IMG/VR virus record: IMGVR_UViG_3300029947_000025
Span: 1 to 31,981 of that record
Strand: one strand, 5' to 3'
DNA length: 31,981 nucleotides
From: a virus
Shown here: positions 1 through 31,981 of the stretch, piece after piece
Position numbering within the stretch: the stretch's first letter is position 1
Layout: each line of letters opens with the position of its first letter
Notes under the pieces: model-generated
Database searches by the model: none
What the model was told of the DNA's origin: nothing
The model's input: only the letters and a program-made list of their open reading frames with translations
Position numbers and translations under genes: made by a program

Positions 1-99
1 CGGCTGTCTGAGTACGAGCGCGAACGTGCGATGCATGTGCCGACAGTGGAGGTGCGCGTACAAGGACCTGTGAGCCTGATAGTGTTCGAGTGGGCGGAC
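1..99. repeat. Terminal overlap, left copy (identical to 31883..31981)
   Basis: Base-by-base reading: cggctgtctgagtacgagcg...gttcgagtgggcggac occurs at both ends. Confidence 0.95.
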
Positions 100-100
100 A

Positions 101-2479
101 ATGCCGAAAATACCGAGAGCAATGGTTATGAGGGATGATATGGTGGCCATAGCCATCGGCGCAAGCTGTCGGGCGGCCAAATGGGAAAACAAAAACATAT
201 CCTTCGCTGCACTGGCCAAGCGGTGCAGCACACCACTGATAACCAACGAAACCATGGCCGAGTATGCGGAAATGTCCAAGGACGAGCGTCTGAAGGCCAA
301 GGATGTCGGCGGCTTCGTCGGGGGCGTGTTGCTCAACGGAAAGCGCAACAATCGGAGCGTGCTGTCGCGGAGCATCGTGACGCTGGATGCGGACGAGGCC
401 AAGGAAGACGTCTGGGAGCGCTTCTGTCGCGTGTTTGAGGGCGCGGACGCATATTTATACTCCACGCATTCACACACGGCTGAGAGGCCGCGTGTGCGCC
501 TCGTGGTACGTGCCGCGCGACCGATGATGCCGAGCGAATATACCGCCACGGCTAAGCATATCGCAGAGGCTGTAGGTGTCGAAATGTTCGACAGTACGAC
601 CTACGAGCCGGCGCGTATGATGTTCTGGCCGTCCTGCAGCTTCGATGCCGACTTCGTGTATCGCCGTCAGGAGGGCGAAGGCGTGGCGGTGGTCGAGGGT
701 TGCGGCTATAATGAGAGCTATGGGAATAATGGGAGCAATGGGAATAATGTGGTGCAAGAGCCTACCGAAAAGCCCGGAGTGATAGGCGCATTCTGCCGGG
801 CGTATACGATAGACGATGCCATCGGGATGTATCTCGGCGGCGTGTACACACCTTGCGACCATGCCCCCGGGCGATACACCTATGCCGGGGGAACGACTTC
901 CGGCGGGCTGGTGACGTATGATGGCAAGTACGCCTACAGCCATCACCAGAGCGACCCAGCCGGGGGGCGTATCCTCAATGCGTGGGACATCGTGCGCCTG
1001 CACCGCTGCAGCGGCGGAGAGGCAGAGAGCCAAAGGCAGATGGAAGAGTTGGCGCTAAAGGATGGCCGTGTCAAAGACGAGATGCGGCGCACACTGGCCG
1101 CCGACTTCGAGGGCATGGACGCGGACGCTACGGCAGCAGGTGCGGCGGATGAGGAGGCAGCGGACGACTGGCGCGAGCAGTTGGAGTACACCAAGGGTGG
1201 CGGCATCAAGCCGACTCTGAGCAACTGCGTGCTGATAATAGAACACGACGAGGGACTGCGCGGGCGGCTATGGCATGATGATTTCAGCGGCTACAATGTA
1301 GTCGTGGGCGGGCTTCCGTGGCGTGAGGATGCGGTGAGCTGGAAAGACGACGATAGCGCCAACCTGCGCGTATACATAGAGAAGCGTTATGGTGTCGAGG
1401 GCAAGGGTCGCATCGAAGATGCGCTGGTGTCCGTGATGACGACCCACCATCGGCATCCGGTCAAAGCCTATCTCGAAAGTCTGAAATGGGACGGAGAGGA
1501 ACGACTGGATCGTTTGGTAATAGACTACCTCGGGGCTGAAGACAACGCACTGACGAGGGCTATGACTCGCAAGCATTTTACAGCAGCGGTGGCGCGTATC
1601 TACGAGCCGGGTGTGAAGTACGACTACTGCCTGATCTTGGTGGGACCCGAAGGCTGCGGCAAGTCCACTCTGTTCGCAACGATGGGCGGAGAGTGGTACA
1701 ACGACAGCCTGACGACGATGGACGGGAAAGAAGCGATGGAGCAGCTTTCGGGCGGCTGGGTGTTCGAGTTACCCGAAATTACGGCGCTTAAGCGAGCTGA
1801 AGTGGAGAGTATCAAGAGCTTCCTATCGCGACAGTGTGATGCCTACCGACGTGCCTACGGCCAGAGGGTGGTACGCTATCCGCGTCAATGCGTCTTCGGC
1901 GGTACAACCAACGAAGAATATTTCCTCAAGAGTAAGACCGGCGACCGGCGCTTCTGGGTGGTGGCGGTCAATCCCGAATTGCGGACGCATCGATACTTCC
2001 GGCGTGACCTCAAGCGCGACCGCGACCAGATATGGGCCGAGGCCGTATACCGCTATCGTCAGGGCGAAGAACTGATGCTGGATGACGAATTGGCAGCGCA
2101 GGCCAAGACCCGACAGAAGGCGTACAATGACGAGGCTGACGACCCTATCAAAGCATCCTTCATGGAGTGGCTGGACGAGCCTGTACCGCGCACATGGGAG
2201 ACGTGGGGGGCAGAGCAGCGGCGCAGCTGGTACACCGAGGACAGCCCGCTTCGGGCTATCGGGTCGGTGGCGCGTCAGCGTGTGGCACCCAAAGAATTTC
2301 TGTGGGAGAAGTTAGGTATGACGGTAAACGATCCCAACTACAAATGGAGGGCGCGTGATGTCTCGCGGTGGCTCAAAGAGTGCGGATGGGACGGCCCGAC
2401 TATGTCGAAACACTGCGAAATGGCCTACGGAATACAGAAGTCGTACAAGCGTTCGGACGAAAAAACGAGCGAAAAATGA
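101..2479 (+). CDS. Bifunctional DNA primase (AEP/prim-pol-like N-terminus) / VirE-D5-type helicase (P-loop NTPase C-terminus)
   Basis: 792-aa ORF. The N-terminus has AEP-like motifs (VTLDADE acidic motif, YSTHSHT, RVRLVV). The C-terminus has VirE-family signatures (KPTLSNCVLIIEHDE, HPVKAYLESLKWDG) and Walker A LVGPEGCGKST. Confidence 0.85.
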   Translation: MPKIPRAMVMRDDMVAIAIGASCRAAKWENKNISFAALAKRCSTPLITNETMAEYAEMSKDERLKAKDVGGFVGGVLLNGKRNNRSVLSRSIVTLDADEAKEDVWERFCRVFEGADAYLYSTHSHTAERPRVRLVVRAARPMMPSEYTATAKHIAEAVGVEMFDSTTYEPARMMFWPSCSFDADFVYRRQEGEGVAVVEGCGYNESYGNNGSNGNNVVQEPTEKPGVIGAFCRAYTIDDAIGMYLGGVYTPCDHAPGRYTYAGGTTSGGLVTYDGKYAYSHHQSDPAGGRILNAWDIVRLHRCSGGEAESQRQMEELALKDGRVKDEMRRTLAADFEGMDADATAAGAADEEAADDWREQLEYTKGGGIKPTLSNCVLIIEHDEGLRGRLWHDDFSGYNVVVGGLPWREDAVSWKDDDSANLRVYIEKRYGVEGKGRIEDALVSVMTTHHRHPVKAYLESLKWDGEERLDRLVIDYLGAEDNALTRAMTRKHFTAAVARIYEPGVKYDYCLILVGPEGCGKSTLFATMGGEWYNDSLTTMDGKEAMEQLSGGWVFELPEITALKRAEVESIKSFLSRQCDAYRRAYGQRVVRYPRQCVFGGTTNEEYFLKSKTGDRRFWVVAVNPELRTHRYFRRDLKRDRDQIWAEAVYRYRQGEELMLDDELAAQAKTRQKAYNDEADDPIKASFMEWLDEPVPRTWETWGAEQRRSWYTEDSPLRAIGSVARQRVAPKEFLWEKLGMTVNDPNYKWRARDVSRWLKECGWDGPTMSKHCEMAYGIQKSYKRSDEKTSEK

Positions 2480-2496
2480 GCCGCGAGTTCGAAATT

Positions 2497-2706
2497 TGGT
2501 TTACCGTTTACCTTTGGTTTACCTTTTGGTTTACCGCTATAACACTAATTGTCAATGCGTTACCAAAAGGTAAACCAAGTAAACCAAAAAAGTACATAAA
2601 CAAATATATGGTAGTATATATAGCATATAGCGTATATACATATAAAAAACGTAGGCATATATACGCGTACGCGCGCACGCGCGTAGGGTTTACCAAATGG
2701 TTTACC
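2497..2706. promoter_or_regulatory. Candidate origin of replication: iterons, AT-rich tract and an alternating Pu/Py tract
   Basis: TGGTTTACC occurs at 2497-2505, 2515-2523, 2527-2535 and 2698-2706. Partial copies lie at 2506-2512 and 2687-2694. Inverted copies GGTAAACCA / GTAAACCA lie at 2569-2577 and 2579-2586. An AT-rich block spans ~2587-2660. The tract 2661-2685 (atacgcgtacgcgcgcacgcgcgta) alternates purine/pyrimidine perfectly. The region is intergenic, directly after the primase/helicase. Confidence 0.55.
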
Positions 2707-2727
2707 TATTAAGCTAACAGACTGAAT

Positions 2728-3120
2728 ATGAGTAAAGAAGAAATGAACGATACAAAAACCTCGAAAAGTTCGGCGGTTTACAAGGTTGACAAACGAGGCA
2801 TGAGCGCGCTGGTGCATCATGCCGAGATGAGCGAGAAGGCGATAGAGCGGTACCTCGTAGGCGAATGCGAAAAGCGCGGTTGGCTGTGTTTGAAATACGC
2901 CAATATGACCGAGAGCGGCTATCCCGACCGCTTGATAGTGATGGACGGCGGTCTGACGGTATGGTGCGAGCTGAAAAGTGCGGGGCAGGTTATGCGGCCT
3001 CTGCAACAGCGGCGCTATGAGCAGCTGGCTGCGATGGGGCATATCGTGAAAGTGTGCGACAGCCGCGCGAGTGTGGACGAGTATATACTCAGACTTGAGA
3101 GATATGCGGCAGGACTATAA
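2728..3120 (+). CDS. VRR-NUC domain nuclease (PD-(D/E)xK fold)
   Basis: 130 aa. The core reads GYPDRLIV...VWCELKS. It sits immediately upstream of, and overlaps, an SNF2 helicase, which is the usual phage arrangement. Confidence 0.75.
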   Translation: MSKEEMNDTKTSKSSAVYKVDKRGMSALVHHAEMSEKAIERYLVGECEKRGWLCLKYANMTESGYPDRLIVMDGGLTVWCELKSAGQVMRPLQQRRYEQLAAMGHIVKVCDSRASVDEYILRLERYAAGL

Positions 3121-4462
3121 ACCGCACGAGTACCAGAGGCGTGCGATACGGTACGTAGAGGATACGCCGTATTGCGCACTTTTTCTCGACATGGGACTGG
3201 GCAAAAGCGTAATAACGCTGACGGCGATACGGGAGTTGATAGACGCCGCCGAAGTCGAGCGCGTGCTGGTGATTGCGCCGCTGCGCGTGGCGCAAAGTAC
3301 ATGGGCGCAGGAAGCCGCCAAATGGAGGCATCTGACGGGGCTGCGCGTGTCGGTGGTAGTCGGCACCGCCCGACAGCGCGAACGCGCGTTAGAGAGCGCC
3401 GCAGACGTCTATGTGACTTCGCGCGACAACTTCGTGTGGCTGTGTGGATACTACGGCGGGCGGCTGCCTTACGATATGTGCGTAATTGACGAATTAACGA
3501 GCTTCAAAAATGCGCGGAGTGTGCGCTTCAAGGCCTTTCGCAAAGTGCGCGGCTGCTTCGGGCGTATTGTGGGGCTGACGGGGACTCCGGCGCCGAATAC
3601 GTTGGTAGACTTATGGGCACAGATGTACTGCATCGACGGCGGAGATGCACTGGGTAAGAGCCTGACGCGCTACCGCGAGCAGTACTTCGATATAATCCGT
3701 GTCGGGCATATTCCTATCGCAGTGACTGCGAAGCTCGGGGCGGCCGAGGCGATACAGACGGCCATAGCGCCGGAGGTACTGACCATGAGTGCCGCCGACT
3801 ACCTGACACTGCCCGAGATGGTAGAGCACGATGTGGCCGTGACGTTGGACGAGAAGACCTATAAGGCCTACCGTGCTTTTGAGCGCGACCGCGTGGCCGA
3901 GACCATGGCCGGGGAGGTTACGGCGGCGAGCGCTGCCGTGCTGATGGGTAAGCTCGGCCAGTATGCCGCCGGTGCGGTGTATGCCGATGAAGGAGGAGTA
4001 CAGCGGCTTCATACGGCCAAGGTCGATGCGTTAGGCGAGATTGTGGAGGCGGCGCAGTCGCCTGTGCTGGTGTTCTACCGCTACCGCTTCGAGGCCGAGA
4101 TGATAGTAGAAGCGCTGAGCAAGCAGTACCGCGTACGTCGATGCGAGGGCGATGCCGATGTAGTGGCGTGGAACAGCGGCGAAGTAGACGTACTGCTGGC
4201 GCATCCGGCGTCCGTGGCTTATGGGCTGAACATGCAGTCGGGCGGCCATTATATCGTCTGGACATCGCCGGGCTGGGATTTAGAGCAATATCTACAAGCC
4301 AATGCGCGACTGCATCGACAGGGGCAGCGTCAGCCGGTACACGTGTACCGCTTAGTGGCAATCGGGACGGTGGACGAGCGGGCGGTGGCCGCACTGGCGC
4401 GAAAGGATGGAACGCAGCGGGCGATGCTGGATGCGTTGAAGATGATGTCGAATATTGAATAA
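3104..4462 (+). CDS. SNF2/DEAD-like family helicase
   Basis: Motif I LDMGLGKS, motif II VIDELTSF, motif III LTGTP, motif VI-like RLHRQGQRQPVHVYRL. The ATG at 3104 (MRQDYKPHEYQ) is preferred over the GTG at 3071 used in the ORF track. Confidence 0.85.
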   Translation: MRQDYKPHEYQRRAIRYVEDTPYCALFLDMGLGKSVITLTAIRELIDAAEVERVLVIAPLRVAQSTWAQEAAKWRHLTGLRVSVVVGTARQRERALESAADVYVTSRDNFVWLCGYYGGRLPYDMCVIDELTSFKNARSVRFKAFRKVRGCFGRIVGLTGTPAPNTLVDLWAQMYCIDGGDALGKSLTRYREQYFDIIRVGHIPIAVTAKLGAAEAIQTAIAPEVLTMSAADYLTLPEMVEHDVAVTLDEKTYKAYRAFERDRVAETMAGEVTAASAAVLMGKLGQYAAGAVYADEGGVQRLHTAKVDALGEIVEAAQSPVLVFYRYRFEAEMIVEALSKQYRVRRCEGDADVVAWNSGEVDVLLAHPASVAYGLNMQSGGHYIVWTSPGWDLEQYLQANARLHRQGQRQPVHVYRLVAIGTVDERAVAALARKDGTQRAMLDALKMMSNIE

Positions 4463-4494
4463 TTATTATTACCTTTGCATACAGATTGTTAGGA

Positions 4495-4785
4495 ATGCCC
4501 AAGGACCGTAATACCATTAAGATGACCATGCGAGTGGATGCCGAGACGCACGCGCAGATCCGCGCAGCGACAAGGAGAGTAGGTATGCGCAGCGCCAACG
4601 CCTTCACGGCCGCGGCGGTGCGCGCGGTCCTGGGTATGCTTAATAGACCGCGGGCGTTGCCCGGCGATACGATAGAGGCCGAGATAGCGCGGAGCTTCGC
4701 GGCATATGGCGATGCCGAGCCGACGCCGAACAATACATTACCCAACAGACAGAGGAGGAGACGAAAGAATGAGAACGAGGATTGA
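4495..4785 (+). CDS. Small ribbon-helix-helix-like (CopG/Arc-type) protein with a basic C-terminus
   Basis: Strand-helix-helix pattern IKMTMRVD / AETHAQIRAATRRVG / SANAFTAAAVRAVL. ATG at 4495. The ORF overlaps the HNH start by 17 nt. Confidence 0.45.
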   Translation: MPKDRNTIKMTMRVDAETHAQIRAATRRVGMRSANAFTAAAVRAVLGMLNRPRALPGDTIEAEIARSFAAYGDAEPTPNNTLPNRQRRRRKNENED

Positions 4786-5164
4786 GAGTCGAAGCGGAGT
4801 GTACCGCAGAATGATAGTGAGTGCGCGGTGGCGGAGGTTGCGCGCGCAGGTGCTGCAGGCGCATCCGCTATGTCAGGAGTGCGAGCGCGCCGGGCGCGTG
4901 CGTGCGGCAGCCGAGGTGCACCATATAACGCCGGTGGATAGTGTGCCGACTGTGGTAGCCAAGGAGGCGCTGATGTATGCGCCGAGTAACCTCGTGTCGC
5001 TGTGCCATCGGTGCCACATGGCCGCACACCGCGAGTTAGGCAAAAACGACTATAGGCAGCGCAAGGAGCGTGAGCGCGAGCAGTTGGAGGCATTCTATGC
5101 CGAGATGTTCGGGGAAAGTGATGGTACTAAAGGGAGCAATGGTAATAATGAAAACGATGTATAG
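4769..5164 (+). CDS. HNH endonuclease (terminase-associated type)
   Basis: CQECERAG...EVHHITP...SNLVSLCHRCH. It lies directly upstream of TerS/TerL, as in HK97-like cos phages. The ATG at 4769 is preferred. Confidence 0.85.
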   Translation: MRTRIESRSGVYRRMIVSARWRRLRAQVLQAHPLCQECERAGRVRAAAEVHHITPVDSVPTVVAKEALMYAPSNLVSLCHRCHMAAHRELGKNDYRQRKEREREQLEAFYAEMFGESDGTKGSNGNNENDV

Positions 5165-5183
5165 GGGGGCGTGTTTTTTATTT

Positions 5184-5222
5184 GAGGGTGGCCTTGATTA
5201 ACCTCACCCCCCTCTTTTTTTT
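5184..5222 (+). terminator. Rho-independent terminator between HNH and terS
   Basis: Stem GAGGGTGG 5184-5191 pairs with CCCCCCTC 5207-5214 (one mismatch) and is followed by T8 at 5215-5222. The upstream run AGGGGGG 5163-5169 can pair alternatively with 5207-5213. Confidence 0.65.
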
Positions 5223-5270
5223 ATGCGCGAGGTGATTTTGGAAATAGGGGAAATGGATAAATAACAGAAG

Positions 5271-5636
5271 ATGAGAACAACGAAGAATATACAAGATGCG
5301 ATAACGAAGTGTCTGCGGCGAGCCGGGCGCTATGCGCCGGGCATGCAGTACCAAATCGCCGCGTTGGCGTCGGCAATGCACACGCTGACACTGGCCAATG
5401 CCGAGTGCGACCAGTTGGAGGGTGCGACCATCGAAAACGCGACGAAAGAGGGAAAACGCACGGTGATACATCCGGCCATCAAGGCGCGACAGATAGCCGA
5501 GGCGAGTATTACGCAACAGGCGAAAAATCTGGGGCTGACAGTGGACGCGCTGATGAACGAGGTAGATAGCGATCCGCTGATAGATCTGACCCGCGAACTC
5601 AAGGACGAAAGCGGTGCGGTGATACGCCCCGAGTGA
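5271..5636 (+). CDS. terS: Terminase small subunit (P27-family-like)
   Basis: 121 aa, located between HNH and TerL. Helical, with IHPAIKARQIAEASITQQAKNLGLT resembling P27-type small terminases. Its stop abuts the terL start. Confidence 0.65.
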   Translation: MRTTKNIQDAITKCLRRAGRYAPGMQYQIAALASAMHTLTLANAECDQLEGATIENATKEGKRTVIHPAIKARQIAEASITQQAKNLGLTVDALMNEVDSDPLIDLTRELKDESGAVIRPE

Positions 5637-5637
5637 T

Positions 5638-7350
5638 ATGACCGAGAGCGAGCGCGAGCGGATGCGGCAGGCCAAGGCTGCGGCGGTAGAGCGACTGGCG
5701 CGCGAGGACGTCAGTCGCTATCGTCTTGCGGAGGTGGATGAGCGTCTGGAGCGTTATGTGCTGTCGGTTCAGGGCGACCCCGATGGGCATTGCGTATGGG
5801 ATGTGCTGGCGGTGCTGCGCTTCCTCGGGCACTGTCGACGCTACGGCATAGACGTTGGGGCGGTGCGGCGCTTCGCGCGGTTTTATGAGAGCCTATATTT
5901 CCCGGGCAAGGCAGGGCCTACGCGCTATCGACTGACGGCGGTGCAGTACTTTCAGTTTGCGGCGATATACGGCTTCCGCGCGGATGGCCGCAGGGTTACG
6001 CGTGAGGCGTGCCTGTTTGTCCCGCGCAAGTATAGCAAGACCACGAGCACGGCTGCGATAGCCGCCTACGACCTACTGTACGGCGATGCTAATGCCGAGG
6101 CCTACACCGGCGCCAATAGTGCCGACCAAGCAAAGAAATGCTTTGATGTGCTTCGCGGAATAGTGCGATGCTTAGATCCGCACGGCCGCCGATATGTAGT
6201 CAACGAGCAAGCCATCAAGAGCCTGCGGAGAGACCGCACGGCCATAGCGCAGTGCCTGACAGCCAACGCGCGGACAAAGGACGGCCTGAGTGCTTCTACG
6301 GTGATAATGGACGAGTTCAGCCAGGCGCGCGACAATACGCTGCTGTCGGTGCTGACAACGTCCATGGGCATACGGCGTGAGCCGCTGACGGTGATAATAA
6401 CGACCGCATCCGATGTCATAGACGGACCCTTTGCGGCGATGCTTAGAGGCTATAAGGCTATGTTATTAGGGGATGCAGAAGACGATCCCGGAGTATTTGC
6501 GCATCTGTTCGAGCCGGACGCCGATGATGCCGAGGACGATGTGCGCACGTGGCGCAAGGTGCAGCCGCACATGGGCATTACCGTCTCCGAGGACTTCTAT
6601 CGCAACGAGTACACCTCGGCCAAGCGCAACGGAGCCGAGGCGATGCTGGCATTTCGGACAAAGCTACTCAACACCTTCGCCGTCAGCGACAGGCGCGCGT
6701 GGATAGGCGATGAGGCCATAGCCGAGGCGATGCAGCCCATAGACCTGACGCCTCCGACGGGCAAGAAGCTCGATGCGATGGTGGCCATAGACCTAAGCGT
6801 GCGCAACGACTTCAGCGCCGTCACTGCCGGGGTGTACGACCCTACGGCCAAGGGCTACCGCTTCCATACCGCGTATTTCTTTCCCGAGGGCGCTTTGGCG
6901 GGGCATCCAAACGAGCGGCAGTATCGGGCATGGGCCACGCAGGGGTATCTGCGACTGATGCGCGGTCCCGTCATCGACTACCGCGGTATCGTAGACTATA
7001 TCAACTATCTGGCTACGTGTGTGCGTATACGTGCGATAGGTTATGACGCCTACGACAGCCTCGAAGTGGTCAATATGCTCCGCAATAGCGGAGGCGAGGG
7101 GATAGTGCGTCCCGTCAAGCAAAACAATGCCAATTTCACCGCGCCCGTGTCCGCTATGGAGCACGCGGTGTATACCGGGCATGTGGTGGTAGACGACAAC
7201 CCGATAACGCGGTGGTGCTTCGGCAACGCAGTACTGGACACCGATATGATGGGCAATACTAAGCCCGTCAAGCGTAGCGAGTACCAGAAGATAGATGGTG
7301 TCATAACGATGCTGATGTCGCTGCGTCTGTTTTTGGATGCACGCAGGTAA
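5638..7350 (+). CDS. terL: Terminase large subunit (Terminase_1 / HK97 gp2-like)
   Basis: 570 aa. Walker A-like VPRKYSKTT, Walker B VIMDEF, nuclease-domain acidic motif VAIDLSVRNDFSAV. Its position fits. Confidence 0.85.
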   Translation: MTESERERMRQAKAAAVERLAREDVSRYRLAEVDERLERYVLSVQGDPDGHCVWDVLAVLRFLGHCRRYGIDVGAVRRFARFYESLYFPGKAGPTRYRLTAVQYFQFAAIYGFRADGRRVTREACLFVPRKYSKTTSTAAIAAYDLLYGDANAEAYTGANSADQAKKCFDVLRGIVRCLDPHGRRYVVNEQAIKSLRRDRTAIAQCLTANARTKDGLSASTVIMDEFSQARDNTLLSVLTTSMGIRREPLTVIITTASDVIDGPFAAMLRGYKAMLLGDAEDDPGVFAHLFEPDADDAEDDVRTWRKVQPHMGITVSEDFYRNEYTSAKRNGAEAMLAFRTKLLNTFAVSDRRAWIGDEAIAEAMQPIDLTPPTGKKLDAMVAIDLSVRNDFSAVTAGVYDPTAKGYRFHTAYFFPEGALAGHPNERQYRAWATQGYLRLMRGPVIDYRGIVDYINYLATCVRIRAIGYDAYDSLEVVNMLRNSGGEGIVRPVKQNNANFTAPVSAMEHAVYTGHVVVDDNPITRWCFGNAVLDTDMMGNTKPVKRSEYQKIDGVITMLMSLRLFLDARR

Positions 7351-7471
7351 CGAAATTGTAATAGTTAAACTTCGTTAAACTTTTAATAAAAGGGCGAAAA
7401 AGGGCAAAAAGTGCCGTCACTTTTCGCTTTACGGTCGGCTATGTAGAGGGACATATTTGCGTCCCGGATAT

Positions 7472-8809
7472 ATGACCGAAAGAAGCAAGAACATACGAGA
7501 GACGGACGGCGTGTTTGGCGGGCTGCGGCGTGTCGTGGGCAAGTATTTCCAATATGGAAATAGTCGCCGCACACGGAGTATGCGGCGCGAGGTGACGATA
7601 GACCGCAGTCTGCTGATGAGCGAGACTGCGGCGCATGATGTGCCCGTCAACAGCGTTGCGGACGCTATGAGCATTGCGGTAGTCAACCGTTGTGTGCAAC
7701 TGATAAGCGGAGCCGTGTCGGCACTGCCGTTGCGCCTGCTGGCGTGCGGTGCGGACGGGGTATTCGCGCCCGTGCCCGAGGGGGACGGCAACAACCTCCA
7801 GTATCTTTTGGCCGTGCAGCCCAACGACCGCGACAGCGCCGTAGAGTTTTGGACGAAAGCGATACAGCAAATGCTGCTGTTAGGTAATGCCTACATCATA
7901 CCGCGTTACTACGAGAGTGCGCCGTATGCGCTTCGAGAGCTGCGGCTTGTAGGAGCCGATGCCTCGGTGGTGTATGACCGCTTTTCGGAGACGTACACCG
8001 TCACCGACACCGTGCAAGGTCTGTCGGGTAGATATGCCGAGGGTGATATAGTACGTCTGAGTTGCCCGAGCTATGACGGCACGCCTGTAGGTGTGGGGCT
8101 GATAGTGGCCGCCAATACCGCGTTGCGGACAGTGGCCACAGCCGACCGCGAGATGCTGAGGCGTTTCGCCAACGGCTGTATGCCTACCGGATTTATTACC
8201 AACCCCCGCACGGTAGAGGGGTACGGCGAAGTGCAGGACGAGGAACTCGACCGCCTGGCCGGAGCACTACGCTACAGCATGCGGCACGGCGATTATCTGA
8301 ACGTGCTGTACGGCAATGCCGAGTTCCACGGGGTGCAGATGACGGCGCAGGACGCGCAGTTTGTACAAAATCGACAATGGGCGTTGCGCGACATCTGTCG
8401 CTTTTTTGGAGTGCATCCGTCCTACGTGATGGACGAGACTTCGAGCAACTACAAGAGCGCCGAGATGGCCAATGTGGCGTTTCTGAGCAACACTCTGAAT
8501 CCGCTGCTGCGTAAGATAGAAAACGAGTTGCAGCGCAAACTGCTGAGCCGCGGAGAGTGCGCACGGCGTCGTATATCCTTTGACCGGTCACAGCTGTACG
8601 CCTGCGATCTGGACAGCAAGGCGCGATATATGTCCGCGCTTATGGGTGCGGGCGTAGCCACCGTCAACGAACTGCGGCGTGCCGACGGCCGCCACCCCGT
8701 CGAAGGAGGCGATACGCCGCTGGTAAGTGCCAACCTGCGGCCTGTCGGTGAAAACACCGGGAACAATGATAACAATGATAACAATAAGAACAATGGGAAC
8801 AAAGAATAA
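7472..8809 (+). CDS. Portal protein (HK97 family)
   Basis: ~445 aa after TerL. Portal-like core (FWTKAIQQMLLLGNAYI, NPRTVEGYGEV...). Asn-rich acidic C-terminal tail. ATG at 7472 (the ORF track starts at the TTG at 7457). Confidence 0.8.
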   Translation: MTERSKNIRETDGVFGGLRRVVGKYFQYGNSRRTRSMRREVTIDRSLLMSETAAHDVPVNSVADAMSIAVVNRCVQLISGAVSALPLRLLACGADGVFAPVPEGDGNNLQYLLAVQPNDRDSAVEFWTKAIQQMLLLGNAYIIPRYYESAPYALRELRLVGADASVVYDRFSETYTVTDTVQGLSGRYAEGDIVRLSCPSYDGTPVGVGLIVAANTALRTVATADREMLRRFANGCMPTGFITNPRTVEGYGEVQDEELDRLAGALRYSMRHGDYLNVLYGNAEFHGVQMTAQDAQFVQNRQWALRDICRFFGVHPSYVMDETSSNYKSAEMANVAFLSNTLNPLLRKIENELQRKLLSRGECARRRISFDRSQLYACDLDSKARYMSALMGAGVATVNELRRADGRHPVEGGDTPLVSANLRPVGENTGNNDNNDNNKNNGNKE

Positions 8810-9410
8810 TAAGACCAAGCGCGAGTATATGACGCGCGAGCTTCGGGCATCCGAGGATGCCGACAGCCGCCGTATCGAAGGGTACGCCATAGTGTTCGAC
8901 ACGCCCTCGGCGTCGATGGGCGTAGAGTGCCTCAAACCGGTATACGAGGAGATAGCGCCCGAGGCCGTGACCAAAGAGATGCTGGACGGCTGCGACATCC
9001 GCATGAACCTGTACCACGACCGTCACCGCCTGCTGGCGCGGAGCAAGAAAGGCGTGGGCACGTTGGAGTACAGTGTAGACGAGAAAGGCGTGCATTTCGC
9101 CTTTGAAGCACCGCATACGCCCGACGGCGATACTGCGCTGGAGCTGGTGCGTAGCGGGGCGCTGGACGGCTGCAGCTTCGCTTTCTACATGGACTACTCG
9201 GACGACACGGCCGTGTCACGCGAGGATGCCGGCGACCGCGTGATATACACCATCCGCAAGATACAGGACATAGACGATTTCACCCTGACCGACCGCCCCG
9301 CCTATCCCGACACAGAGTGCGCCGCGCGTGAGGCTGCTGAGAGTGCGGCCTCACAAGCGAGCGCCGAGTGTGTGGCGCGGTTGCGCGAGCGTGCAGGGCG
9401 CACATATTAA
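8793..9410 (+). CDS. Prohead maturation protease (HK97 / S78 family)
   Basis: RIEGYAIVFDTPS..., LYHDRHRLLA, ALDGCSFAF. Start is at ATG 8793 (MGTKNN, overlapping the portal tail) or ATG 8829 (MTRELRAS). Confidence 0.8.
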   Translation: MGTKNNKTKREYMTRELRASEDADSRRIEGYAIVFDTPSASMGVECLKPVYEEIAPEAVTKEMLDGCDIRMNLYHDRHRLLARSKKGVGTLEYSVDEKGVHFAFEAPHTPDGDTALELVRSGALDGCSFAFYMDYSDDTAVSREDAGDRVIYTIRKIQDIDDFTLTDRPAYPDTECAAREAAESAASQASAECVARLRERAGRTY

Positions 9411-9442
9411 CGTTAACAACCTATCTAACAATAAATTATATT

Positions 9443-10609
9443 ATGACACCGAAAGAAAAGAGAGAAGCGCAAAAGCGCTACAACGAAATTGTCGAGGAGT
9501 TTCGCACCCTGGCTGACACCCTCGAAAAAGAGAACCGCGGGTACACCGCTGACGAGCAGATGCGCGTCGAAGAGCTTCGCGCCGAGCAAGACCGTATTTC
9601 GGCACGTCTGCGCGGCGCAGCCGAGGCCGTAGCCCTGACACCGGCACAGAGCGCCGCACAGCGTCTTGCCGAGGCCGAGCGCGTTATCCGCGAGAACGTG
9701 AGCCGCGGTGTGTCCACCACCATTCGCCTTGTGCGCGAAGACGCCGAGGGCGGCAGCGGCACCGGGTCCGACGCCCCCACCCCGGCCGTCTCCACTGTCA
9801 CCGATATAACCGTGGCGAATGCCGGCAATATTGTCCGCATCAACCTCCAGGACGTGCTTATGCCGTTGCAAGAGGGCTTGATCCTCGACAAGGTAGGTCT
9901 GCCGCTTATGACCGGGCTGGTAGGCGAGTATGTGTGGCCTGTGGCGTCTATGGTAGAAGCCACCATCGGCGGCGACAATATGGAGTTGAGCGAGCAGAAA
10001 ATAAGCCTGTCCGCACTAAAGGCCATTCCCGACACTATCGGCGTGACCTGCGGTGTTACCCGTCGCACCATCAACCAGAGCGGCGGCATCATCGAGACCA
10101 TCGTCAAGAACCTGCTGCCACTGGCTGTCGCTAAGGCCGTCAACAAAGCAATGTTCGGCACCACCGCCGCCACCGGCGCGACCAACCTCGTAGGTCCATT
10201 CGTAGGCAAGACCCCGACCCAGATAAACAAGACCTTCGTCGACATCAACAAGCTCAAGGCTGCCGTGCTTAAGAGCGGCGTTGAAGGAGAGCATATGGCA
10301 TGGGTAATGACCAAGTCCACCAAGGCCATCCTCGAGGCCACGAGCAAAGACACCGGCAGCGGCATCATGATATGCGAAAACGATATGATAGCCGGCATCC
10401 CCGTATTCACCACCGAGTTTATCGGCGACGACTACATCGGCATCGGCGACTTCACCTATCAACCCGTGGGCCAGTTCGGCGACTTCAGCTTCATCGTAGA
10501 CCCCTACACCGAGGCGCGTAAGGACGTAGTGCAATTCACCTTGCATGTAGACTTCGGCACCAAGACGCTGCGCTCCGAGGCCTTTGTTCTCGGCAAATTC
10601 AAAGCCTGA
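9443..10609 (+). CDS. Major capsid protein (HK97 fold) with N-terminal coiled-coil delta/scaffold domain
   Basis: Follows the protease. The N-terminus is charged and helical (KEKREAQKRYNEIVEEFRTLADTLEKE), followed by a capsid-like body. The ATG at 9443 has an AT-rich leader. Confidence 0.8.
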   Translation: MTPKEKREAQKRYNEIVEEFRTLADTLEKENRGYTADEQMRVEELRAEQDRISARLRGAAEAVALTPAQSAAQRLAEAERVIRENVSRGVSTTIRLVREDAEGGSGTGSDAPTPAVSTVTDITVANAGNIVRINLQDVLMPLQEGLILDKVGLPLMTGLVGEYVWPVASMVEATIGGDNMELSEQKISLSALKAIPDTIGVTCGVTRRTINQSGGIIETIVKNLLPLAVAKAVNKAMFGTTAATGATNLVGPFVGKTPTQINKTFVDINKLKAAVLKSGVEGEHMAWVMTKSTKAILEATSKDTGSGIMICENDMIAGIPVFTTEFIGDDYIGIGDFTYQPVGQFGDFSFIVDPYTEARKDVVQFTLHVDFGTKTLRSEAFVLGKFKA

Positions 10610-10612
10610 TAA

Positions 10613-10927
10613 ATGTTCCTCGATCTCGACATAGTCAAGCGTTACAACATCATCGACGACCTCGGCGCGGATGCCACCGCGGCCGAGGCGCCGCTGGTGA
10701 CGTTGGCCATGGGGTCGGCCTGTGCCGAGGTGTGCAATATCGTACAGCGTAGCGAAGCCGACATCATCGAGGAGTACGGCGAAGTGCCGTCCGACATCGT
10801 TATGGCGGCGCTGATGCTGACTTCGTTGTATTACAATAACCGCGATGGCGAGGCGTCACAGACGCCCGTGCGCGTGCGTCAGATGCTGGCGCCGTACCGC
10901 CGTTTCCCCAAAGACCTGCAGGCATGA
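10613..10927 (+). CDS. Head-tail connector (gp6-like)
   Basis: 104 aa directly after the capsid gene. Call rests on size and position plus the DLDIVKRYNIIDD-type N-terminus. Confidence 0.6.
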   Translation: MFLDLDIVKRYNIIDDLGADATAAEAPLVTLAMGSACAEVCNIVQRSEADIIEEYGEVPSDIVMAALMLTSLYYNNRDGEASQTPVRVRQMLAPYRRFPKDLQA

Positions 10928-11262
10928 AGATAGGACGCATGTATACACGGCTGCGCTGGGAGCGTCCCAAGACGTCTGTGACGGTCACGGGTGCGCTGCT
11001 GGCCAAATACACCACTCTCGGCATTATCCACGCCGAGCGGGCGTCTATGCGCGCCACAGAGCGCAACGAAGCCGGGGAGATGTACGCCGATATGCACGCC
11101 GAGTACTACGTGCGCTATCTGCATGTCATCCGCCGAGGAGACCGCCTGACCGAGTTATCGGCGTCCGATACCGACAGCGGCGCGCTGATGGAGGTGACCG
11201 CCGTCATCTCCAATCGACGCAAGGGCTTTAAGACGATAATATGTGACCGCGTAAACTTATGA
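10924..11262 (+). CDS. Head closure / head-tail joining protein
   Basis: 112 aa. ATGA overlap with the upstream gene. Call is by position in an HK97-type connector series. Confidence 0.55.
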   Translation: MKIGRMYTRLRWERPKTSVTVTGALLAKYTTLGIIHAERASMRATERNEAGEMYADMHAEYYVRYLHVIRRGDRLTELSASDTDSGALMEVTAVISNRRKGFKTIICDRVNL

Positions 11263-11720
11263 GCGACAAGGAGACCATCCAAGAGCTACAGCGCGACTTG
11301 CGCAGTCTGGCGGCACAGCTGACCGAGCAGCAGAAGGCGCGCGCCCTCAAGGGAGCGTTACGTGCCGGGATGCGCATACTGCGCAACGAGGCGCGGCGCA
11401 ATGTCCGAGCCTCGGGCGTGCATAATGCGTCCGCTTTGGCCAAGAACGTCTTAGGCGTAGCACCTTACGGAAAAAACAAGTTGGGCATGCGCGTCTATCT
11501 GTCCAATCGCGCGCGTAAGGCCATGCACCTCAACCGCCGCGGTCAGCTCAAGCCGGCGCTGTTTTGGTTAGAGGACGGCACAACGTCTCGCGGCAGCCGT
11601 CAGCCTATCAATGCGCTGGGGCGTGCCGAGCAGGCCAAGGCGTCCGAGGTTGAGACCCGACTGGGCGAATTGTTCGACAAACAGATCGAAAAACAACTGA
11701 AGAGAAATGGCTGGATCTAA
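11259..11720 (+). CDS. HK97 gp10-like tail-component/neck protein
   Basis: 153 aa. ALKGALRAGMRILRNEARRNVRASG resembles the gp10 family. Overlapping start. Confidence 0.55.
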   Translation: MSDKETIQELQRDLRSLAAQLTEQQKARALKGALRAGMRILRNEARRNVRASGVHNASALAKNVLGVAPYGKNKLGMRVYLSNRARKAMHLNRRGQLKPALFWLEDGTTSRGSRQPINALGRAEQAKASEVETRLGELFDKQIEKQLKRNGWI

Positions 11721-12132
11721 AACAGAAAGAAGCATAAATTTTCCGCGTACAGGCCTATCCATAGGCCTCGCGATATACAACTTTATGATGGACCGCGGAC
11801 TGCCTGCGTATCCGGTGGTGGCGATGCCGAGCGCCAACGGCGCAGCACCGCAGCTGCCCTATGTGGTGTACTCATTGGCCGGAGTGACCACACGCGCCGA
11901 TAAGACCCTGCCCGGGCCGCGCAGCGTGTCGGTAGTGCTGACATGCTACGGTACTGGATATGACGAGGCTTTAGAAGTGGCCGAGATGGCAAACAATATG
12001 CTGTCTCAGCGCTTTGAGGATGCCGAGTTCGAGGGGATGGTTATCCGCGGCATACAGTTAGAGAACGCATCGGACGGGTATGACGGTGATGCGTACTATT
12101 TTGCGTTAACTTACAGAATATTAACAAATTAA
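11707..12132 (+). CDS. Tail terminator / tail completion protein (DUF3168-like)
   Basis: 141 aa immediately before the major tail protein. Contains the LPYVVYSLAG motif. Confidence 0.5.
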   Translation: MAGSKTERSINFPRTGLSIGLAIYNFMMDRGLPAYPVVAMPSANGAAPQLPYVVYSLAGVTTRADKTLPGPRSVSVVLTCYGTGYDEALEVAEMANNMLSQRFEDAEFEGMVIRGIQLENASDGYDGDAYYFALTYRILTN

Positions 12133-12146
12133 CACAATAAATAATT

Positions 12147-12614
12147 ATGGCAACAAAAACAGGATATGTAAACGGTAGCGATATGCTGCTGATAATAGGA
12201 GAGAAGGCCATAGGCCACTGCACCACGCACAACGTGAGCATCTCAGCCGAGACCAAAGACCGCGCGGTTAAGCCGCCCAAGGCAGACGCGCTGACCACAG
12301 CGCTCTATAAAGAAAAAGGCATCACCGGACTGTCCGTATCGATTTCGTGCGAAGGGCTGCATTATTACGGCGAGGAAGAGAATGGTTTTGCAGCACTGAT
12401 GGCACTGGCCTCCGCCGCCACGCCTGTGACGGTGAAATGCTTCGAGCGTGCTAACGACAGCAAGCCCTATCTATCGGGCAGCTTCGTTATTACCAAGTGC
12501 GACCACACAATGCCCGCCAACGACGATGTGACCTACAGCCTCGACCTTGAGAACACCGGCGCGGTGACTTTTGACGGCACCGGCCTGACCACCTCAACGA
12601 CAAACGTACCCTAA
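12147..12614 (+). CDS. Major tail (tube) protein
   Basis: 155 aa, between the terminator protein and the chaperone pair. No sheath gene is present, so the tail is siphovirus-type. Confidence 0.7.
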   Translation: MATKTGYVNGSDMLLIIGEKAIGHCTTHNVSISAETKDRAVKPPKADALTTALYKEKGITGLSVSISCEGLHYYGEEENGFAALMALASAATPVTVKCFERANDSKPYLSGSFVITKCDHTMPANDDVTYSLDLENTGAVTFDGTGLTTSTTNVP

Positions 12615-12913
12615 TGGAGACGACTATCAAGATAGGCGAGCAGGAGTACCCCGTGCGCCAGACGATGGCGGCGCTTGTGGACTTTCGCGAGGCCACGGGC
12701 AAAGAAGCCTACGAGATTACGGGGCTTTCGGATGCGTGCCGCATGCTGTACTACCAGGTACGCGCTACGGCCGAGGCAGACGGGCGCGAGTTCGATATGG
12801 ACTTCCGGACGTTTGCTTTGCGCGTAACGCCCGAGGACATACAGCGCTGGGGCGATGCCGTCAATGCCGAGAATGCCAAAGGGTCAAAAAAAAAGATGAC
12901 GGCGAAAAAGTAG
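12614..12913 (+). CDS. Tail assembly chaperone (gpG-like, short product)
   Basis: 99 aa directly upstream of the tape-measure region. Ends just after the slippery site. Confidence 0.7.
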   Translation: METTIKIGEQEYPVRQTMAALVDFREATGKEAYEITGLSDACRMLYYQVRATAEADGREFDMDFRTFALRVTPEDIQRWGDAVNAENAKGSKKKMTAKK

Positions 12914-13230
12914 ACATACTGCGACTGCAGGCATACGCGCTGACCGCCCTCGGGATGCCGCTCGACACGTTCAGGCGGCTAAGCCCGAGGGCGTTCGAGC
13001 TTTGTATGGAGGAGGATGCGCGACAGCGTCGGCAGGCCGACCTTGAGCGGTGGAACAGACTGCGTACGGCGTGCGCGATACTGATACAGCCGCACACGAG
13101 TAAGCGCGTAACGCCGCAGATGTTGATACCGTTAGAGGAGATAGACGCCCCGGCGAAGGCAGCGCCTCGGCGCGAGTGGACGCCGTCGACACGTCAGAGA
13201 GTGGAAGAATTAATGAACAGAGAAAAGTGA
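12614..13230 (+). CDS. Tail assembly chaperone, -1 frameshift fusion product (gpGT-like)
   Basis: The zero frame reads ...GGG TCA AAA AAA AAG ATG.... Slipping -1 on A_AAA_AAG (12889-12895) enters the 12736..13230 frame (KKDDGEKVDILRLQAY...). Confidence 0.65.
12889..12895 (+). promoter_or_regulatory. Programmed -1 ribosomal frameshift slippery heptamer A_AAA_AAG
   Basis: Lies within an A9 run (12886-12894). The frame relationship is 12614 = 2 mod 3 and 12736 = 1 mod 3, i.e. -1. Confidence 0.65.
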
Positions 13231-13236
13231 AAGGCT

Positions 13237-14088
13237 ATGAGATACGGGATGCCCTATATGGGGAGTAAGAATAAGCTGGCCGAGCGTATAGTGGCGCTGT
13301 TGCCTAAGGCGGAGCATTTGTATGATGTATTCTGCGGCGGCTGCGCACTGGCGCATTGTGCGGCGTTAAGCGGCAAGTACGAGCATATCCACATCAACGA
13401 CATAAGCGATATGCCGAGGTTGTTTGTGGATGCCGTAAGCGGCAAGTACCACGATGAACGGCGGTGGATAAGCCGTGAGGATTTCTTTGCGCTGAAAGAC
13501 GGTGATCCGTATGTGCGTGCGTGTTGGAGCTTCGGCAATAACGGGCGGAGTTACCTATACTCGCGCGAGACAGAGCCGTACAAGCGAGCTGTGCATGTGA
13601 TGCTGACGGCTGACAGCGTGCGCGAGCGCCGTGTGGCGTATAAGGAGGTTGTGCGGCTGCTTGTACCGCTAATCGGGAGTAAGACGGCTGAGAGCTTAGG
13701 CAATATGCAAAGTCTGGAAAGTCTGGAAAGTCTGGAAAGGCTGCAAAGGCTGGAAAGTCTGCAAAGTCTAGAAAGGCTGTTTACAATGAGCAAGGGGGAT
13801 TATCGGGATTTGGAGATAGCGGAGGGGAGCGTAATTTACGCCGACCCGCCGTATGCGACTTCAACAAAGACGGGCGATGATTACGGGACGGCCTTTGACC
13901 ATGCGGCGTTTTATGACTGGTGCGAGGCGCAGACGCAGCCGCTATATATAAGCGAGTACACGATGCCCGAAGAGCGCTTTGTATGTGTGGCGGAGTGGAA
14001 TGTGGTAAGCTTCATAAGTCCCACGAATAATAGATGTAAGCGTGTCGAAAAGTTGTGGATGCCGAGGGGGCAGTTATTGCCAAGGTAG
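13237..14088 (+). CDS. Orphan N6-adenine DNA methyltransferase (Dam / D12-class-like)
   Basis: PYMGSKNKL N-terminus, motif I DVFCGGCAL, motif IV VIYADPPYATS. No adjacent restriction endonuclease gene. Confidence 0.8.
   Translation: MRYGMPYMGSKNKLAERIVALLPKAEHLYDVFCGGCALAHCAALSGKYEHIHINDISDMPRLFVDAVSGKYHDERRWISREDFFALKDGDPYVRACWSFGNNGRSYLYSRETEPYKRAVHVMLTADSVRERRVAYKEVVRLLVPLIGSKTAESLGNMQSLESLESLERLQRLESLQSLERLFTMSKGDYRDLEIAEGSVIYADPPYATSTKTGDDYGTAFDHAAFYDWCEAQTQPLYISEYTMPEERFVCVAEWNVVSFISPTNNRCKRVEKLWMPRGQLLPR
13711..13779 (+). repeat. 9-bp tandem repeat (~7.5 units) inside the methyltransferase
   Basis: agtctggaa x3, then aggctgcaa, aggctggaa, agtctgcaa, agtctagaa, aggctg. Encodes SLESLESLERLQRLESLQSLERL. 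Confidence 0.9.
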
Positions 14089-14310
14089 TTTGCAGGAACG
14101 GCCTTTTGTCATAGTGTAAATGAGCCAACAGAACGCGACAACGCCGAAGAACGCTAAGGGATTATGCCACAAGAGCCACCACAATTTGCAGATTAAGTCC
14201 CAAATAGAAGAGAAGAAGCCCTCAATAATAGGATGTAAAAGCAGTATCATGATGTTTATAGGTATTTGATGATTGTGCAAATATAGGCAAAGAGAAGCAT
14301 AACGGAGCAT
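14074..14310 (-). CDS. Possible small hydrophobic (membrane) protein on the antisense strand, in an AT-rich island
   Basis: 78-aa ORF with Trp/Leu/Ile-rich hydrophobic segments (INIMILLLHPIIEGFF, PLAFFGVVAFCWLIYTM). The island 14089-14351 is visibly AT-rich against the GC-rich genome and has no + strand ORF. Confidence 0.3.
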   Translation of the reverse strand: MLRYASLCLYLHNHQIPINIMILLLHPIIEGFFSSIWDLICKLWWLLWHNPLAFFGVVAFCWLIYTMTKGRSCKLPWQ

Positions 14311-14351
14311 CTACGATTAAGAATAAGACATATTGACCAATAATAAGTAAA

Positions 14352-17300
14352 ATGGCAAAAAATATAACGATAAACTTCAAGACCATATACGACGATAAGG
14401 GCATAAAGTCGGCGGCAATGTCGCTGTCCGATTTGGACAAAGTCGTTAAGAACGTACAAAGCTCCGTTGATAAAGCGGGTGCAAATATGGCCGCTTCATG
14501 GTCGGTAATGGCCGAAGGTTTTCAGCGAGTGAATGATATGCTTATGTCGATGGCGTCGGCGTACGAGGAGGCCGAGTTGAACGCTACGCGCCTGGATGTG
14601 GTAATGAAGCAGCGTATGAAGGCCACCAACAGCCAAGTGGAAGCTATCAAGGCGCTGACCGAAGCGGAGAAAGCGAAGGGCGTTATTGATGACGACATAC
14701 AGCTGGCGGGAGCGCAGCAGCTGGCTACGTTTTTGCGTCAACAATCGTCGTTAGCTACGTTAGTGCCGGCGATGAATAACCTTGTGGCGCAGCAGAGGGG
14801 ATATGCCGCGACCTCGCAAGATGCCGTCAATGTTGCCAACCTTATGGGCAAAGCGATGATGGGACAGACCACGGCGCTGCGTCGCGTGGGCATCACCTTT
14901 GACGAAGCGCAGGAGGCCGCCATCAAGAACGGCAACGAGCAGGAACGCGCGGCGATGCTGGCGCAGATTATCACCGACAATGTCGGTCAGATGAACGAGG
15001 CGTTGGGCAAGACGCACTCCGGCCAAGTCGTACAAATGCGCAATAACTTCGAGGATCTGAAAAAGGCCGTCGGGTCGGTGGTAAGCTCCATAGCGCCATA
15101 CCTCAGTGTCGGAGCGGCAGTGTTCAATATAGCAGCCGGGTGGAAAGCGCTGAGTGCGGCAGTCACGACTGCGGCAAAGGCCTACTGGGGACTGGTCACG
15201 AAGTTATACACGGCGACCAGTGCGATGCTGGCCAATACGCGCGTTGCAAAACTCTGCGCCGGCGCGATGAAAGCGGCCGGGGTAAGTGCCCGCGCCTTTG
15301 GTGTGGCCATACGGGGCATCATGGCGGCCTCGGGTGTGGGGCTGGTGTTGATGGGCATTTCGGCGGCTTTCGAGGCGTTGACGGGCAAGGCCGACGAAGC
15401 GGCCGAGAAGCAGCGCGAAGCGGCCGAGGAGGCGGCACGCGTGCGCAAAGAGTACGAGCAATGGAAGAAGTCGCTAACCGATGTAGGGCAGGCCACGGGC
15501 GAGTATGCGGCCAAAGAGTTGTCGTCAGTCGAGCAGCTGTACAAGAAAGCCACCGACCTTGAAGGGACGTACAAAGATCGCCACCAAGCCGCCAGACAGC
15601 TGATAAACGATTACCCGACCTATCTGGGTCAGCTGTCCGAGGAGGCTATCATGACCGGCAAGGCTGCAGGGCAGTATAGAAAGCTACGCACAGCCATCCT
15701 ACAGGCAGCCGAGGCACGCGCCATCCAAAAGAAGTTGGAGGGCAACTATGCCGAGATAATCGCCAACGAGGAGACGATGCGGGGCTACGAGTGGGCGAAC
15801 GGGCAGAAATGGACTTCAGGTCAGAAAAAACTATACCAAGGTGCGGTGGCTGCGGCTAATGCCACAGAGAAGAAGATGAGAGAGACAGGATACATGAAGA
15901 CGGACCCGATGACGAACGCTATCTATCGCGAAGAATATTCGTTGACGGACATCCGAGAAGCGAGGGTGAAGGCTTTCAACGACTACTATGCCGCACATGC
16001 GAAAGACATAGGCGGAAAGGATTATAGGAAGATCAAGGGGACGCAGGATGAATATGCGCGGCTACAGCAGAGGAACAGCGATCTGCAGGCTGCGAATACC
16101 AGACTGACCGACCGCTTATCCGACATCCATGTGGACCCGGTTATCGAACACGGTGCGGGCGGATATAAGCCCGTCAAGACAACGCCCGTCAAGACAGAGA
16201 AGCCGTATACACCGCCGGCCAACCTTGCGGAGATACAGAGCTACGAGGAGCTGAGCAAGGCCATACAGTATTACGGTAAGGTCAAGGACACGGCCACCAC
16301 AGACGCCGACCGACTGAAGGCACAGCAGACTATTGACACCCTCGAAGATATGCGCAAGGCATGGGATGCCGCATCGTCCACCGCCGAAGCCTACGAGCCG
16401 CCTACGGATATAGCCGACATCCGCAGTATTGACCAAGCCAATGAAGCGCTGACGTATTACCGCAAGGCCTTTGATGCCGCCACCGATGACGCCGAGCGAC
16501 AGCGGTTGCAGGGCCTTATCGACAAGATTGAGACGCTAAAAAAATCATGGACCGGCACGACCGAAGCCGTCAAGACCGACACGCCGCGCTGGCGTCAGAG
16601 TTTGGACAGCATCCGTGCCGACCTCGATAGAATATATGCGCTGCCGCCGAAGCTGTGGAAAGTAGAGGTGAAGGGTATGGGCTTTGATGGCATCACTCGC
16701 CAAATCAAGGAGTTAGAGAAAATGAAGTATATGCCCGAGGTCAATGCCGACGACCTCAAGGGCATAGACGAGACCATATCGCGACTGAAAGAGATGCGAG
16801 CCGTATCGCTGTCAGGTATGGAAGTATTCAGCGGACTATGGGGCGCCACAAAGGGGCTGCAAGGCGGCATCCAGTCCGTGACCAAGGCGGCATCCGAAGA
16901 CGCCACCGCATGGGAGCGTGTCAGTGCCGTAGTCGATGGTGCGATGCAGATGTATCAAGCGATAGCACAGATGATAACGGTTGTAGATATGGTCAACCAA
17001 GCTGCGTCGGCCAACAAGCAGGCCACCTCGGCGGCGAATGCCGCTGCGGCCACCTCCGAAGCCGCTGCCAATGCTACCGCTGCCGCCACGAATATAGCTT
17101 CGTCCGAAGCCGAGGCCACTGCCGACACCACCGCTGCCGCAGCCAAGATGTTCAAGGCGCATTCGTGGATACCCTGGGTAGGCGTGGCACTGGGTGCTGC
17201 GTCCGTGGCTACGATGCTGGCTACGATGTTCAGCCTACCTAAGTACGCGGAGGGCGGCATCGCCTACGGCCCGACGGTCGGTATGTTCGGCGAGTACGCC

Positions 17301-17456
17301 AACGCCTCCACCAATCCAGAAGTCGTAGCACCGCTCGACCGCCTGCGTACGCTCATACAGCCGCAGGGCCTCGGGGGTGAAGTTGAGTTCAAGATAGAAG
17401 GACGCACTCTACGCGGCATCCTCAACAAGGTAGACAATCATAACAGTCGGATATAA
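14352..17456 (+). CDS. Tail tape measure protein
   Basis: 1034 aa, the longest gene, downstream of the chaperone pair. Ala-rich hydrophobic and coiled-coil segments. Internal 62-aa tandem duplication (16212-16397 and 16398-~16583). Confidence 0.85.
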   Translation: MAKNITINFKTIYDDKGIKSAAMSLSDLDKVVKNVQSSVDKAGANMAASWSVMAEGFQRVNDMLMSMASAYEEAELNATRLDVVMKQRMKATNSQVEAIKALTEAEKAKGVIDDDIQLAGAQQLATFLRQQSSLATLVPAMNNLVAQQRGYAATSQDAVNVANLMGKAMMGQTTALRRVGITFDEAQEAAIKNGNEQERAAMLAQIITDNVGQMNEALGKTHSGQVVQMRNNFEDLKKAVGSVVSSIAPYLSVGAAVFNIAAGWKALSAAVTTAAKAYWGLVTKLYTATSAMLANTRVAKLCAGAMKAAGVSARAFGVAIRGIMAASGVGLVLMGISAAFEALTGKADEAAEKQREAAEEAARVRKEYEQWKKSLTDVGQATGEYAAKELSSVEQLYKKATDLEGTYKDRHQAARQLINDYPTYLGQLSEEAIMTGKAAGQYRKLRTAILQAAEARAIQKKLEGNYAEIIANEETMRGYEWANGQKWTSGQKKLYQGAVAAANATEKKMRETGYMKTDPMTNAIYREEYSLTDIREARVKAFNDYYAAHAKDIGGKDYRKIKGTQDEYARLQQRNSDLQAANTRLTDRLSDIHVDPVIEHGAGGYKPVKTTPVKTEKPYTPPANLAEIQSYEELSKAIQYYGKVKDTATTDADRLKAQQTIDTLEDMRKAWDAASSTAEAYEPPTDIADIRSIDQANEALTYYRKAFDAATDDAERQRLQGLIDKIETLKKSWTGTTEAVKTDTPRWRQSLDSIRADLDRIYALPPKLWKVEVKGMGFDGITRQIKELEKMKYMPEVNADDLKGIDETISRLKEMRAVSLSGMEVFSGLWGATKGLQGGIQSVTKAASEDATAWERVSAVVDGAMQMYQAIAQMITVVDMVNQAASANKQATSAANAAAATSEAAANATAAATNIASSEAEATADTTAAAAKMFKAHSWIPWVGVALGAASVATMLATMFSLPKYAEGGIAYGPTVGMFGEYANASTNPEVVAPLDRLRTLIQPQGLGGEVEFKIEGRTLRGILNKVDNHNSRI

Positions 17457-17460
17457 GACA

Positions 17461-19695
17461 ATGGCACAGAACACATATACGGGCGAGTTCCTCGGCATAC
17501 ACGGGACGCGCTGGAAGATAGAGATTACGGGCGAGGGCGTGCCCGCCGAGGGCGGCACGCTGACCTTTGCGGCCGACCCCGCCGCCGAACTCGAATGGAA
17601 AGAGACCGAGCCGATAGACCCGGTATGCGGTGCGGCGCTGACGCTCCACCTCATAAGTGAGAGCGACAGACAATTCCTGCCGCTGTATACCACCAAGGTA
17701 GGCGCTGTCCGTTGCAACGTGTATCGCGACGGGGCGTACTACTGGACCGGCTGGCTTGATACCGAGCAGTACGAAGAGCCGTACAGCACGCTGAGCGGTT
17801 ACGAGGTGACACTGACATTTAGCGACTTCGCCGCACTAGAACGGCTGAAATGGGCTGTGCCACAAGGACGGATGTCGTTGCGCAATATTATCAATGCGTG
17901 TATTGACCGCATCCATATGCGCCCCGACCAGTCACAGCAATGCGTCACGCATATAGCCACTATGTGCGAAGGCAAGGTCATAGACCTGACTACGCTCGGT
18001 ATAGACTGCGCCAACTTCTACAACGAAGACGGCGAGGCGCAGACACTGTCGGACGTGCTCAAGGCCGTACTGCAGCCCTTCGCGCTGCGCATAGTACAGC
18101 GTAACGGCCGGATACACATATATGATCTGTGTTCCGTTTTGGACGAAGCAACGGATGCTATCATGGAGGGAAGCGCCAATGTCTACTGGGATGCCGACGA
18201 CCAAACCCTGAGTATGGGCAAGGTGTATAATAAGGCCACGGTGACATTTTCGCAATACGCCGAGATCAACCTTTTAGATGGGACCATCGATACCGACATC
18301 CTGCCCGATACCAGTGGGACGGGCGGATATAAATACATGACAGGCAACGATAAGAGGGCGCTGACCACCGACCCCGAAAAATCATTTTTGGACGGCTTTC
18401 GTCTATATATCGGCACGGATGGGACTTTTGCCGGACAACAAAACACATTAGGCATCACAGATGCGGGAGTGGCCAATCTGCCACTCAAGATGATAGAGCC
18501 GTCCTGTCGCTGGATGCGCATCAAAAGTATATACAGCGGTAGCGACTGTATGGGTATACTCGCCGGTGCGCTATCTAATGATGTCACCACGGGCACTACC
18601 GCCTATAAGTCCGACCTGTGGTCAGGCATGTCTTTTCAACAATGGGACGCCAAGACCAAGACTTCACACGACCTATTCTGCGTAACAGGCGCGTACATAT
18701 ACGGCCAGACGCAGCCGACACAGGCGCTGAAGCTGACAATGGATGTGCTTTTCGATGTGCGGTATAATCCCTTCGAGAGTGCCGCAGTAGAGAACGAGGA
18801 GGGCAACTGGGGGCGTTTCGAGCGCTGGCTCAATTTTGCGTATATCCCCGTGAAGCTCGAGATACTGGACGACAGTGGCAAGGTAATCGCGCACTATCAA
18901 GAGACTGTCGGCGCCGAAGATTATAAGCCCTCGGGCACATCATGGCAGCCGGGCGAGGCCAAGTATTCCGACTTCCGCCTGAGTTACTACGACTGGACCG
19001 ACCGAAAAAGCAAGACCGGTATGGGCGGATGGGCCACCAATAAGACCACCATAGGCTGTTATAAGAAAGACCTGCCCGCAAATTACGAAAAGCGCGGAAC
19101 GGGCGTAGTTGTCGAATGGCCGACATACTCGGGAATTCTTCGTCTGACCGTCTGCGGTGGCGTGTTCGCCAACACCGATACCGTGCCCGAGACAGGGCGC
19201 ACTAACGGAGATAACCGCGGTTGCATAGCTCGGTGGCTGGCGTACAAAGACCCGAAGATCGTAGCCGTGAACCTCAATGGCAAAGAGCCGGGGGACGACA
19301 TCACTGGCGATATAGTAACGGCTGCATGGCTCGACCGCAACGCCGCTGACGAGACTTCGGTAGATCTGACGGTAGGCGTGGCCAACACATCGCTGGCACG
19401 CGGAGGGCTGCGCGGATGCGCCTCCGGGCGCTTCACCCGCTACGGCCACAGCGGCACGTTGCAAGAGCTGCTGTGCGGCACGCTGTTTTCGCAACACGCG
19501 ACACCCTCGCTGGTGTTGACGGGGCAGGCAAGGCTGCGCCCCGAGTTCGGATGTGTGACGGACGCCAACGCGGGCACACGTGGCTTCCTCGCACTGTCCG
19601 AAGTACAAAACCTTCGCGCCGACACGGCTGACGTGAAGCTCGTAGAGGTACAGCCGGAAGATTACGAAAAACTCGAATATACGGACCACGATTAA
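17461..19695 (+). CDS. Tail tip/baseplate protein (distal tail / Tal-like; function by position only)
   Basis: 744-aa ORF immediately after the tape measure. Confidence 0.45.
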   Translation: MAQNTYTGEFLGIHGTRWKIEITGEGVPAEGGTLTFAADPAAELEWKETEPIDPVCGAALTLHLISESDRQFLPLYTTKVGAVRCNVYRDGAYYWTGWLDTEQYEEPYSTLSGYEVTLTFSDFAALERLKWAVPQGRMSLRNIINACIDRIHMRPDQSQQCVTHIATMCEGKVIDLTTLGIDCANFYNEDGEAQTLSDVLKAVLQPFALRIVQRNGRIHIYDLCSVLDEATDAIMEGSANVYWDADDQTLSMGKVYNKATVTFSQYAEINLLDGTIDTDILPDTSGTGGYKYMTGNDKRALTTDPEKSFLDGFRLYIGTDGTFAGQQNTLGITDAGVANLPLKMIEPSCRWMRIKSIYSGSDCMGILAGALSNDVTTGTTAYKSDLWSGMSFQQWDAKTKTSHDLFCVTGAYIYGQTQPTQALKLTMDVLFDVRYNPFESAAVENEEGNWGRFERWLNFAYIPVKLEILDDSGKVIAHYQETVGAEDYKPSGTSWQPGEAKYSDFRLSYYDWTDRKSKTGMGGWATNKTTIGCYKKDLPANYEKRGTGVVVEWPTYSGILRLTVCGGVFANTDTVPETGRTNGDNRGCIARWLAYKDPKIVAVNLNGKEPGDDITGDIVTAAWLDRNAADETSVDLTVGVANTSLARGGLRGCASGRFTRYGHSGTLQELLCGTLFSQHATPSLVLTGQARLRPEFGCVTDANAGTRGFLALSEVQNLRADTADVKLVEVQPEDYEKLEYTDHD

Positions 19696-19704
19696 CAAAA
19701 GGTT

Positions 19705-21183
19705 ATGGCAAAAAAAACGTACACAGTCAAGACATTTACGCAGACCGCGACACCGCGTGCAGCACGTCTGCGCGGTACAGCGGTGACAGTAGGCCGCACG
19801 GCTGGCGCGATAGTCGGCTCGGGTGACGGCCACAGCCACCCCAACAAGACATTTTTGGACACGTTAGGCGACGATATAGCCTCCACAGAGGACGGCGGCG
19901 CCGCCACACGGCGTATCAACCTCAGCGCCGACGGCAGCGCCTACATCGAGTACAACGCCGACACCGGCTGCCTGATGTGCAGCGTCCCGATAGCATCGCG
20001 TGGAGACGTAGCGGCTTTTAACGGGGGCGAAGTTCCCGGCGGAGGCACTTCGGGCGGCGGTGGCGGCAGCGACTACAACCGTCTGGACGCATGGACCGAC
20101 TACGACAGTACCAAGGCAGGGTATGTGCTGTCAGCACTGTTAGGCATTGACCTGAATACGCGTACCAAGACCAACGCCGATGCTATAGCGTCACTGACCG
20201 AGGCTATAGCCGCGCTGGCATCCACCGCGTGGGTCAAGACCCAACTTGCCGATTACTTCAAAAAAATGCCCGAATTAGCCGAGACCAACGCCCCCGTATT
20301 CGTCCTAACGCTCGGCGGCATTGATGGCACATATTCCGTCGAGGCGGTAGACCTGACCAGCCACCCCGTGCCTCTAGCCACAGCAGCCGACAGCGCCACC
20401 ACGGCCGACCACGCCACCGAGGCCGACCACGCCACTAAGGCCGACCACGCCACTAAGGCCGACCACGCCACTACCGCCGAGCATGCTGTTGAGGCCGACC
20501 ACGCCACCGAGGCCGACCACGCCACCGAGGCCGACCACGCCACCGAGGCCGACCACGCCACTAAGGCCGAGCGTGCTGTTGAGGCCGACCACGCCACCGA
20601 GGCCGACCACGCCACTAAGGCCGACGACGCTACTACCGCCGAGCATGCTGTTGAGGCCGACCACGCCACCGAGGCCGACCATGCCACAGCAGCCGACCAT
20701 GCCACAGCTGCCGATAGAACTACGGCGTTGGCAACCAAACGCAAGATCTACGGCCAAGATTTCGACGGTAGCGGCAATGTCGATGGCTGCCTCAAGCTGA
20801 CGGGCAAAAACAACGGTGCCGGTCTATGGAGTACCTCAGTCGATCTGCAGGTGGTATGCACGCAGTCTGCTGGAGTTATATATAAAGCCGGTACAAAGGC
20901 GTGGGGACAGTCCACTTTTCAGGACGGGAATACGTACTTCTGGGTGGAAGACGGAGATACTCAGACGCATATCGCAACGTACACTCCTGCTGCATCGCTA
21001 ATGTTATTCAAACCGCAACTGCGTGTGGATGGTGGTCTTATAATTTATGAGGGAGAAAAAATTTTCCTCAGCCATAACAAGACCGTATGGCTACGATATG
21101 ACGCGACACGTGGTGTTATCGTTGCCAATAAACCGATAGTAACAGCCGGAGACGTCACCGCCTTCGACACACAAGCCGAATAA
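19705..21183 (+). CDS. Tail fibre protein with a hexapeptide-repeat shaft
   Basis: Contains 19 x A-D-H-A-T-x repeats, a Gly-rich tract (GGGTSGGGGGS) and LATKRKIYGQDFDGSGNVDG, which resembles the short repeat context common in phage long tail fibres. Confidence 0.7.
   Translation: MAKKTYTVKTFTQTATPRAARLRGTAVTVGRTAGAIVGSGDGHSHPNKTFLDTLGDDIASTEDGGAATRRINLSADGSAYIEYNADTGCLMCSVPIASRGDVAAFNGGEVPGGGTSGGGGGSDYNRLDAWTDYDSTKAGYVLSALLGIDLNTRTKTNADAIASLTEAIAALASTAWVKTQLADYFKKMPELAETNAPVFVLTLGGIDGTYSVEAVDLTSHPVPLATAADSATTADHATEADHATKADHATKADHATTAEHAVEADHATEADHATEADHATEADHATKAERAVEADHATEADHATKADDATTAEHAVEADHATEADHATAADHATAADRTTALATKRKIYGQDFDGSGNVDGCLKLTGKNNGAGLWSTSVDLQVVCTQSAGVIYKAGTKAWGQSTFQDGNTYFWVEDGDTQTHIATYTPAASLMLFKPQLRVDGGLIIYEGEKIFLSHNKTVWLRYDATRGVIVANKPIVTAGDVTAFDTQAE
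20386..20727 (+). repeat. 18-bp tandem repeat, 19 units (GCCGACCACGCCACYRAG consensus)
   Basis: Codon-aligned units read ADSATT, ADHATE, ADHATK x2, ADHATT, AEHAVE, ADHATE x3, ADHATK, AERAVE, ADHATE, ADHATK, ADDATT, AEHAVE, ADHATE, ADHATA x2, ADRTTA. Confidence 0.95.
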
Positions 21184-21187
21184 GATT

Positions 21188-22435
21188 ATGATTACGATAA
21201 CACAAGCCGCCAACCTTTTAGGCGAAAATACGCACAGCCTCAAAGCGTTATGCACATCCTCGAATATTAATAAATGGAGCGTGCGCAAACCAATAGCACA
21301 CTCGAAAGTCGCCGACCTGACGGATGCCGAAGTACTGGCAGCCGATGCCGGAATGGTCTTTGGACAAAACCTGTACATATCTTGCTACTTCAGTGGATAC
21401 AGGTTAATGACCTTACTGAAAAAAGGAGAGGACTGGACCTACACACCACCTACAGGCGCGTACCCGGGACAGCCCTGGCGACTGGGTGACTTCCGCGGCT
21501 ACGTCCACCGCGCCGGCGCATGGATGACCGCACAGCTGGACGGAGACATCACCTTTGACGAACTCAGCCGCACCATCCGCTTTACTTTCGGAGGAGCAGA
21601 CAGCATACAGGGGGAGACCGGCACGGAGGCGCTATCATGGCGCCAATGCGCCACATGGCGTGACTGCTACCCTTGCGTGTGCATCTTCGACAGCGCCGGC
21701 GACCTATACACCTACATCACCGGCGAACAGACCATAGGCACAGCCGCCGCCGACTTGACACTGACCTTCGGCACAGGCGGCATCACCTTAGTCAAAAATA
21801 AAAAGTATACATATCTGAAATGCGCCTGCACGGTGAAGCATACATCCATGACAGCCGTTACCGAGGGGACGCCCACCTTTGCCGCTATACCCTGCCAAGG
21901 CAAGGCCTACGGCTCACTGGTATACGCCGAGGCAGTCGTGTCGCTTACGGCCACAATTACGGGGCTGGCCACAGGCACGTCTGTACCAACGGCATGGACC
22001 TCGCCGGCGGCTTTTACCGGCATCGAGGAGGTAGGTCAAGAGCCTGACCGCTTCGCCCTATCCGCGGGCACGCTATGGCTGCGCGTAGTACTCGACAGCA
22101 CGCAGTCCAATACGGGCTACACCATCAATGCGCTTACGGCCATAGCCTCGGCCACACTCGCCGGTGCTTACAACGCCACAGGCGCGGCCACACTCTATTC
22201 CGTAGCCGCCGATGGTACACTCACGGCCAAACCCTCGGCCGGCATCACCATACCGGCGAAGAGCTGTAAGACAATCGCGCTGGCGCTCGGCTACCTCATG
22301 GGCACAGACCCGAACGGGTCGGCCGGCCCCGTCACCGACACCTCGGCCACCTGCGCTACGACCTTCCGTCTGCGCTTCGGCGACGGCTCGACACTGTCGG
22401 CCTCCCCCGGATATATCCGTTTCAAAGTTAAATAA
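21188..22435 (+). CDS. Hypothetical protein (possibly tail-fibre-associated / receptor-binding, by position)
   Basis: 415-aa ORF following the fibre gene. Thr/Ala/Gly-rich C-terminal half. No motif recognised. Confidence 0.35.
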   Translation: MITITQAANLLGENTHSLKALCTSSNINKWSVRKPIAHSKVADLTDAEVLAADAGMVFGQNLYISCYFSGYRLMTLLKKGEDWTYTPPTGAYPGQPWRLGDFRGYVHRAGAWMTAQLDGDITFDELSRTIRFTFGGADSIQGETGTEALSWRQCATWRDCYPCVCIFDSAGDLYTYITGEQTIGTAAADLTLTFGTGGITLVKNKKYTYLKCACTVKHTSMTAVTEGTPTFAAIPCQGKAYGSLVYAEAVVSLTATITGLATGTSVPTAWTSPAAFTGIEEVGQEPDRFALSAGTLWLRVVLDSTQSNTGYTINALTAIASATLAGAYNATGAATLYSVAADGTLTAKPSAGITIPAKSCKTIALALGYLMGTDPNGSAGPVTDTSATCATTFRLRFGDGSTLSASPGYIRFKVK

Positions 22436-22457
22436 CATCTAAAAAAAATAAACGATT

Positions 22458-22727
22458 ATGACACAAACAATCCTTACAACATCCTATCGCATCACGCGCA
22501 CCATCGGCGACTACAACGTCACTGCCGATGCCACCTATGGCGCGAACGGTGCACTGGTCACACTCGCCGGAGGCTACATCACTACCGCCGAGGGGGCGAA
22601 TATGCCCATAGCCGCCTTCGACGGCTTCGGCGCATCCTTATCCATCTACTACAACACCACCGACAACCGCGCCGCCATTCTCGGCACCATCGAAGTATTT
22701 ATCAACGCGATACAGACACAGCCATGA
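22458..22727 (+). CDS. Hypothetical protein
   Basis: 89-aa ORF, tightly spaced, overlapping the holin start. Confidence 0.4.
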   Translation: MTQTILTTSYRITRTIGDYNVTADATYGANGALVTLAGGYITTAEGANMPIAAFDGFGASLSIYYNTTDNRAAILGTIEVFINAIQTQP

Positions 22728-23212
22728 CCATTACACACATTTTCCGCTGGGCGTTTGCCGGCATAGGTGCAGCGCTCGCCATCCTCGAGCCGACACTGCC
22801 GTATTTGTTGATATGCACGCTCGTAATTTTCGCCGATTGTTACACTGCGTGGAGCCTGGGCAAACGTGTGGCCAAGGCGCACCCCGAGAAGTCCACCAAG
22901 GATGGCCATAAGTTCCAGAGCCACCACTTCGGCCACGTGCTGCTGACGTTGATAAAAAGCTACGCACTCATTATCATGGCCTATTTGATAGACCGCCACA
23001 TCACCGACAGCATCCCCATAGACCTGACCAAGGTAGCCGCAGGCGCTATATGTTTTTGGCAGATTTGGTCAATTCTCGAAAACGAGAGCAGCTGCAACGG
23101 CGCACGTTGGGCAAAAGTGGCACAGAAAATCCTTGTTGACAAGACCGCCCGACACTTCGATATTGACCTCGGCGGCTTAGATACTGATAATCAAAACAAT
23201 AACACAAAATGA
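22724..23212 (+). CDS. Holin (Phage_holin_4_1 / LL-H-like)
   Basis: Several hydrophobic helices (FAGIGAALAIL, YLLICTLVIFADCY, ALIIMAYLI, AAGAICFWQIW) and the family-typical WSILENES motif. Directly upstream of the endolysin with an ATGA overlap. Confidence 0.7.
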   Translation: MTITHIFRWAFAGIGAALAILEPTLPYLLICTLVIFADCYTAWSLGKRVAKAHPEKSTKDGHKFQSHHFGHVLLTLIKSYALIIMAYLIDRHITDSIPIDLTKVAAGAICFWQIWSILENESSCNGARWAKVAQKILVDKTARHFDIDLGGLDTDNQNNNTK

Positions 23213-23610
23213 AATACTTCACTATCCCAGAGCTGACGCGTAGCGCCACCGCCGCACGCCTGCACATCGACAACACCCCCGACCGCGACCAAGTACGCTG
23301 TCTCGAATTATTAGTGAACAATGTGCTCGACCCTCTGCGTGCCCGCTACGGACGCCCTATCTACGTCACCAGCGGATACCGCTGTCGCCGCCTCAATGAC
23401 GCCGTCGGCGGGGCTTACAACAGCCAGCATATGCTCGGCCAAGCCGCCGACATCACCGTGGGCAGCCCCGACGATAATCGACAACTCTACAGCCTTATCC
23501 GACAGATGCGCCTACCCTTCGACCAGCTTATCGACGAACACGGTATGCAGTGGATACATGTCTCCTACGGACCGCGACATCGCCGTCAGGCTTTTGCCAT
23601 CAAACGCTGA
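23209..23610 (+). CDS. Endolysin, peptidase M15 (VanY-like zinc peptidase)
   Basis: SQHMLGQAAD (H-x6-D) and C-terminal WIHVS His. TSGYRC motif. 133 aa. Confidence 0.8.
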   Translation: MKYFTIPELTRSATAARLHIDNTPDRDQVRCLELLVNNVLDPLRARYGRPIYVTSGYRCRRLNDAVGGAYNSQHMLGQAADITVGSPDDNRQLYSLIRQMRLPFDQLIDEHGMQWIHVSYGPRHRRQAFAIKR

Positions 23611-24011
23611 TGCCCATGCAACCGAAACACATCCTATTATGCGCGTGCGCGTGCGTCTGTGCGTGCGCATGCACGCGTACGATATATTTGCCCACCGAGA
23701 CCGTACGCACCGAATATCGCGCCGATACGCGCATCATACGCGACACCCTGCGCACCTCCGATACCATCCGCATCGACCGCGCCGCCGACACCGTCCGCAT
23801 CGACCGCACACACTGGCGCACACGCACCATACATGCCACCGACACCGTCATCCGCGCCGTCACCGACACCGTCCGCGTCAGCGTCTCCGTACCGCGCGAG
23901 CTGACATCCGCACAACGCCGATGGATAGTCCTGGGCAAAATCGCCCTCGGCCTACTGGCCGGTGCCCTATTAGCCGTTGGCATTTGGCTTTATCGCCGCA
24001 TCCGCCGCTGA
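23610..24011 (+). CDS. Unimolecular spanin-like protein (N-terminal Cys-rich signal/lipobox-like segment plus C-terminal TM anchor)
   Basis: The ATG overlaps the endolysin stop (TGATG). N-terminus MPMQPKHILLCACACVCACACT. C-terminus RRWIVLGKIALGLLAGALLAVGIWLYRRIRR. The middle is Arg/Thr/Asp-rich and beta-like, with DT[IV]RIDR repeats. Confidence 0.5.
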   Translation: MPMQPKHILLCACACVCACACTRTIYLPTETVRTEYRADTRIIRDTLRTSDTIRIDRAADTVRIDRTHWRTRTIHATDTVIRAVTDTVRVSVSVPRELTSAQRRWIVLGKIALGLLAGALLAVGIWLYRRIRR

Positions 24012-24054
24012 AAGGTTAAATAAAGTTAATACTTGAAATATTTCGTTGTATTAT

Positions 24055-24085
24055 TTTGCAACATCAAAAAAAGTCGCTAACTTTG
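24055..24085 (+). promoter_or_regulatory. Bacteroidota-type promoter (-33 TTTG / -7 TAnnTTTG)
   Basis: TTTG at 24055-24058, a 19-nt spacer, then TAACTTTG at 24078-24085. It lies ~60 nt upstream of the ATG at 24146. Confidence 0.55.
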
Positions 24086-24145
24086 CAGTGTAAACAATAA
24101 CCAATAGAGCCGGGGCGCCACCGGATAAAAAACGGCACAAGAATT

Positions 24146-24847
24146 ATGAAAACTGCTTATGTTATTGACATCGCACCAACCACCTACAACGACCAGTATT
24201 ACGAAATCAACTACCCGGCCAATGTCTACGAGACTGAAGCCGAGGCGCTCAAGGCGTTGGAAGCCTACAACGTCAACAACTGCCGTGACTGCTTCTGCAA
24301 TTATGAGGATGAGGACGATTTCCTCAAGGTGTGGGTATCGGTCGCCCGTTGCGACTACGACCCCGAGGATATCGATGGCGAACCGGATGCCGGTGCGCTG
24401 CTCTCGGAGTCGGAGAAAATCACTAATGTATACACGAAGGAGTTCGTGCTCGGTGCTGACGAGGAGTGGTACGATGACAATCGCGGTGATGAATGCCGCT
24501 TCGGCGCTCACCCCTTTACCGATGCCGAAATCAAAGAGGGCAAAGGCGCGTCTATGACGCTGACCGATGCCGCCGGCAAGGTCATCAAGGCTGAAACCTA
24601 TACTCGGAAGCCCGGTTACTCGACTTGGTCAACGGCCATCGGGCGCGTCACTCGCAAGGCTGTAGGCTCGGCCATCGCTCGCGCTCGCAATGCCGCAGGG
24701 CTTTCTGTTCGCGACCTCGCCGACCGCTGCGGTCTTGATGCCGGTCATCTCTGCCGTATCGAAAACGGACGCATGAATGTGACCATCGACACGGTCGCCA
24801 AAATCTGCGAAGCGCTCGGTCTGCGTCTTGAAGCAATACACGAATAG
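24146..24847 (+). CDS. Accessory protein: acidic N-terminal domain of unknown function plus C-terminal XRE-family HTH
   Basis: C-terminus reads AIARARNAAGLSVRDLADRCGLDAGHLCRIENGRMNVTIDTVAKICEALGL, a classic XRE HTH. It has its own promoter and terminator and lies between the lysis cassette and int. Confidence 0.6.
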   Translation: MKTAYVIDIAPTTYNDQYYEINYPANVYETEAEALKALEAYNVNNCRDCFCNYEDEDDFLKVWVSVARCDYDPEDIDGEPDAGALLSESEKITNVYTKEFVLGADEEWYDDNRGDECRFGAHPFTDAEIKEGKGASMTLTDAAGKVIKAETYTRKPGYSTWSTAIGRVTRKAVGSAIARARNAAGLSVRDLADRCGLDAGHLCRIENGRMNVTIDTVAKICEALGLRLEAIHE

Positions 24848-24863
24848 ACATATCGACACACAC

Positions 24864-24913
24864 GATAGGCGTCCGCTGTAGTTGTGAGACTATAGCGGAC
24901 GCCTATCTTTTTT
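24864..24913 (+). terminator. Rho-independent terminator (between convergent XRE-domain gene and int)
   Basis: GATAGGCGTCCGCTGTAG 24864-24881 pairs with CTATAGCGGACGCCTATC 24890-24907 (one mismatch) and is followed by T6 at 24908-24913. Confidence 0.8.
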
Positions 24914-24931
24914 CCGATGGCGTGGATATGC

Positions 24932-26149
24932 TCACCGCTTACCGTACAGCACCCAGTCGAGCACTCGCCGATTGGCATCATCCACTTTCGATAAATCGAA
25001 ATCGATATATATATCCGTCACCGTATTACCACCATGCCCCAGCGCGTGCGCAATCGTGTCACGCGGTATGTCCAGAGACGCCGCAATCGTAGCCCACGTG
25101 TGCCGCGCCCAGTAAGTTGTCAGACCCGGAAATGCTGCCGTCACCGTTTTCTTGCCACCAAGCCCGTGTCGCTCGCACTCCCCTATCGACTGCAGACCCC
25201 GGTTGCAACGCTTGAGGTAGTCGCGATAATCCCCGTAACGCTCCGACACATCCAGCAGATACTCCCGACCATGATATTTGTCGATAATGTCGGCCGCCTC
25301 CGGCTCCACCCTTATAGAGTACAGCCTATGCGTCTTCGCCCGATTATACTCCACACGCCCTTCCGTCGTTACACCGCGAAGTCCGCACATATCTACCATA
25401 TTGATACCGCACAGCATGAACGACAGCAGCCACATATCGCGATGACGCACCTGCCAGTCTTCCACCGGATACTCCATGAACTCTCGCAACCTTTCTGCCG
25501 ACAGTGACCGCTTTGGCGTTGCAACCGGGCGGATCTTGAAACGCCTAAACGGATACACCGACGTCACTTCCTCATCCAGCGCTCGATTGAACACCGCGCG
25601 AATATTCCGCAGATGGATATTCCGCGCATTCTTACTCTCAGACTGCGCCAGAAACGCCTCGAAGCGTGTCAGCCAATTATAGTCAATATCCTCAAACGAT
25701 AGCGCCTCACACCCCTGCGGATCATACGCGCGGATGCGTGCCGCCGTCTGCGCATACAGCCCCTGCGTCCCACGGCTCAGGCCATAAGCGTACGCCTCAA
25801 GCGCCGGCATAAACGTACCCTCAACACCACCGCGTCCCAGTGCTCGCTCAACCGCACGCACACACATCTCCATCGAGGCCGACGGCACCTTTGCCAAAGC
25901 GCGTACAGCGTCATCCACCGCCTCGAAATACTGATCGAGTAGCAGATTTGTCTGCCGAGCATAGCGCCAGCGCCTATCCACATGCGCCGTACGCGCATCC
26001 CATACATCCGGTGGGATAGACAAATCCAAAGGGATGAACACACGACGCCCTTCATGACTGAGGGCGATTTTCAGACACGCGTTGCCGTCGGCGCGAAGCC
26101 GTCGGCTGTCAAGATAAAAAGTGAAAGAAGCCATAATAAAAATTGCCAC
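24932..26149 (-). CDS. int: Tyrosine recombinase / phage integrase (Bacteroidota-type N-terminal arm-binding domain)
   Basis: C-terminal catalytic box ARHTWATIAA...IAHALGHGGNTVTDIYI. N-terminus SFTFYLDSRRLRADGNACLKIALSHEGRR is typical of Bacteroidetes integrases. Adjacent to a tRNA-fragment attP. The start could be the ATG at 26134. Confidence 0.85.
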   Translation of the reverse strand: MAIFIMASFTFYLDSRRLRADGNACLKIALSHEGRRVFIPLDLSIPPDVWDARTAHVDRRWRYARQTNLLLDQYFEAVDDAVRALAKVPSASMEMCVRAVERALGRGGVEGTFMPALEAYAYGLSRGTQGLYAQTAARIRAYDPQGCEALSFEDIDYNWLTRFEAFLAQSESKNARNIHLRNIRAVFNRALDEEVTSVYPFRRFKIRPVATPKRSLSAERLREFMEYPVEDWQVRHRDMWLLSFMLCGINMVDMCGLRGVTTEGRVEYNRAKTHRLYSIRVEPEAADIIDKYHGREYLLDVSERYGDYRDYLKRCNRGLQSIGECERHGLGGKKTVTAAFPGLTTYWARHTWATIAASLDIPRDTIAHALGHGGNTVTDIYIDFDLSKVDDANRRVLDWVLYGKR

Positions 26150-26233
26150 AATCGTGCACCTGAACCGGTGAGATATTTCAACATCTCCGCCGTTGGCGTT
26201 AACATTTTTTCACCACACAAACGCGCAACGGAT

Positions 26234-26252
26234 ATGCGTCAGAATGCGTCAG
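26234..26252. repeat. Tandem ATGCGTCAG repeats (candidate integrase arm-type sites)
   Basis: ATGCGTCAG at 26234-26242 and 26244-26252, between int and the tRNA-derived core. Confidence 0.35.
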
Positions 26253-26357
26253 TTTTGTGCACAACTTGTGTTTTTTTTAATGGCATTAGCCCGAAAAATA
26301 GCTCCAACACTAAATTTCTTCGCCTGTAAGCATTTGTTTTTCAATCTCTTACGTGTG

Positions 26358-26404
26358 AGCGGTAGACGGGGTTCGAACCCGCGACCCTCAGCTTGGGAAG
26401 CTAT
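26358..26404 (-). other. attP core: 3' portion of tRNA-Gly(CCC) (anticodon arm to discriminator); not a complete tRNA
   Basis: The minus strand reads AUAGC-UUCCCAA-GCUGA-GGGUC-GCGGG-UUCGAAC-CCCGU-CUACCGC-U. That is an anticodon loop with CCC, a T-arm, the acceptor 3' strand and the U73 typical of bacterial tRNA-Gly. No matching 5' acceptor strand or D-arm lies upstream. Confidence 0.75.
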
Positions 26405-26474
26405 TTTCGAGGTAGCTAATGCGTTGATTTATAGTTTGTTATAGTTGTTGATTTTTGCAATGTACACACGCTGC

Positions 26475-27329
26475 TCACAGATTTTCGGCAACGTCGTCGG
26501 CAACGTCGTCGGAGACGTGGTCGGTCGGTGTGCCGGGATCGGGGGCGACTTCGTGGGTGACTTCGGGAGCGACTTCGTGGGCGGTCGGGGTGCCGGGTCG
26601 GTGGCCGGGGGCGTGGTCGGCGATGTCGGCGCCGAAGGGATGGAAGGTGGCTACGACTTTGGCTATGCCTATCAAGTCCTGACGGGACAGCTCGATGTCG
26701 GCATAGTCGGGGTTGAGACTATGCAGGGTCAGCGTGCCGAGGTGGTCGTCATAGGGGATATGGTCGGCATAGGACGTGTCGGAGTGGTCGGCATCGGGGG
26801 AGGTGGGAAGGAGTAGTTGTTTGACGAGGGTGCCGTCGGCGGTGGCGAAGAGGTAGACGGAGCCGCTACGCAGTGGATCGCCGCGATATAGGCGTCGGCA
26901 GTAGAGTGTGTCGCCGCTATGGATGAGCGGGAGCATGCTGTCGCCGGTGGCTGTGGCTGTGAAGTCGTAGTCGGGGGCGATGTCGAGGAGGTCGCGCCAT
27001 GTGTCGGCTTCGGCTGGTATGGGGGCGATGTCCCAGGCGCCGGCGGCTACGTGTCCGCCATAATGCGGGCGCTGGGTGTGCGTGTCGGGTAAGACCATCG
27101 CGCCCTCGCCCGTCAATAGCCAGTCGGCGGAAATGCGCGGATAGGCTCGGGCAAACCGACGTGCGGTCTGTTCAATGCTGTACCCGCCTGACCCTTTCAG
27201 CATCTGCGATACGCCAGACTTTGATATGTGTAAGGCTTCGGCTATGTCCTGCTGCTTGTGTATTACTCCAATATCTTTCAGATAATCAATCGCTTGATGC
27301 AGTCTCGCTTGTGTATCATTATTTCCCAT
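26475..27329 (-). CDS. CI-type repressor: N-terminal HTH, S24 (LexA-like) peptidase domain and a repetitive acidic/Pro-rich C-terminal tail
   Basis: HTH QQDIAEALHISKSGVSQMLKG. S24 nucleophile context ATGDSMLPLIHSGDTLYC with downstream Lys (TLVKQLL). Divergent from the early operon. Confidence 0.8.
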   Translation of the reverse strand: MGNNDTQARLHQAIDYLKDIGVIHKQQDIAEALHISKSGVSQMLKGSGGYSIEQTARRFARAYPRISADWLLTGEGAMVLPDTHTQRPHYGGHVAAGAWDIAPIPAEADTWRDLLDIAPDYDFTATATGDSMLPLIHSGDTLYCRRLYRGDPLRSGSVYLFATADGTLVKQLLLPTSPDADHSDTSYADHIPYDDHLGTLTLHSLNPDYADIELSRQDLIGIAKVVATFHPFGADIADHAPGHRPGTPTAHEVAPEVTHEVAPDPGTPTDHVSDDVADDVAENL

Positions 27330-27350
27330 ATCGTATAATTGTGGTTAAAA

Positions 27351-27368
27351 CCTAAATAAAAGTTTAGG
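27351..27368. promoter_or_regulatory. Operator O1 (palindrome CCTAAA-N6-TTTAGG)
   Basis: cctaaataaaagtttagg, in the divergent repressor/early intergenic region. Confidence 0.6.
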
Positions 27369-27373
27369 AAACT

Positions 27374-27405
27374 ATTGCCCTAAACAAAAGTTTAGGTTAA
27401 TTTTG
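27374..27405 (+). promoter_or_regulatory. Rightward early promoter (Bacteroidota-type)
   Basis: -33-like ATTG at 27374-27377, a 20-nt spacer, then -7 TAATTTTG at 27398-27405. Direct repeats AAAGTGCGC (27414-27422, 27426-27434) follow in the leader. Confidence 0.45.
27379..27396. promoter_or_regulatory. Operator O2 (palindrome CCTAAA-N6-TTTAGG)
   Basis: cctaaacaaaagtttagg. Second copy, 28 bp centre-to-centre from O1. It lies between the -33 and -7 boxes of the rightward promoter. Confidence 0.6.
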
Positions 27406-27490
27406 TGGTCGAAAAAGTGCGCTAGAAAGTGCGCCCAAAGGTACGGAAAAAAGTGGGCTTTTTCAAGCGAACAATTAAAGACAACGAAAA

Positions 27491-27721
27491 ATGGATATAG
27501 AGAAGAAAGAAGATTTGGTGCTGCGGCGCAACACGGAGTTGCAGGAGCAGCGGCAGGCACGCAACGCGGAGATTGCGGAAGAGTGGGAGAAGCTCCGCCG
27601 CATCCCCGGACAGAGCCGCGGGGAGATAGCGCGATACCTTGCGAAGAAGTATGGGCTGGTGTCGCAGTCAAGTGTGTATGAGATACTGCGTCAGCGACGT
27701 CAGGAAGGAGGTGCGGTATGA
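27491..27721 (+). CDS. Small early HTH-like regulator (Cro/antirepressor analogue by position)
   Basis: 76 aa, the first gene of the rightward operon. Putative HTH GEIARYLAKKYGLVSQSSVYEIL. Confidence 0.45.
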   Translation: MDIEKKEDLVLRRNTELQEQRQARNAEIAEEWEKLRRIPGQSRGEIARYLAKKYGLVSQSSVYEILRQRRQEGGAV

Positions 27722-27945
27722 TGACGGGCGACTATCCGAAGATTGACCCGAAGGGTCGTTACACTGCGGCGCAGGCTGGCGAGCTGCTGGGTGTGCACCG
27801 CAACACGGTGGGTAACTGGAAGCGTGCGGGGCTGATAAGCCCCCGATACTCGAAGCTGAATGGTCGGCCGCGTTATATCGGGTCGGACTTGCTGAAGCTA
27901 TGGGAATGTGAGACGCGGTATATGCCGAAGAAGAGAGAGAGATGA
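27718..27945 (+). CDS. Excisionase-like / MerR-type HTH (HTH_17) protein
   Basis: YTAAQAGELLGVHRNTVGNWKRAGLI...GRPRYIGSDLLKLWE. 75 aa. ATGA overlap with the upstream gene. Confidence 0.6.
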   Translation: MMTGDYPKIDPKGRYTAAQAGELLGVHRNTVGNWKRAGLISPRYSKLNGRPRYIGSDLLKLWECETRYMPKKRER

Positions 27946-27966
27946 ATAATCGAAACGAAAAGAATA

Positions 27967-28197
27967 ATGGGAATAATGAGAACGATGAAAGGCCGTAAAG
28001 GTGAGTGTGTATTGGCGTGGCTTCAAGTGGTAGTTATGGGGCTGATAGCGCTATGGTGTGTATATGGCGCGGTGCGTGCTATGGTGCAGCGTGTGGATGT
28101 GTTGGTAGTGGTCGGCTTTGGCATAGGCGCGTGGGCTGCATGGACGCTGACGCGGATGTCGATAGCGGAGATGCGCGAGGCGCGGAAGGAACGCTGA
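27967..28197 (+). CDS. Small membrane protein (two predicted TM helices)
   Basis: VLAWLQVVVMGLIALWCVYGAV and VLVVVGFGIGAWAAWTL. The start is embedded in the ATGGGAATAATG motif. Confidence 0.5.
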   Translation: MGIMRTMKGRKGECVLAWLQVVVMGLIALWCVYGAVRAMVQRVDVLVVVGFGIGAWAAWTLTRMSIAEMREARKER

Positions 28198-28214
28198 AAA
28201 GGATAGAGGCTGAG

Positions 28215-28310
28215 ATGAAATTCTCGTGTGCGGTGGCGGAAATGGAAGGGTGGTCGATAGAGCCGTTCCTTGATGACATTGTCGCACTGGCTAATCGGTA
28301 TAGGGCATGA
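28215..28310 (+). CDS. Possible 31-aa ORF
   Basis: MKFSCAVAEMEGWSIEPFLDDIVALANRYRA. Its stop overlaps the next ATG (ATGA), suggesting translational coupling. Confidence 0.25.
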   Translation: MKFSCAVAEMEGWSIEPFLDDIVALANRYRA

Positions 28311-28549
28311 CGGAGGAGAGACGATACAGGCGCGGCTGCCTATACAGCGAGATGACGAATAAGGGCAGATGTTCGACCAAGTATGTCCGCGGAGCGAAGC
28401 CCGTCTACTGCTTCCGCTGGGTGGCCGAGATAGTGATCCACGGCAAGCGGCATCGGATGCGTAGTACGAACTACGACAACTGCCGGAGGTGGTTGGATGA
28501 TATGATAGAGAAGGCCGGGCCGATAGAGTATTGGTCGCGAAAAGCATAA
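28307..28549 (+). CDS. Small basic protein, weak AP2-like DNA-binding resemblance
   Basis: 80 aa. FRWVAEIVIHGKRHRMRSTNYDNCRRWL resembles the W-x-A-x-I...GK...LG core of AP2-type domains. The match is weak. Confidence 0.4.
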   Translation: MTEERRYRRGCLYSEMTNKGRCSTKYVRGAKPVYCFRWVAEIVIHGKRHRMRSTNYDNCRRWLDDMIEKAGPIEYWSRKA

Positions 28550-28600
28550 CCATAGGGTAATATATATAGGTTTTTTCATGCAGTTTATGGTAAATCTGCC

Positions 28601-29200
28601 TATACCCGGGGGAGTTCGGGAGGATGTGAGCCGGGGTAAGGGCGGACGATGAAATGTGCGTTTTTTCATATTTCAAGGTGAGTTATAGAGATTAGACATT
28701 TTCATTGATGACCGGCAAGCCCGTGCGGGTGCAGCCGTCAGCCCCGGGGAAGTTCCCACCGCGCTACGGATCTTAGTCCGCCATAACGTCGAACGGCGCG
28801 GTTGTTCGGGCAGTACGGACACGGGGCACGAAATAATGTGGTAGTCGGCTGAGGAATGTCGAGAGACATAGACGCTGCCGATGACCATGGTCGAAAAAAG
28901 TAACATGGATTTCTGTCCATTGGTAAATGCTAAGTGCATGGAGGCGAGGCGCGCTGCAGAGGCAGCCCCCGAGGTGCAGGCCGAGAGGCCGCGGCTTCGA
29001 AGCGTCAGAGGCGTCGGCATATACTGATTTGTCACACTGTTTTGCATTTTCTTCCCGAAAAGCAAGCCGCCGCCTCAATTACCCCCGAAAGGGTGTGCGA
29101 TAGGATAGCCGCACACTGAATGATATAGTCCGGCTGCAAGGCCGCGCTGTTAGAAATTTGGCAACGCTATGCGCGGTTCAACTCCGCGCCGGGGACAAAG
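28601..29200 (+). ncRNA. Candidate large structured non-coding RNA with a tRNA/tmRNA-like T-arm (family unassigned)
   Basis: There is a ~730-nt gap without a + strand ORF in an otherwise tightly packed genome. Many hand-paired helices are present. They include GNRA hairpins (GGCC-GAGA-GGCC 28979-90; CCC-GAAA-GGG 29084-93), the 7-bp helix 29093-99/29110-16, and GCGCGG-UUCAACU-CCGCGC at 29171-89. The strand is inferred from the T-loop orientation. Confidence 0.4.
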
Positions 29201-29280
29201 ATAATGTGGTATGTTGAATGTTGAATGCACACGGCAGGAGACGAACCGCGAAATACTAACAATCTAAATAATAATATTTT

Positions 29281-29793
29281 ATGGAAATGACAATCAATGT
29301 GAAGGTGGACGTGAGCGAGCGCGTGATAGCGCTGGTGGCGCGTCTGCTAAGTGGGCGAGAAAGCGGTCCCGAGGCTGTGGCCATACTGACCGAGACAGCG
29401 CCTAAAGCGGCTGCCGAGGCTGTGACGGCGTCAGCGCCTAAAGCGGCTGCAGCACCGACCAAGCCGTTGACGGCGACGCCGACGGCATCGGCGACAGTCA
29501 AGGCGGCAAAGGCGTCAGTGCCTACAGCCGAGGACGTGCGTCAGGCGATGGTTGAGACGCGCAAGCGTATCATAGGCGAAGGCTGGGATGACCCCGAGAG
29601 TGACGCATACAAGTTCTACCATCGGACGCTGGTGTCGATGTTCAAGACGACAGCAACGCTGCACGGGGCACCGAAGCCGAGCCAGTTGGCCGAGGACGAG
29701 CGTCAGGCGTTTATAGACGATTTGGCGCAGATCCGCAAGGATGACAAGGGCAAACTGACGTCTGACTATGCGGACGGGCCGCTGCCTTTTTAG
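29281..29793 (+). CDS. Hypothetical protein with an Ala/Pro/Thr-rich linker
   Basis: 170-aa ORF upstream of the nuclease. Low-complexity middle (APKAAAEAVTASAPKAAAAPTKPLTATPTASA). No motif recognised. Confidence 0.5.
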   Translation: MEMTINVKVDVSERVIALVARLLSGRESGPEAVAILTETAPKAAAEAVTASAPKAAAAPTKPLTATPTASATVKAAKASVPTAEDVRQAMVETRKRIIGEGWDDPESDAYKFYHRTLVSMFKTTATLHGAPKPSQLAEDERQAFIDDLAQIRKDDKGKLTSDYADGPLPF

Positions 29794-29825
29794 AAACTTA
29801 TATGAATATGGAAACTCTAAGAATA

Positions 29826-31010
29826 ATGGGAACGATGACGAATAATGAGATGATGACACGGGCGCACTCGGTGCTGTCGCCGAGTGGCGCGGAGAAGTGG
29901 CTGAATTGCCCCGGCAGTGCGCTATTAGAGAAAGCCATTGCCGAAGCTACGGGAGACGATGGCAGCAGCGATGCGGCTCACGAAGGCACGGTGGCACATG
30001 CGTTGGCAGCCGAACGCGTGAGTGTGCGGTTAGGCATAGATATGCCCGGCGAACGCGACACGGTGTTGACGGTGGCATACGCCGCCGGCGAGGTCACCGG
30101 CGAGATGGAAGAGTGTGCTGACGCCTACGCGGCGTATATCGGCGGAATGTATGACGAGATGAAGCAGTGCGGAGTGGTGTCTGTGGATATAGAGCAACGT
30201 GTCGATCTGGCGAGTGTCGCCCCCGGGTGCTTCGGAACGGCCGACTGCATCCTCAGAGGCGAGGATGTCGAAGGCGCAGTGGTGCATATCATCGACTACA
30301 AGTATGGTCAGGGCGTCCGTGTCGATGCAGAGCTGAATTCACAACTGATGCTGTATGCCTACGGTGTGTTGCGCGGAGTGGCCGATGATACTGCAGTCGT
30401 ATTGCATATCGTGCAGCCTCGCGTGGCGCATGGCGTGAGCCACTGGCGTACGACAGCCGGTGATATACGTTACTGGGTGCTGGGGACGGCGCGTGCGGCG
30501 GCCGCTGCGGCGTTGCAGGACGGTGCCGAGTGCCGTGCCGGCCAGTGGTGCCGCTTCTGCCGTGCGCGCAGTTGCTGTAAGGCCTTGCAGGTGCGGTCAA
30601 CGGCTACCGGCATGCCGGATGTGCGCCTGATTAGCGATGAGGACTTAGGGCGAAACGTGCTGCCGCTGATACCTCAGATGCGTGCCTGGCTGTCGGCGGT
30701 AGAAGACTACGCGCTTGAGCGCGCGATAGGCGGGGCCGTGATACCCGGGTGGCGTGTAGGCCATGGTCGCAGCGTGCGACGTATAACCGACCCCGCCGAG
30801 GTGCACAAGCGCCTTGCGGCCGCAGGGTATGATGACAGCGACATCGTCAAGCCCGAGGAGCTGGTGAGCCTGACCGAACTTGAGAAGATCGTCGGGCGCA
30901 AGAAATTCGCGATGCTGTGTGCCGACCTGATCGACAAGCCCGAGGGCAAGCCGAAACTCATGCCGACGGCCGATGACGAGGCCGGCGACTTCAAGAAAAT
31001 CGCCGACTAA
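29826..31010 (+). CDS. PD-(D/E)xK nuclease, DUF2800/Cas4-RecB-like, with a C-terminal Cys cluster
   Basis: HSVLSPSGAEKWLNCPGS N-terminal signature. IIDYKYGQG (D..K core). Cys cluster CRAGQWCRFCRARSCC. The start is ambiguous (ATG at 29802, 29826 or 29850). Confidence 0.75.
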   Translation: MGTMTNNEMMTRAHSVLSPSGAEKWLNCPGSALLEKAIAEATGDDGSSDAAHEGTVAHALAAERVSVRLGIDMPGERDTVLTVAYAAGEVTGEMEECADAYAAYIGGMYDEMKQCGVVSVDIEQRVDLASVAPGCFGTADCILRGEDVEGAVVHIIDYKYGQGVRVDAELNSQLMLYAYGVLRGVADDTAVVLHIVQPRVAHGVSHWRTTAGDIRYWVLGTARAAAAAALQDGAECRAGQWCRFCRARSCCKALQVRSTATGMPDVRLISDEDLGRNVLPLIPQMRAWLSAVEDYALERAIGGAVIPGWRVGHGRSVRRITDPAEVHKRLAAAGYDDSDIVKPEELVSLTELEKIVGRKKFAMLCADLIDKPEGKPKLMPTADDEAGDFKKIAD

Positions 31011-31062
31011 TGGCAAAAAAAAAGTCCAATAATAATCAACCAAAATAACGCAATTACGAATT

Positions 31063-31623
31063 ATGAAAAATCTAAAACGAGTAGGCGGCAAGGTGGTCTT
31101 CGGCCCGGTACGCCTGAGTTATGTACACCTTTTTGAAAAATACGCTTTCGAGGGCGAGGATAAGGACAGCGCGAAGTACATGTGCAGCGTGCTGATCCCG
31201 ATGAAGGAAAAGGCCGCGCTGAAAGCCATAGACGAGGCTATCGAACATGTGACCGCGGAAGCCGTGGCGTCCAAATGGCGCGGCGTGCGACCCAAACGCT
31301 TAGCGACTCCGCTGCGCGATGGCAACGAAAAGGAGGGCGCCGGTGATGAGTACACCGATGTGATGTACTTCAACGCCAAGAGCAGCCGCCGAGTGGCCGT
31401 TGTAGACCGCGACTGCGAGCCGCTGACCGACCCCGAAAGCATGTACAGCGGCGTATGGGCGAATGTGTCCGTGACGTTTTTCGCCTACGACGTGAGCGGA
31501 AATAAGGGCATAGGCGTAGCGCTGAACTCCGTGCAGAAGGTGCGTGATGACGAACCTTTCGGGGGTAGCACAGACGGCAGCCGCGACTTCGACGACTTCG
31601 GGACGGACGATGATGACCTATAA
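31063..31623 (+). CDS. DUF2815-family protein (phage ssDNA-binding-like), acidic C-terminal tail
   Basis: VVFGPVRLSYVHLFEKYAF...KYMCSVLIP signature. C-terminus DFDDFGTDDDDL resembles SSB tails. Follows the DUF2800 nuclease, as in known phage modules. Confidence 0.7.
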   Translation: MKNLKRVGGKVVFGPVRLSYVHLFEKYAFEGEDKDSAKYMCSVLIPMKEKAALKAIDEAIEHVTAEAVASKWRGVRPKRLATPLRDGNEKEGAGDEYTDVMYFNAKSSRRVAVVDRDCEPLTDPESMYSGVWANVSVTFFAYDVSGNKGIGVALNSVQKVRDDEPFGGSTDGSRDFDDFGTDDDDL

Positions 31624-31634
31624 GCGAGAATTAA

Positions 31635-31684
31635 GGGCCTTAGGGTCTTTAAGGTCTTTAGTGGCCTTAGAGCCCCTAAGGCCC
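31635..31684. repeat. Inverted repeat with internal phased 8-mers (terminator or protein-binding array)
   Basis: GGGCCTTAGGG 31635-45 pairs perfectly with CCCTAAGGCCC 31674-84. GGCCTTAG lies at 31636-43 and 31663-70. GGTCTTTA lies at 31644-51 and 31653-60. Confidence 0.6.
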
Positions 31685-31714
31685 GACTTTCCTACAATCT
31701 AAGACGAAACAGAG

Positions 31715-31981
31715 ATGAGACTGAAATTCACGATAAGAAACAGTAGCCGTTATGCGCGGATGCTCGAGACGCTGGAGCCGTGGGCACTACTGGATGCGCT
31801 GCGGTGGGGTGTAGGCATGCGTCAGGTGGCGAGTACGGATATGGTCAATACCGATGTGTGTACGCGTACAGAAGACACGTTGCGGCTGTCTGAGTACGAG
31901 CGCGAACGTGCGATGCATGTGCCGACAGTGGAGGTGCGCGTACAAGGACCTGTGAGCCTGATAGTGTTCGAGTGGGCGGAC
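31715..31981 (+). CDS. Hypothetical protein; the ORF wraps the circular junction and ends at 138 (TGA 136-138)
   Basis: ATG at 31715, with 89 codons to the window end and no stop. Positions 1..99 duplicate its last 33 codons. It continues in frame as AAT GCC ... GGA TGA at 100-138, giving ~101 aa. It overlaps the primase start at 101. Confidence 0.5.
   Translation, partial: MRLKFTIRNSSRYARMLETLEPWALLDALRWGVGMRQVASTDMVNTDVCTRTEDTLRLSEYERERAMHVPTVEVRVQGPVSLIVFEWAD
31883..31981. repeat. Terminal overlap, right copy (identical to 1..99)
   Basis: Same 99-nt string as 1..99. Confidence 0.95.

Follow-up and report, generated by a model that had tools for sequence, protein, structure and literature searches.

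What a gene-free tract in the early operon of a temperate phage might encode is the question raised by positions 28550-29280 of the window, by which we mean the whole stretch of DNA analysed here (31,981 nt, IMG/VR record IMGVR_UViG_3300029947_000025). An earlier note on this DNA had found the tract free of genes, and there is indeed no convincing gene from the stop codon at 28549 to the ATG at 29281. The note took the tract for a candidate large, structured noncoding RNA of the early operon, possibly closed like a tmRNA. Its overall observation of a real, noncoding and structured tract is partly confirmed by our analysis, and its interpretation of the tract as a whole is partly supported. What we find is a cassette of separable RNA modules (28710-29196, plus strand) composed of a hairpin, H0, a first tRNA-like structure, TLS-A, a central domain and a second tRNA-like structure, TLS-B (Table 1). 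In the following, contigs compared with the tract carry L-numbers.

Results

Noncoding character and strand

Plus-strand open reading frames longer than about 25 codons, said by the earlier note to be missing, do exist in the tract (48, 58 and 61 codons at 28881-29027, 28927-29103 and 28934-29119), and none of them is conserved among homologues. A protein-coding reading was rejected: stop codons occur in varying frames, indels do not come in threes, codon-position bias is absent (55/54/59 variable columns at the three codon positions of the homologue alignment), and there is no conserved frame. The description of the tract as GC-rich was not borne out either, its GC content being 0.53-0.56 versus approximately 0.57 for the genome. 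Its plus strand folds better than shuffled sequences (z = -3.1), and its minus strand does not (z = -1.0).

Compensatory covariation and the absence of a conserved coding frame, the two checks that the earlier note had named for its own claim, were both found in the homologues. The alignment of the central domain and TLS-B (20 distinct copies) has 97% of cells paired and compensatory changes at 16 of 55 pairs (0/500 shuffles), that of TLS-A (16 sequences) has 96% of cells paired and 25 of 46 pairs compensatory (0/500 shuffles for all five measures), and the helices of H0 are paired in 97-100% with compensatory change at 4 pairs; these counts rest on few independent events because the family is small, comprising about 25 closely related phage and metagenome contigs of roughly five clades. 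Slid controls for the central domain and TLS-B were 37-53% paired. Since G·U outnumbers A·C by 71 to 13 among the homologue pairs, the plus strand is the RNA.

Table 1. Position and basis of the features assigned in and upstream of the tract.
Feature	Positions	Strand	Basis or remark
TAATTTTG, Bacteroidota-type -7 promoter motif (TAnnTTTG)	27398..27405	+	motif scan
Tract leader	28550..28709	+	homologue comparison, repeat search
H0, conserved bulged hairpin directly 5' of TLS-A	28710..28739	+	covariation
TLS-A, cloverleaf tRNA-like structure	28741..28828	+	covariation, 16 sequences
Tail A	28829..28875	+	repeat search; starts AAUAAUGUGGUAGUCGG...; ~7-nt AAUGUNG periodicity
Variable spacer, tail A to central domain	28876..28940	+	~30 nt in L058/L005 group
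Central domain, ~135 nt	28941..29076	+	20 distinct sequences, helices 1-8
TLS-B, anticodon-less tRNA-like structure	29083..29196	+	helices 9-11, 20 sequences
Tail B (AAAGAUAAUGUGGUAUGUUGAAUGUUGAAUG, repeat of tail A), then A/U-rich leader of the 170-aa gene	29197..29280	+	

Two tRNA-like structures

Hairpin H0 consists of an outer helix (28710-16/28734-39) and an inner one (28719-22/28727-30), which is topped by a GNRA-type loop in relatives. TLS-A, which follows it, is closed by an acceptor-like stem of 6 bp (28741-46/28822-27). Next to a small hairpin (28747-57) there is a long arm, 28758-64/28796-802, which encloses an inner hairpin (28767-80, stem 28767-70/28777-80) and, at 28782-95, the single strand (C/U)AUAACGUNGAACG, which hardly varies. 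The T-like arm (28803-21) has a stem of 6 bp and a loop of 7 nt, and the acceptor-like stem is followed by A28828 and then CGAA. The T loop is canonical (UUCGAGU or UUCGACU) in the divergent homologues L118, L058, L005 and L004 and degenerate in the window (GGCAGUA). At the place of an anticodon arm, TLS-A has an arm of 8-9 bp that encloses a hairpin and a conserved 13-nt strand, so that an anticodon arm is absent.

In TLS-B, the acceptor-like stem (29083-87/29190-94) is present in all copies, its strands lie approximately 100 nt apart, and C-G is replaced by U-A in 9 of the 20 sequences. It is followed by A29195 and C29196; a purine and a C stand directly after the acceptor-like stems of both structures. 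The D-like hairpin (29093-99/29110-16) has 7 bp, three of them compensatory, and a loop of 10-12 nt with an invariant GGA that could form a tRNA elbow, as the D loop does. The position of the anticodon arm is taken by a variable insert (29117-29160; 0-55 nt in homologues) with tetraloop hairpins, among them an optional one at 29131-34/29141-44, and is missing altogether in five homologues. This weakens the idea of a decoy for anticodon nucleases that the earlier note had brought up. The conserved AACGCUA leads to the T arm (29171-76/29184-89, loop UUCAACU), and CGCGG-UUCRANY-CCGCG, with the loop closed by G-C, is found in 20 of 20 copies. With 99-100% pairing of helices 9-11, the tRNA-type T arm at 29171-89 and the acceptor-like 3' strand behind it, both pointed out before, are genuine and kept in homologues. 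Acceptor and T stems together give a stack of 12 bp in homologues (6+6 or 7+5) and of 11 bp in the window; sequences that lack the two bases before the T stem, and thus have a T stem of 5 bp, gain a seventh acceptor pair, by which the stack stays at 12 bp. A pseudoknot between loop and linker (AUAGC/GCUAU) occurs in one sequence type, is missing in L006, L008, L005 and L004, and is not claimed here.

Both helices of H0, the acceptor-like stem, long arm and inner stem of TLS-A, and the D-like hairpin, insert hairpin and T arm of TLS-B had already been paired by hand and are real and retained in homologues. The hairpin CCC-GAAA-GGG proposed at 29084-93 is not conserved; instead, CCCCG at 29083-87 is the 5' strand of the TLS-B acceptor-like stem, with its partner at 29190-94.

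The same partner contradicts the long-range pairing of 28741-47 with 29190-96, through which the earlier note had closed the tract over 450 nt in the manner of a tmRNA. TLS-B exists without the region around 28741 in L039, L071 and L088, and in L005 and L004 the acceptors (GCCCG/CGGGC in TLS-A versus CCCUCGG/CCGAGGG in TLS-B) allow only local pairing. The long-range closure is thus refuted: each module is closed locally.

The tRNA-like features also bear on the explanation that there is no functional RNA at all and that the tract consists of decayed phage tRNA genes, att remnants or a DNA element such as an origin with hairpins and iterons. In its favour, tRNA genes are found in phages, which also use the 3' ends of tRNAs for integration; partial tRNA-like ends that fit the T-arm pattern lie at the borders of viral contigs unrelated to this one; both mimics are followed by short 7-nt repeats; and the tract lies just 5' of replication genes. 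Decay, however, would not keep 96-97% of pairs by compensatory changes or replace an anticodon arm by conserved non-tRNA segments, the ratio of G·U to A·C points to a transcribed plus strand, and the integrase and its likely att region are located 2.5 kb from the tract. We consider this explanation very improbable.

The central domain

Both ends of the central domain are paired by the terminal helix H1 (28941-45/29072-76), 6 nt before TLS-B. The first element inside H1 is a three-way junction of H2 (28948-52/29002-06), H3 (28953-57/28962-66; loop AGAG) and H4 (28970-74/28995-99), the latter capped by H5, the previously noticed GGCC-GAGA-GGCC at 28979-90, which also proved real. The second is H6 (29010-15/29066-71), a long hairpin whose tip varies. 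Compensatory changes are seen in H1, H2, H3, H4, H6, H7 and H8, and GCGCUGCRGAGGCAGCCCCC is nearly invariant. In place of CUGCA 28954-58 with UGCAG 28975-79, as paired in the earlier note, the conserved pairing is GCUGC with GCAGC in H3, changed from G-C to A-U in L039 and L051.

The order H2-H3-CCCC-H4-CGAA-H2' resembles P2-P3-P1'-P4-J4/2-P2' of HDV-like ribozymes, but three sequences carry a change that would break the required pairing of GGGG (28941-44) with CCCC (28967-70): A at 28942 in the window, A in L039 and U in L006. In the first two, H1 with 29072-76 is kept or the change is compensated in it, and the tract gave no HDV-type match in Rfam. This candidate was rejected on covariation.

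Tests for known RNA families

A cmscan of the whole window against all 4227 families of Rfam 15 at the gathering score gave no match, and a permissive scan of the tract (E <= 10) yielded only chance-level matches to unrelated families. Nothing meaningful was obtained in permissive scans of L071 or of the divergent homologues L118 and L114. ARAGORN, with introns and tmRNA enabled, reported nothing at default settings and only poor artefacts at thresholds of 70-80%. With no Rfam 15 match even at E <= 10, the tract is not a GOLLD, ROOL, tmRNA, RNase P RNA or intron, the families whose models the earlier note had named for a scan. Identity as a tRNA is rejected on the absent anticodon arm and the negative Rfam tRNA and ARAGORN results, and identity as a tmRNA on the third acceptor pair, which is C-G and not G·U, the lack of a conserved tag frame and the negative results of both programs. 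Neither a Y RNA or YrlA (Rfam negative; no Ro/TROVE or RtcB gene among the proteins of the window) nor a member of the C4/CI family could be recognised; for the latter, Rfam was negative and a repeat search for antisense targets of the loops in the flanking RNA found no conserved complementarity. Our literature searches and the RNA family catalogue returned no description of such elements in gut Bacteroidales phages.

Distribution and modularity

The cassette is accessory and restricted to temperate phages of Bacteroidales (Muribaculaceae-type). The syntenic cultured relative Bacuni_F1 lacks it and has the same gene order without the tract, and blastn with the tract as query found no match among GenBank phages. 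The 21-mer core matches in L007, L049, L050, L054, L060-62 and L064 are chance sites according to alignment and covariance model. An exact 16-mer scan returned almost only noise, and a T-arm pattern scan mostly unrelated GC-rich contigs, with some matches at contig ends.

Within window-type phages, the whole of 28710-29196 is conserved as a unit, and a second phage group, with different neighbouring genes, has TLS-A, central domain and TLS-B in the same order. Both observations would fit one large ornate RNA like GOLLD or ROOL, or one of tmRNA type closed by 28741-47/29190-96. This reading is largely refuted, and we give it very little probability: besides the strictly local acceptors of L005 and L004, the C-G third acceptor pair, the absent frame and the negative Rfam (E <= 10) and ARAGORN tmRNA searches, its parts occur separately. 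L039 has TLS-B without TLS-A, and in L071, L088 and L132 TLS-B lacks the central domain and stands behind an unrelated RNA of 440 nt. TLS-B always stands 3' of a long RNA that is conserved and lacks ORFs, namely the central domain or, in L071, L088, L132 and L131, the unrelated 440-nt domain; it was never seen alone directly 3' of a gene. The folding energy of L071 (z ~ -3 on both strands) is uninformative on strand. A hammerhead-like CUGAUGAG...GAAA in its domain was rejected, as Rfam support and a closing stem II are absent.

In the leader, only this phage carries the insertion 28576-28712, in place of which relatives have ~36 nt; it includes partial duplications, with GTTTTTTCAT occurring twice and CCCGGGGGAGTTC resembling the start of TLS-A. 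Tail A, with the hairpin AUGUC-GAGA-GACAU at 28856-69, was found only in the window-type phage group and resembles the sequence 3' of TLS-B. The 11-nt direct repeat described earlier (28833-43, 29201-11) exists and is part of a 22-nt repeat of 77% identity after both tRNA-like structures.

Operon setting

The motif TAATTTTG lies between the divergent S24 repressor gene (26475-27329, minus strand) and the early genes (from 27491, plus strand). It is the only plus-strand TAnnTTTG motif near the early operon, a second match (27436) being on the minus strand, and probably marks where the transcript with the cassette begins. Our searches found no plus-strand Bacteroidota promoter motif inside the tract and no plus-strand terminator-like site in or after it. 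In all carriers, the cassette is co-oriented with the early genes. Downstream of the tract, this phage has a 170-aa gene (starting at 29281), a DUF2800 nuclease gene and an SSB gene.

The position 5' of these genes, together with the highly conserved junction of the central domain, could point to a cis-acting leader that controls replication and recombination genes by put-like antitermination, as a riboswitch, or through translation or mRNA stability. A possible pairing of 29237-50 with the T arm (86% complementary to 29172-85) would suit such a leader and is found in this phage only; no alternative pairing is conserved. The genes behind the cassette differ between carriers, encoding the 170-aa protein, a 76-aa HTH protein, a 113-aa repeat protein or a 72-aa membrane protein, Bacuni_F1 manages the same gene order without the tract, and a terminator-like site is absent in and after it. 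A leader function is in our view quite improbable.

Discussion

Starting from the structures, their conservation, strand and modularity, and their non-membership in known families, we tentatively favour, with somewhat less than even confidence, that tRNA-processing enzymes of the host cut stable RNAs out of the polycistronic early message. The cassette would be co-transcribed with the early genes of the temperate Bacteroidales phage. The features that could attract tRNA enzymes are the 12-bp stack of acceptor and T stems, which is what these enzymes measure, and the canonical T loop of TLS-B and of divergent TLS-A. Judging by their shape, both mimics might be recognised by host RNase P and cut on their 5' side, after which a 3' tRNA-processing nuclease would cut behind the discriminator-like purine, perhaps with subsequent addition of CCA. 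Punctuated in this way, the early RNA would release the central domain, its ends held by H1, and the two mimics as stable small RNAs, and the message for replication and recombination further downstream would be split off. A need for processing is suggested because the only nearby plus-strand promoter motif is that at 27398 and the tract has no plus-strand terminator; a role of TLS-B as the processing signal is suggested because it always trails a long ORF-free RNA, be it the central domain or the unrelated 440-nt domain. RNase P prefers G+1/U-1; a first acceptor pair of C-G, with C at position -1, speaks against its involvement. So do, within the window, the degenerate T loop of TLS-A and the stack of 11 instead of 12 bp in TLS-B. 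The central domain and, within TLS-A, CUAUAACGUAGAACG are so strongly conserved in sequence that these RNAs must have a specific job that is not covered by punctuation.

Since the cassette is accessory, a role in host takeover or counter-defence is more likely than a core phage function. Genes for counter-defence usually reside in the early operon, where the cassette is located as well. The mimics could themselves be the effectors, made early in infection and titrating a host factor with specificity for the acceptor/T-arm half of tRNA, for instance an immune toxin acting on tRNA 3' ends by modification or cleavage, an enzyme of tRNA processing or modification, or EF-Tu, with the central domain as an accessory or a second effector. 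It would agree with this that the cassette is missing from Bacuni_F1, that two mimics are present per cassette and that only the acceptor/T/elbow half of tRNA is retained. Defences that target tRNA are common, e.g., Septu, which cuts tRNA-Tyr according to PMC13096335. The constant position of TLS-B behind a long structured RNA, however, is a better fit to a processing signal, no partner protein is identifiable, and in window-type phages TLS-A has kept its stems but not its T loop, which has decayed. We regard mimics as effectors as unlikely; the idea is compatible with punctuation, because a decoy too would need excision. Both may be combined in a reading that we hold to be rather unlikely, a mobile tRNA-punctuated cassette in which CCA-tailed, anticodon-less mimics would act as decoys for immune effectors or enzymes of the host that bind acceptor ends, and the new 135-nt RNA (elsewhere the 440-nt RNA) as a protein sponge or ribozyme. 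If true, MALAT1-mascRNA would have its first counterpart in a phage or bacterium, and the mimics would be the first RNA-based counter-defence by tRNA mimicry.

TLS-A, the central domain and TLS-B are three new RNA folds with good comparative support; a fourth RNA of ~440 nt, which has TLS-B in common with the cassette, was found in passing. Public gene callers place spurious proteins over these RNAs. The cassette suggests that phages can express noncoding RNAs within protein operons by borrowing the tRNA-maturation machinery of the host. If the mimics or the excised domain disturb host defences or tRNA metabolism, a level of phage-host conflict that works through RNA would open up in a major lineage of the gut. 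The reach of these conclusions is limited by a narrow distribution (a few dozen contigs, Muribaculaceae-type hosts) and by a function that we infer.

Elsewhere, tRNA-like structures act as signals for processing or recognition in RNA viruses of plants, in long noncoding RNAs of eukaryotes and in two immunity RNAs of enterobacterial phages. The latter, C4 RNA of phages P1/P7 and CI RNA of satellite phage P4, are cut from operon transcripts by RNase P of the host because part of the precursor resembles the acceptor/T region of tRNA. Like the cassette, they are structured RNAs in an early or immunity operon of a phage, without a terminator of their own. In contrast to the cassette, they are ~77-80 nt long, act by antisense pairing within the same transcript and belong to phages of enterobacterial hosts, whereas the Bacteroidales elements have two full tRNA-like modules and a 135-nt domain, show no conserved complementarity and match no Rfam family. 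With tmRNA and YrlA they share an acceptor stem, a T arm with canonical T loop, a putative analogue of the D loop and the lack of a decoding anticodon arm. In tmRNA, however, the ends of the whole RNA close the tRNA-like domain, and G3·U70 and a tag frame are present, none of which applies to the cassette; YrlA has a Ro-binding helix and adjoins rsr, unlike our elements, whose phage has no such gene and which gave no Rfam match. GOLLD and ROOL are likewise large ornate RNAs of prophages, often beside tRNA genes and of unknown function, but each forms one fold of 500-800 nt, in contrast to the separable modules of 30-135 nt described here, which their Rfam models did not match at E <= 10. The arrangement recalls MALAT1 and MEN-beta, structured noncoding RNAs that are immediately followed on the 3' side by mascRNA and menRNA, tRNA-like structures that lack a functional anticodon; according to PMC8457004, RNase P cleavage there forms the 3' end of MALAT1 and frees the small tRNA-like mascRNA. 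Those RNAs are eukaryotic and nuclear and protect their ends by a triple helix, whereas in the phage cassette a cleavage that is only predicted would leave a plain end held by H1, with a second mimic upstream.

Genomic setting and distribution

At about 32 kb, the window looks like the complete genome of a temperate tailed phage in circularly permuted form, since its two ends lie within the early replication module. It has genes for a terminase, a portal, a protease, a capsid, a tail tube and an M15 endolysin. The rightward early operon comprises HTH genes, the gene-free tract, a gene for a 170-aa protein, a DUF2800 PD-(D/E)XK nuclease and the Gp2.5-like SSB, and crosses the window ends into the VapE-type primase-helicase, a VRR-NUC nuclease and an SNF2 helicase. 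The host is placed by two lines of evidence, namely the relatedness to Bacteroides phage Bacuni_F1, the nearest cultured relative (terminase identity 62%), and the NCBI label 'Prevotella sp. CAG:873', which we take to denote a Muribaculaceae lineage, on the neighbouring protein of a related element. Two facing Bacteroidota-type TAnnTTTG motifs occupy the 160 nt that separate the S24 repressor gene from the first early gene, an arrangement suggestive of a divergent immunity switch.

Among 5.8 billion protein clusters, just 27 relatives of the downstream 170-aa protein were found. Among the fetched contigs of these relatives that extend far enough upstream (L114-L120 and L122-L125), every one has a 590-680-nt gap upstream of the homologue that holds the element, overlapped by a public gene call in L119, L122 and L125; L121 was left out as uninformative, because its contig offers only about 205 nt of sequence ahead of the gene. 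Scanning IMG/VR and collections of genomes and metagenomes for sequence patterns yielded further copies, which brings the distinct copies of window positions 28938-29204 to 20 in total; the distribution is narrow. Relatives keep 28713-29280 at about 72% identity. Positions 28576-28712 (about 137 nt) are an insertion peculiar to this phage, which may be a further optional module; it contains GTTTTTTCAT twice, 90 nt apart, and a copy, CCCGGGGGAGTTC, that resembles the start of TLS-A, the first of two tRNA-like structures described below. In L114 this site is occupied by another insertion, rich in G/C and likewise with a hairpin of the form CCCGGGG...GCCGGGG. Most relatives have a gene for a 313-317-aa N6-adenine methyltransferase two genes before the cassette; at that position the window has no such gene, and it carries a D12-class methyltransferase at 13237-14088 instead.

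Coordinates of features in the window and in compared contigs (L numbers)
Feature	Contig and position	Strand	Remarks
VapE-type primase-helicase	window 101-2479		left window end
D12-class methyltransferase	window 13237-14088
Integrase, Bacteroidota-type	window 24932-26149	-
S24 repressor	window 26475-27329	-
Bacteroidota -7 motif TAnnTTTG, TAATTTTG	window 27398-27405	+	between repressor and first early gene
Second TAnnTTTG motif	window 27436-27443	-	faces the first motif
Early operon	window, from 27491		rightward
TLS-A acceptor-like stem	window 28741-46/28822-27	+	6 bp
H1, closing helix of central domain	window 28941-45/29072-76	+
TLS-B acceptor-like stem	window 29083-87/29190-94	+	C-G to U-A in 9/20 sequences
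TLS-B 7-bp hairpin	window 29093-99/29110-16	+	three compensatory pairs; invariant GGA in loop
SSB (Gp2.5-like)	window 31063-31623		right window end
170-aa homologue, labelled 'putative DUF3086 domain'	L126 (Bacuni_F1) 28552-29055	-	40% identity, C-terminal 73 residues
~440-nt RNA candidate	L071 10722-11163; L088 9485-9900 (-); L132 1801-2240; L131 2658-3040
N6-adenine methyltransferase gene	L116 1246-2187; L118 520-1473; L119 254-1195; L124 1222-2163; L125 151-1092
Public gene call judged spurious	L122 2564-2983		'139-aa protein'; overlaps RNA modules
Public gene call judged spurious	L119 1645-1959		104 aa; overlaps RNA modules
Public gene call judged spurious	L125 1557-1856		99 aa; overlaps RNA modules
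Public gene call judged spurious	L131 2683-3162	-	overlaps conserved RNA modules

A noncoding, structured tract

The stretch from the stop codon at 28549 to the start codon ATG at 29281 contains no credible gene. The earlier note had gone too far in stating that no + strand ORF exceeds about 25 codons, as three of 48-61 codons lie inside the tract, and the GC content that it called rich is not raised relative to the genome. A protein-coding region is a less likely reading: no frame is open across all copies, the variable columns show no codon-position bias (55/54/59) and most gap runs in the alignment are not multiples of three. Given also that the calls of 99-159 aa (L119, L122, L125, L131) have no Pfam matches and no frame conserved between homologues, they are almost certainly spurious proteins. 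Folding was 3.1 sd better than that of shuffled sequences on the + strand and 1.0 sd better on the - strand.

For the central domain together with TLS-B, the second tRNA-like structure (28941-29196), RNAalifold and a covariance model (R1) yielded a fold of eleven helices. Across the 20 distinct sequences, 97% of cells are paired and 16 of 55 pairs show both-sided changes, a covariation reached by none of 500 column shuffles; when partners were slid by 1-3 columns as a control, pairing fell to 37-53%. Paired columns hold 71 G·U against 13 A·C combinations, so the + strand is the folded one. For TLS-A, a second model (R2) aligned 16 copies, with 96% of cells paired, compensatory changes in 25 of 46 pairs and five of five measures above every shuffle. 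The homologues thus bear out the noncoding, structured RNA that the earlier note had proposed, and we consider the existence of such a family highly probable.

Two tRNA mimics and a central domain

Positions 28710-28828 hold two elements, a conserved hairpin with a bulge and, 3' of it, the four-way cloverleaf TLS-A. Besides its acceptor-like stem, TLS-A has a small hairpin, a long arm, inside which lie a further hairpin and a strand, CUAUAACGUAGAACG, that hardly varies, and a last arm of 6 bp with a 7-nt loop, which reads GGCAGUA in the window and is a textbook T loop in divergent homologues (UUCGAGU in L118; UUCGACU in L058, L005 and L004).

In the central domain, H1 encloses a three-way junction of H2, H3 and H4/H5, in which GCGCUGCRGAGGCAGCCCCC shows almost no variation, and a long hairpin, H6, whose tip is variable. 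The earlier CUGCA/UGCAG hairpin gives way here to GCUGC/GCAGC, with G-C to A-U covariation. An HDV-like fold of this domain was rejected, as the covariation favours H1.

TLS-B starts six nucleotides after the central domain, and its better-supported acceptor stem replaces the CCC-GAAA-GGG hairpin proposed before. Its variable insert (0-55 nt) forms a tetraloop hairpin where present, never an anticodon-type loop. The 3' part consists of a conserved AACGCUA, a T arm, as the earlier note had recognised, with the loop UUCRANY closed by G-C, and then A-C. A T stem of 6 bp goes with an acceptor of 6 bp; where two bases before the T stem are missing, the T stem has 5 bp and the acceptor 7 bp. Through this compensating shift the stacked helix stays constant at 12 bp, the tRNA dimension, the window itself having 11 bp. 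Downstream, and in this phage alone, 29237-29250 (GGAGACGAACCGCG) shows 86% complementarity to the first half of that T arm (29172-29185).

The two mimics are probably old duplicates, considering that R2 gives a weak score (20-43 bits) on the TLS-B region, that R-C-R-A-A directly follows both, and that in window-type phages both have similar tails with a 7-nt AAUGUNG periodicity. These tails (28829-28860 and 29197-29226) contain runs of AAUGUGG, UAUGUUG, AAUGUUG and AAUGCAC, with AAUGUCG in relatives; they might serve as a protein-binding array or processing signal and are absent from the L039/L051/L005/L071 group. Decayed tRNA genes or a DNA-level element are less likely explanations of a region with compensatory changes and a defined folded strand.

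Modularity of the cassette

The order hairpin, TLS-A, central domain, TLS-B recurs in two phage groups with different flanking genes, the window type and a second group (L058/L051, L005, L004) in which the cassette follows the first early genes beside the repressor. L039 has the central domain and TLS-B without TLS-A. In L071, L088, L132 and the truncated L131, TLS-B is preceded by a completely different RNA of about 440 nt, located in early operons of other Bacteroidales phages just after HTH genes. This RNA is ORF-free and 76-88% conserved; numerous helices are predicted for it, 8 pairs change in a compensatory way among the four sequences, and Rfam has no match. The HTH gene preceding it in L071 also occurs without the RNA in large bacterial contigs (L127-L130, e.g. 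L128 2501-2701), adjoining an AbiEi-like gene and host glycoside-hydrolase genes, probably as a prophage remnant. Bacuni_F1, which is syntenic, encodes a homologue of the 170-aa protein at the corresponding position ahead of DUF2800, with an upstream spacer of only about 50 nt and no RNA cassette; the cassette is therefore accessory.

A single large RNA closed by 28741-47/29190-96, the model of the earlier note, does not hold. In every copy each mimic pairs with a partner strand close by, and TLS-B occurs without TLS-A. Moreover, the acceptors in L005 and L004 differ (GCCCG/CGGGC in TLS-A, CCCUCGG/CCGAGGG in TLS-B), so that only local pairings work.

Possible processing of the early transcript

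The cassette is embedded in a polycistronic early operon and lacks a promoter motif and terminator of its own: no Bacteroidota -7 motif or terminator-like site was found on the + strand inside the tract. A - strand TAnnTTTG motif, TATCTTTG at 29196-29203 on the 3' edge of TLS-B, is not conserved in relatives. Both mimics keep the acceptor/T-arm half of tRNA with its putative elbow, which RNase P and 3' tRNA-processing enzymes recognise, and nothing able to decode; TLS-B always stands behind a long structured RNA, and H1 ties the ends of the central domain just before it. C4 RNA of P1/P7 and CI RNA of P4 are freed from operon transcripts by RNase P. The 3' end of MALAT1 arises by RNase P cleavage at the tRNA-like mascRNA (PMC8457004). 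On these grounds we tentatively propose, at somewhat less than even chances, that the cassette acts as tRNA-style punctuation of the early transcript. RNase P would cut at 28740/41 and 29082/83 and 3' processing after 28828 and 29195, possibly followed by CCA completion, because A-C is already encoded. TLS-A and TLS-B would be released along with the central domain, the latter as an RNA of about 250 nt (170 nt or so in the L058 group), and the downstream replication message would be detached.

The main alternative, in which the mimics would themselves serve as decoys for a host factor binding the tRNA acceptor, seems unlikely to us, and it would be compatible with processing. A cis-regulatory leader would agree with the position inside the operon; the cassette keeps its order beside different flanking genes, and this explanation is less likely. 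The function of the cassette is inferred. The central junction and the single strand of TLS-A are strongly conserved, which points to specific partners; a cassette that is accessory and expressed early suggests a role in host takeover or counter-defence.

Relation to known RNAs

Against Rfam 15 the window had no match at gathering score, and a permissive search of the tract (E <= 10) returned only noise, which disposes of the GOLLD, ROOL and tmRNA possibilities raised earlier; the C4 and Y RNA models were likewise unmatched. ARAGORN reported neither tRNA nor tmRNA in the tract. A tRNA was rejected because of the missing anticodon arm and negative results with all detectors, and a tmRNA because closure topology, G3·U70 and tag frame are all lacking. 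No description of the element was found in the literature searched; a large survey of phage RNA candidates, which mentions tRNA-like ones in general terms, may include it (PMC10690425). The cassette is a real, well-supported and apparently so far undescribed modular family of phage noncoding RNAs around anticodon-less tRNA mimics, whose folds and arrangement would be of interest to RNA and phage specialists and yield a clear prediction that can be tested. It belongs neither to the RNase P-processed phage RNAs nor to the MALAT1-mascRNA module, which it may resemble in its way of working through the predicted cleavage, nor to tmRNA or YrlA, whose tRNA-like domains likewise lack an anticodon arm.
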